Shown here: piece after piece, positions 1-64,000 of the stretch | How positions within the stretch are numbered: position 1 is the stretch's first letter | How the letters are laid out: every line of letters starts with the position of its first letter | Assembly (NCBI GenBank): GCA_951406725.2 | Contig: OX597827.1 | Span: 3,286,001 to 3,350,000 of the forward strand | DNA length: 64,000 nt | Reading direction: 5' to 3' | DNA from: Octopus vulgaris | Lineage: Eukaryota | Position numbers and translations under genes: made by a program | Notes under the pieces: generated by a model | Told to the model about the DNA's origin: nothing | The model's input: the letters and a program-made list of their open reading frames with translations, nothing else | Database searches by the model: none

Positions 1-27
1 TAATTTGATGGATTAATTTATACTCAC

Positions 28-106
28 AATGATATCGATTTTGAAGTATTTTCATCAATTAGAGAAGAACAGGGGGGAATGGAAGGTGGTTTTACTTTGT
101 AATTTC
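28..106 (-). CDS. Candidate coding exon (79 nt) of an unidentified minus-strand gene: (R)NYKVKPPSIPPCSSLIDENTSKSIS(L/F)
   Basis: On the minus strand, acceptor ttcttcttttaatgtAG precedes 106 and donor GTGAGTA follows 28. Only one frame is open, and it is in phase with the ATG-containing exon 368-416. No homology recognised. Confidence 0.5.
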
Positions 107-367
107 CTACATTAAAAGAAGAATATATATTATTTAGTTTTTATTTTTTTTTTTTGCTAATAGACCGTTTTCATTAACTTTTTAATGTTGTTAATGTTGT
201 TTTTTTTTATCTATTTTATTTGTATATTTTATTTTTCTAAATAAACCTTTCTTTCAGAATGAAGCGAAATGTCAAAATAAATGAGTACTGTAATTATATT
301 TGATCAAACCCCTTTTTAAAAAGTAAATATCTTTTATTTTATTTTAGTTCTTCTTAACATTTCTTAC

Positions 368-416
368 TTTTTTTCTCTCTCTCCTCTCTTTTTCTAACAA
401 TTTTCAAAGGGTTCAT
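368..416 (-). CDS. Candidate first coding segment MNPLKIVRKREEREKK, at the 3' end of putative exon 368-701
   Basis: ATG at 416-414, then 16 codons plus 1 nt before donor GTAAGA (367-362). The phase matches exon 28-106. Upstream acceptor ttccttacAG at 702-703 suggests 417-701 is 5'UTR with stops in all frames. Confidence 0.4.
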
Positions 417-1007
417 TAGAATTTAAAGATGTGTGTTGTTTCATTTATGCAAGGAATGTCCAATCTGAAGTCTCTTGTTGAATTTATTCAAGAAAAATAT
501 TCAGTTTGAAGATAGTTGTTTTCTTCTGTCTAAATTATCAATCCATAAAGACAGTTTCCATTTGTCCATCATTTGTAAAAAAGGCTTGGTGATGAGGAGG
601 CAGATGAAATGTAAAACTGTTTTGTTTGTTTGAATAATAACTCTTTCAATAGACAACAGCTTGCTAAGTGTTAAGAGCTGCATCGGTAGTGAGGAGGACT
701 ACTGTAAGGAATATATATCCATATGGTCGATAGAGCTTTGGACTAATTAAAGAGCCACGTCAATACTGTATTAATAGGCTCTCTCATTGTTTCACTAGAA
801 GAGGCTTCATCAAGACACAACTGCACAGAGACAGACTGTGGGAAATGACTATCATCCTATGGTTACCAGTTTGCAGGGCCAAAGCTGAAGACTTGTGGTA
901 GCATCCTCTGCCAATCACTTCTGATTTTTGTTCCTACTCACCACTGGACTTATGAAAGATGTGTTATGGTGTTGGTCCTGGTAACGTGGTTCGCTGAGCA
1001 ACCAGTA

Positions 1008-1170
1008 TCATCATCATCATCGTTTAGCGTCCGCTTTCCATGCCAGCATGGGTTGGACGGTTCAACTGGGGTCTGGGAAGCCAGAAGGCTGCACCAGGCC
1101 CAGTTTGATCTGGCAATGTTTCTATGGCTGGATGCCCTTCCTAACGCCAACCACTCCATGAGTGTAGTAT
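1008..1170 (-). mobile_element. Short retroposon with (GAT)n tail (family D, RTE-type 3' end). Further copies ~3165-3385(+), 13455-13690(-), 16550-16710(+), 40700-41000(+), 42280-42480(-), 60092-60207(-)
   Basis: Recurrent TGGTTGGCGTTAGGAAGGGCATCCAGCTGTAGAAAC...GTCCAACCCATGCTAGCATGGAAAACGGACGTTAAAC(GAT)n. Confidence 0.8.
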
Positions 1171-1815
1171 GATGAATATTATTATAGTGGGAAAGGTTTC
1201 TGCAGTGCTTGTCCCACTCTTTCATACTTCAAACTTGCATTGATCTGGGGCAACAAGTGCCACAAGCCCAGAAGTTACTAGGATGCAGGATTTCAATGGA
1301 GTTACCTTCTTTTAGATAAGCACCTAAAGTGCTAAGGGGCCTCATCTGCCCAGGGTCCATTGGAAGTGTCTGTGAGTGACCTTTTGTAGGAGGTAGCTTC
1401 ATGGTATGCTAATTATTAACTCATAACAGGGACCCTAGTTGTTACTGCTCTGGGTCAGAGCAGACCTGTAAACAATGGTGGCTAAGCAATGGTTTCACAC
1501 TCTCCAAAATCTTGGAACACCTGAACCATGGCTCCTCTCCCAGATGTATTTAGAGTCATACTTAGAACATCAATACAGTACAAGATTACTCGAAGGATAT
1601 CTTCAACATTGACATATAACTTTGACACAAGGTCACAAGGTTTTGGGAAGAACTGATGATCAATTGTACAGATATCAGTAGATTCTTCTTTCTGAGCTCA
1701 CAGGCTGCCCCCTGGGGACTGACTTGACAATTACTATTCATGGAATTTAATAATAGAGCATAAAGGGACATAATCATGTATTACAAAGCAATTAGTCTGT
1801 GGCTCTTAATGATTA

Positions 1816-2130
1816 GTGGAGGTGCAATGGCCCAATGGTTAGGGCAGCAGACACGTGGTTGGAGGATCGCGGTTTCAATTCTCAGACCAAGCATTGTGTG
1901 TGTTTATCGAGCGAAAACACCTAAAAGCTCCACTAGGCTCCGGCAGGGGGTGGGGTGGGAGGGTGACCCCTGTTGTACTCTTTCGCCACAACTTTCTCTC
2001 ACTCTCTCTTCCTGTTTCTTGAGTAACACTGTGATGGACTGGCATCCCGTCCAGCTGGGGGGAACACATACGCCACAGAAACGGGGAAACCGGGCCCATG
2101 AGTCTGGCTAGGGTTGAAAAGGGGGATATT
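1816..2130 (+). mobile_element. tRNA-derived SINE family C. Other copies 57953-58330(+), 62357-62662(-); related heads at 38293 and 45590
   Basis: Head GTGGAGGTGCAATGGCCCAATGGTTAGGGCAG...GGTTTCAATTCTCAGACC with A- and B-box-like motifs. The 62357 copy is flanked by an 11-bp TSD GTATGCAATAT (62346-62356 / 62664-62674). Confidence 0.85.
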
Positions 2131-2537
2131 TATCATTTTTTATCTTAATGATTACCATAGACATATTAATATGAGAATCTAGGCAGTGTAATAGATTGGT
2201 AGAATCAGTATAGTATCAGATAATATACCTTGTGAAATTAAATTATGACCCTGAGAAAATACAATGATAGTTTTCTTTGTAGCCTTCTCTCAGACATTTT
2301 AGATTTTGTTGTTCTTCGTAGCCCTATACAGACATGGTCAAAGAGTATTGAGCTTGATGCTTCTTAAGTGTAAACATGGTACACAGTCAAGAGTTGCTTC
2401 AGATTGTGATGAATGAGTGGTCAATATACAATTAAGCAGAGTGAGCAATGCAGCAATGTCAATGAAGATGTCTGTGATATTTCAAATAAATTGAACACAA
2501 AGAAAGAAAATAAGGTAGTAGAGGTGTGTGTGTACAT

Positions 2538-2621
2538 AATATATATATATATATATATACATGTATGTATGTATGTATGTATATACATGTATATATATAT
2601 ATATATGTATATATATGTATA

Positions 2622-2692
<71 letters not shown>

Positions 2693-2695
2693 GTG

Positions 2696-2726
<31 letters not shown>

Positions 2727-2868
2727 GTATATATATATATGTATATATGTGTATATATATATATATGTGTATATATGTATGTGTGTATATATGTATGTGT
2801 GTATATATATATATATATGTATATATATGTATATATATATATGTATATATGTATATATATATATATGT
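2538..2868. repeat. Compound (TA)n/(TATG)n microsatellite
   Basis: Directly visible; source of the YIYI ORFs. Confidence 0.98.
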
Positions 2869-4189
2869 AGAATTTTATAATAGAATATAAAGAGATATTA
2901 TCAAATACCATAAATCATTTAATTTGTGACTCTTAAACACTGATAAAGACATATTGGTTTCAAATTTTGGCACAACGCCAGCAAGTTGGTTTCAGTGATT
3001 CCAGTGATCAACTTGTACTTATTTTATCGACTTTAAAAGGATGAAAGGCAAAGTTGACCTCGGTATAATGAGACCATCTCATTCTTGATCAACCTCCATC
3101 TCCTGCCAGTTGGCTTGGCTAGAAGAATCTCTCTTGTGATTCTTTCCTGTGATTTTCTAGGCCGATGCCAGACCCCTCTGGCACCCGTGCAGGTGGCACG
3201 TAAAAAACACCCACTACACTCGCGGAGTGGTTGGCGTTAGGAAGGGCATCCAGCTGTAGAAACACTGCCAGACTAGACTGGAGCCTGGGGCAGTCCCTAG
3301 CTCCCCAGACCCCGGTCGAAACCGTCCAACCCGTGCTAGCGCGGAAAACGGACGTTAAACGATGATGATGATGATGATGATGATGTCCATAGTGCCACAG
3401 TTGTGACCACTCAATGCATAGAAGTAGTGGCTTGGCAAGGAGAGATTCCCAGATCTCTGAGCTTAAATACCCTGTCAAGGAAATGTTATTCCAAAGATCC
3501 ATCAGATGAAACCCATTTTAGCTACTTGCATTAACAACTGCACTCTTTCAGTCATTGTGCAACATCCATGACTGCAGAAACCAAATTGAAAATAGCAAGT
3601 TTGTTTCGTGCTTTTTGTTTTTTTTAACCAATCTCTTCTCTTATTCCAACGCTGAAAATTAACATTAGAGACAACATATGCATGTGCTTGCATGTTGAAG
3701 TGCAAGTGTGAGTGAATATGCACGTAGGTATGTGTGAATGTTTTTTTTTTTTAAATTGAATAATGATAAAGAAATTCAACAAGAAAGAACAAGTTAATAT
3801 TTAATACATGGTGGTGGTGGGGGGGGGGGGGAGAAAAAAAGGGGAGAAGATTTCTTCCAGAAGTAGGCTGTGTTTCAAAGATAATGCAATGACCTTATTG
3901 ATTTATCTCAATGGTTTTAGGGAACTGTGCAATTAAAAATATCGATCTGAGTGTATAGAGCTTGACGCTTGATAAGTGGAAAATGGTATATAATCAAGAG
4001 CAGCTTCAGATTGTGATTAATGAGTGATCAATACATGATTAAACAGAGTGAGCAATGCAGCAATATCAATAAAGGTATCTGGGATATTGCAAATAAATTG
4101 GTAACACATAACACAAAGGAACAAAATAAGGTGGTATAGTCTTAGTAGAGGTGTATATTATGTTTATACACTAATACAGACGTGTATGT

Positions 4190-4415
4190 ATACACACACA
4201 CACACACACACACACTCACACACACACACACACACTCACACACACACACTTGTATGCATATATGTATGGAAAACAGACAGGCATATAGACAGACAGGCAG
4301 GCAGGCAGGCAGACAGACAGACAGACAGGCAGGCAGGCAGGCAGACAGATAGATAAATACACACACATGCACACATGCACACACATACACACACACACAC
4401 ACACACACATGCACA
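4190..4415. repeat. Compound (CA)n/(CAGA)n/(CAGG)n microsatellite
   Basis: Directly visible. Confidence 0.95.
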
Positions 4416-4679
4416 CAAACTCTCCTGTCAGTTTCAATATGTAAGCATCCAATTATTCAATCAACTGAACAACCTATTCATTGAATTCACATAAAAAGTG
4501 GTTGAGTATTCCGCAGATTTATCCTTAACGAAATATTCTCAAACAGATTCAGTGACACGGTGTCGCTTAGTAAGACATGGTAGAATATTTGAACTAGAGT
4601 CATTGTATTCTCACTATGTTGGGATACTGTTTTCAAAAGTTACTTCCTCATATCAACCCCAGCACTTATTTCTAACTAG

Positions 4680-5035
4680 GAGGCGAGCTGGCAGAACCGT
4701 TAGCATGCTGGGTGAAATGCGTAGCCGTATTTCGTCTGCTGTTACGTTCTGAGTTCAAATTCCGCCGAGGTCGACTTTACCTTTCATCCTTTCGGGGTCG
4801 ATTAAATAAGTACCAGTTACGCACTGGGGTCGATTAAATAAGTACCAGTTACGCACTGGGGTTGATTAAATCAGTACCAGTTACGCACTGGGGTCGATTA
4901 AATAAGTACCAGTTACGCACTGGGGTCGATTAAATAAGTACCAGTTACGCACTGGGGTCGATATAATCAACTTAATTCGTTTGTCTGTCCTTGTTTGTCC
5001 CCTCTATGTTTAGCCCCTTGTGGGTAGTAAAGAAA
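4680..5035 (+). mobile_element. tRNA-derived SINE family B (Meta/MESC-like central domain) with internal 32-bp tandem expansion
   Basis: GGCGAGCTGGCAGAA...GAGTTCAAATTCC (A/B boxes), then CCTTTCATCCTTTCGGGGTCGATTAAATAAGTACCAG. The Meta-domain assignment is from recalled similarity. Confidence 0.85.
4794..4962 (+). repeat. Tandem repeat, 5 x 32 bp GGGGTCGATTAAATAAGTACCAGTTACGCACT
   Basis: Units start at 4794, 4826, 4858, 4890 and 4922, with a partial unit at 4954; near-identical. Confidence 0.97.
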
Positions 5036-6114
5036 TATATATTTGTGTGTGTGTGCGTGTTGTGTGTGTGTGTGTGTGCATGCATGAGTTTACGTGAGTG
5101 TGTGTACCCTTGTCTTGATGTCACAAGGTCTTTGTAGGCGAGTATCACCATCGTAGATGCAATGTTGTTCATTCCCAGTCTTCCATGAAAAACATGTCTG
5201 ACTGTGGGAAATATTACCTTGCTTCAAAACAAGCAAGAATTAACCACAGGAAGAGCATCCAGCCATAGAATATTTGCCTTAATACATTCTGTCCGACTTA
5301 TACAAGCATGGAAAAGTAAATGTTAGATGCTGATGAAATTACTAAAACCGAAAAACATTTATAAAACGTTTTAAAATGTTTTAAAAATATCTAGAAGTTT
5401 TTTTGCTCCACTGATATTCAGATGCAAATAATCGTTTTTTAAAATCACTTAAAATAAATGTAAATATATTTTTCATGTTATGAATTTGGCAATGATAAAT
5501 TTTTAATGCCAAATCCATTAATTTATTAAATTCTAATATATTTCATAAATTTTTTCCTAACATAATTCAGAGTCCTAAATTTGGTGCTAATCTCTTGTAT
5601 CTATTATTTTGATTATTAATTATTTGTACTGATTAATTTTTTCTAATTGGGATGAGAAAAAAAATACAATTCTAGGCATAACAATTAAAAAATAAATCCT
5701 ATTTTGAAAACAACAATGAAATGCACAATATAATGAGCTTCAACTGACATATTTATACATTGAATCTAAGAATAAACTTACTCTCAGTGAATCTTGGCAT
5801 TTTCATTAAATTTGAATGAGAAATGATATCTTTTGCACTTAAACTTGCACCTAAAATCACTATTTTTTGCACTTAAAATTGCACTTAAAATCTGATATTT
5901 CTGCACATGATATATTAAATATAAAGAATTTCAATATATTTTTAAAAAATCATCAAGGCATTGGAAATTTTTCAAAAATGGGAAAATTTTCAACATGTGC
6001 AATGCTACCCTCCAAAAAATCTTCACCCTGCTCACATCTAGGTGGAACCAAAGCAGACTGAACCAAAACCAGTGAAAATTTGGGATTCCAAGCAATTCTT
6101 TCTTTTTTTTTAAA

Positions 6115-6314
6115 TTTGTTTCAGTCATTTGACTGTGGCCATGCTGGAGCACCGCCTTTAGTCGAGCAAATCGACTGCAGGACTTATTCTTTGTAAGCCC
6201 AGTACTTATTCTATCGGTCTGTCTTGATGAACCGCTAAGTGACGGGGACATAAACACACCAGCATCGGTTGTCAAGCATTGTTGGGGATACAAACACAGA
6301 CACACAAACATATC

Positions 6315-6352
<38 letters not shown>

Positions 6353-6731
6353 CAACAATTGAGGGTAAAATTAATTAATTATTAATCAATTTCACCAAGT
6401 GTTCAGTATGCAAAGGGACCATTTAAGGCGAATTCAAATTATTACATTATATAAAAGGGCTTAGTAAAATAAATTACTTTGCCGCATACTGAACTCATTA
6501 GAAATAGCAGCTAAAAAACTTTTTTAAAGCTATTTCTAATACTTAAAGAAAATCTCTCATATATAGTGTTTGCTTAATTCAACTCACAAACTTTTGTGAG
6601 TTGAATTAAGCAAACACTATATATGAGAGAGATTTTCTTTAAGTATTAGAAATAGCTTTAAAAAAGTTTTTTAGCTGCTATTTCTAATGAGTTCAGTATG
6701 CGGCAAAGTAATTTATTTTACTAAGCCCTTT

Positions 6732-6774
<43 letters not shown>

Positions 6775-6930
6775 ACAGGCTTCTTTCAGTTTCCATCTAC
6801 CAAATCCACTCACAAGGCTTTGGTCGGCCCGAGGCTATAGTAGAAGATACATGCCCAAGGTGCCATGCAATGGGACTGATCCCGGAACCATGTGGTTGGT
6901 AAGCAAGCTACTTACCACACAGCCACTCCT
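6115..6930 (-). mobile_element. SINE family A split at its internal (TA)n by a palindromic insertion (6349-6739)
   Basis: The 3' half (6115-6320) and 5' half (6770-6930) are collinear with the intact copy at 7077-7495. Confidence 0.85.
6446..6739. repeat. Near-perfect palindrome, ~145-bp arms, 2-nt spacer at 6591-6592; unpaired extension 6349-6445
   Basis: ATTATATAAAAGGGC...CTCACAAA ct TTTGTGAG...GCCCTTTTATATAAT, with one 2-bp indel. Confidence 0.95.
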
Positions 6931-7076
6931 ATGTCCATATGTTAGCCCTCTGCAGTTTTTAAGTTTATTTACAAAGATTTCAATTTCAAAAAGTTTATTA
7001 ATGATCACCCACAAATTTGATCCCATTTTTGCCCCATGAATCAATTTTGATGCAATCTTTCAGCACTGGATCTCTC

Positions 7077-7495
7077 TTTTACTCTTTACTCTTTTACTTG
7101 TTTCAGTCATTTGACTGCGGCCATGCTGGAGCATCGCCTTTAGTCGAGCAACTTGACCCCGGGACTTATTCTTTTTGTAAGCCCAGTACTTATTCTATCG
7201 GTCTCTTTTGCCGAACCGCTAAGTAACAGGGACATAAACACACCAGCATCGGTTGTCAAGCAATGCTAGAGGGACAAACACATACACACAAACACACACA
7301 CGCATATATATATATATATGTATATATATATACGACAGGCTTCTTTCAGTTTCTGTCTACCAAATCCACTCACAAGGCTTTGGTCGGCCTGAGGTTATAG
7401 TAGAAGACACTTGCCCAAGGTGCCACGCAGTGGGACTGAACCCGGAACCATGTGGTTGGTAAACAAGCTACTTACCACACAGCCACTTCTGCGCC
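7077..7495 (-). mobile_element. Full-length tRNA-derived SINE family A, the most abundant element. Other copies 11150-11515(+), 20179-20575(+), 27638-28020(-), 29122-29540(-), 30328-30746(-), 38681-39081(-), 46620-47095(-), 56146-56557(-), 56628-57040(+), 57056-57400(+)
   Basis: Head GGCGCAG(G/A)AGTGGCTGTGTGGTAAG...GGTTCAGTCCCAC, internal TA/CA microsatellite, 3' end ...GACTGAAACAAGTAAAAGAGTAAA; more than 15 copies. Confidence 0.92.
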
Positions 7496-8789
7496 TTATA
7501 TCTCTTTCACTTATATCTTTTAAGTAAGCCTAAGTACCCTAGTTTTTCTAAAACAAATAAAAGAGTTGATGATTTAAAGGTGATATCAGGTGTTACTCCC
7601 TTTCCAATTTGAATGATTTTTGCTCCATGTGTTTCTTCTACTTCACAAATTTTAACTTGGGTTACAGAATTAGATCTGTTTCATCGAGATCTTTCAATTA
7701 AGAGCAATTAGACGATGTTTTGTAAAAGAACAAAAACTGAGATATGGTGCTACATGAAGGGCAACTAAGGCAATGGCAACTAAAGCACTCACATGTAGAC
7801 TGGCAAGTTGACAGTTGCAGCAGCACTTTGAGAATTCACTGGCCATGTAGAGCTTTGAGGCATGTACCCATGTAGACTAACATGAAAGGGAAGAACACAG
7901 TGGGGACACCCATTCTATTGCAGCCTCATCTGATTACCAAGACTTTTATGTTAATGTTTACTGCCAGAGGGAAGAGAGATATTATGGCTTAGAGACAGTA
8001 AATAATGGGTCTTATTTTAATTCAAACTTAACCAGTTTTGGTACAATAAGTTCTTTTCCAATTCACTAATTTGGGTGAGTTGACAGAATTAGATTCCTCT
8101 CATTGATGCCTATTATCTAAGTGTAATTAAAACAAAAATAGTAAAGAAACAAGGAAACTATGTTACTTATAAGTTGCACTTATGGAATACTCAACCATTT
8201 TTGAACACATATAATGATAATCCTTTCTACTAAAGGCACAAGGCCTGAAATTTTGTGGGGTGGGAACCAGATGATTATATTGACCCCCAGTAATTCACTG
8301 GTACTGAAAGGATGAAAGGAAAGTCGACCTTGGTGGAGTTTGAACTCAGAATGTAAAGAGAGAGGAAAGGCCACTAAACCATTTTGCCCGGTGTGCTAAC
8401 AAGTTTGCCAGCTTGCTGCCTTCCTAATACTCCTCCTCCTCCTACTCCTCCTCCTACTACTACTACTATTGATAATAATAATAATAACAATAATAGTAAT
8501 AATCCGTCCTGTTGTAGGCACAGGGCCTGAAATCTTTAAGGTGGCAAGCGGGCAGAATCATCAACACACCTGGCAAAATGCTTAGTGAAATTTCATCCAT
8601 TTTATGTTCTGAGTTCAAATTCTGCCAAAGTCAACTCTATTTTTCATTCTTTTGGAATCAATAAAATAAGTACCACTTGAGCACTGTGGTCGATGTAACC
8701 AACTTAGCCCCCTCCCTGAAATTGCTGGCCTTGTGCCAAAATGCTTCTTCCCTGAAATTGCTGGCCTTGTGCCAAAATTTGAAACCATT

Positions 8790-9300
8790 ATTAAGGCTGA
8801 AAGGCATGAGGACAGATACATTCCTCTTTGGTAGAGCTCTCATTGACTTCTTCAAGTTTCACTTGTAAAGGAAATTAAGAGTGGAGAGGGAAGTGCTGTC
8901 CTCGAATGAATTTATTGAAAGGTGGGTGAAAGTTGTGAAAATGGCAAGATTGGATGGTACCTCTCTACGTGTAGACCTGTGAGTTGGAGAGAAGGAATTG
9001 GAGAGGGCACTTGCTCCCAGGTTTGCAGGGAAATCTCAGACAGTGGGGTTCCTCACTTATCCCCAGAGGTCTTCTTGTATCAGGAGGGCCACACCTCTAT
9101 CACCCTACCTGCCCATTTTTTTAAACCTTTGTATGCTTTGCATATGTCCCTTCTCTTTTAGTGTTTACTGTGTATACTTAATTTCTTTCTTTCTTTCCAT
9201 TTTTCTTTCTATCATTTCATTATATGTAAACCCTTACACTTTATGTCTGTCTTTGTATTGCCCCTCATCCTTCGCCCTTGTGGCAAATAAATGAAATCAG
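8790..9300 (+). mobile_element. 3' end of a non-LTR retrotransposon (probable Tx1/L1-type ORF2 C-terminus plus 3'UTR)
   Basis: Frame RLKGMRTDTFLFGRALIDFFKFHL*RKLRVEREVLSSNEFIERWVKVVKMARLDGTSLRVDL*, then a pyrimidine-rich UTR and AATAAA before (ATT)n. A homologous piece lies at 9352. The clade call is inference. Confidence 0.6.
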
Positions 9301-9351
<51 letters not shown>

Positions 9352-9357
<6 letters not shown>

Positions 9358-9698
9358 GGAAAGTGAGGGTGGAGAGAAAAGAGCTACCTCCCTGTGATTT
9401 TTTAAAAAGGTGGGTGAATGTTGCAACAATGGTCCAACTGAATGGGTCTACTCTAAGCATGATGTGAAGGATGATGTGGAGAGGACAGTGCCCTAGTGGT
9501 CAAAGTCACTGTGATTTTGTGAAGTCTCCATGAACAGCCCCAGGAAGTCTCCCACTTTTTGGGGGAATTATTCATTGTTACAATTTTATATTGTTACTGC
9601 TTTTTAAAAAATGTTTACATGCTTTTATACAACTCCACATTGTATTGTCCAGTACTATACCCCCAATATATTTTGTGAATAGTGATTAATAAACATTA

Positions 9699-9700
<2 letters not shown>
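9352..9700 (+). mobile_element. Second, divergent 3' end of the same LINE family
   Basis: RKVRVERKELPPCDFLKRWVNVATMVQLNGSTLSMM*, followed by AATAAA and (ATT)n. Confidence 0.6.
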
Positions 9701-9730
<30 letters not shown>

Positions 9731-10156
9731 TAAGGTGGTGGAGCTGGCAGAATCGTTAGCACACTGGGCAAAATGCTTAGCAGTATTTCATCTGTCTTTA
9801 TGTACTGAGTTCAAATTTCACCAAGGTCGACTTTGCCTTTCATCCTTTTTGGGGTCAATAAAATAAGTGCCAGTTGAGCCCCTTCCCCCAAAATTTCAGG
9901 CCTTGTGCCTATACTTGAAAGGATTATTATCATCATTATTATTAAAGTGGTGAGCTGGCAGAATTGTTAGTGTGCTGAGCAAAATGATTAGTAGCATTTC
10001 ATCTAGCTTTACATTCTGAGTTCAAATTCCACTGAGGTCAACTCTGCCTTTCATCTTTGCAGTGTCAATAAAATAAGTACCAGTTGTACACTGGGGCTGA
10101 TGTTAGCAACTTACCCCTTCCCTCGAATTTGCTGGCCTTGTGCCAAAATTTGGAAC

Positions 10157-10193
<37 letters not shown>

Positions 10194-11533
10194 TGTTAAT
10201 GTCTTTTGGAAAGTTGGCATGAGAATCATTTGCAAAATGCCATTCAGTGAAAGTGTGTATGTGGGGGGGGGGTTACACTGAGCTATGCTACAATAGCCTG
10301 GGAATCACAGATATTGATGTTCAAGGTTAACAAACAAATGCTGCTGTGGGTCAGGATGCCCTAACATAACTTCCAGTCTCAGAAACCCGACAAAAGGGTT
10401 CATGGATACTGCCCTTCTTCCTTCTCTGACTAAGCCAGGAATTAACAAAAAAAAACAAAAACAGAAAATAATAAAACACCGTAGTGCCAGCACAACTCCC
10501 CAGATCAAGGAACTCACCATTACCACTAATGCTACAACCATTACTACCAGACACCAAGTTAATCATAAGCTGTAATATTCCCAATATATTCCCACAAAGA
10601 AATTTTGTCATTTCATTTATATTTTTATAGTTTCAATAATATATTTTAAATTAAGATTTTTTTTTTTACATAATTAATACAGAGTTATTATATAATCAAT
10701 AAAGTATTAGGTGGTGAGAGGTAAGATGTATAATTAATAATAATGAGTGCACATACAGTTATTTGCAGATGAGAAGGGATGACGGCAACATTAAAAATAA
10801 TGAACATTTATAAATTAATAAGGGTCTCTTTCCAAGGGCTTCAAAAAGGGACCAGCGTGTAATTAATGCAGAAATGATATATAATTTAATATCAGAGAAC
10901 TACATTAAAATGAATTCACATTAAAATGGTATATAATTAATACTTGAAATATTATGAATTTTATCATATATAGATGGTTGTATATAATTCATTACACAGA
11001 AAAGCTTTTCAAATGTATATGTACATTAGATAAAATATAATACACACACATATATATAAACACATATACGTATATCATGATATACAAATATATATATATG
11101 TATATATATGTATATGTATTTATATATATGTTTTATATGTCTACATATAGGTGCAGGAGTGGCTGTGTGGTAAGTAGCTTGCTTACCAACCATAGTCCCA
11201 CTGCATGGCATCTTGGGCACATGTCTTCTACAATAGATTCAGGCCGGCCAAAGCCTTGTGAGTAGATTTGGTAATCGGAAACTAAAAGAAGCCCATCGTA
11301 TGTATATGCGTGTGTGTGTCTGTGAGTCAGTGTTTGTCCCCTCATCATCACTTGACAACTGATGTTGGGGAGTTTACCTCCCCGTAATTTAGTGGTTCAG
11401 CAAAAGTACTGGTAGAATAAGTACTAGGCTTACGAAGAATAAGTCCTGGAGTTGATTTGTTTGACTAAAGGTGGTGTTCCAGCATGACTGCAGCCAAAAG
11501 TCTGAAACAACTAAAATGTATATATATATATAT

Positions 11534-11927
11534 ATAAAGTAGTTGTATGCTGTGAACTTAATGTGACAGTCCCATGAAGGAAATAATACTACTGCTATTT
11601 AGCCCTAGGAAGCAGCACCGTTTCCTGTCAGCCTTGACACATTTCCTGTGTCTTTATGTTTACAAGGGGGAGACAAGCACCCCATCCAGCTAAGCGAGCA
11701 TTCAGGGACTAGTTTCTGAGGCATTGCTCGTCTTCAGTCTGGAGTAGAAAGGCTTGCTAGTTGGAGATGCCTATCTAGCTCCAGTAAACATATAATTATT
11801 CTAGTGAAATACATTCACTGATTTCAAAAATAGAAATAATACATTTCTAAATGTCTCAGAGAGAATTATGCAGTAGTGATACGATAAAGTAGTTGCATGA
11901 TGTCAACTTAATGTGACAGTCCCATGA
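11534..11927 (-). mobile_element. Retrozyme-like / Penelope pLTR-like unit: 350-nt period, 44-nt terminal direct repeat, internal HHR
   Basis: ATAAAGTAGTTG...GTGACAGTCCCATGA at 11534-11577 and 11884-11927 (3 mismatches); abuts (TA)n. Confidence 0.7.
11702..11743 (-). ncRNA. Minimal type I hammerhead ribozyme motif (GUC site)
   Basis: UCCAGA CUGAAGA CGAG-CAAUGC-CUCA GAAA CUAG UC CCUGAA. Core intact, stem III palindrome ACUAGU; the closing pairs of stems I and II are mismatched. Confidence 0.75.
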
Positions 11928-12104
11928 GTGGTGTTTTTTATGTGCCACCAGTATGGGTGTCAGTCAAGCAGTACTGGCATCGGCCACAACAACATTTTCA
12001 CTTGACGCAATAGGTCTTCTCAAGCAAAACATATTGCCCAACAATTGAAGGGTACTCTTAAAGGGGCCACTTATGTGACACTGGAAAATGCCATGGATAT
12101 GATC

Positions 12105-12366
12105 TCACTTGGCTTGCCAGGTCTTCTCATACACAACATATCTGCAAAGGTCTCGGTCGCTTGCCATTGCCTCTGTGAGGCCCAGCGTTCGATGTTCAAG
12201 CTTCACCCCCTCATCCCAGGTCTTCATGGGTTTACCTCCTTCACAAGTTCCCGCCACTGTTAGTATGTGACACTTCTTCACACAGCTGTTCTCATCCATA
12301 CGTAACACATGATCATACCAGTTCAGTCATCTCTCTTGCACACCACATTTGATGCTTCTTATGCCA
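12105..12366 (-). mobile_element. RTE-type LINE, C-terminal ORF remnant
   Basis: ...WYDH(V)LRMDENSCVKKCHILTVAGTCEGGKPMKTWDEGVK... resembles the RTE RLRWYGHVLR...GRPRKTW C-terminal motif. Confidence 0.8.
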
Positions 12367-12378
12367 TATATATATATA

Positions 12379-12420
<42 letters not shown>

Positions 12421-12606
12421 TATGACAGGCTTTTTTCAGCTTCAGTCTACCAAATCCACTCACGAGGCTTTGGTCGGCATGAGGCTATAGTAGAAGACAC
12501 TTGCACAAGGTGCCATGCAGTGGAACTGAACCCAGAACCATGTAGTTCGTAAGCAAGCTATTTACCACACAGCAACTCCTACACCTATATATATAAATAC
12601 ATATAC

Positions 12607-12638
<32 letters not shown>

Positions 12639-12881
12639 ACATATATGTATATGTATATGTGTATACATGTTGGGATGTAGTTATATAGGGGTATATATAT
12701 GTATATATCTTGGTTTGTCATTTCAAACTCCTACATTTCTTTCCAACGTTATCTGAATTAACATGAAAAATACTTTTACGATAGCGTTTAATGGCTTTTT
12801 GTTGCACAATTTTTTCCTCTACAGCTTTTGTGCACCGTTTTTCAAATTTGAACAAATTTTACCACTTTAATACATTTGATG

Positions 12882-13113
12882 ATGGAGTGCCAAAGAGAGG
12901 AAAATGAGGATTATCAACACCTGCTTTTTCTTCTGTTCATTCATGGTTCCAAAGCTGCTGAAAGCATTTAAGATATTTACACTGTGTAAGGAGAAGAAGC
13001 TAATACTGAATGAACCACACGGAAACAGTTTTCACACTTCAAGGAGGAGAAAATCAACCTCACACACTCTCTGCACTCCAGCAAGCTGGTTCCTTTCAAT
13101 GAAGACCAATTGA
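12882..13113 (+). mobile_element. Decayed mariner transposase N-terminus (HTH region); a related 5' stub lies at ~21600
   Basis: MECQREENEDYQHLLFLLFIHGSKAAESI*DIYTV*GEEANTE*TTRKQFSHFKEEKINL resembles the mariner KAAEA.R.I..VYGE...ERT...WF..FK.G.FDL pattern. Confidence 0.8.
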
Positions 13114-15027
13114 ACTAGCACATCCATGTGGGGTTCTATTTTATTATAGGCTGGTGATTGCATAGAGCATGTGTTACATTGGTTGTGTTATATAACTGTG
13201 TAGAAATATTTGTAAAATATTTGATTTGTAGAATTTTCAATGCTGTTTGAGCATGGATACTCTGGGCTCCCTAATGGTCCTCACATGTTAAGGGCCCCAT
13301 GCCAATCTATGCTTCTTGTGGATTACTCTCAACCAAGATTTATAATAGACCCCAGTGCTTGCCTTGCCTGAGGACTGGATCTATAATACTGTTAGGACAT
13401 CCCCAGCCTATGGGATGTGTTAAATTAAAAGTTTATCAGGTATTGATTATTATTCATCATCATCATTGTTTAACGTCCGTTTTCCATGCTAGCATGGGTT
13501 GGATGATTCGACCGGGTTCTGGGAAGCCGGAAGGCTGCACCAGGCTCCAGTCTGATCTGGCAGTGTTTCTACAGCTGGATGCCCTTCCTAACGCCAACCA
13601 CTCCGTGCCAGCGGCACAGGGGCCAGGCGAGGCTGGCAACGGCCATGATCGGTTGGTGCTTTTTACGTGTCACCGGCACAGAAGCCAGTCAGGGCAAAGT
13701 ATATTTATTGTGTTATTATATAAAGCAGAAGAGTTGACTGTTTATAATATGTGGTAATTAGGTGGATTTATTTTAAGGGGCAATGATGATGTGGAACGTA
13801 ATTTCCCAAACACAAAGTAATTAACCCAAGATAACAAATAAATTCGTTTGGCTGAAGCAATATCAATAGGGCAGTGAGGAGAGACTGTCTTCCCATGCCG
13901 CCCACTTCTTTGACCTGAGGTAAGTCTTTATACTTCACAAAATAAGAGCAGTTGCTAAGCAGAGTAAAAGAGGCCCACACAATCTTTAAAGATGATGATG
14001 CTGTCACTGAGGATGATGATGATGACAACAATGTTAATTAAGGGGTTTTTAATTTTAAGGTGGTAACCAGGCAGAGTCATCAGCAAATCAGTCAAAATGT
14101 TTTGTGTCATTTCATTTGACCCTTTATATTCTGATCTCAAATCTCGCCAATGTTAACAATGCCTTTCACACTTTTGTGTTGTCTTTCATCCTTTTGGAGT
14201 CAAAGTATCGGTCAAGTATTAGGGTCAACGTAATTAACTTGCCCACCTCCTTTTCAAATCTGCTGACCTTGCACCAAAATTACAAAGAATTATTTATTAA
14301 ATATCATATTTTAATTTTTATTTTTCTGAAATAAAAATTATGGAAAACTTAAACACAAAATTTATGCGAAATTATTTGGACAAAATTTTAATCAAAATTT
14401 TAAAATTTTAAACAATTGAAATTTTAAAATCAATACCTTGATTAAAAACCTTATAATTTTTTTAAATAATCTTTGTTTCATCCAGAGCTTAATTTTTATA
14501 CGATTTTAAATCTAGCTTTGAGCTTCAATCATTATCAACCACAAAATGATTCATTAAGTAATTTTCTTAATTATAGAATAATTTTGATTTGCTATGCCTT
14601 AGTAATCTTTTAGGAAAGGTGTTGAAACAAATATTGAAAGTTCAGTTGGTACAAAATTTTAAAATATTTCAGAACTACAGGCATTAAAGAACATGAAAAT
14701 ATGAAGAATTAATAACAATAGCACAATATGACTAATTAGTAAGGAAAAAAGTTAATTAATTCAACTTGTGTATGACAGATATGTTTTTCTTGCTATTGGT
14801 ATTTAAACCCAGCTCAAATTCAATGTAACTGAGATTCGACAAAAAGCACAATAGTGTACCTTAAGCTACATGTTCAAATGTATCCAATTGTGTTTTTAAG
14901 ACAGCAGGGTGTGAATTAAGATTTGACTTATTACTAGAGCAGGCGTGAACAGCCTTTTTCAAGATGCAGGCCATATGATACATGATTCATCAACAGATGG
15001 GTCATACTGCTAAAAATATTCAGTGAT

Positions 15028-15241
15028 AAGGCAGCGAGCTGGCCGAAATGGTAGCACGCCTGGTGAAATGCTTAGTGGTATTTCAATTGCCGTTATGTTC
15101 TGAGTTCAAAATCCGCCGAGGTCAACTTTGTCTTTCATCCTTTCAGAGTCGATAAATTAAGTACCAGTTATGTACTGGGGTCGATCTAATCGACTGGCCC
15201 CTTCCCCCAAAATTTCGGGCCTTGTGCCTAGTGTAGAAAAG
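15028..15241 (+). mobile_element. SINE B with 16-bp TSD
   Basis: AAAAATATTCAGTGAT at 15012-15027 and 15242-15257. Confidence 0.9.
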
Positions 15242-15764
15242 AAAAATATTCAGTGATTTCTCATTAGGTATGCCATTGAGAAAGTTCCATGGGTTGCAGG
15301 TTCAGCCAGATTGATAGAGAAGTTTCCTTGTTGGTTCATGAAACAATAGAGAACCTCCCTTGATCACTTGTACTAGTATTTACTTTGTCCTGTCAAATTG
15401 AAGTTTGGGTCTTAACTATAATCAATATGAGGGTCAACTAATTATTGTAAGTTACGTAATTGTAATTGCTGTTTTCAGTCATTGGACTGCGACCGTGCTG
15501 GAGCTTAGCCAATGAAATAGAATCAAGCCAGGATTTCTATTTTACAAAGATTGATAGAATATATTCTATTGTTCTGTTTTTAGTGAAACACATTTTGCTA
15601 AAGTTATGGGGACATCAATAAATGAACACCAGTTGTCAAGTGGCGAATGACAAATATAAACACACACACATATACACACACACACACATATACACAATGG
15701 GCTTCAACACAATCTCTTTCAATCAAATTTTTTCACAAAGTACTGGTCAGACCAGTGGTATACA

Positions 15765-15930
15765 CGAGTGTAGCTAAGGTATGTGCCACCCAGGGTGGCT
15801 CTTCTGTTTGCTGCCTCTGGACCCTACAAAAAAACACATATTGCCTACAGCAGACCCAAAAGTGGTGCCACTTTAAAAATGCCACCTGGGGTGGGTCACC
15901 CCTTCCAACCCCACCTAGCTATGCAAGTGG
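15765..15930. mobile_element. Small TIR element (hAT-like MITE); an inverted relative lies at 31724-31860
   Basis: Ends AGTGTAGCTAAG.../...CTAGCTATGCAAGTG. Internal GTGCCACCC...AAAAGTGGTGCC...GCCACCTGGGG is shared with the second copy. Confidence 0.55.
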
Positions 15931-15974
15931 TGCTATAGCAGAAGACATACACCCAAGGTGCATGTGCATATGTA

Positions 15975-16124
15975 TATATAAATTAGAAAAAATCCACCTT
16001 TTATCAATTCAAAATGAAAAATTAAATTACACCATCTAGAAAATTACATATAATAGAATTATATAATATAATATAATTCATTTTGAATTAATAAAAGGTG
16101 GGTTTTTTTTCTAATTTATATATA
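15975..16124. repeat. Inverted repeat, ~45-bp arms, flanked by TA runs
   Basis: TATATAAATTAGAAAAAATCCACCTTTTATCAATTCAAAATGAA vs TTCATTTTGAATTAATAAAAGGTGGGTTTTTTTTCTAATTTATATA. Confidence 0.85.
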
Positions 16125-18349
16125 TTATATTTTGTGAAATTTGATTTAGTATTTCTAAATTGAATTTTTCCCTGACCCTGACAGCTATACCGGTAGTGTA
16201 CAGGTTCCTGGTAGAACCTTCCATGATGGACAGATCATAGGATATAAGCCAGACTATTTTAGCCCACCTCTTTCTAGAGGTAAAAATGGGTTTGCTTAGG
16301 GCCAATATTTCTACATAGAAAAAGACCATATTATGAAAGCATTGATGACAATTCAAAACGAACAAGCTCTGGGAGAGAAAAGACAGCTCAGTGTTGAGAA
16401 CAGTGGGAAAAATTCATTGATGGGCTATGTGCCAGAGGCACATAAATAAAGGGAGTCTAGCTAGAGATAATCAAACACATCATAGATAGAATACCTATTG
16501 GTGATTATCATTCATCCATACAAATCATTGATGTGTGTGTGTGTGGTTGGGGTTACGAAGAGCACCCAGCCATAGAAACCATGCTAGGACAGATAATGGA
16601 GGCTGGTGAGGTCCCTGGCCTAACCAGCTCCAGTCTAACCAGCCAACTCATGCCAGCATGGAAAATGGACATTAAATGAGAATGATGAGCATGATGATGA
16701 TGATGATAAACAACAGGGTATTGGGGTTTGTACATATGTATGTATGTATGTATGTGTGTGTATGTATGTATGTATGTATGTATGTATGCAGGTGACAAGC
16801 AGTGTCTTTCATTTCAAATCTTCTGTGGAAACAGGTGAGGGTTGGTGAGAAGAAGGGCATCTGGTCATAGAAAATCTGCCTCAGCCAATTCCATCCAACC
16901 CATGCTAGCATGGATAAGTGGACGTTAAAATGACAATGATGTTGATGACAACACACACCTAAACACCAGGGACACACAAACACACACACACACACACACA
17001 TATATAAAGTGGACATTAGATTTTCCAGTTGTTCTATGGCCTTAAAAGTTTGGCCATAACTGTAAGACATAATTTATGAGTCTACATATAATAATCAATT
17101 GGAATATGTATTTAATAAAGGGCTGATGAATAACGAATGCTCACTGAAAAGGGCCTTCCATAACAAAGCTTAACAACTAACAGATTCTCATGTATAATGT
17201 AGTCCATCCTGTTTCCAGCATAGCAACCAAACAGATCGATATATACATGTTTGCCTTGCTGACTCAAACCTTAGATCCTTATTTCAAGGTTATCAGCTTT
17301 ACCTATATGCAGTTATTGCAGCATGGTGGGCTGTGTGTTTTCTTTCAAATGCTGCATGGCTAATAGGTCTCTTGGGTGGTGGTGGTCAGAAGTGGAAATT
17401 CTGATGATGATGATGACAATGGTGATGTTGACATTGGTGATGATATTGTTGTTATTGTAGATGTGATGTTGTTGATGGATGTTGCTGTTATTGTTGTGGT
17501 GGTGATGGTGGCGGTAATCAAGATAAATAGAATTTTAAAACCAGACTTTGAGCCTCCAGTTTTAAAACTGCTACATTGCACATTGCATTGCATGTCTGGA
17601 GGGAATGCATGAGTGTGCAGGTAGCTTATCTGCTTCATGCAAATGCAGCAGCGAAATGGAATGATTATAACAGTCAGTTAGAGGATGTTGTGTGTGTGTG
17701 TGTGTGTGTGTGGTATGTGGATTGTGGGTGGGGGTGCCTCACAACATTGTAGTTCGCTGATGTTTGAATTGCATTTTATGCATTTAGGAAGCAGCTGCAA
17801 GCCTGCAACACAAATGCTGTTTCAACATAATATGTGCAGCTACAAGGACAATAGCAGCACCATCAGCAGCAGCAACAACAACAGCAAAGCAGAAGAGGTT
17901 GTAGGCATTCTATTTGTGGTTCCCATTTTAGAAACAGGAGGAAAATATTTGGAAGGGATTTTCGTGTTATATTGTACAGATCAAGAAACTCTGTAGAATG
18001 TCCTTTATATCTTTCCCTGCAACATCAAGGAAGACACTACATGGTTACTTGATTTACTAGATATAATAGCTAAATAGCCTTCAGATTACATTCTACTTTT
18101 ATCTTTCATTTGTTTCAGTTATATGACTCTGGCCATGCTGGGACACCACCCTAAAGGGTTTTAATTGAACAAATTGACCCCAGGACTTACCTTTTTTAAA
18201 GCCTACTACTTATTCTGTCGGTCTCTTTTGCTGAACAACTAATTTATGGGGGACAAAAACTCACCAACACTCATTGTCAATTGTGGTGGGGGACAAACAC
18301 ACACACAAAAATACATACACAAAAAATATGCATACATATATATATATAT

Positions 18350-18700
18350 ATATGTATCAAATGAAATAAATGAAAAACAGGACACAAAGGATGTTGCGGT
18401 ACATATGTTTTGGGTTTATAGAACAACTTATTCTTACATCAATACATAATTAATATAATAGATAGATCAACAACCTTCTTCAGCCGCATACAATTGCTAA
18501 ACCAAAGACTTGTATCACATTATAAAAAGTTTGAGAAAAAACCGAGTTTCATTGGGAAAGTATGTTTGTAAATCTTCATAGGCGTACATGATATTATTAG
18601 ACTCCAATCAAATCGTCCATACCGTCTTTTCATTCGATATAGAATGAATACTGGGTAGATTACTTCATATATTACTTCATTTATTTCATTTGATACATAT
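18350..18700 (-). mobile_element. HHR-bearing element with 25-bp perfect inverted termini, inserted in the internal (TA)n of a SINE A (18100-18960)
   Basis: ATATGTATCAAATGAAATAAATGAA (18350-18374) is the exact reverse complement of 18676-18700. Confidence 0.8.
18395..18488 (-). ncRNA. Minimal type I hammerhead motif with long loop 2 (GAAA reads AAAA)
   Basis: UGCGG CUGAAGA AGGUU-[~55 nt]-AACCC AAAA CAUAUG UA CCGCA. 5-bp stem I, palindromic stem III ACAUAUGU. Confidence 0.65.
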
Positions 18701-19898
18701 ATCCTATCACCTATGCCACTAGCTGGCATATACAGGTGCTTACATTTATCAAGTATTCACCCTGAATTTATTGTACCTAACTATATATACATATATATGT
18801 ATATATATGGCAGGCTGCTTTCAACTTCCATCCACCAAATCCACACATAAGGCTTTGGTTGGCCCAAGACTATAGTAGAAGGCACTTGCCCGAGGTGCCA
18901 CACAATGGGACTGAACCCAGAACTATGTGGTTAGGAAGCAAGGGTCTTACCACAGATTTACACATGCACTTTTTTTCTTAAATTTGAATGAAATAGTCTT
19001 AGATATGTGAAGAGATATGACCTGGTGTGCTGCACTCACAATCACACAGCTCAGCAGTTTGAGCTGTCTTCTGCTAAAGCCCTAGGTCATAGTGCACTGA
19101 ATTTGATAGATGGAAACAGCATAGATGATCATTTGTGTTTATGCTTGTCTTTGCTGTTAATGCTTGTCTCCCACCATCATGTGACAACCTGTGTTGGTTT
19201 GTTTACATCATGTAACTTAGCAGTTTTGCAAAAGACATTAACAGGATACCAGACTTAAAATATACTGGGGTCAATTTGTTCAACTACACATTCAAGTTGG
19301 TACCCAGTATGGCCAGTCTGAAACAAGTAATCTATAAAAAGGTAACACTGAGGATGACCCTACATGATTGCCAGCATTTAGTTCTTGTTTTGTAGCTGTT
19401 GTTCTACCCCATAATTTATGATTGCGATTGGGTAAATGGACAGATGCAGAATTAAAAGTTTGCATTGTAGAACACATTATTTAACTGTAAGGAGGTTCAT
19501 TAGGAGTGATGACAGTGATTATGACCCTTCACATCACCATCATCCTCATCATCAACCCCTGGACATTACTGCCCCAAGTACTAGGAATCATAAGGCCAGT
19601 TACTCATTTTTCATTGGGTATAAGTGACCAAGATCACAGCATTTTCTGTGAATGGGACACGTTCTGAATTTACAGCTGCGTGGACTGAAGCAACATAAAT
19701 TGAAGTATTTTGCTCAAGAACAGAATGCACTACCTGGTCCAGGAATTGAAACTATGATCTTGTAATTGTTAGAACAACACCCTAACCACTAGGCCATGTG
19801 TCTTTGGTTCACTTACCACTAAAACCAGTGGAGAGAGAAAGATCCCTTCAAACCAGAGACCTAGCTTTAACATTTGCAACAGAAAGACCCTGCTAAAG

Positions 19899-20154
19899 GT
19901 ACACAAGGAATCAAGTACCCAATGGACCAGGTACCCAATGAACTAGCTGTCCAAGGAACCAGATGCAGAAGAAACCAGAAACCCAAGGAACTAGGTACCC
20001 ATGGCACCAGGTATCCAAGGAACCAGGATCCCAAGGAATCAGGTACCCATGAAACCAGGTACCAAGGAACCAGCTAGCCAAGGAACCAGGTACCCATGGG
20101 ACCAGGTACCCAAAAAACCAGGAACCCATGGAGCCAGGTATCCAAGGAACCAGG
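19899..20154 (+). repeat. Minisatellite, ~15-16 degenerate copies of 16-bp ACCCAAGGAACCAGGT
   Basis: Consecutive units such as ACCCAAGGAACTAGGT ACCCATGGCACCAGGT ATCCAAGGAACCAGGA. Confidence 0.92.
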
Positions 20155-20962
20155 AGGTGGTGTTAAACCAAGTAGTAGGTGCAGGCATGGCAGTGTAATA
20201 AGAAATTTGCTTCCCAACCACTTGGTTTCAGGTTCAATTCCACTGCATGACACCTTCAGCAAGTGTCTTCTGCTTACTATAACCCCAAGCTAACTAAAGC
20301 CTTGTGAGTGGATTTAATAGATGGAAACTGAAGGAAGCATGTTGTATATATCTATGTATGTGTGTGTGTCTTTATGTTTGTGTGTGTTCCCTCCATCACA
20401 ACACTTGACAACCAGTGTAAGTTTGTTTACATCCCTGTGACTTGGTGGATCAGCAAAAGTTACCAATAGAATAAGTAATGTGCTTTAAAAAAATGTATTG
20501 AGGTTGATTCATTCAACTAAAATCCTTCAAGGTGGTACTCCAGCATGGCTACATTCCCATGACAAATGAAAATAGAATAGATTAAGTCAATCTCTCAAGA
20601 ATCCCATGGTGGGATTTGAACACAGAGTGCAAATAACAGGAATAAATACAGCAAACATCCTGTCAGATTCTTTGAGTAAACCTTTCAGCTTCAAAGATTC
20701 TTCAGAAGATCTTGAACTTCTCTTCCACCCAACAAAGTAATAAATTATTTATTTACATTATTTACATTTGATGGATATTTGTCCTCATCTTGTTTGTTAT
20801 TAACACAACATTTTGGCTGATATACCCTGCAGCTTTCATCAGATGTCTTGGGGAAATTTCAAACCTGGGTTCTCATTCCTAAGGTATTTTTCAATGTTAT
20901 TATTATTATTATTATTACTATTATCATTTAGGTCACTGCCTGGAATCGAACTCGGTATCTTG

Positions 20963-21263
20963 GGGCATATGGTGTAGTGGTTAAGAGCGTGGGCTACTAA
21001 CCCCAAGATTCTGAGTTCGATTCCAGGTAGTGACCTAAATGATGATGATGATAATAATAATAATAATGATGATAACAACAACAACAATAACATCAAAAAC
21101 ACCTTAGGAATGAGAACCCAGGTTCGAAATTTCCCCAGGACACCTGATGAAGGCTGGAGAGTATATCAGCCAAAACGTTGTGTTAACAACAAACAAGATG
21201 ACGACAGATATTCATCAACTATAAATAATGTAAATAATTCCTCATCTCTTAAATATAGAACTG
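20963..21263 (+). mobile_element. tRNA-headed SINE-like element with downstream hammerhead motif, preceded by an inverted 5'-truncated copy (20749-20965)
   Basis: A box TGGTGTAGTGG (20970-20980), anticodon-like arm TGGG-CTACTAA-CCC, B box GAGTTCGATTCC (21013-21024), (GAT/AAT/AAC)n spacer, HHR at 21139-21184. 20749-20965 is the reverse complement of 21001-21237. Confidence 0.8.
21139..21184 (+). ncRNA. Minimal type I hammerhead motif (GAAA reads AAAA); mirror copy at ~20802-20847(-)
   Basis: GACAC CUGAUGA A GGCUG-GAGAGUAUAU-CAGCC AAAA CG UU GUGUU; stem III palindrome AACGUU. Confidence 0.7.
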
Positions 21264-24044
21264 AATAAATGAGTTGTTCCACTTCACAAAGTTTTAGTGC
21301 TTACCGTTTACACACAGACCTTCACTATTATTTCTTGGAATCTATCTGTTCACTTTGGCATTGCAAAATTAAGAGTTCTTCTTGAATACACTGGGTTGTC
21401 AGTTAAATCCATTCATTCTTTTCTTTTCTTTTCTTTTTGCATCTATTTTAATCCTTTTCAATGTTGTTTGAATTAACGCAAAAAATATTTTTATCAGTCT
21501 TATATTCTTTACTCTTCCAGCTCAATTCTTACTTGAAATTTTTTTTTTTTTTGCCATTTTTGCAATTTGAATAAATTTTATTTCTTTTCAAACTTATGAC
21601 AATGGAGTGCCAGGTGAAAAAAAAAAAGAAAAGAGAAAATAACTAAAAACAAATACATGGATTTATCTGACAACTGAATATAATCAAATGCCTGCAAGTA
21701 GTAAAACAGTAGTCATCAGCACATCAGGCAACAGTCTTTGCATCATTCGTTCTGACTTCTTGTGTTCTAAGATCAAATTCCACCAAGGCTGTTGGCATCT
21801 ACCATCTTTCTAAGGTTGAAAAGTAAAGTGTGAGACTAAGATAGTGGACAGGTGTAATTGTCAGACCATCAGATGGGATGTGGTATTTATTGAGACCCTT
21901 TATTATTTGAGTTCAAATCCTACTGTGTCCTGCTCCATAACTCAGTGATAGATTAATGACTGCAACCCTAACCCTTAATGACCACAACCTGGTCATCAAT
22001 CCACCATTCGGTGATGAATTAAGGACCACTTGGGTATTAGATTTAATCCACCACTCAATGACAGATTAAGGACCACACCTGGTCATTACGAACATCACTC
22101 AGTGACAGATAAAGGACCATCTTTCTGGTACTTGGGTGCCAATCTACTGCAGACATTCAGGCTTGGTTTCCAGTGTGAGGAAACCTTCCGCCCTCCTACT
22201 TATTTCAAGGGTCCAGTAAAGGAACATGGGTTTTATCTTTCCTAAGCAATAAAAAAATTAAGACCAATTAATTAGAAGTCCAATATCACTTATATAGAGC
22301 ATGAGATACACACACACACACACATATACTCTGATAGAGCTAGTTGTTGTAGACTGATGATTCAATGGAGAGGAGTCCAAAGTCTGCAAGACAGCTGCTC
22401 AATCCAGAGAGGGGTGGTGCACTCCAGCTTGCTAACAGAAATTTGTCCATATATTTGCTTTTGCTGAAAGATTCTGATCTAGAATGCAGCAGTGAGGTAG
22501 GATTCTTAGATCTGAAAAGAATATGTGATTTTTCAGCTATGCATTAGTTGCATTTCTTAGATCCATTCACACCACATACAATCAAGTGGAGAATCGTAGA
22601 GAAATTCATGCCACATGTTTTATCAATACCACTCAAATATTCGAGACCAAAGCGGTTTCCCTTTGATATGCTCTGTTATAACTTACAAAAATCCCCTGGA
22701 ACCAACCCCACAAAATATATACATTAAGCAAAGATAGGAGATGTAAAAAGATACCTGACTCTTCAACCTACATCAGGATTAATGCCTACAAATATTAGTT
22801 CAGAATTTTGGCATAGGCCAGCAATTTTAGGGGAGGGAGTATGCTGATTACATCAACTGGTACCTATTTTATAAACCCCAAACAGATGAAAGGAACTCTG
22901 ACCTCAGCAGAATTTGAACTCAGAATGTAAAGAGCTGGAAGAAATGCCACTAAGCATTTTGTGGCAACTCCCCACCTTCAAATGATACCTCACAAACACT
23001 CTACATCTGTGTATTTTTCCTACTGATAATGCCAACCATGTCTGAAGGTTTGAATTTATGGCTAACACTTCATCACTTGGCCAATCAATGACACTTTCAT
23101 GACAAAATTCTTTTTCATCGGGGAACACCTGAGACTACATACAGCAGCAACCAACACCACTACAACAACAAACTAGAATGGGATATAATGATGAAATTAT
23201 CATTGATTAGAGGAGGCAATTAAGCCAGACATAGCTTGAACCAATATTTGCTAACATTAAGATGATAATTAGAAATAATAATGGGGTGAAGAAAAGACAA
23301 TATTTAGTTAATGGCTAACATACTTTTAATTATTCTGTTTGTCATAATATATTTTTGAATTTTACACTCTACAAGCTAAACTATGGAACACAACCAAAGA
23401 CCTAATCAAAATATTTAATACAATGAAACAATGTTATGACAAACCAGAAATTTATGCCTAAATATAGAAATAAGACCATTTATAAAATATTTAATTTCTA
23501 CTAGTCCCTGCTAAGAACACAGCAGCAAATATGTTTCAGTCTTATTAGAACTCTTCAATATAACAGATTTCACCATATTCACTGAAACAGTGATGAAACT
23601 CAATAGAGTATTGCATACTTGTTGGTATAACAAATTAATCAGAGATTATTTAAATACAAATAAGCTATTGAAAATCTCTTGCAACATAAACATATATGAG
23701 TTCGGTTAATAGCAACAACATACCTGGTGTTCCCTTGAGCCCAGTTAGTACAAGGGAAATAATCATATCTCCATGATATTTGACAGGATTACAAGTTTGA
23801 ATTTCAAATTAAGGAACAAGGAAGAAAATGCACAGAAGATATGCGTTTAATTTGTTTTCTTATTTATAATGTCTCAAAACTTTTTAGTCTTAGATAATGA
23901 TGTATAGCACCATTTCATTCTTATTAGAAATTATCAGCATGATATAATCTGTAGTATATAAATTAAACTAAACTAAAGATTTCTTTTAAATGGAAAATAA
24001 TAGCTATATATGTAAAGTCAGTCACCACATCAAAGTGGTTGTTC

Positions 24045-24362
24045 CATATTACTACCAGTGGATCTTTCAGACATCGCTTCTGTGACCACCAGTCATCCTT
24101 CAGAGTCTGAGAAATACATTTTGTCACATCCCTGGCCAGCCATGTGTGGTACCTCAAAGATCAAGGAACCCCATATGATATCAGGTGGAAAATAATAGAT
24201 CATCCAGGCCTGTAGATTAACAGTTGTGACGGTTGCAAAACCTACATTGCGGAGTGAACCAAAATTCTTAAGGACTCTGCTAAACCTGGTGCCTTGAATA
24301 GTCGTAAGGAAGTTTTCTCTAAATGTGAACATTTCAAATGCTACCTGCTGGAAAACTGGATA
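24045..24362 (+). mobile_element. Decayed Penelope-like element, C-terminal GIY-YIG endonuclease region
   Basis: One frame with 3 stops: GSFRHRFCDHQSSFRV*EIHFVTSLASHVWYLKDQGTPYDIRWKII...CDGCKTYIAE*TKIL...ALNSRKEVFSKCEHFKCYLLENW. Resembles the PLE FK.R..NH..SF...T.LS..IW.LK....Y.I.W.I...LN.R.E..S.CRH pattern and ends just before (TA)n. Confidence 0.75.
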
Positions 24363-24381
24363 TACCCGTTTGCTAGTTTGG

Positions 24382-24453
<72 letters not shown>

Positions 24454-25930
24454 ATATCATCGTGATCACCATGACCGACCAGGCTATCAGATGTTGCTAC
24501 ACATCGCTGGTCACAATGCTCTTCACATTGTTTTAGCCTTCAAATGATGCCACCCCGCTGGCTAAGCGAGAAGGGCAATATATGTATATATATATATGTG
24601 TGTGTGTGTATGTGTGTATATATATATGAATGAGGTACACATGTATCTCTCCTACACCCGTTCCAGTCCCTCTTTCCTACTGTAGCCTCTCTAAACTTGG
24701 CACAAAGCTACTCCACTCAATATTACACCCTACTCTGTTGAGGGATCTTGTCTCACAAGTTACTTGGTGACACCACAAGTGCTGGTACTACAAAAAGAAA
24801 AAAATCACCAGCTACTTTCTGTAAATTTGTTGGCATTAGAAAAGGCATCCAACTGTAGAAAACTTGCCAAAGCAGACCCTAGAAACCAATGCAGCCCTTA
24901 TGCTCGTTAGTTGCTGTCAAACCATGAAGCCTAAACATTAAATGATGTGGTATAGTGCATAGGCAAAGGCATGGCTATATGGTTAAGAAACTGGCTTCCT
25001 AACCATGTGGTATCAGGTTCAGTCCCTCTGTGCATCACCTAGGGCAAATGTCTTCTACCACAGCCCCATCCAACTATAAAGCCATGTGACTGGATTTGGA
25101 AGAGGGAAACTGAAAAATGTGTGTGTGTGTGTTTTTGTGTTTTGTCCTTGCCCTGACATCACGTAAAGGTTGTAAATGAGCAGCACCGTCAGGCAAGCAA
25201 GGTCATTCATTTCCAATTTTTTTGTGAGAAATATATCTAACCATCGGAATACATTATCTCACTTGGAAACACTTAAGGGCCGGATGACGGGAAAGGCGTC
25301 TGTCTGACCCATGCAAGCATAGGAAAATGGACGTTAGATGATGATGACAAAGTTTGTGTGTGTGTGTGTGTGTGTGTTTGTGTGTGTGTGCGTGTTTGTG
25401 TGCGTGCGTGCGCAAATTGATTTACTAACTGAAGCAAAATGTTGGGCTTATCTAATGCACATTGCGATTCTGCGATTTTGTGGGAAAAGTTATGTTAAGT
25501 CCCTAATGAAATTGATCTGGCAGCCTTGAACGAACCAACGATAGCGACTCAACGTGATTACACGACCTGCTAGAAAAAGTAGCCAAATACCCCTCATAAC
25601 ACACTCCTCTTGCCTATAAAAAAAAAACAAAAAAAAAACAGACACACTGATAATAAAATCTTCGTTTTTTAGCATATGAGGAAAATATGGGGTGGTCAAG
25701 GGTGGAATTTTTTTGAGCATGCGTCAACTCAATCAGAGCTGACCTAGGCTCAAACGCCAACATAATATGTTTCTAAACGTAGAATTTTCAAGTAATTTCA
25801 ACAGAGTAAACAAATTAATGATGGGACAGAGTAGCCTCCCTTACATAAAGAAACATCAAACTCGCGGCTTCTGACATGAAATTACTTTGATGTGTAAATG
25901 TATTAAGTTTATAGGGATTAACATGTCCGA

Positions 25931-26021
25931 TATACATATACATATATATATATACACACACACACACATATATATATACACACACACACACACATATATA
26001 TATATACACATACACGCACAC

Positions 26022-26066
<45 letters not shown>

Positions 26067-26077
26067 CACACACACAC

Positions 26078-26110
<33 letters not shown>

Positions 26111-26167
26111 TATATATATACACACACACACACATATATATATATACACACACACACATATATATAT

Positions 26168-26204
<37 letters not shown>

Positions 26205-26256
26205 TATATATATATATACACATATATATATATACATATATACATATATATATACC

Positions 26257-26306
<50 letters not shown>
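25931..26306. repeat. Alternating (TA)n(CA)n compound microsatellite
   Basis: Directly visible. Confidence 0.97.
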
Positions 26307-26308
<2 letters not shown>

Positions 26309-27403
26309 ACGTATTTAAACGTATTTTTTCCTATTTGAATTTTTTTCTTCATAAAATACAAATTTATATTTATTTTCGTTAATGTGCAAAGTCAATTTAA
26401 TTACAAACTGCAAACGGACACACATTTTTTTTACTAGTTTTCTGATAGGAAAAATAAATAAAACATAAAATATGCAAATATCTTAAATATTGATATATTA
26501 ATATAAATATTGATTTCGATTTTTAATATGAGTACTCGGCCACAAATTTCAATGGTGGAGAAGTATCTAAGACGATTAAATGGATACATGGACCTCAAAC
26601 TTCACGGATCCTTTTTATTTTTATTGACTCTGGAGAGATGGGGAATTACAACCGTGTTTCGTGGTCTGCTACCACAACAGCTCCTTTATAGGATCCAGTT
26701 AGCTCAAGACATCATCAGAAGGAACCACGTCCGGTTTTGGCCCCTACTCCTCTACCGTTTTGACGTGGCGGAGCCCCCCTTTCGGAGGTGTCTTCAGCTC
26801 TGGTGTTGGGTGCATGTCTTCTTTCTTCTTCTTTCTTCTGTTCCCTGGCCTCAGGCCGACCCTGGGAAATTTGAACTCAGAACATAAAGAATCCTAACCA
26901 CAATGTACTTTGTCCACCCCTCCACCAATTCTGCAAATACTTTGCTAAAAGAACGATAGTGTTCTTTAGCCCCAGGTCAATCTTTATTTAACTGATGATC
27001 TATTGTTATTCATCCCACACAGAGTGTGTGTTTAAGAAGTTTGCTTTCCGAACACGTGGGTTTTGGGGGTTCAGTCACAGCAGAGAACCTCAGGCGAGTG
27101 TCTTCTATAACTGAGAGCTGACCAGAACCTTGAATAAGTTTGATAGATGTACACTGAAAGAGGCTTATCGTGTGTGTGTGTGTGTGTGTGTTTCTTGTCC
27201 TGACATCATGTGTTAGTTGTAAATGGGTGTCATTCTCAAACAAGCAATGACATTCATTTTCAGCCTTTCTTGAAAACATGTCTAACCAAAAGGGAATATT
27301 ACCTTACTCGAAAACAGATGAGGGTTGGAGACATTAAAGAAAAATGGGTGGTCTAGAGCTGAAAAGATAAGGTGAAGTTGCATAGGAGTGCAACTCATAA
27401 GGC

Positions 27404-27614
27404 TGAGGGAGTGCTGAAAAGTTCCTGGCTTTGAGTAAAAGAAAATACAAGAGAATCAGTTAATTATGATTTTATTCAACACATTCCCTTCTTAGATTCA
27501 CACACTTATCGCAGCAGTCCTTCAGTTTTTCTAAGTATTATAAAAGAACGTTAGTCTTCCAACCAGGGTTTCCACAATACCTTCAAAGCCAAGAACTTTT
27601 CAGCAACCCTTCAT
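27404..27614. mobile_element. Mariner-type MITE (~210 bp); second copy at 61731-61952
   Basis: TIRs GAGGGAGTGCTGAAAAGTTCCTGGCTTT / AAAGCCAAGAACTTTTCAGCAACCCTTCA, TA flanks, and a shared interior in both copies. Confidence 0.8.
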
Positions 27615-28235
27615 ATGTATGTATGTATATATATATTCTTTTATTCTTTTATCCGTTTGAGTAATTTGACTGTGGTCATTCTGGAGCACCGTCTTTAATC
27701 AAGTACCCCAGGACTTATTCGTTGTAAGCCTAGCACTTATTCTATCTGTCTCTTTTGCCAAACCGCTAAGTTACGGGGACATAAACATACAAGTATTGGT
27801 TTTCAAATGATGGTAGGTGGGGGACAAACACAGACATACAACCATATATGTATATATATATATATATATGACAGGCTTCCTTCAGTTTCCGTCTACCAAA
27901 TTTACTCACAAGGCTTTGGTCAGTTCAAGGCTTTAGTAGAAGACACTTGCCCAAGGTGCCACGCAGTGGGACTGAACCCAGAACTATGTGGTTGGTAAGC
28001 AAGCAACTTACCACACAGCCATGAATATATACAGGGTTATATCCAATTTCATTACGCAATATTTTAATAAGGAAAAGCAATAGAAAATTAGAATATATAA
28101 TGAAGTTTGTTAATTTATTTGAAGCTAAAAATTTATTCCACTCTGGTGAAATTACCTTTGGAACAGGAAACTCAGATTTGCATGGAAGTGTAACTTAAGC
28201 TTCAATTATGTTAAGGTAAATATGTATGTGTGTGT

Positions 28236-28408
28236 ATATATATATATATATACACACACATTCACATACATACCTATACAATGTCTAATATGTATATAAA
28301 TATATAATATGTCAATATATATATATATATATATAAATATATATACACACATTCACAGACATACCTATACAATGTCTAATATGTATATATTTGAAGCTAA
28401 AAATTTAT

Positions 28409-28450
<42 letters not shown>

Positions 28451-28500
28451 TCACATACATACCTATACAATGTCTAATATGTATATAAATATATAATATG

Positions 28501-28541
<41 letters not shown>

Positions 28542-28596
28542 TTCACATACATACCTATACAATGTCTAATATGTATATAAATATATAATATGTCTA

Positions 28597-28629
<33 letters not shown>

Positions 28630-28679
28630 TTCACAGACATACCTATACAATGTCTAATATGTATATACACTTATGTCTA

Positions 28680-28700
<21 letters not shown>
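28236..28700 (+). repeat. Composite minisatellite: ~5 units of (TA)nCACACATTCACATACATACCTATACAATGTCTAATATG...
   Basis: Unit recurs about every 85-100 bp. Confidence 0.9.
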
Positions 28701-28721
<21 letters not shown>

Positions 28722-29330
28722 ATGTAAATATATATATGTGTGTGTGTGTGTGTATGTATATATATATAATATGTCTAATATATATATATATATATGAAAT
28801 ATAATATAATATAGGTAAAAATGTCTAGGGACACACTGTGCATGAAAACCAAATAGTAAGGTCAGGTCAGTGCTAACATACCTAATGTAGTGGGACAAAA
28901 ATATTCCAATTAAAATTACACACTTGACAAAGAAAAACAATTTATGAGTTAAATTATAAATTCTGGTTAAGAAAATTTGGTGACAATAAGTATAAATATT
29001 CACTGTGGTGCAGGTGCAATAAATAAAGCTAATTATATCTACCTTCAGAATCAGTGGCAGCATAGAAGTCATTGGCTGCTTTGTACTAAGAATCTTTTGC
29101 ACTAAATAAATAAATAACTATACTCTTTACTCTTTTACTTGTTTAAGTCATTTGACTGCGGCCATGCTGGAGCACCGCCTTTAGTCGAGCAAATCGACCC
29201 CGGGACTTATTCTTTGTAAGCCCAGTACTTATTCTATCAGTCTCTTTTGCCAAACCGCTAAGTGACGGGGACGTAAACACACCAGCATCGGTTGTCAAGC
29301 AATGCTAGGGGGACAAACACAGACACACAA

Positions 29331-29375
<45 letters not shown>

Positions 29376-29850
29376 TACGACAGGCTTCTTTTAGTTTCCA
29401 TCTACCAAATCCACTCACAAGGCTTTGGTCGGCCCGAGGCTATAGTAGAAGACACTTGCCCAAGGTGCCACGCAAAAGGGACTGAACCCGGAACCATGTG
29501 GTTGGTTAGCAAGCTACTTAGCACACAGCTACTCCTGCGCCTTGTAGATAAATAAATAAGAAGCTTGCTTTCCAGTTACATGATTCTGGGTTCAGTCCTG
29601 CTGTACGGCACCTTGGGAAAGTGTCTTCTACTATAGCCTCAGCCTGACTGAAACCTTGCGAGTGGATTTAGTAGATGGAAACTGAAAGAAGCGCGTTGTG
29701 TGTGTGTGGGTGTGTTAGGAAGGGCATCCAACCATAGAAACCATGCCAAAATAGACATGGTGCCCGTACAGCTCTTCAGCTGGTCAATTCCTGTCAATCT
29801 GTCCAGCCCATGCCAGCATGGAAAACAAATGTTAGATGATGATGATGATG

Positions 29851-29889
<39 letters not shown>

Positions 29890-30538
29890 TATATATATCA
29901 TCATCACCCACTTGACAACTAGTGTTGGTGTGTTTGCATCTCTGTAACCTAGCAGTTTGGCAAAAGAGACTGATAGAATAAGTACCAGGTTAAAAAGTAA
30001 AATGTACTGGGGTCAAATGAATTCTTTTTATACCAGAATACATGTATACACCCACTCACATGCATGTGCAGGGACAAAATATGTATATGAAGGAAATATA
30101 GGAAACGGTAATGTTCATGTCTTTCCCAGGGTATTTAGCAAACTAAGTCATGGGACTCGGTCGGGTGCAGGCATAGCTGTATAGTTCAAGCGCTCATTTT
30201 ATAACCATGTGGTTTTGGGTTCAGTCCCACTGCATGGCACCTTGGGTGAGTGTTTTCCACAATAGCTCTGAGCTGACCAATTTCTGGTAGACAGAAATTG
30301 TATGGAAACCCAATGTATGTGTATATCTCTCTTTTACTTGTTTAAGTCATTTGACTGCGGCCATGCTTGAGCACCGCCTTTCGTCGAGCAAATCGACCCC
30401 AGGACATATTCTTTGAAAGCCTAGTACTTATTCTATCGGTCTCTTTTGCCGAACCGCTAAGTAACGGGGACATAAACACACCAGCATCGGTTGTCAAGCA
30501 ATGCTAGGAGGACAAACACAGACACACAAACACACACG

Positions 30539-30582
<44 letters not shown>

Positions 30583-31056
30583 TACGACGGGCTTCTTTCA
30601 GTTTCCGTCTACCAAATCCACTCACAAGGCTTTGGTCGGCCCGAGGCTATAGTAGAAGACACTTGCCCAAGGTGCCACGCAGTGGGACTGAACCCGGAAC
30701 CATATGGTTGGTAAACAAGCTACTTACCACACAGCCACTCCTGCGCTTATATATATATATATATAAGAATTTTTTGCGTAATAAGATAAGTTGCCAACAG
30801 GAAGGACATCTAGCAATAAAACTCCTACCCCAATAATTCCATGCCACTCATGCTGGGAATGGCAAAACAAACATTAACCCTTTAACATTTAAACGGGCTA
30901 TATCCAGCTCAAATATTCCACTTGTTTTGTGATTCAACTGTTCAGATCAGGCTTCTCACACCCGTCCTATAATGTCATCTAAAAATATACAATCACCTCA
31001 TCAAAATCTCAAAGCTACACAATGAGGCAGGATTAATTCAAAACAATGTGAATAAA

Positions 31057-31272
31057 CAACTGCAGGGTGGAAGGTGTTTATAAGCCATTTAAGAAACTCA
31101 CAAAAACCGTTTAGATTCACTTCAATATTTAAATTAAATTTAAATGTTGAAGTGAATCTAACAATTTTTGTGTGTTTCTTAAATGGCTTATAAACACCTT
31201 CCACGCTGCAATTGTTTTTGTTCCAGCACACGATCTCAGATCAGGTCACTTGCTATGCAAGTACATCTCTGT
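31057..31272. mobile_element. Asymmetric palindromic insertion (~80-bp arms plus 55-bp unique end) with 12-bp TSD, nested in a piggyBac-like MITE (30874-31328)
   Basis: Arms 31054-31135 / 31137-31217; AATGTGAATAAA at 31045-31056 and 31273-31284. Confidence 0.8.
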
Positions 31273-31877
31273 AATGTGAATAAATAAGTATAAAATTGGA
31301 CAGAGTGATCTGAGTGCCAAACGGTTAAACAGATGACAATCCCATATTCCCTCTCTCTCTCTCTCTCTCTCTTTCTCTGTTCCTTTTATCATACTTTATC
31401 TTTTTCTTACCTGGCATAAAGCCATCTCCCTAATAACTGCTCCCCACTCAGTTGAGAAGACTTACTCTTAAGGGTTACTCGGTCGCCTTAGGGCACCAGT
31501 GTCACATACAAAGCATCCAGTGCACACTGTAAAATGGCTGGCGTTAAGAAGGGCATTCAGCCACAGAAACAATGTCAAAGCAAACATGGAACCTGACATG
31601 GGAGCTTGTAAGCTCATGTTGAATCCTCTGACCCATGCCAACATGGAAAACAAATGTTAAATGATTATGAGTTTGGTGATGATGATGATATACATATATA
31701 TATATATATATATATACAGACACACTAGCATAGTTAGGGGGGCAGTAGGGGCAGTCCACCCCAGGTGGCACTTTTAAAGGGGCACTACTTTTGGGTCTGC
31801 TGTAGGAAATATGTGTCTTTTGCATGGTCCGGGGGTGGCACACACTCAAGTTACACTAGTGTATGTGTATGTATGTA

Positions 31878-31914
<37 letters not shown>

Positions 31915-32002
31915 ACACACACACATAAATATACATATATATAAGCCTAAATAATCCTTATTTTTAAAAGTCTTATTTATGAATGTTGGAAATATATATG
32001 TA

Positions 32003-32034
<32 letters not shown>

Positions 32035-32465
32035 CATATATATATATACATATATATATATAAATATCACTTTCCACAGATACATAGCAACCCACCAGAT
32101 TCACAGAGGCTAGTTCACATCTTACCAAGATTCTAGTCATAAAACACACAATCCAACTTAGAGGTGATTTATTACTTCAAACATTGAAATGAATATCTTT
32201 TCTTTTTACTTCAATCTTTTTAGCTTGCATCTCACAAAGTCAGCAAAATCAAATAAAAATCTGATTTTCATATATTTTTTCCTATTTTATTATTCATTTT
32301 ATCTTTTACTTTTACTTATATTTTATCTTGATTTATTTTGTATTTTTATTTATTTAATTATGTTATTTAATTAATTAATTTATTTCATTTTTGTAAAATA
32401 TTCTATACAATGCAATATTGATTTCTAATACTGTCACAAGAATACAGATTCAAAGAATGTGAGCA

Positions 32466-32829
32466 TCTCTCTATATAGAAACGGCAAAATGTCTGTGTGT
32501 ATGTCCTTTATACAAATCCACAATTTTTCAGTTAGAGGGCTCACACTCTCTATGGTCATTTAAAACCGTCCAAGGGTGGTCGTGCACATCTTTACATTTC
32601 CCCAGTCACCCCACAAAGCCATTAAAAAATCAATAGAAGTGACTTTTTTGTGAATTTTCTATCCAAAACCCACTCAAAATGCCCGAAACTTGATAGGCCA
32701 ATTGAACGCCAGCTAGCTGCATGTGATTGGTCAGAGATTTGGACAGTACTCGCGTGTATGTGCACACACACACAGCTGTATATGCATGCACTAGCACTAT
32801 GACCCAGCAACGCCGGGTCATAGTGCTAG
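32466..32829 (+). mobile_element. Non-autonomous Helitron (~365 bp)
   Basis: A|TC 5' end, 3' hairpin ending CTAG|T, no TSD; two further copies in the window. Confidence 0.85.
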
Positions 32830-32849
32830 TATTAGAATATATCTGTCAC

Positions 32850-33570
32850 TCTATATTACTGGTATGTAACCCATGACAATTGAAGGGATGAAGAAACAGG
32901 CCAGTCAGGGCAATATTCCAAGTCAGAAAGTAAATCAACATAAACGTATGGTATAAAATATTTATGGTGGTGTCTGAATTTGAGAAAGATTCTACATGAC
33001 AAATTAGCAGCAAGTGCAGCCTTTGTACAAATGAATTATGTCTGAAACATATTTGAACTAACCTAAATGTTTGTTTGTTTGCAACACTGCCCCAGAACAC
33101 ACCAGTCACATCAACAAGTTTGTCAATTGTTTTCTCCAAGATCAGTTCATGAATTTTTGTGATGTTTTCATTTGTTTGGGTGGTCAGTGGTCATCCTGAA
33201 TGAGGTTGGTCGTCAAGCAACAAGTGACCATTCCAAAAGGATTAGAAACCACTCGTAAACTTGTGTTTTGCTCTCATGGCAGCATTCTTGTAAGCTGTTT
33301 GAAGCATGACAACTGTTTTGGCTGCCATTTTTCTCAGTAGAAAGCGGAATTTCACAGAAGCATGTTGTTCCTTCATTTCAACCATCACAAAAATCGATGG
33401 ACAGAGGAGAAGCACTGCAAAACAAATATGCACCACAGGGCAGTACGACTTCACATGATGCTGCTGGTCAGCAGACCGATGCCTGAGGGTTGCATCAAGT
33501 GGCAGAAGCCTGAACCAGAATAGGTTTGTCCCACAGAGAATGTTTCCAGTTACTTTTGGGACCCCCTTGT
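32850..33570 (-). mobile_element. Decayed mariner (GVQW3-like HTH) transposase with TIR-like 5' end
   Basis: MKEQHASVKFRFLLRKMAAKTVVMLQTAYKNAAM... /VYEWF/ ...DDQPHSG*PLTTQTNENITKIHELILE.../TIDKLVDVTGV; frameshifted. Terminus CAAGGGGGTCCCAAAAGT. Confidence 0.8.
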
Positions 33571-33599
33571 GTATGTGTATATATATATATATATATATA

Positions 33600-33836
33600 C
33601 TTTATTTAAAGCAGCAGAAAATTCAACAAAATCTGTTACTCTGAGATTCTCGTTGCCGTTCATCAGACAGTTTTTGCTATAATTTTAGCAAAAACTGTCT
33701 GATGAACGGCAACGAGAAACTCAGAGTAACAGATTTTGTTGAATTTTCTGCTGCTTTAAATAAAGCATATTACTCTACCACTGGTATTTGAGTACTCTTT
33801 TTTCCACCTTGTTTCACATTTATGTGTTTACTCCAG
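33600..33836 (+). mobile_element. Head-to-head palindromic HHR element (80-bp arms, 33600-33765) with unique 3' tail, inserted in (TA)n
   Basis: Arms are reverse complements around taattt (33680-33685); each arm contains the HHR. Confidence 0.85.
33691..33737 (+). ncRNA. Minimal type I hammerhead motif (GUA site)
   Basis: AAAACUGU CUGAUGA ACG-GCAA-CGA GAAA CUC-A-GAG UA ACAG AUUUU. Core intact, GNRA loop 2, A-A mismatch closing stem II. Confidence 0.8.
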
Positions 33837-34161
33837 TATATATATATATATAAAAGGTACAAGGAGATTTATTTCATTTCTTCTCCCTTTCTAGACATAA
33901 ACAACCACAATAATTATCACTGATGAGCAATATTCTTCCACTGATACATATGTTTAACCTGTCTCACTTCAATGACAGGATATTTGGCCTATGGAATCCT
34001 CACTTGACATGATGTTCCAATAGCTGGGATATTTTAGAAACAGCTGTTAGAGATGATGTAAACCATTTATTATATAGATACATTAAATGTCCTTGTCAAG
34101 TCTTGCCAAACTGTTTGCCCATACTTTCTTTTCTGCTTTTATGTATGTATATATATATATA

Positions 34162-34231
34162 CTTGATTAAAAAGCAGCAAAAATATCACAAAAACTGTTA
34201 CTCAGAGTTTCATATTTCTGTTTGTCAGACA
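34162..34231 (-). mobile_element. Degenerate truncated copy of the same HHR element, between TA tracts
   Basis: UGU CUGACAA ACAGAAAUAU GAAA CUCUGAG UA ACAGUUUU. Confidence 0.7.
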
Positions 34232-34234
34232 TAT

Positions 34235-34290
<56 letters not shown>

Positions 34291-34292
<2 letters not shown>

Positions 34293-34608
34293 GGAGTAAA
34301 CACATAAATGTGAAACAAGGTGGAAAAAAGAGTACTCAAATACCAGTGGTAGAGTAATATGCTTTATTTGGAAGAAACAGAAAATTAACAAAATCTGTTA
34401 TGTTTGTGTGTCTGAGTTTGTCCCCTAGCATTGCTTCAATCAGACAGTTTTTGCTAGAATGGAACTGATATATCAATTCAATCGATTATCAATTCAAAAG
34501 ATTGAATTGATATATCAGTTCCATTCTATATAAAACTGTCTGATGAACGGCATTACGAGAAACTCAGAGTAACAGATTTTGTTGAATTTTCTGCTGCTTA
34601 AAATAAAG
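34291..34608. mobile_element. Second palindromic copy of the HHR element, flanked by (TA)n; tail on the left arm
   Basis: 34291-34362 is the reverse complement of 33765-33836; the arms meet at ~34480-34500. Confidence 0.85.
34532..34580 (+). ncRNA. Minimal type I hammerhead motif (GUA site)
   Basis: AAAACUGU CUGAUGA ACG-GCAUUA-CGA GAAA CUC-A-GAG UA ACAG AUUUU. Confidence 0.78.
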
Positions 34609-37600
34609 TATATATATATATATATATATTCACAGGCATACACATACATATTATACACACTCACAAAGACATATACTTGCGTATTTAGATTGGATTGTGT
34701 AAGTGTCAATACTATATTAAGTATTATCCTGGTGTAGGAGAAGCTTCCAATGGATAAGGGAATTTGTCAGTGTGTGAGCATCTCTTTAATAAATCACCCT
34801 TTGTGTTTAGACAGTTGCCTAAGCTATTAACTTATCCAATATAAGCTTTGCTGGGATGACCAGTCTAATTTGTATAATTATTTTCTAATTTTCAGAAAAT
34901 TGGTGTATTTTTCTCCAATAGATCTCCAAATAGAGATGCAAGTAGTCGGCACAACCCCAGTATTTTCTGTTCTGGAGAAAAGAAAATATTTGTTTCCATG
35001 TTACAGTAAGGTCTGTAACTCAAGAACTGTAGAGTTTTGGTAATGTGCTCTTGAGTGCACTGTACCTAGGAGAAAGATGTTTTGGCCACTATTAGAATGC
35101 CATTAATCACAGAGCTGTTCAATCAGGACTTAAGAGGGGTAGGAAACTAAATGGTAACAGCAACAACAAGCACAGAACCTTAACAGAAAAATATAAAATA
35201 CATAAAAAATGGTTTTAAAAAAGCCAACAGCTATTTGTAAGCACTTACTCTCCTATTTGTCCACATTTTCTAATACCTCACTTAGCTACCTTTCTATTAA
35301 TAGTTCTTCCAACAACAGTAACAATACCAACAGCAACAATGCCAACAATAACAACAACATTATCAGCATCAACAATTAAAGCTGTTATTCTGAATTCTGA
35401 TACATTTTAACACTAATAACAAAACTTCCTCCCTTCTTTTACTCTCTTTCAATTTCCCTCTCTTTCCTCCTCTCTTTCTCTCTCAGTTTCTCTTGTACTG
35501 ATTTAAAACAATTGCCCCCATTAATATTTTACAACACCCTCATTAACCCTTTCCACGATACACTGGAAATGTTGGATGATAGGAGATAGCTTTTTATAAT
35601 TATTTATTGATTATTCTGTCAGAGAAAACAAACTTGGCACAAACAACAAGAACCATTCATATTTCTGGTTGGAAAAAGAAAGGAGAGAGAAAAGCAGTTG
35701 AATACTGTACACACACACACACACACACAAATACACACACACACACAGATACATACGTATGTATGTGTGTATGTATGTATAGACATACACACATACACTC
35801 TACTTGTGTCTGTTTTTATTACCTTTCCTCACACCCTATTAATGCATCTTTTTTTAATATCCTCTGGTATTTTCCGGAGCCATTAGCTTTAGCTATAATT
35901 GATGCTATTTCTCAACTATTATTCTAACTACAAATCACCTGAGTTCCTCTTTTAGAACAACCATTCTGAATTTACCTTCCCCAACCTAGCACAGCAATTA
36001 TTTGTGCTACACTGACCATTCATTCCACCATATTTGTTCCTCCTATTCTAACATTGTCTGTCACCATCAATACTTATAACTATCTTCATTTCAAATTTAT
36101 CATTTCAAATTGAGTTGTGCCAATGTTTCTTCAGAGTTTATCCTCAGACATTCATTTACACCTAGCTATACAAATATACAAATATACTTTTTACAGCCAC
36201 ACATCTTCTTTATTCTCAATATTCCTACCAAATTTAGTGTTGTCTTCTTTGAAAAATCGATTGCTACCATATTTATCCTTGCTTATCATGTATGGAGGGT
36301 GGGGGCCAGTTAATTGTGAGGTCAAGGACAACACGAGAGCATGAGTTCAAAACTTAGTACAACCTTTGTAATATGTTCACGAGTAAAATAGAAAGCCCCA
36401 GCCGTCTCAGTTTTATTGACCACTGACAGTTTCTGGCATAGTTAGGGAAAGGGCAAACATCAAGCTGTGATGCTACTTTAATGATATGAATAAATAAATG
36501 CTCATCTATAAAATACAAGAGCTTTGGTTGGTCAAGTTTGACCATGCATTTGAGTAAGACTGGCAATTGCCTACACAAGCATGTCTCCCCTTTCCATGGC
36601 TTTGATGTTTATTCAAAAAGTAAGACTCTTTTCTTGGGTATGACATGTTTTGACATAACTGTTTTGGTGCTGACTATTTGACATTACTGATTCAATGATG
36701 ACTTATTTGACATTTGCTTTAATCTCTCTCTCTCACTCTCTCTCTTTTTCTCACTCACTCTCTCTCTCTTTCTCTCACACACTCTCTCTCTCTTTTTCTC
36801 ACTTACTCTCTCTCTCTTTTTCTCACTCACTCTCTCTTTCTCTCACACTCTCTCTCTCTCTCTCACTGTTTATGTGTATAAACATCACATTTCTATCTAC
36901 ACGCATGAGGAGAGGGAAATGTTTATATCAATTATATCAATTATATCAATTATGTTCAATTAATAAACTGTAATGTCTGTCTCTCTCACTTTTTCTTTCT
37001 ATGTGTGTTCATTCTTGCTTCCAGTGCCAAGATGTACTGTCACCAAAACAAGCTGAATGTCCAATGAGCCATGCCAAATTAACAGCAGGCAAACAGCTGC
37101 ACCCAATTATCTCATTCCTAGCTTACATGGGTTCATACAGCTTGGCACCATTATCATAGCAAGCTTTGCCATCAGTACACAAAAAGCTGAAACAGAGACT
37201 GGAAGCTATTTTGCCTAACACTTTACCAGTTCCATCGACCCCCTTCCCTGGATTAGGTCCATTTTTGATTCACCCCAAGAAGATGAAAAGTAAAGTTGAT
37301 TTCAGTGAGATTGGAACTTACAGTGCAGAAAGTCAGAATAAATATTGGTTTCAAATTTTGGCATAAGGTCAGAAATTTTAAGAGAGTGGGTAAGTCAATT
37401 ACATTGACCCCAGTAATCAACTGGTACTTAACTTATTGACCCTGAAAGAATGAAAAACAAAGTTGATCTCAGCAGAATTTGAACACAGAACATAAAGACA
37501 AACAAAATGTGCCTAAGCATTTCGCCTGGCATGCTAACGATTTTGCCAGATCGCTACTTTAGTCGGAACAAATATCAGTTTCGAATTTTATCACAAGGCC

Positions 37601-38251
37601 AGCAATTTCGGGGGAGGGGGTTAGTCATTAACATCAACCCCAGTGTTCAGCTGGGACCTATTTTATTGACCCTGAAAGAAAGAAAGAAGGGCAAAGTCAA
37701 CTTCAGCAGAATTTGAAGAAGGATGAAATACTCCTAAGTTTTTTTCACCCAACATGTTAACAATTTTACCAGCTCACTTCCGTTTTGGGAACAAATTTTG
37801 CAAGGTTTTTTATCCAATGTTCTATCCAAATCATTCTATCTAAGGACTCAGAAAATTCACCATAACATCATTTTCATCATTTAATATCCATTTTCCATGC
37901 TGGATGGTTTAACAGGATCCAGTGAGCAGAAGGACTGCTTTAATTTCCAGTGTCAGCTTTGGTATGGTTTCTAGAGCTGGATGCCCTTCCTAACATTAAT
38001 GTTCCTTCTCGAGACATGCCGGGCTCATAAAGGCCCGTTTCCTCAAATTATTACATAAAGTTAACGATCTCAGTGTTGTCCAAACAGACCTGAAAACAAA
38101 ATCTCACTCCCAGCTTCTTCTTTCTATCCTCTTTTTTTCTCATTCTTTTCTTTTCTTTCTTCATTATCTCCTTTTCTCTATATCCTCTCCCTCTTTTCTT
38201 CTCCCTAAAACATAAGAAGTTGTTGCTATTGGTTACATATTTCCAACCTTG

Positions 38252-39203
38252 ATTAAACCATTTAGCATTCAAATTATTCTGTCAAAAGTGAAGGCATGTG
38301 GCTTAGTGGTTAGGGTATTCAGTTCATGATCATAATGTCATGAGTTCAATTCCCAGTGATGCAAGGCACTTTATTTCACATTGCTCCAGTTCACTCAGCT
38401 GGCAAAAATGAGTTGTATCACTATTTCAAAGGGCCAGCCTTGTCACACTCTGTGTCATGCTGAATCTCACTGAGAATTACATTAAGGGTACACGTGTCTG
38501 AGGAGGCTGTTTATGAGCAGGCTGTTCCATTCATTGGATCAGCTGGAACTCTTGTTGCCGTAAGCAACAGAGTGTCACTTTATTCTCTCAAATATAATGC
38601 TTTATTTATTCACATAATTTTGAATTAATCCTGCATTATCTCATAGCTTCAAGATTTCAATGATGTAATTCTCTACACTATCTTTTACTTGTTTCAGTCA
38701 TTTGACTGTGGCCATGCTGGAGCACCGCCTTTAGTCGAGCAAATCGACCCCAGCACTTATTCTTTGTAAGCCCAGTACTTATTCTATCGGTCTCTTTTGC
38801 CAAAATGATAAGTTACGGAGATGTAAACACACCAGCATCGGTTGTCAAGCGATGTTGGGGGAACAAACACAGACACACAAATACACACACACTCATATAT
38901 ATATATATACATACATACGACAGGCTTCTTTCAGTTTCTGTCTACCAAATCCACTCACAAGGCTTTAATCGGTCCGAGGTTATAGTAGAAGATACTTGCC
39001 CAAGGTGCCATGCAGTGGGATTGAACCCGGAACCATGTGGTTGGTAAGCAAGCTACTTACCACACAGCCACTCCTGCGCCTATAATTGTTTACTTTTAGA
39101 TGACATTGTAGGGTAGGAGTGAGAGGCCAGACATCGTCATTTTGGACATAAAACCGATGAATATTTGGGCTGAATATGGCAGGTTTAAATGCTAAAGGGT
39201 TAA
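38252..39203 (-). mobile_element. piggyBac-like MITE split by nested SINE C-type (38290-38575) and SINE A (38681-39081) insertions
   Basis: Three pieces collinear with the reverse complement of 43480-43706; right end GCTAAAGGG-TTAA. Confidence 0.7.
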
Positions 39204-40006
39204 TAAGACCTAGCCCTTTCTTGTGGCCGGGTGCTCTAGGCCTAAAACCTCATATTAAAAAGCAGCTACTCAATAATCTGGAACAGATCCATGAAACTAA
39301 CGTTAACCCAGATATGTCGAATAGAGTTTTGGTCCATAAATGATTATTCACATCAGTCAATGACTGAATTGTCTAAAATTTAAAGAATTGGACAAAGTCT
39401 GCTACAGCCCCACACCCCAGCTAATGTCCAGCAATTATTCCAAGAAATTCTCAAGAAGTACTGAGGTGTGTAATCGTTATTCTAAAGCCTTGTTCAAAAA
39501 GCGAAATTAATTGTCTTTTCCTTGAGGAATTGGTAAAGTTTAATGTTTTGTGGACTGAATGCTTCAAGTTTGCTTTACAAACACACAGTTTCCGGTTCAG
39601 TCCCACTGCATGGCACCTTCTGCAAATATCTTCTACTCTTCTGCTATAGTTCTGGGCCAACCAATAACCTCGTAAGCAAATTTAGTTGATTGACTCTGTA
39701 TGAAGCCTATCATTTGTGCACGCACACCTGCACGCATGCACACACAGACACACAAACACACACACACACACACATACACACACACACACACACATACACA
39801 CACACACGCACGCACGCGCACACACACACACACACACACACCTGTGCATATCTCCTTTACTTGCTTCAGACACTAGACTGCAGCCTGGCTGAGACACCAC
39901 CTTGTAGGATTTTTAGTTAATTGCATCAATCCCGGTACTTTTTTTTCATTTTAAGCCTGGTACTCGTTATATCATTCTCTTTTGCTGAAATGCTATGTTA
40001 TGGGGT

Positions 40007-40089
40007 CATAAACACATCAATATTGGTTCTCAAGTACCTGTAGGGGACAAACACAGACCACAAAGATACACACATAATATATATGTACG

Positions 40090-40127
<38 letters not shown>

Positions 40128-40241
40128 TATACATACACAAACATATATATATATATACACATATATATTATGTGTGTGTGTATCTTTGTGGTGTGTGTTT
40201 GTCCCCTACAAGTACTTGAGAACCAATATTGATGTGTTTAT
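40007..40241. repeat. Local inverted duplication (~80-bp arms) inside a decayed SINE A
   Basis: CATAAACACATCAATATTGGTTCTCAAGTAC... vs ...GTACTTGAGAACCAATATTGATGTGTTTATG. Confidence 0.9.
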
Positions 40242-41039
40242 GGTGGGTTCTTTCTGTTTCCATCTACTAAATACACTCACAAGGCTCTGGTCGCACTGAG
40301 GCTGTAGTAGAAGACACTTTCTCGAGATGCCACACTGTGGGACTGAACCTGGAACCATGTGGTTGGAAAGCACCTATATATGGACATTTAACATAAGCTT
40401 GAATGGATCTGATGAATTTCTTTTGTTTTTGTTTTTGATTTTTTTTTTTTTTGACAATTTTCCAGTTTTGATTAAGAAGCTTGCTTTCCAACCAGTTGGT
40501 CTTCGGTTCAGTCACACTGAATTTGTTTCGTTTGTTTCTATTTTATTAGGAAATGATTTTTAAAAGAAATTATTTTCATTCCAAAAGTTTATATTGCAAA
40601 GGCTGATCTCAAAATGTTGAACCTTACAAAGATGACAGAGGACTGAGATATGTATTGCATAGCTGTAATAAAAAAAAACCTGCCCACCACAACAGAAATG
40701 ATATCCTAAAACCAAAGTGCCACATAATAAGCATTTGTGTGAGTGCTGGTGCCATGTAAAAAGTACTGGTGCTGGTGCCATGTAAAAAGTACTGATAATG
40801 GTATCATGTAAAAAGACAGCCCCAGTACACTCTGTAAAATGGTTGGCATTAGGAAGGGCATCCAGCCATAGAAACCAAGCCAAAACAAAATATGGAACCC
40901 AGTGCAGCCCCTGGCCTTGCCACTTCCTGTCAAGCTGTCCAACCCATGCTAGCATGGAAAACAGACTTTAAATGTTGTTGATGATGATGATGATGATGAT
41001 GGTGGTGGCACATTAACTATTTGTACTTAAGTTTTGATA

Positions 41040-41376
41040 AGAGGACAGAGGACTTGGGGGGGGTGGTGTTGGGGCTGGTGAAATGGCTGGCAAGTGCAAA
41101 TGGGGTGCAGTGGTATGGGCATGTGTTGAGGATGGATAAGGAGCATGTTCTGAAGAGGGTGCTTGAGTTTGAGGTAAATGGACCACGAAAGCAAGGGAGA
41201 CATGGAGGGAGAGATTGGGAGGGTTGGCTTGAGAAGGGAGGATGCCCAAAACTGGGCAAGATGGTTAAGATGGTGTGAAGGCGGTTGCTATGGCATTGAG
41301 GTAGATCCAGCCACCCCCATTAACAAGGACAAAACCCAGATTTAAAACACTTGATGATGATGATGATGATGATGAT
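41040..41376 (+). mobile_element. RTE-type LINE 3' remnant with (GAT)n tail
   Basis: ANGVQWYGHVLRMDKEHVLKRVLEFEVNGPRKQGR motif, then 3'UTR and (GAT)n. Confidence 0.82.
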
Positions 41377-43479
41377 CCTAGGTTGAAAACCCCTGATACA
41401 GATGGATGATGTATCAACTTTTGGTTCCCAGGAGTTCCCAGCCTGACGAGCCACCACACCCCGGTAATGTAAAACAGCATTTTAAGAGACACAAAGGTGG
41501 CAAGCTCACCAAATCATAAGCACATTCGGCAAAATACTTTGTAGCATTTCTTTCAGTTCTCTACATTCTGAGTTCACATACCGCCTAAGTCAACTTTGCA
41601 CTTAATCCTTTCAGGATAAAGTAAAAATCAAGTACTAGAGTTGATGTAATCATTTGCTCCCTCCCCTAAAAACTCCTGGCCTTGTGCTAAAATTAAAAAT
41701 AAATTTTAGGAGGTACAACAAAGAGGGAAAGTATACACTTCATTATAATTGCTTTTCAGGATAAACTTATTAACTAAAATTACTCACAGAAATTATTAAC
41801 TCACTCTTAAAAATAACCTTATTATATTACTTTGACAAAGAATTTTCTTATTTCACAGTAATGGTTCAATTTCAAAAAAATAAAAATAAAATGAAATTAG
41901 TTATTTGAAAATTAAATTTTTTTATCTTCAAATGTGATATTACTTTTGTAGGGGCTGCGAAAATTAATCAAATACTTCCTAGAGGAATGTGGCACAGAAA
42001 AGATTAGGAACCCCTAATCTATAAGACTGAAGTAGAATTAAACTAAAGTTGTGTATAGCATGCCAAAAGAGGAAGTAGAAAGTGTGTAAGAAGAGAAGAA
42101 GCATATGTGAGACTGTGTAGGAGGGAGATGACCATAGGAACGGGAAGATAGCATGAAGTTGTTGAAGATCACAAGATAACAAATGAGAGATTCAAGAAGG
42201 AAAGAAGCAAAGAATTATAAAAGGAAACAAAACAATAATCACATTGAGTGAGCATTCATAGACACACACACACACTTCATCATCGTCATCTTTATTTAAT
42301 GTCCATTTTTCATTCTGGTATGGGTTGGGTGGTTTTATGGGAGTTGCAAAGGCCATGGGCCGCACCAAACTCCATTGTCTGTCTTGGCAAAGTTTCTACA
42401 GCTGGATACCCTTCCTAACGCCAACCACTTTACAGGGTGTGCTGGATGCCTTTTATGTGGCACCATCACCAGTGCTTTTTATGTGAAACTTCATTCAAGT
42501 CATTCTTTACTGACTAAAAATGAAACACACATTCAGCTATACATCCCTAGGTAGACCATGTTGGAAAAGCATGAATGATAATGATCATAGTATTCTTTGA
42601 TGAGGGGTTTGCTTGATCATGGTGGATTTAGGGGTTAAAGAAAACCGCCCACAACTACTACAACCAAGTCTTAAGGGAGACCATATTCTCATTGAACCTA
42701 CAAGAAAAGCAGCCAAGTGTCTTTCAGTTCAAACTCTGTTACCATAAAAAGGGAAAGACTACATTTGGTAGTATAGTCCAAGATAAGCTGTGCCATAAAA
42801 CTGAAGAACAGAAGATGCAATATAAGCCTATATCACTAAAGCTAACCTGGAGTTAAACAACAACAATGATTTATTCTTGTGATTTAGGTACTGGATGACT
42901 ATGGGTGTGTATTACTGCGTTTCTGGGAATTGGAAGGTTTGTCGTGTCTCTGGTGGAGATGAAGAAGGGTAGCCTTCAGTTAAATACAAATATAAATGTG
43001 TCCTTTTAAAGCCTGGCCAGGCTCATGGGCCCAGTTTCCCGGTTTCTATGGCATATATGTAAAATTGTAAGCAAAAGACATTTGCTTGCATGACGGTGAC
43101 ACTCATTTCATAACTATCCCACAAAATCAAGACAAGGAGACAGAAATATGCACACACGCACACCCGCACGCACACACACACACACACACACCGGGTCAAC
43201 ACTAGGAAGTGTGCATCCCAATTAGAGAAGTATCAAAGGGGTCCCTCTACTCTACAAAATCTGAAGAATGATGCTTTATGCTTTGTGTAGTACGCCAGTC
43301 CGGGCCAAAAAGTGTTGAGGGCTTGAGTCTTAACGATTAGCCACAATGATAAACTAAATATTGGAATCTCATATGAAAGTTTTAATGTTTTATTACAAGT
43401 CAAGATAATTAACTGACTTACTTTTTATGACTAGGCCTTCTAAATACAGGTTATTCTGGCTTTTTTATCTGGGAAGGCT

Positions 43480-43706
43480 TTAACCCTTTAGTATTTAAAC
43501 TGGCCATATCCGGCCAAAATAGTTAATCTGTTTTATGTTCAAACTGACCAGATCCAGGCTCTCACACCTACCCTATAATGTTATTCTACATTAAGTAATT
43601 ACACCATCAAGATCTTGAAGATATGAGATAATGCATGATTAATTCAAATTAATGGGAATCAATAGGCATTATGTTTGATTGAATAATCTGAACACTAAAG
43701 GGTTAA
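43480..43706 (+). mobile_element. Intact piggyBac-like MITE
   Basis: TTAA TSD on both sides; TIR CCCTTTAGT / ACTAAAGGG. Confidence 0.85.
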
Positions 43707-46002
43707 AGATCATTTCAAAGTCAATAGTTTCCATAATGTCATTTTCTGTAGATAGCATCACCAAATTATTTAGACTTTCTTGTGAAATTGTTGATCCTAG
43801 GTATGTTTGAATCAGTTTTGGTTTCGAAAAACTTTTCCACCTGCTGCAACTGGTCCAGGCATTGTTAAATAAACCCTCAAAGCAATAAAAATATTAAGAA
43901 ATGCTTAATTCATCATAGTATCTTCCTCTTAAGCATGTGCATGGGGCCAGCTCTTGGTGTGGGGCCCAGTTTGAACAAATCTGTCTTATTGGTTTAAAAC
44001 TGGTCCTGCGTACATGTGCGAATGCACACACACATGTACATAGAATGGATTCCTTTTAGTTTCCATCTACCAAATCCACTCACAATGCTTTGGCAGGCCA
44101 AAGGCCATAATAGGAGACACTTGTCCCAGGGGCCACTCAGTTGGACCGAACCCAGAACCATGTGGTTAGGCAGCAAGCTTCTTACCACATAGCAACACCA
44201 GCATCTACACTCACACACACACACATATATTCTGAAAAGAAACCCCAACATTTAAAATGTAGTTCTGGTTATGGCTATGTCATAAGGAAATGTGGCCAAA
44301 AGACAGGTCATCATCAAAGATCAGTAGGCCAAGTTTGGACATTTTTTGTTGGAATTATTTATGAAGAATGACGGACAGAGGTGGGTAAGTGGATGAATGA
44401 AGAAGTTAGGGAATGAGTGAGTGAGAGATCAAAACAGAATAAGTTAGTAAGTGGAAAAGAGAGTCTACAGAGAGTAGTACATTTTATCACTAAGTGCAGA
44501 GACTGTTTTTTGATGATGTTGAAAGGAGATTGTCATTTTCCTGTTGGGGGATGTTTTTTAAAGAGGTTTATTCATTGATGTAGCACATTAGGTGTCTGTG
44601 TGGGATGGTGGGATGGTGCTTATGTTAGAAATATAGAAGGATAGTTAATAGTATTCAAAGGGGAGTAGGTGTGTGTGGGGGGTGGATTACAAATAACAAT
44701 GAGTATAGATTATTGATGTAGAGAACCAAAACAATGAAAAAATAAATAAATAGATATAAATTGAAAAATAAAAAAAAAAAAACGAAGAATGAAGAAAATA
44801 TTCCTAAATAGGTGCAAGCATAGCTTTATGGTAAGAAGCTTATTCCCCAAGCACATAGTTTCAGGGTCAATTCCTCTGCATGGCACCTTCACGAGAGTCT
44901 TTGACTATAGCCCCGTGTGAGTGGATTTTGTAGACAGAAACTGAAAGAAGCTCTGTGTGTGTATTTTCTTCTATTTCTCTTATTGATTTGGAGTAAGGTT
45001 TGACTGGCCATGTACTTGGTAGCAGGGTTGCAAAAGAAGGCATCTTGTTTTAGCAATCATTATTTAAATCTTAAGAAGGTCTTGCAGCTTTTTATAGTTC
45101 CAGATATTGTGATCATTTGGAGCATATGAATTAAGGATTCATGTTTTTTCCCCAAGATCCAAAGTTAAGCCATACTTTGGTCCAGGTGGGTTGGTGTGTA
45201 TCCTGTTGCTCCAGTAATAATAGGTATAAAGATTGAAGTGTATCTTGAGTGCACGAATGTGTGTATGTGTGTCCTTCTAACCACTGCTTGGCAATCAGCG
45301 TCAGTTTGTCTGTTATGATAATGTAGTGATTCAGCAAAAGAGACAGGTAGAATAAGTACCAAACTTAGAAGAAAATAAGTAATGAAGTCAATGTGTTTGA
45401 TTAAATCTACCAAGGCAGTGCCCCAGCATGGCCACAGTCCAATGACTGAAACAAATACATACATCAGTAAGTAAAGAAATTTCAGTCAGTTTCAATGATG
45501 AAAATTCAGTTATTCAATCATTGAGTTAATATGTAAGTGGTTGAGTATCCCACAGATATATGTAGCATTAATGTATTTTTCAGAATCAGATGGCTCAGTG
45601 GTTAGTGCATCAGGCTCACAATCATGAGGTTGTGAGTTCAATTCCTGAACTAGGCAGTGTTTTGTTCTTGAGCAAGGCACTTTATTTCACATTGCTCCAA
45701 TTCACTCAGCTGTAGAAATGAGTTGCAACATCACTGGTGCCAAGTTGTATCAGCCTTTATCTTTTTCTTAGATAACATCTGCAGAATGGAAAGGGGAGGC
45801 TGGTACACTTGGGCAGCTGCTGGTCTTCCATAAACAACCTTGTCCGAATTTGTGCCTCAGAAGGCAACTTTCTAGGAGTATCATATATAATTTCAAAATG
45901 CTCATGGTGCCGTACTGAAGATTTGATCAAGGACTTTGCAAATAAGAAAAGTAGGAGAAAACTTTTCAAATATAAAATGGAAGAATTCAAAACTAAACGT
46001 TA

Positions 46003-46361
46003 CTAGCACTATGATCCAGCAATGCCGGGTCAAATACAGCTGCATGCATGCGCACATACATGCGAGTACTGTCCAAATCTCTGACCAATCACATACAGCT
46101 AGCTGGCATTCAATTGGCGCATCAAGTTTCGGGCATTTTGATAGGGTTTTGGATAGAAAATTCACAAAAAAGTCACTTCTATTGATTTTTTAATGGCTTT
46201 GCAGGGGGACTGGGAAAATATAAAGATGTGCGCGACCACCCTTAGACAGTTTTGAATGACCATAGAGAGTGCGAGCCCTCTAACTGAAAACTTGTGGATT
46301 TGTATAAAAGATACACACGCACACACACACACACACATTTTGCCGTTTATATATAGAGAGA
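46003..46361 (-). mobile_element. Non-autonomous Helitron copy 2
   Basis: Reverse complement of 32466-32829, with TC...CTAG termini between A and T. Confidence 0.85.
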
Positions 46362-49300
46362 TTTTCTATCTTTCTGTTAGTTTTGTTTCATTTTGAAAAA
46401 TAAAAATTTATTTTATGGTTTATTATTGTTTATATTTTGAATTACATATATTTGAGGGCACCAAAATCTTTTAAGTACTTAAGGCCTCTATGGGCCTTAA
46501 TGCAGATCCGGGCACAATTCATCTGATACATTCTGCCTAGTTTCAGTCCTGCTTTTCTCAACCTAAATTCACTTATACGAAATAGGGTGACCTGAGGGGT
46601 TTGTAAAAGACCCCACTGTGTTTCTTTTTTGTTATTTCTTTCAGTCACTTGACTGTAGCCATGCTGGAGCACTTCCTTGAGGGATTTTGTCAAACAAATG
46701 AATGCCAGTATTTATTTTTTTGAAGTTTGTTATTTACTCTACTGGTCTTTTTGGTTTTTTTTTTTCTTCTGCTGAACTGCTAAGTTACAAGGACATACGA
46801 ATAAAGCGACTCCGATTGTCAAGTGGTGCGGAATAAACACAAAGTAAAAAAGAAAAAAACAAAAAAGCAAACAAAGAGAGAAACAAACAAACAAGCAAGC
46901 AGAGAGAGGGAGGGAGAGAGAAAGAAAGAAAGAAAGAAAGAAAGATGAACTTCCACACAGTTTCAATCTACTAATTTCACTTACAAGTCATTGGTCAACC
47001 TGGACCAATAGTCCAAGATATTGCCCAGTGGCACTGAACTCAAAACCATGAGGTTGCAAAGAAAGCTTCTCAACCACACAGTCATGTCTGTGCCAAAGAA
47101 TCCACAGCAGAATCAAACCCTGGACCTTGTTATTAGAAAGGAAACATCTTTACCATTTGGCCGTACATCATCTACATTCAGACTGTCCTGACAATAACAT
47201 GACATACACTGAGTAATTTAATTAAGTGCCATGTCTTGCCTCAGGATACAACATGGATATTATTAAGGCAGGAGAAGCATTTGTACAAGTATCAATATGT
47301 GGCATGAATAGACGGCAACTGTTTGGATGAGAGTAGCAGGGTGGAAAGTGTTGGGGTGGTGTGTTGACACTGGAAGATACCAATGACAGTCTGCATGACA
47401 TGAAAGAAGACAGGAAAATGTGTATGGAATTGGTAGGGATGGGGTGGGGTGGGTCACATTTTGTGATGGAAGGTCACACACACAATATGACATCAGGTCA
47501 GGGAAGAAAAATGATATTTTTTACAATGTCCATCACATGGCTGTATGATACGAAGTGATGGTGGTGGGTGGCGAGGGGATGAAAATATCAGGATAATAGA
47601 AATATTATGATTATGATGGTGGTGATGGTGGTGGTGGCGATGGTGGTGGTGGTGGTGGTGATGGTGGTAAAAATGAAGAAAAAGGGTCAAATAAAGAAGA
47701 AAATGTAGGGAGTGAGGCTGCAGTCCTTTGTAGGTTTCATTAGATGGGGGTGATTGCAATAAATATGTGAGATTAGGATATTCAATAGTTAATCTTTTAG
47801 ATGGTACAAGTCAGTGTAACAGGACAGTGACACAGGTTAGTAATGCATGTCACTGTCACAGATCAGTGAACAGGTCAGTGGTAGGTCAGCGCCACAGGTC
47901 TGTGGCACAGGTCAGTAGTTGGTGAGAGGGTGTTACAGAAAGATGACATGGTGTAGGTTGCAAGGAGAGATAATTGTTGCAGTGTGGTTAACAGGATGAG
48001 GTCTAGAAAAGGAGGCACACGGGAAGAGAACAGGAAATAAGAATGTATCATCATCTTCATCATTTTGCACCCACTTTATATGCTGGCATGGGTTGGACAG
48101 ATCATCAAAGTCAGAGTCAGCACATATTCGGCGATATACCTAACCTAGGTTGATTAGTAGACCTTATGTCACAAGTTTTTCATTTTCACAGGGTTTCTAT
48201 GGTTGGATGTACTTCCTAACCACACTGTGAAAAAGCACCCTGAGAGTACTAGGTGCTTTTTTCCCATGACCCCAGTACTAGTGTCATGTCTTTGACAGGT
48301 GTAGAAGGCCCTCACAACTCCACATTTCTTGCCCCCTTTGCTCAAACGAAATAAGAAGCATGAGTGATAGAGACATGAATGATAGCGATGCGAGGGATGA
48401 TTGATAAACGTTGGAGTGATAGGAGTGACCAGTATTTTGAGACAAGTATTCAAGGCAATAAAACTTGACTGAAACGACAGGGATATGACAGAGGTCTAGA
48501 TGACCCAGGAAACAGGGATGACAGATGCCTAGGAAGTGTAGAAGAGAAGGAGCAAAAGTATGCTGACAGTTAGAGTGACACCGAGTGATGAATGGCTGAA
48601 CAAGAGAGGAGGATGAAAGTAGAGTGAACTAGGCACAATGGGGTCCAACACATACACATACACCCTGGGGTTGAATGAAGAGAGTAATGACTGAAAGAAT
48701 TGAAGGTAGGCAGGTCATGTGCCAATGAATGGCCCGAAGAAGTGTTATGGACAGGATCAGAATAGTGGAACACTTAACTACGCTAAAAGCATTGTGTGAC
48801 ATGCAACAGAAATCCACTACTATTCTTGGTCATACCAGAGACATTGAAGAGCAGAAATGAAAAGTGGTGTGAATGATTAGTAAAGACGGTAAAGACCCCC
48901 TTCAGCCATGAGTAGCCATGAGATTACACCTACGAAGTTCCCCTCCATAAAACAAGTCCAGGCAAGGTTGTTTGTGGAAGACCAGCAGTTGCCCATGCAT
49001 ACTGGCCTCCCCTTCCCATGCCACTGATGTTATCCAAGGGTAAGGCAAAGGCCAATACTAGTGATGTCACAACTCATTTCTACGGCTGAGTGAACTGGAG
49101 CAACGTGAAATAAAGTGTCTTGCTCAAGAACACAACACACAGCCCAATCCAGGAATCAAACTCATTATTACCTCATGGTAGTGACTTCATGGGTGAATGG
49201 TTCGATGTGAGTGATTAAGTGATGAGTAATAGGTATGGGTGAAAGAAGACAATATACAAAGTATGGAAGAGGACCAACAAAGGTGAGAAAATGCAAAGTG

Positions 49301-50040
49301 TGACAAACAGAAGATATGCACTGCCATCCTTCACGACACCAAGTTTATTTATGCAATGGAGTTACAGAGGAATAACAAAAATCAAAAGAACTGATTGAAG
49401 CAGGAATACTGTGGGATCATTGTTATTATAGTCGGAATATAGAGCGAGAAGACAATGAGGGGAAGATCTACAGTTTGAGGATTTTGGAATAACAGTGATA
49501 GGGTACAAAGATTTGGTTATCAAATGAAAGGTTGTTTTCTTATGCAGAGTTTTGAATATGTGTATGTTTGTGTGAGAGACAGATGGTACCATCATCATCA
49601 TTTTAGTGTCCATTTTCCCATGCTAGCATGGGTCAGACAGAATCTGCTGAAGTAAATTTTCTATGGTCAGATGCCTTTCCTGTTGCCAACCCTCACCTGT
49701 TTCCAAGCAAGGTAATATTTTCCCATGGCTAGACATGTTTTCCGAGGAATACAGGAAACGAATAACATCACCTTATATGATGGTGATGCTTGTTTTACAG
49801 CCATCACATGTTAAAATAAGGGTACACACACAAACAAACATATATATATATATATATATATAATAACAAAGTGAGATAGGGGTTGTGAGTGTAACCCTCT
49901 ATGGGATAACATATATCCAATATACTGCCAGTAAAGCACCCAGAAATGCTAATACATAAATGCTAAGAATTGCAATGCAATTAATGAATTGGTATTATCT
50001 AGTAGTTGATGATTGATTTAAATATATTCCTCCATTTTCT

Positions 50041-50094
<54 letters not shown>

Positions 50095-50306
50095 ACACAA
50101 AAGGCTTCCTTCAGTCTCCACCTACCACATTCATCCTCAGGGCTTTGGTCAGCCCAGGGCTATAGCAGAAGACACTTGCCCAAAGTACCACACAGTGGAA
50201 CTGAACCCAAAACCGCATGGTTGGGAAGCAAGCTTCTCAATCACACAGGGACATACGTATTTTAAACTTCCATTTAGAATTTGAATGTGTGTAAATATGT
50301 AGACAG

Positions 50307-50341
<35 letters not shown>

Positions 50342-50974
50342 TGTGTGTGTTGTGTAGATGTACGTTTGTATGTATCTGTCAGTGTGTGTGTGTGCCTTTG
50401 TATAAAAACGTATTAATGTGGTTGACCAATAGACATTTCGTATGAAATCTGACCATGAATTATCGTGAATGAGAGTAAGCTACTCAAGAGTTGCCTCCCT
50501 TACATTAGACATCGTAAACGGCAAGTTATGCTCTGCACACCCACATCTTTGAATAGGACTCATGTTTCTTTCTGCGGAGGCAATCACATCTTTTATCTTA
50601 TTCATTCTTTCCTTTGTTCTAGTCATTTGACTGTGACCATGCTACAGCACTGTCTTCAAGGGCTTTAGGCGAATAAATTGACCTCAAGCACTTAATCCCT
50701 TTTACTGAAACACTAAGTTACAGGGACATACACAAACCAACACCGGTTATCAAATAAGGGTGAGGTAAAACAAATACATTTATTACACATACACATACAC
50801 ACATGAATATGGCAAGCTTCCATACAGTTTCCACTTATTAAAATTCACTCAAATAGTATTGGTCAGCCTAGAGTTATAGCAGAAAACACTTGCTCAAGGT
50901 GCTGCACGGTCGGATTGAACCCAAAACCACAGGTATGCAAAGCGAGCTTATAAACTACATAGCTATGTCTGTGC

Positions 50975-51194
50975 CTATTTTTACCCTTTTTTTCTCTAAT
51001 TTTTACTGGGGCACCACTTCTCAGAGTTGCAGTCAATCTGAAATTTGAAGGAAGAATTTAGTTAATTAAATTGGCCCCAGCATTTTACTGGTACTTAATA
51101 TAATCATAGGTATAAGACTAAGAATGTTGGGGGTGGGATTTTAGTCAGTTACATTAATCCTTGTTCTTGACTGGTCCTTTATTTTATTGAGTTT
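50975..51194 (+). repeat. Arm 1 of a ~220-bp long-range inverted duplication (arm 2 at 54775-54993)
   Basis: CTATTTTTACCCTTTT...GGTCCTTTATTTTATTGAGTTT vs AAACTCAATAAAATAAAAGGACC...AAGGGTAAAAATAG; only a few differences by eye. Confidence 0.9.
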
Positions 51195-51479
51195 GAAAGG
51201 GTGAAAGGCAAAATTTATCTCAGTGGGATTTGAACTCAGAGAGTGCCAATTCATATATCATAAAGTATTTTGCCCAACTCTCTAACCAGTTTCCTAATCC
51301 AAACTTAATAATCATCATCACTATCATCAACATCTAACGTCCATTCTCTGTGCCAGGCATGAGTTGGACGGCTTGACTGGAACTGGCAAAGTTTGATGCC
51401 ATGCTAGGCACCAGACATATGTCTTGGCTTGGTTTCTATATTTGGATGCCCTTCCTAACACCAACCACTATACTTGTAA

Positions 51480-51709
51480 TAATAATAATAATCCTTTCAG
51501 CTATATGCACAAGGCCTGGAATTTTGGGGTTAGGGTCTAAGTCAGTTATATCGACTGCAGTATTTCACTGGTACTTATTTTATCTACCCCGAAAGGATGA
51601 AAAGCAAAGTCGACTCTAGCGGAATTTGAACTCAGAACATAGCCATTGCAAAATAACGCAAAGCATTTAATCCAGCGTGCTTAACGATTCTGCCAGCTTG
51701 CTGCCTTCA

Positions 51710-51753
<44 letters not shown>

Positions 51754-52812
51754 CGTTTCTAATGGAGGAACAAGGCCTCAAATATTTGGGGTGGATTACA
51801 TTGACCCCAGTATTTCACTGGTACTTAATTTATCAACCCCAAAAGGATGAAAGGTAAAGTCAACCTCAGCGAACCTCAGAACCTAGCAACGGGTGAAATA
51901 CCACTAAGCATTTCATCCAGCATGTTAACGATTCTGCCAGCTTGCCACCTTAATAATAATAATAATAATAATAGTAATAATAACCTTTCTATTATAAGCA
52001 CAAAGCCTGAAATTTTTGGTGGGAGGGAGCGAATCAATTACATCAACCCCAGTATTTCGCTGGTACTTAATTTATCACCCCCGAAAGGATGAAAGGCAGA
52101 GTCACCCTTGGGAGAATTTGAACCCAGAATGTGAAGACAGATGAAATACCTATTTCTTTACTGCCCACAAGGGGCTAGAACACAGAGGAGACAAACAAGG
52201 AGAGACAAACGGATTAGGTCGCTTATATCGACCCCAGTGCGTAACTGGTACTTATTTAATCAACCTTGAAAGGATGAAAGGCAAAGTTGACCTCGGTGGA
52301 ATTTGAACTCAGAATGTAGCGGTAGACGAAATACCACTAAGCATTTCACCCGGCATGCTAGCGTTTCAAATTTTGGCACAAAGCCAGTAGTTTTCAAGGA
52401 AAGGGTCAAGTTAATTAAATCAACCCTAGTCTTTGACTGATACTTAATTTAATTCACCCTGAAAGGATGACAAGCAACATTGACCTTGTGGAATTTGAAC
52501 TCAGGATGTAAAGATGGACAAAATGCCACCAAATAATTTTTGTCTGGTGTGCTAATGATTCTGCTAGCTAACCACAATAATAAGGAGGAGGAGGAGGATT
52601 TCAAATTTTGGCACAAGGCCAGTAACTTCGGGTGGTGGTGGTGTAAATTGATTACATCAACCCCAGTACTCAACTGGTACTTATTTTATTGAAACCTGAA
52701 AGGATGAAAGGTCAAGTCGACCTCTGCAGAATTTGAGCTCAGAACATAGAGACGGATAAAATGCCACCTAGCATTTTGCCTGGTGTGCTAACAATTCTGT
52801 CAGCTCACCACC

Positions 52813-52857
<45 letters not shown>

Positions 52858-52858
52858 G
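51480..52858 (-). mobile_element. Tandem pile-up of ~6-7 same-orientation SINE B copies separated by (AAT)n; a similar pile-up lies at 37240-37785
   Basis: Recurrent CTGGTACTTATTT..AAAGGATGAAAGGCAAAGTCGACC..GAATTTGAACTCAGAA. Confidence 0.88.
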
Positions 52859-54145
52859 AACTGGCAGTGACATAAAGGGTCATTATTACTTCTATAGGAT
52901 GTGATTTTCAGACATTGTTATCAGAGAACAGCAGAACTTTCAAAAAATGTTCAAAGAATGTAACTTGGAAACCAAACTTAGAAAGTATTCAACTTCTTAG
53001 TTAACAACTACAAAATGACTTGACTTAAATCATGGAGAAAGTTTGATAACAATGAACTTGAGAGAAAAAAAAACCTGAAAAAAAAGAACAAAATATAACT
53101 TTACACTATTAAGCTTCTGCTTTTGTTTTTATTTGTTTTAGAAAAAAATAAAAGCCTGGTTTGTCTCTCAAGCCAAATGTTGCTTTTTGTGAAAAGAAGA
53201 CAAACTTTTATCTTTCCAAAACTCAGTTGAGATTTGAAACTTTACAAAAAATCTAAGTATAATAGCACTAGTTTCCAATTTTAACTACTTTGATGGTCTT
53301 TTGATTATTGTTTTCCTGGTAATACACATAATTCTGTTAAGAACTTAATTTGATTCAATTATTATTAATAGTTTAATTTTGGTTTTAAGGCAGCGAGCTG
53401 GTAGAATCGTTAGTACACCAGTAAAAATTGTTCAACAGATTTTTGTCCGTCTTTTCATGTCTGAGTTCAAATCCTGCTCAAATCAACTTTGCCTTTCATC
53501 CTTTTGTAGAGTTTAAAAGTAGCTGGAACTCTGGGCGTATCAAATTTCCTTATCTCCACTGTCTTTTGCTTCCATCCTTTATATTCTCTCACCATGGATG
53601 ATATACACTTATTTTTTATACTAGAATTTTCAGTTCACTTCATCCCTGCTTGGAACCAGGTATGGGTTGGGGACAGGAAGGGCATCTGGTCGTAGAAAAT
53701 CTGCCACAATAAACTGTCCAATCCATGCAATTATAGACAAATGGATATTAAATTGAAGTTGATGATTTAACATTTGTAACACGAACATCCAAACCCCTAT
53801 GCCATGCAACTTCACAGAACCATCATATTAAGGTCTGTACATTAACAATAGTCTCTCCCCCATAAATTCTTTGGCTTTGTGATAAAGTATAAGAAATTAT
53901 TAGCTTTGTTCACATAGGAGACAAAGAGAGTGATATAAAGTTAACTGAACCAATTGTGGTATATAACTGGTACTTAATCTATTGATCCTTTGGAAAGATT
54001 ACAACACATTTTGTCCAATATGGAATTGATCCATCAAAAATTGCTTAAACAACTCTGACACCTGAGGTGACAACCCTAAGGTGTAGTACTTGCTGAGTTG
54101 TGATGGCTTACATGCATTTATTACCCTGAGATCTATGTCAGTGAA

Positions 54146-54377
54146 AGGTGGAGAGCTGGCAGAAATGTTAGCACGTCGGGCAAAATGTTTAGCGGTATTT
54201 TGTCTGCCGTTACGTTGTGAGTTCAAATTCCGCTGAGGTCAACTTTACCTTTCATCCTTTCGGGATCGATAAATTAAGTACCAGTTGTATACTGGGCTCG
54301 ATGTAATCGACTTAATGCCTATGTCTGTCCTTGTTTGTCCCCTCTATGTTTAGCCCCTTGTGGGTAATAAAGAAATA
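54146..54377 (+). mobile_element. SINE B with TSD
   Basis: AGATCTATGTCAG(T/C)GAA at ~54129 and ~54377. Confidence 0.88.
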
Positions 54378-55228
54378 GATCTATGTCAGCGAATCACAAG
54401 CTCCCGGTGGAGCCTCTCATGCTGGACTGGTCAAAGGAGAGCGGCAAAGCTATTATGGACCACCTCTTCCCAGAATTAAAAATAGGCTTAAGTAGGGCCA
54501 ACATGCCTATTTAGAAAGAAGCAAAGGTCAAGTAGCATAAATGGAAATTCAAAACAAACATGACCCGGGAGAGGAAGGTCTTGCCTCCGGGAAAAATATG
54601 ATGTGGTGTGACAAAATCCCAAAGGAAAAACTAGAAATCCGACTTAAGAGAAGTCATAAAAACGACCCAGAGTTGAGAACGGTCATCGTCAGCCAAGGTT
54701 CCAATAGGGAGTGAAGGGCTTAGATTGAAGAAGAAAGAACACCTATGGTGAGCTTATATCTCACAACTGTTTATAAACTCAATAAAATAAAGGACCAGTC
54801 AAGAACGAGGATTGATGTAACTGACTAAAATCCCACCCCAACATTCTTAGTCTTATACCTATAATTATATTAAGTACCAGTAAAATGCTGGGGGCCAATT
54901 TAATTAACTAAATTCTTCCTTCAAATTTCAGATTGACTGCAACTCTGAGAAGTGGTGCCCCAGTAGAAATTAGAAAAAAAAGGGTAAAAATAGCCCAAGC
55001 CAACAACAACAAAAATAAGGTATAAAATGTTTATAAAATAATTGTAGCAAAATATTAAATCTAGTAAATTATTCTTTTAGCTATTTTATGTGTTCTCATA
55101 TTTTATTTAAATTTAAATTAATAAATGGAAAAAAAAAGAGTATGTATGAGGGGGAGGGTAAAGGGGGGAAATGATGGAAACACAAAAGAGTTGAGTAACT
55201 ACAAAGATATTGATGTAAAATGAAAGAT

Positions 55229-55618
<390 letters not shown>

Positions 55619-55732
55619 AGGAAGGGAACCGCACCAAAGTGAGGTAGACAAACAGATAAATAGGAGTAGTTTAGCTGAATGCAACTCCAGTCAAACATCA
55701 AGGCCCGTAACTCTGCTTAGCTCGTTCCTCAC

Positions 55733-55773
55733 CGACCAGTTGTGGAGATTAAGACAGGCAGATATGGAATTAT
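55733..55773 (-). other. Candidate 41-nt exon (frame 0 reads IIPYLPVLISTTG)
   Basis: Acceptor gtattttcgttgcacAG and donor CG|GTGAGG, in a unique, CpG-retaining island between microsatellites. Confidence 0.35.
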
Positions 55774-55941
55774 CTGTGCAACGAAAATACATCCTCAATA
55801 CTTTAAGTCCATAGGATCCTGTGGTACAAAATATGATAGATGCGTGTGTGTGTGTGTCTGTGTGTGCGTGCGGTTGTGTGTGTATGTGTCAACATTTATT
55901 AAATCTTAACTCCTGTTTGTGTTATTTTATATATATGAGTG

Positions 55942-55978
<37 letters not shown>

Positions 55979-56777
55979 ATGCACACACACAAACAGTAAT
56001 AGACAGTCGGGATTGAAGAAACCCAGGCAAATATCTCAGCATCCCTAAAAAAAATTATGTTTAACAGGAAGTCAAGGGAAGAAGATGGAAACCCATTTAG
56101 GTTAAATCCACAGAGATTTCTATGTATTTTTATGCATATGTATATTCTCTTTTACTCTTTTACTTGTTTCAGTCATTTGACTGCAACCATGCTGGAGCAC
56201 CGCCTTTAGTTGAGCCTTTAGTTGAGCAAATCGACCCCCAGGACTTATTCTTTGTAAGCCTAGTACTTAATCTATCGGTCTATTTTGCCGAACCGCTAAG
56301 TTACGGAGGACATAAACACACCAGCATCGGTTGTCAAGCAATGCTAGGGGGACAAACACAGACACACACACATACATATATATATACATATATGCGACGG
56401 ACTTCTTTCAGTTTCCGTCTTCCAAATCCACTCACAAGGCATTGGTCGGCCCGAGGCTATAGTAAAAGACACTTGCCCAAGGTACCACGCAGTGGGACTG
56501 AACCCAGAACCATGTGGTTGGTAAGCAAGCTACTTACCACACAGCCACTCCTGTGCCTTGTAAATGTCACATATCTAGATGTGTGTATAGACACATGTGT
56601 ACACATATATGCAAATATATATGTATAGCGCAGTCGTGACTGTGTGGTAAGAAGCTTGCTTCCCAACCACATGGTTCCGGGTTCAGTTCCACTGCATGGG
56701 CAAATATCTTCTACTATAGCTTCAGGCCAACCAAAGCCTTGAGAGTGGATTTGGTTGACAGAAAGTGGAAGAAGCCC

Positions 56778-56827
<50 letters not shown>

Positions 56828-57176
56828 TGTATTTGTCCCCCACCATCACTTGGCAACATGTGTTGATGTGTTTATATCTCTGTAACTTAGCAGTTTATCT
56901 GTAGAGACTGATAGAATAAGTACCAGTTTTAGCAAAAACAAAAAAGAATATATACTGGGGTTGATTCAGTCAACTAAAAATTCCTGAAGGTGCCCCAGCA
57001 TGGCCGCAGTCTAATGACTGAAACAAGTAAAGGATAAGAGATAAAGATATGTATAGGCACAGGAGTGGCTGTGTGGTAAGAAGCTTACTTCCCAACCACA
57101 GAGTTCCGGGTTCAGTCCCATTGCATGGCACCTTGGGCAAGTGTCTCCTACTAACAGAAACTGAAAGAAGCCCATC

Positions 57177-57210
<34 letters not shown>

Positions 57211-58599
57211 ATTTGTCCCCCCACCATTGCTTAACAACCAATGTTGGTATGTTTACATCCCCGTAATTTAGTGGTTTGGCAAAAGAGACCAATAGAATAA
57301 GTAGTAGGCTTACAAAGAATAAGTCCTAGCATCAAATTGTTTGTCTAAAGGCAGTGCTCCAGCATGGCTGCAGTCAAATGACTGAAACAAGTAAAAGAAA
57401 AGACAATATCTATGTATCTATCTATATATCTATCTATCTATCTATTTATCTATACACACACACATACACACACACATATACACACATGCATGCATACTCA
57501 TACACATGCACTCACATGATGGGGTTTTTTTTCAATTTCCATCTATGAAATCCCCTCACAATGCCAGCTATTTCAGGGAGGGGCTAATTCTGATTACATC
57601 AACACCAGTGTTTAACTTGCACTTATTTTATCGATCCTGGAGGAACGAATGGCAAAGTCAACTTTGACAGCATTTGAACTCAGAATGGAAAGGAATATGA
57701 AACTATGAAACTAAGCAAATTTGCTTGGCATGCTAACAATTCTGCCAGCTTGCTGCCTTACAGAGGGAAAAAATATTAAGATTATGTGATTTCAAGGCTC
57801 CAGTTTTTTTATTCCCACCAATTCTAAGAATTATGACATGGGTAGCTGTAGCATACTCAGCTACTTAAACTAAATTTATAGATTGGGGTAAATCTGTTGA
57901 TTTAACAATTGAAATATTAATTTGGATTAACAGAAATATATACTGTGGTTAACGTGGAGGTGCAATGGCCCAGTGGTTAGGGCAGTGGACTCATGGTTGT
58001 AGGATCGCAGTTTCGATTCCCAGACCGGGTGTTGTGAGTGTTTATTGAGCGCAAACACTTAAAGCTCCACGAGGCTCTGGCAGGGTGGTGGTGCTGGTAA
58101 ACCCTGCTGTACTCTTTCACACAACTTTCTTTCAATCTTTCTTCCTGTTTCTGTTGTACCTGTATTTCAAAGGGCCAGTCTTTGTGTCACACTGAATCTC
58201 CCCCGAGAACTATGTTAAGGGTACACATGTCTGTGGAGTGCTCAGCCACTTGCACATTAATTTCACTAGCAGGCTGTTCTGGTGATCGGATCAACTGGAA
58301 ACCTGCTCGTTTTAACCGATGGAGTACCACGACTGTGGTTAGCACTATATAAAAGTAATTATATACATGTGTGTGTGTGTGTGTGTGTGTGTACATACAG
58401 AACGTGCCTGGTATTTGGGAATAAATTTTATCAAGCCGTCAATGGAAGCCTACATAATATTATGTAACCAAATTTACGCAACCAATACATGCAATACAAT
58501 TTAACTTTCTCATTTTTCTTTCAGGCCCATCGATTGCATCTTCCTGTGTCAGATTACAATCTGACTCAGGAAAGGAAAATAAATGACTGCAGCTACCAA

Positions 58600-59080
58600 G
58601 CACAGCAATTCAATGAGTACCACCCTCTGGAACATGGCTAGTTCCTTCATGTCCTGTGCCAAGGAAGGGGTGGTGACCTTTGGTAGAAATTTGTTATCTA
58701 TTACCAAAGGAAAGAAACAATCTCAGCAATTGGAAGTCATCAGACGAGTTGAGTTTGACCAGCAAGTCCATCCAAAATATCATCAATCCCAGCAGACATG
58801 ATAAGGAGCCCAGCAAAACGTTTAGAGCCGTGTAATCATGGGGCCACCAATATCATGGAGCCTTTCAGCATCTCTGATGCAAAAACCCCTTGACTACTCT
58901 ATCTAGAGTATCACTAGAGAGCAGGTAACAAACCAGAGGTCCCACAGTACCAAGGACACATTGGGAGCTGCTGTCATGAATTTCATAGTGGTATAGGCAG
59001 AGATCTCCTGATTCTGGCATGCAATCATTTCTGTGGTCACATAAGGGCTATCATTAGGATTGAGGGCCATTTTCTTAAAT
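58600..59080 (+). mobile_element. Highly decayed Tc1/mariner-superfamily transposase C-terminus
   Basis: ...KPLDYSI*SITREQV...HSTKDTLGAAV... resembles NPLDYSIW...HNTKDSLKAAI. Confidence 0.55.
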
Positions 59081-59999
59081 TACCTGTTTTTTATTTTGAT
59101 GCATCTGGTTAAATATGTCTACAATTTTTCAGGTACCATTTTACTTTTTATTGTTTAGTGTCTTTGTTTCCCTTATGTTTTGCATTGTTTCCATTTGCCT
59201 ATCACACCTTGCTATATACACTTGCTGTGCCAGGCATTTGTGACCAGAAACTGAGCTGGCTATAACTCTATATAACTAAACAATATTATGAAGCAATGTG
59301 CCAAATGTGAACTTCCACATTTCCCTTTCAGCAGTTTTGGCACCGAACATGACTGACTCCCATCTGACACAAAAAAACTAAGACATGTTCATGGTTTTAA
59401 CTGCCATCTTTAGTGACTCACAGATCAGTGGCTTTTGTACTTTTTAGTACATAGCCAGGTCCTTCATACTGAGAATCCTAAAAGTGCGGGAGGTCTCAGT
59501 CAGGAATGGGTCACCTGCAGTCAAGAGAAAACAACATTTTCCTAGAGAAAAAAAAAATCATTCATCCACCATGTATAGGATATCATCAACAATGTCCCTA
59601 GTAAATTAATGAGGGCTGTCAATAAGCAGCTCAAGAAGAAGAAGAAGAAGAGGAGGAGTCTCCTATCAGACATGTAATGCAAAAGAGAATCCAATCTATG
59701 TCCAACAGAACAGTGTGATGTAGTCAAAGCACTTACTCAAGAAGTTTGAGCATCCTAAGATACCAGTCGTTCACTTGGGTAAGTTTGTAATAGCATTCTC
59801 TGAGAAAACATGTTTCAGGAGCTGGAAATATGTTAAGCATTAGAGAAAGAAACCCATCTGTTTCTCACAAGAAAATACATCTAAAGCCAAGTTTTTTCAT
59901 TGGCCCCTAAAATACTACCATGGACACCCAATTTTCTGTTTTCACCCCTCCCTGCCCCAGAGTTCATGTGGACTCCAGTTTGGAACCTCTAATCTAGAT

Positions 60000-60455
60000 G
60001 AAGGAGTTGACCCGAGAGATACTGTACATACTTCAGTTGAATTCTGCTCTCTCTCCCACACGGTTCTCATCATCCAGGAATAATTCACAATTATCATCAT
60101 CATCGTTTAACGTCCGTTTTCCATGCTAGCATGGGTTGGACAGTTCGACCGGGCTCTGGGAAGCCTACAGCCAGATCAGACTGGAGTCTGGTGCAGCCTC
60201 CTGGCTTCACAGGCCTCGACACCAAAATCCAAAATGTAGCCTCCTAGCCCTCTGGACTTGAACTGCCTCGACTATGTTAGAGGCATCACCAAAAGGAAAA
60301 TCAACTGACAGCCCCACTGAACCAAGGACACACAGAAGGCTGTTAGCTTGGGTGAGATGGAGAACATGAATGAGAACCACTTCATCACAGCATACAGCCA
60401 CTTCTATACACACATCATGGACCATTATTGAGGTTGAAGGTGGTGTTATTGACTA
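60000..60455 (+). mobile_element. Decayed Tc1/mariner-superfamily transposase C-terminus, interrupted by a family D insertion (60092-60207)
   Basis: YILQLNSALSP (FQQDSAPSH-like) ... M*PPSPLDLNCLDYVRGITKRKIN*QPH*TKDTQKAV...IIEVEGGVID* (WPPSSPDLNPLDY motif). Confidence 0.75.
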
Positions 60456-60677
60456 ATCAACTTCTTTGTTGAACATGTTCACTATTTTTTTAAACATATT
60501 GTTCTATTTAATAATAGTTTCTCCTAGTATTTTATTTTTACTACTCAACTACCCAGTGCTCATTATGTGTGTGTGCATGCGTACATACATACATGTGTGT
60601 GTAGCCATCTATGAGTCAAATTTAATGTACATGCATCACTGAAAAGAATGTTACGGCAGTGGGACAATCTTCCTTAC

Positions 60678-60927
60678 CCTCTGATATATATTGTTTTTAA
60701 AGCTAGCTTGTCCATAAGAAATGTTATCTCTGGATGAATACTGCAGAAAATTTGCCTTTCAAAGATGTATTTGCATCAAATATGACACTTATGTGGTTAT
60801 TCCAATCCAATACCACTTCAACATTCAAACACAGTGTGAATCAGAGGAAATGAAATAAATTTAAACATTGCAAGGTTTCTGTATTAGCGAAATAGAAATC
60901 TAAGCCTACTCTTATGATATGGATAAG
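60678..60927 (-). other. Candidate 250-nt non-coding exon
   Basis: Strong acceptor ttcttgctttgttttcAG and donor GG|GTAAGG; stops in all three frames. Confidence 0.3.
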
Positions 60928-61974
60928 CTGAAAACAAAGCAAGAAATCTCCTGATAATTTTTTATAAAACGTTTGGCGACTATTCCTCAGGGATGGACAT
61001 ACCCAGTTTTCTATAACCCAACCTCTCCCACTAATCAAGAGCATAGAATGCACAGTTACTGCATAAAGCAAACAGATTAGACAAGCAACCTATATTTAAA
61101 TAAACAACTTTATATGTCATTAAATAAATGACTAATGAAGAATAATTAATTATGGTGAGTCCTTCTCTCTCTACTATGTTGTAATCTTTGGCTCATTATT
61201 GAAATGCATCTTCATTATGTCTTTTCTTTAAGTACTTCAATGGTTCATTGCACTGATGAACTTTTTGGCCTGCTACCTTCTGTCAAAACCTTTAAACATG
61301 TCACCTTCTCTTCCCAACTTCATCACTTCTTTGTTGAGTTCCCTATTAATCATAGGCCCTTTTGTTCTCATAGCCCCTTTTCTTGAACTGCTACTATCCA
61401 TCTTGTTTCTGTCTGGTCTATGATTTTCAGTCCTTTAAGTTTTCTTGCAACCGACATCATTTACATTTGTTGGTCGCCTTTCTTTACCCACTTTGTAGTC
61501 AGTAACACCAGGGGTAACACCAGGTACTAGTCTGTGATTCAGTGACTGCACTGAATCACAGACTAGTACTGAGCTACAGATCATTTGGTCCTGGTTCACA
61601 CAGAAAGAATAAATTCTTCCTTTTATTTCTACTTTTTAGACTATCACAATCTGCATGGTGTTTGCATTATATATGTGTTATATATGTAATAATTAAATTA
61701 TATATTATGGACTTTATTGTTTTTTGCATTACGAGGGGTGCCGAAAAGATCCTGGCTTTGGGTAGAAGAAAATACAAGAGGTACAGTTAATTTTAAGATT
61801 TTATTCAACATATTCCCCCTCTCAGACACACACACTTATTGCAGCAGTCCTTCAGTTTTTGTAAGCCCAGAAAAAGAACTTTGAGAGTTGGGCCTCCAAA
61901 CAGGCCCTTCACGAAACCATTAAACCCAGGAGCTTTTCAGCACCCCCCTCATATATGTGTATGTATATATGTAA

Positions 61975-62342
61975 CTAGCACTATGACCCAGCGTTGCCGG
62001 GTCATAGTGCTAATGCATGCATATACAGCTGCATGCGTGCACACATACACGTGGGTACTGTCCGAATCTCCAACCAATCACATACAGCTAGCTGGCATTC
62101 AATTGGTGTATCAAGTTTCGGGCATTTTGATTGGGTTTTGGATAGAAAATTCACAAAAAAGTCACTTCTATTGATCTTTTAATGGCTTTGTGGGGTGACT
62201 GGGGAAATGTAAAGATGTGCACGACCACCCTTGGACGCTTTTAAATGACCATAGAAAGTGCGAGCCCTCTAACTGAAAAATTGTGGATTTGCATAAAGGA
62301 TACACACACAGACAGACATTTTGCCGTTTATAGATATAGAGA
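61975..62342 (-). mobile_element. Non-autonomous Helitron copy 3
   Basis: Same sequence and termini as 32466-32829. Confidence 0.85.
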
Positions 62343-62896
62343 TAAGTATGCAATATCACGTGATCACGTGACCGACCAGACCATCAGATATTGTTACACA
62401 TCGATGGTCACAATGCGTTCGCATTGTTTTAGCCTTCGAATGACGCCACCCCGCTGGCTAAGCGAGCAGGCCAACAGAAGAAAGAGTGGGGGAAAGAGTG
62501 GTGAAAGAGTACAGCAGGGATCACCACCCCCTGCCGGAGCCTTGTGGAGCTTTTAGATGTTTTTGCTCAATAAACACACACAACGCCCGGTCTGGGAATC
62601 GAAACCACGATCCTGCGACCGCAAGTCCGCTGCCCTAACCACTAGGCCATTGCGCCTCCACATGTATGCAATATATAATAATTAAATGATTTGCAGCTTA
62701 TTGTGTTTTTTATGTGCATGATCCACCCAGTTCATGGAAAAATTGTTCTGCATGAAGCCGGTCTGTGGTAGAAAGAAGGCGTGTAACCACTGCCTAACAT
62801 TAAAGTAGCCCCAAGCCTTGTTTGGGACAAAATCATATACAAGAAAGAGAAAAAATATAAAATAGTAAAAAGAGACATAAATATTATGAAACTCAC

Positions 62897-63017
62897 CGTT
62901 TGTTGTGTGTCTGGTTTTTGAATGATTGAATTAAAAGGATGTGTGGTGCTGGTGTTGTCCAAAATGTCAATGATGCCATCGGTTAAGACTTCCAGAGAAT
63001 GCAGCTTGCAACTCCTC
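62897..63017 (-). other. Candidate 121-nt exon; one open frame RSCKLHSLEVLTDGIIDILDNTSTTHPFNSIIQKPDTQQT
   Basis: Acceptor ttttaaatttgtAG and donor CG|GTGAGT in unique sequence; no homology recognised. Confidence 0.4.
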
Positions 63018-63169
63018 CTACAAATTTAAAATTCATTGCAAATAGTTTGAAAATAATTATTGCTGATTGCAGCCTATAAATGAAACGATATTTTCCACAG
63101 TTATGAATGTATGATGTTGATAAATAAAGAGAGAAAAAAATTACACTTCCACATTAAAGATCAAAGTTG

Positions 63170-63383
63170 TGTGCGTGAGAGTGAGAGAGGGTGTGTGTGA
63201 GAGAGAGAGTGTGTGTGAAAGATAATGAGAGAGAGAGGAGAGAGAGAAAGTGAGGAGCACATGAGAGAGAGAGAGAGAGAATGCATATGAGACAGAGCGA
63301 GAGAGAACACATGAGAGTTTGTGTGTGAGAGAGAGAATGTAGAGAGAGAGACAGAGTGAGTGAGTGTGTGTGTATGAGAGACA

Positions 63384-63415
<32 letters not shown>

Positions 63416-63613
63416 GCGTGTGAATGAGAGAGTGTGAGAGAAAAGGTATGTGTGGGAGAGTGTGTATGTGTGTGTGAGAGAGAAAGTGAGAGTGTGTGAG
63501 AGAGAGAGAGACAGAATGAGTGAGTGTGTGTGTATGGGAGAGTGTGAGAGAAAGGGAATGTGTGGGAGAGTGTGTGTGTGAGAGAGAGAGAGTGCATGTG
63601 TGTGTGTGTGAGA
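63170..63613. repeat. Degenerate (GA)n/(GT)n low-complexity tract
   Basis: Directly visible. Confidence 0.95.
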
Positions 63614-64000
63614 GAAGTTATCACATAATTTTAAAAGGTTAATATTTACAAACTTTTATTCAACCAGCAATGGTGACATCTGGGTTCCACAAAGTAAAGA
63701 TGACCACTGAATCACCTTTATAGTTTTATGAATTTGTCTACATGACATGTTTGATGAACAAGGAAAGTACTGGTCAATAGAGGGTCAATTTAACTGGCTA
63801 ACTCCTCTCTTCCATTACAGGTCTTGAGTTTCTGTTAGAATCAGTTACATTGTATATGCATAAGCAATGGACTACTGTATCTTGGGAAGGTCATTATGCC
63901 AATAATAAACACATGCACAGGTTCTTTGTCACTTCTTTTATTATTCCTAGCCAATCAACACATTGACTGCCACGTGTACCACCAGTGTTTCATTGTAAAC

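Follow-up and report, generated by a model that had tools for sequence, protein, structure and literature searches.

Paired head-to-head fragments of a candidate Hydra-clade Penelope-like element with eroded hammerhead motifs in TA tracts of Octopus vulgaris

Described Penelope-like elements and the octopus family

Among the traits described for Penelope-like elements (PLEs) are copies that are inverted and 5'-truncated, a tail on one side only and insertion into (TA)n (PMC8557442; PMC3846280). How PLEs form inverted insertions and what role their hammerheads play are stated as open questions (PMC8557442 section 15; PMC11167929). The Hydra clade of PLEs is defined by the motifs RWK, DKT, CxCX5C, CxxC and CxH and by the lack of CCHH (PMC8557442 section 11). 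Poseidon_Ac of Anolis carolinensis belongs to another clade and inserts into an AT-rich target. In vitro, both strands of the target are nicked and extended, and reverse transcription has two internal start sites, both inside the ORF, which delimit the tail. Uncleaved RNA is used, mutants of the hammerhead ribozyme (HHR) insert normally, and the studied template needs sequence downstream of the tail; the available text gives no genome-wide counts of arm pairing or 5' ends (PMC11167929). The minimal dimeric type I HHRs of metazoan PLEs have a palindromic stem III and lie mostly in dispersed truncated copies; pairs of them on opposite strands, separated by 100-700 bp, are on record, as is a low activity in vitro (PMC4209133). 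Metazoan non-LTR retrozymes (PMC7229834; bioRxiv 10.64898/2026.07.22.740005) also carry a type I HHR in a short dispersed PLE-linked repeat, arranged in head-to-tail non-coding tandems. In a literature search on octopus hammerheads, PMC8557442 was the only relevant paper found.

We analyzed a stretch of 64,000 nucleotides of O. vulgaris contig OX597827.1 (positions 3,286,001 to 3,350,000; the window), which is AT-rich and dense in microsatellites. Five related arms in three units, each unit flanked by TA tracts, were located at 33578-34628. An earlier note on this DNA had described two head-to-head palindromes and one truncated copy, and that layout was confirmed (33595-33770; 34291-34483 with 34500-34608; lone arm at 34162-34231). 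Element 1 lies between the target tracts (TA)11 (33578-33599) and (TA)8 (33837-33852). Its tail-less arm on the minus strand (33600-33682) begins at the inner 3' end of the family and has a core-defective HHR. The HHR part of the tailed arm follows on the plus strand (33683-33765) and belongs to a young subfamily; both arms carry the TTTAAA variant, and the arms at 33595-33682 and 33683-33770 form a near-perfect palindrome (97% complementary). The tail of approximately 70 nt between the inner and outer 3' ends of the family occupies 33766-33836 on the plus strand and pushes the right edge of the element out to 33836.

Element 2, flanked by a (TA)7 tract (34148-34161), is a single tail-less arm on the minus strand (34162-34231). 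It comes from the oldest sampled subfamily, is diverged (76% to the full unit) and is predicted to be dead. A (TA)27 tract (34237-34290) separates it from element 3, which starts with a tailed minus-strand arm (34291-34483; tail at 34291-34361) whose HHR core is overwritten at 34401-34436. A junction spacer of 16 nt (34484-34499), which in part repeats a short stretch of the arm end in reverse complement, leads to a tail-less plus-strand arm (34500-34608) with the TTAAAA variant, which stops at the inner 3' end next to a (TA)10 target tract (34609-34628). The two tails, one arm per palindrome, had escaped the first description; they form a further inverted repeat of 95 nt at 99%. No host exon was recognised in an ORF scan of the window, which is not a gene finder. 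In a search of sequencing runs no RNA run was listed, an outcome that has no bearing on expression.

The cluster appears to consist of 5'-truncated ends (pLTR plus type I HHR) of a young Hydra-clade PLE that represents a new family. In the assembly (2.8 Gb, 227 contigs) the arm gave 97-100% matches on many contigs, and an exact 33-mer of the tail occurs in at least 5,046 copies (reversed control, 0). An exact 37-mer of the HHR occurs in 3,526 copies against 0 for its reversed control, so the HHR motif is not a chance occurrence. Longer copies contain an ORF for a GIY-YIG-type endonuclease and reverse transcriptase (RT) upstream of the end fragment. In loci L136 and L139 an unbroken RT/GIY-YIG ORF of 711 aa lies between direct pLTRs, whose HHRs are spaced by 3,352 and 3,362 nt, respectively, with the unit taken as 3,352 nt. 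In unit coordinates that run from the outer end (0), the HHR would be cut at -108/-107, its C3 is position -137, and the ATG of the ORF is at +68.

This single ORF combines RT with a C-terminal GIY-YIG-type endonuclease and shows YRDD and GVVY...YTG. A homologue of the 711-aa protein (P0002) carries PF01541, which we take to be the GIY-YIG family. RWK and DKT are present (RRLRWKAFFF and SDKTRNLY), and the CxCX5C linker reads CNCKNESSC in L139 and is a CNFK variant in L136. CCHH is lacking, with a cysteine-free GIY-YIG core, and CRLC (CxxC) and CRH (CxH) stand at the end. The HHR in the pLTR, the direct pLTRs in partial tandems and the (TA)n insertion are further traits of the clade; its descriptive size of generally <3 kb is exceeded by the unit of 3,352 nt. 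We provisionally assign the family to the clade on these motifs. Pfam, NCBIfam and PDB sequence scans of the 711-aa ORF gave 0 matches. The protein had 1,074 homologues at E<=1e-20 among 7,996 candidates, and nearly all of the 120 listed were nameless.

Three other assignments were considered. The Neptune clade was dropped once the motifs had been compared with the Hydra definition. A non-LTR retrozyme, with its short head-to-tail non-coding tandems, does not correspond to what is found here, namely head-to-head fragments colinear with an autonomous protein-coding element. A MITE was rejected since the ends are asymmetric (one-sided tail) and the center differs from copy to copy, with no symmetric terminal inverted repeats around a fixed body.

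The family has in common with published Hydra-clade PLEs the C-terminal endonuclease, the five motifs and the lack of CCHH, the HHR in the pLTR, the (TA)n target, the inverted 5'-truncated copy and the one-sided tail (PMC8557442). It differs from them in its tail (approximately 70 nt vs. 30-40 nt), its 1.15-kb 3' UTR and the A·A at positions 10.1-11.1. The HHR of Hydra-2_Amil (Hydra-2_aMil) from Acropora millepora is the same in stem I, core, stem III and cut site, whereas stem II and the loop III base differ. Hydra-1_Obim from Octopus bimaculoides is another family, with a different HHR and a length of 2,507 nt vs. 3,352 nt here. Beside copies of the family, ORF pieces were seen on the minus strand at 92-2336 in L149 (G000:C1:8641000-8650500) and at 8833-9417 in L031. 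From their translation we take them to be unrelated LINE-type retrotransposons.

Hammerhead motifs at the locus and in the subfamilies

In the two plus-strand HHRs, which are the only full type I descriptor matches in the window, C3 falls at 33699 and 34540, a spacing of 841 nt. Both have all single-stranded core bases, a stem III of ACUC-A-GAGU and a GUA cleavage triplet. In element 1, the 5' strand of stem I extends to 33698, A10.1 (33706) faces A11.1 (33715), G12 is at 33716, stem III spans 33719-33727 and the predicted cut falls after 33728. In the element 3 copy, G12 is at 34559 and the predicted cut falls after 34571; loop II of this copy is enlarged by 2 inserted nt, and its outer strand of stem I is altered. 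Stem I consists of 4 bp, a mismatch and then more pairs, and stem III of 4 bp, 1 nt and 4 bp, the central base being A, T or C depending on the subfamily.

The intact cores reported earlier at 33691 and 34532 hold for the core bases. They do not hold for the closure of stem II, where A·A stands at 10.1-11.1 in both plus-strand copies in place of a pair, next to 2 Watson-Crick pairs. The 'highly conserved' G10.1-C11.1 of PMC4209133 is thus absent, and stem II comprises only 2 bp and a mismatch. HHR motifs had likewise been reported on both strands. The set C3 U4 G5 A6 N7 G8 A9, G12 A13 A14, A15.1-U16.1 and H17 was found in the two plus-strand copies only, and all three minus-strand cores are defective: A15.1 is changed to U at 33646 in element 1, G8 is changed to A with CpG-type decay in stem II in element 2, and in element 3 the last 36 nt of a different, abundant repeat stand in place of the core.

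The Rfam hammerhead search proposed earlier returned 0 matches in the window at the gathering score, and none of the 89 matches at E<=10 over 33400-34800 was to a hammerhead. Matches to Rfam microRNA models were all below the gathering score and reflect the palindrome. Folding of single arms gave no significant z-score (best, -1.67). The description of a minimal PLE-type HHR whose palindromic stem III needs a dimer agrees with the published set, in which loop III is a single nucleotide in 16 of 25 Hydra-clade HHRs (PMC8557442 File S2). The idea that the palindromic arms sequester the HHRs as dsRNA is upheld as a folding prediction. At this locus the motifs are predicted to be passengers of the pLTR, trapped in hairpins.

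We grouped 220 HHR-covering arms, a sample partly chosen by pattern, into subfamilies that diverge from their own majority by 8.5%, 6.0%, 2.7%, 2.1% and 1.7%. From old to young, stem I position 1.5 changes from a paired U to C, G and A, position 11.1 from a paired U to G and A, and position 4 from C to U. The pairing changes accordingly, with A-U giving way to A·G and then A·A in stem II and A-U to A·A in stem I. Matches to the three states of 10.1-11.1 numbered 1,937 (A-U), 1,264 (A·G) and 3,809 (A·A) genome-wide. The eleven invariant core bases are the same in all majority rows, and the fact that distant families keep the HHR motif is an argument for selection acting in the source elements. 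A natural variant, U4C, is known to have lower activity, and U·U is the best-tolerated mismatch at 10.1-11.1 (PMC3088659). Among the Hydra HHRs listed in PMC8557442, U·U occurs there in 14 of 25 and A·A in 0 of 25.

Among genomic copies, preferential conservation of core nucleotides over flanks, the test named in the earlier note, was not observed (2/975 vs. 32/5124, p=0.15; in the old subfamily 21/207 vs. 44/437, p=1.0). An apparent conservation of the core in young copies (p ~0.001-0.002) was gone (p=0.15) once position -70, where tail-less arms end, was removed. The core decays like the flanks, as expected of dead copies.

Paired arms, 5' ends and the proposed insertion mechanism

For a census of the family we took the first 100 exact tail matches on contig C1; 99 were examined and 92 insertions were counted, with 7 read-through or tandem rows (L080, L136, L139) left out. 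The counts refer to one contig and to copies with an exact tail. TA ends were found in 90 of the 92 insertions. An inverted arm was present in 73/92, and 19/92 were single-armed. The inverted arm stopped at the inner end, approximately 70 nt upstream of the outer end, in 68 of 73 cases, elsewhere in 5 and at the outer end in 0. The two-armed, one-tailed shape was also seen at the kilobase scale and in the oldest subfamily. The head-to-head palindrome is the default form of the family.

Locus L139 (G000:C1:64214300-64224200) has two near full-length arms with two inner pLTRs head-to-head; the 711-aa ORF is unbroken in one arm and frameshifted in the other. In L080 (G000:C1:11812000-11817000) two tails stand head-to-head and one side reads through into the 5' body of the element. 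This is the sole tail/tail junction in the sample apart from L139.

Our explanation as a whole, to which we give a probability of approximately 0.8, is that the locus holds three ends of one Hydra-clade family, inserted independently into TA tracts by putative twin priming on uncut RNA. Identity with the pLTR of ORF-bearing copies, the copy number, the two fixed 3' ends and the two-armed default were directly observed. The element endonuclease would nick both strands of a (TA)n tract, and a single element RNA would then be the template for both of the 3' ends so made, with reverse transcription starting at the outer site from one and ~70 nt further upstream, at the inner site, from the other. 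The cDNAs would both extend toward the 5' end of the RNA, ordinarily a transcript start near -154, and would anneal via microhomology to give a head-to-head palindrome with one tail. The rarer long palindromes may arise when a tandem is transcribed by read-through and priming takes place in its downstream pLTR. Poseidon_Ac likewise has two RT start sites that bound a tail; there they lie inside the ORF, whereas here the outer site is 67 nt upstream of the first ATG (PMC11167929). Two primings on RNA that was probably not cut by the HHR would fit the one-tailed pairs, the matched arm lengths and a 5' pile-up away from the cut site. In a literature search, with most subscription papers out of reach, no published twin-priming account of Penelope palindromes was found.

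Arm lengths were compared in 66 pairs. Both arms were long in 10, both short in 55 and mixed in 1 (Fisher p 5e-11), and the tail-less arm reached further 5' in 35, the tailed arm in 19 and neither in 12. Head-to-head junction palindromes of rotifer Penelope elements have been attributed to self-priming on an antisense template (PMC3846280). A fold-back of this kind, with either an antisense strand or the first cDNA as template, could be combined here with independent insertions. Junctions that overlap by at least one base (46/66) and identical arms fit such a fold-back. It predicts one fixed longer arm, however, and since either arm can be the longer, neither is a simple fold-back copy of the other. 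Fold-back alone also leaves unexplained that the outer ends occupy two fixed positions corresponding to known RT start sites, and we regard it as improbable. A two-state variant agreed between the arms in 48/48 young palindromes (36 + 12); in older subfamilies the arms disagreed in 7 of 97 pairs at stem I position 1.5 and in 9 of 79 at 11.1. Gene conversion or trimming after joining could be another source of the agreement.

The twin-priming proposal also concerns the 5' ends, which were mapped for 158 arms with BLAST end points that may overshoot by a few bases. An initiator-like motif lies at -156 to -150 and a TATA-like motif at -181, 27 nt upstream of the putative start. Forty-six of 158 arms end at -155 to -150, just inside the initiator-like motif, and the rate of 5' stops is ~9% per nt at -151 to -160 vs. 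0.13% per nt beyond -161. This pile-up lies approximately 45 nt 5' of the predicted HHR cut. At the cut itself, to within 1 nt, only 2 of 158 arms end, as expected from the local background (15 in 21 nt). As ends pile up upstream of the cut and occur at background rate at the cut, it is simplest to suppose that most templates begin near -154, a start read from DNA ends only, and would be uncleaved by the HHR.

The modal end, -151 (17/158), is a 4-base palindrome, which indicates that microhomology shapes the 5' peak. With the rest of the model unchanged, the peak could instead mark the base of HHR stem I as a place where RT stalls or where structure guides the joining; besides the palindrome, its position within 5 nt of the end of the stem I 5' strand speaks for this. 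Yet single-armed copies end there too (6 of 19 at -141 to -160), and several copies of the oldest subfamily, which is without that palindrome, end at the same place. The region from -161 to -200 is almost empty of ends, and 19 four-base palindromes lie beyond -161, with few ends there. We consider a stall or hot spot unlikely, though less so than fold-back.

Among the observations against the twin-priming proposal are the 19/92 single-armed insertions, the 5 odd second arms, element 3, which reaches -177 and so passes the putative start, and the disagreement between arms of older copies. A wider reading would take the palindromes as an in vivo record of insertion: twin priming at two fixed sites of one uncleaved mRNA, with run-off at a capped 5' end 45 nt upstream of the cut. 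The HHR helices of source elements would then have eroded without loss of mobility, which would place self-cleavage outside the making of templates. We offer this reading tentatively, with somewhat less than even confidence.

The locus itself is of little weight, and the statistics of the family are the useful part, since inverted insertion and the role of the HHR in PLEs are the questions stated as open. This family is young and has unbroken ORFs, and its two-armed copies, nearly identical, number in the thousands; it yields sharp predictions: a start near -154, two RT start sites, one RNA per insertion and uncleaved templates. What is new here is a census of an autonomous element, together with a 5' boundary that lies upstream of the cut and an erosion of the HHR helices that proceeded in steps. 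The family would also have supplied the genome with short perfect hairpins, several thousand in number, which if transcribed may be substrates of RNA editing or small-RNA pathways.

Dimer formation, local re-insertion and the element 3 chimera

The two plus-strand HHRs had been suggested to act as a dimer in one transcript, regulated by the arms, in a cluster formed by local re-insertion. In favor of a dimer, a nested fold is predicted to be topologically possible, with all 20 enforced pairs Watson-Crick, and a rough calculation with an N-linker gave -28.1 vs. -28.4 kcal/mol for two free arms as a dimer. Enforcing the 841-nt dimer, however, costs a predicted 99.8 kcal/mol in 33590-34630 and still 34.1 kcal/mol without the left arm of element 1. 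The penalty persists because the left arm and tail of element 3 pair with the right arm of element 1. A·A closes stem II, and the fragments at the locus lack the downstream region, past the tail, that is required in the template of the studied PLE (PMC11167929). In tandem copies, the pLTR that follows at a distance of 3,352 nt is the natural partner for a dimer.

A second insertion within 1.5 kb was found at 9 of 121 loci, by our own reading and excluding 8 cases that are two arms of one insertion, vs. 0.36% per kb on either side expected from the density of exact tails, a lower bound for family size. This excess would suit local re-insertion. At 6 of the 9 sampled loci, though, the neighbor belongs to another subfamily, which points to TA-rich hot spots struck at different times. 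Elements 1 and 3, both young, differ at diagnostic positions (the two-state site, the last tail bases and the 5' extent), and element 3 carries sequence missing from element 1; element 2 belongs to the subfamily that is ~8.5% diverged. Because the variants and subfamilies differ, no element can be the parent of another without back-mutation. The suggestion of an arm-regulated dimer together with local re-insertion is therefore highly improbable. Going by these differences, the three elements were likely inserted independently into neighboring TA microsatellites.

The junction of the element 3 left arm with the other repeat occurs once in the assembly. In contigs of four DNA-type runs, no listed piece spans an element junction by 31 letters on each side (element 2 is uncovered). 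Low-depth contigs without the family's extra C at 34386 were found in 3 of the 4 runs, and one contig of run X3 is without the 2-nt gap at 34553. These contigs hint that the odd letters of element 3 may be real and not an assembly artefact. In loci L047 and L126 the palindromic parts are full of deletions and the tail outside the hairpin is clean; this may reflect sequencing or assembly trouble in hairpins, which bears on element 3 as well.

The donor of the 36-nt piece is a very abundant, unrelated repeat that is usually followed by CA/TA tracts. Its ends were seen in the window at 6274, 7258, 27820, 29297, 30496, 38847, 40041, 56336, 56846 and 57232. The segment 33826-34033, made up of the end of the element 1 tail, the TA tract and unique flank, is represented by contigs in all four runs under two organism labels. 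The element 1 insertion may thus be shared between the two labeled organisms, with too little element sequence in these contigs to count as a bridge. At 19897-20154 the window also holds a tandem array with a 16-nt period and ~16 copies, unlike the nearby microsatellites.
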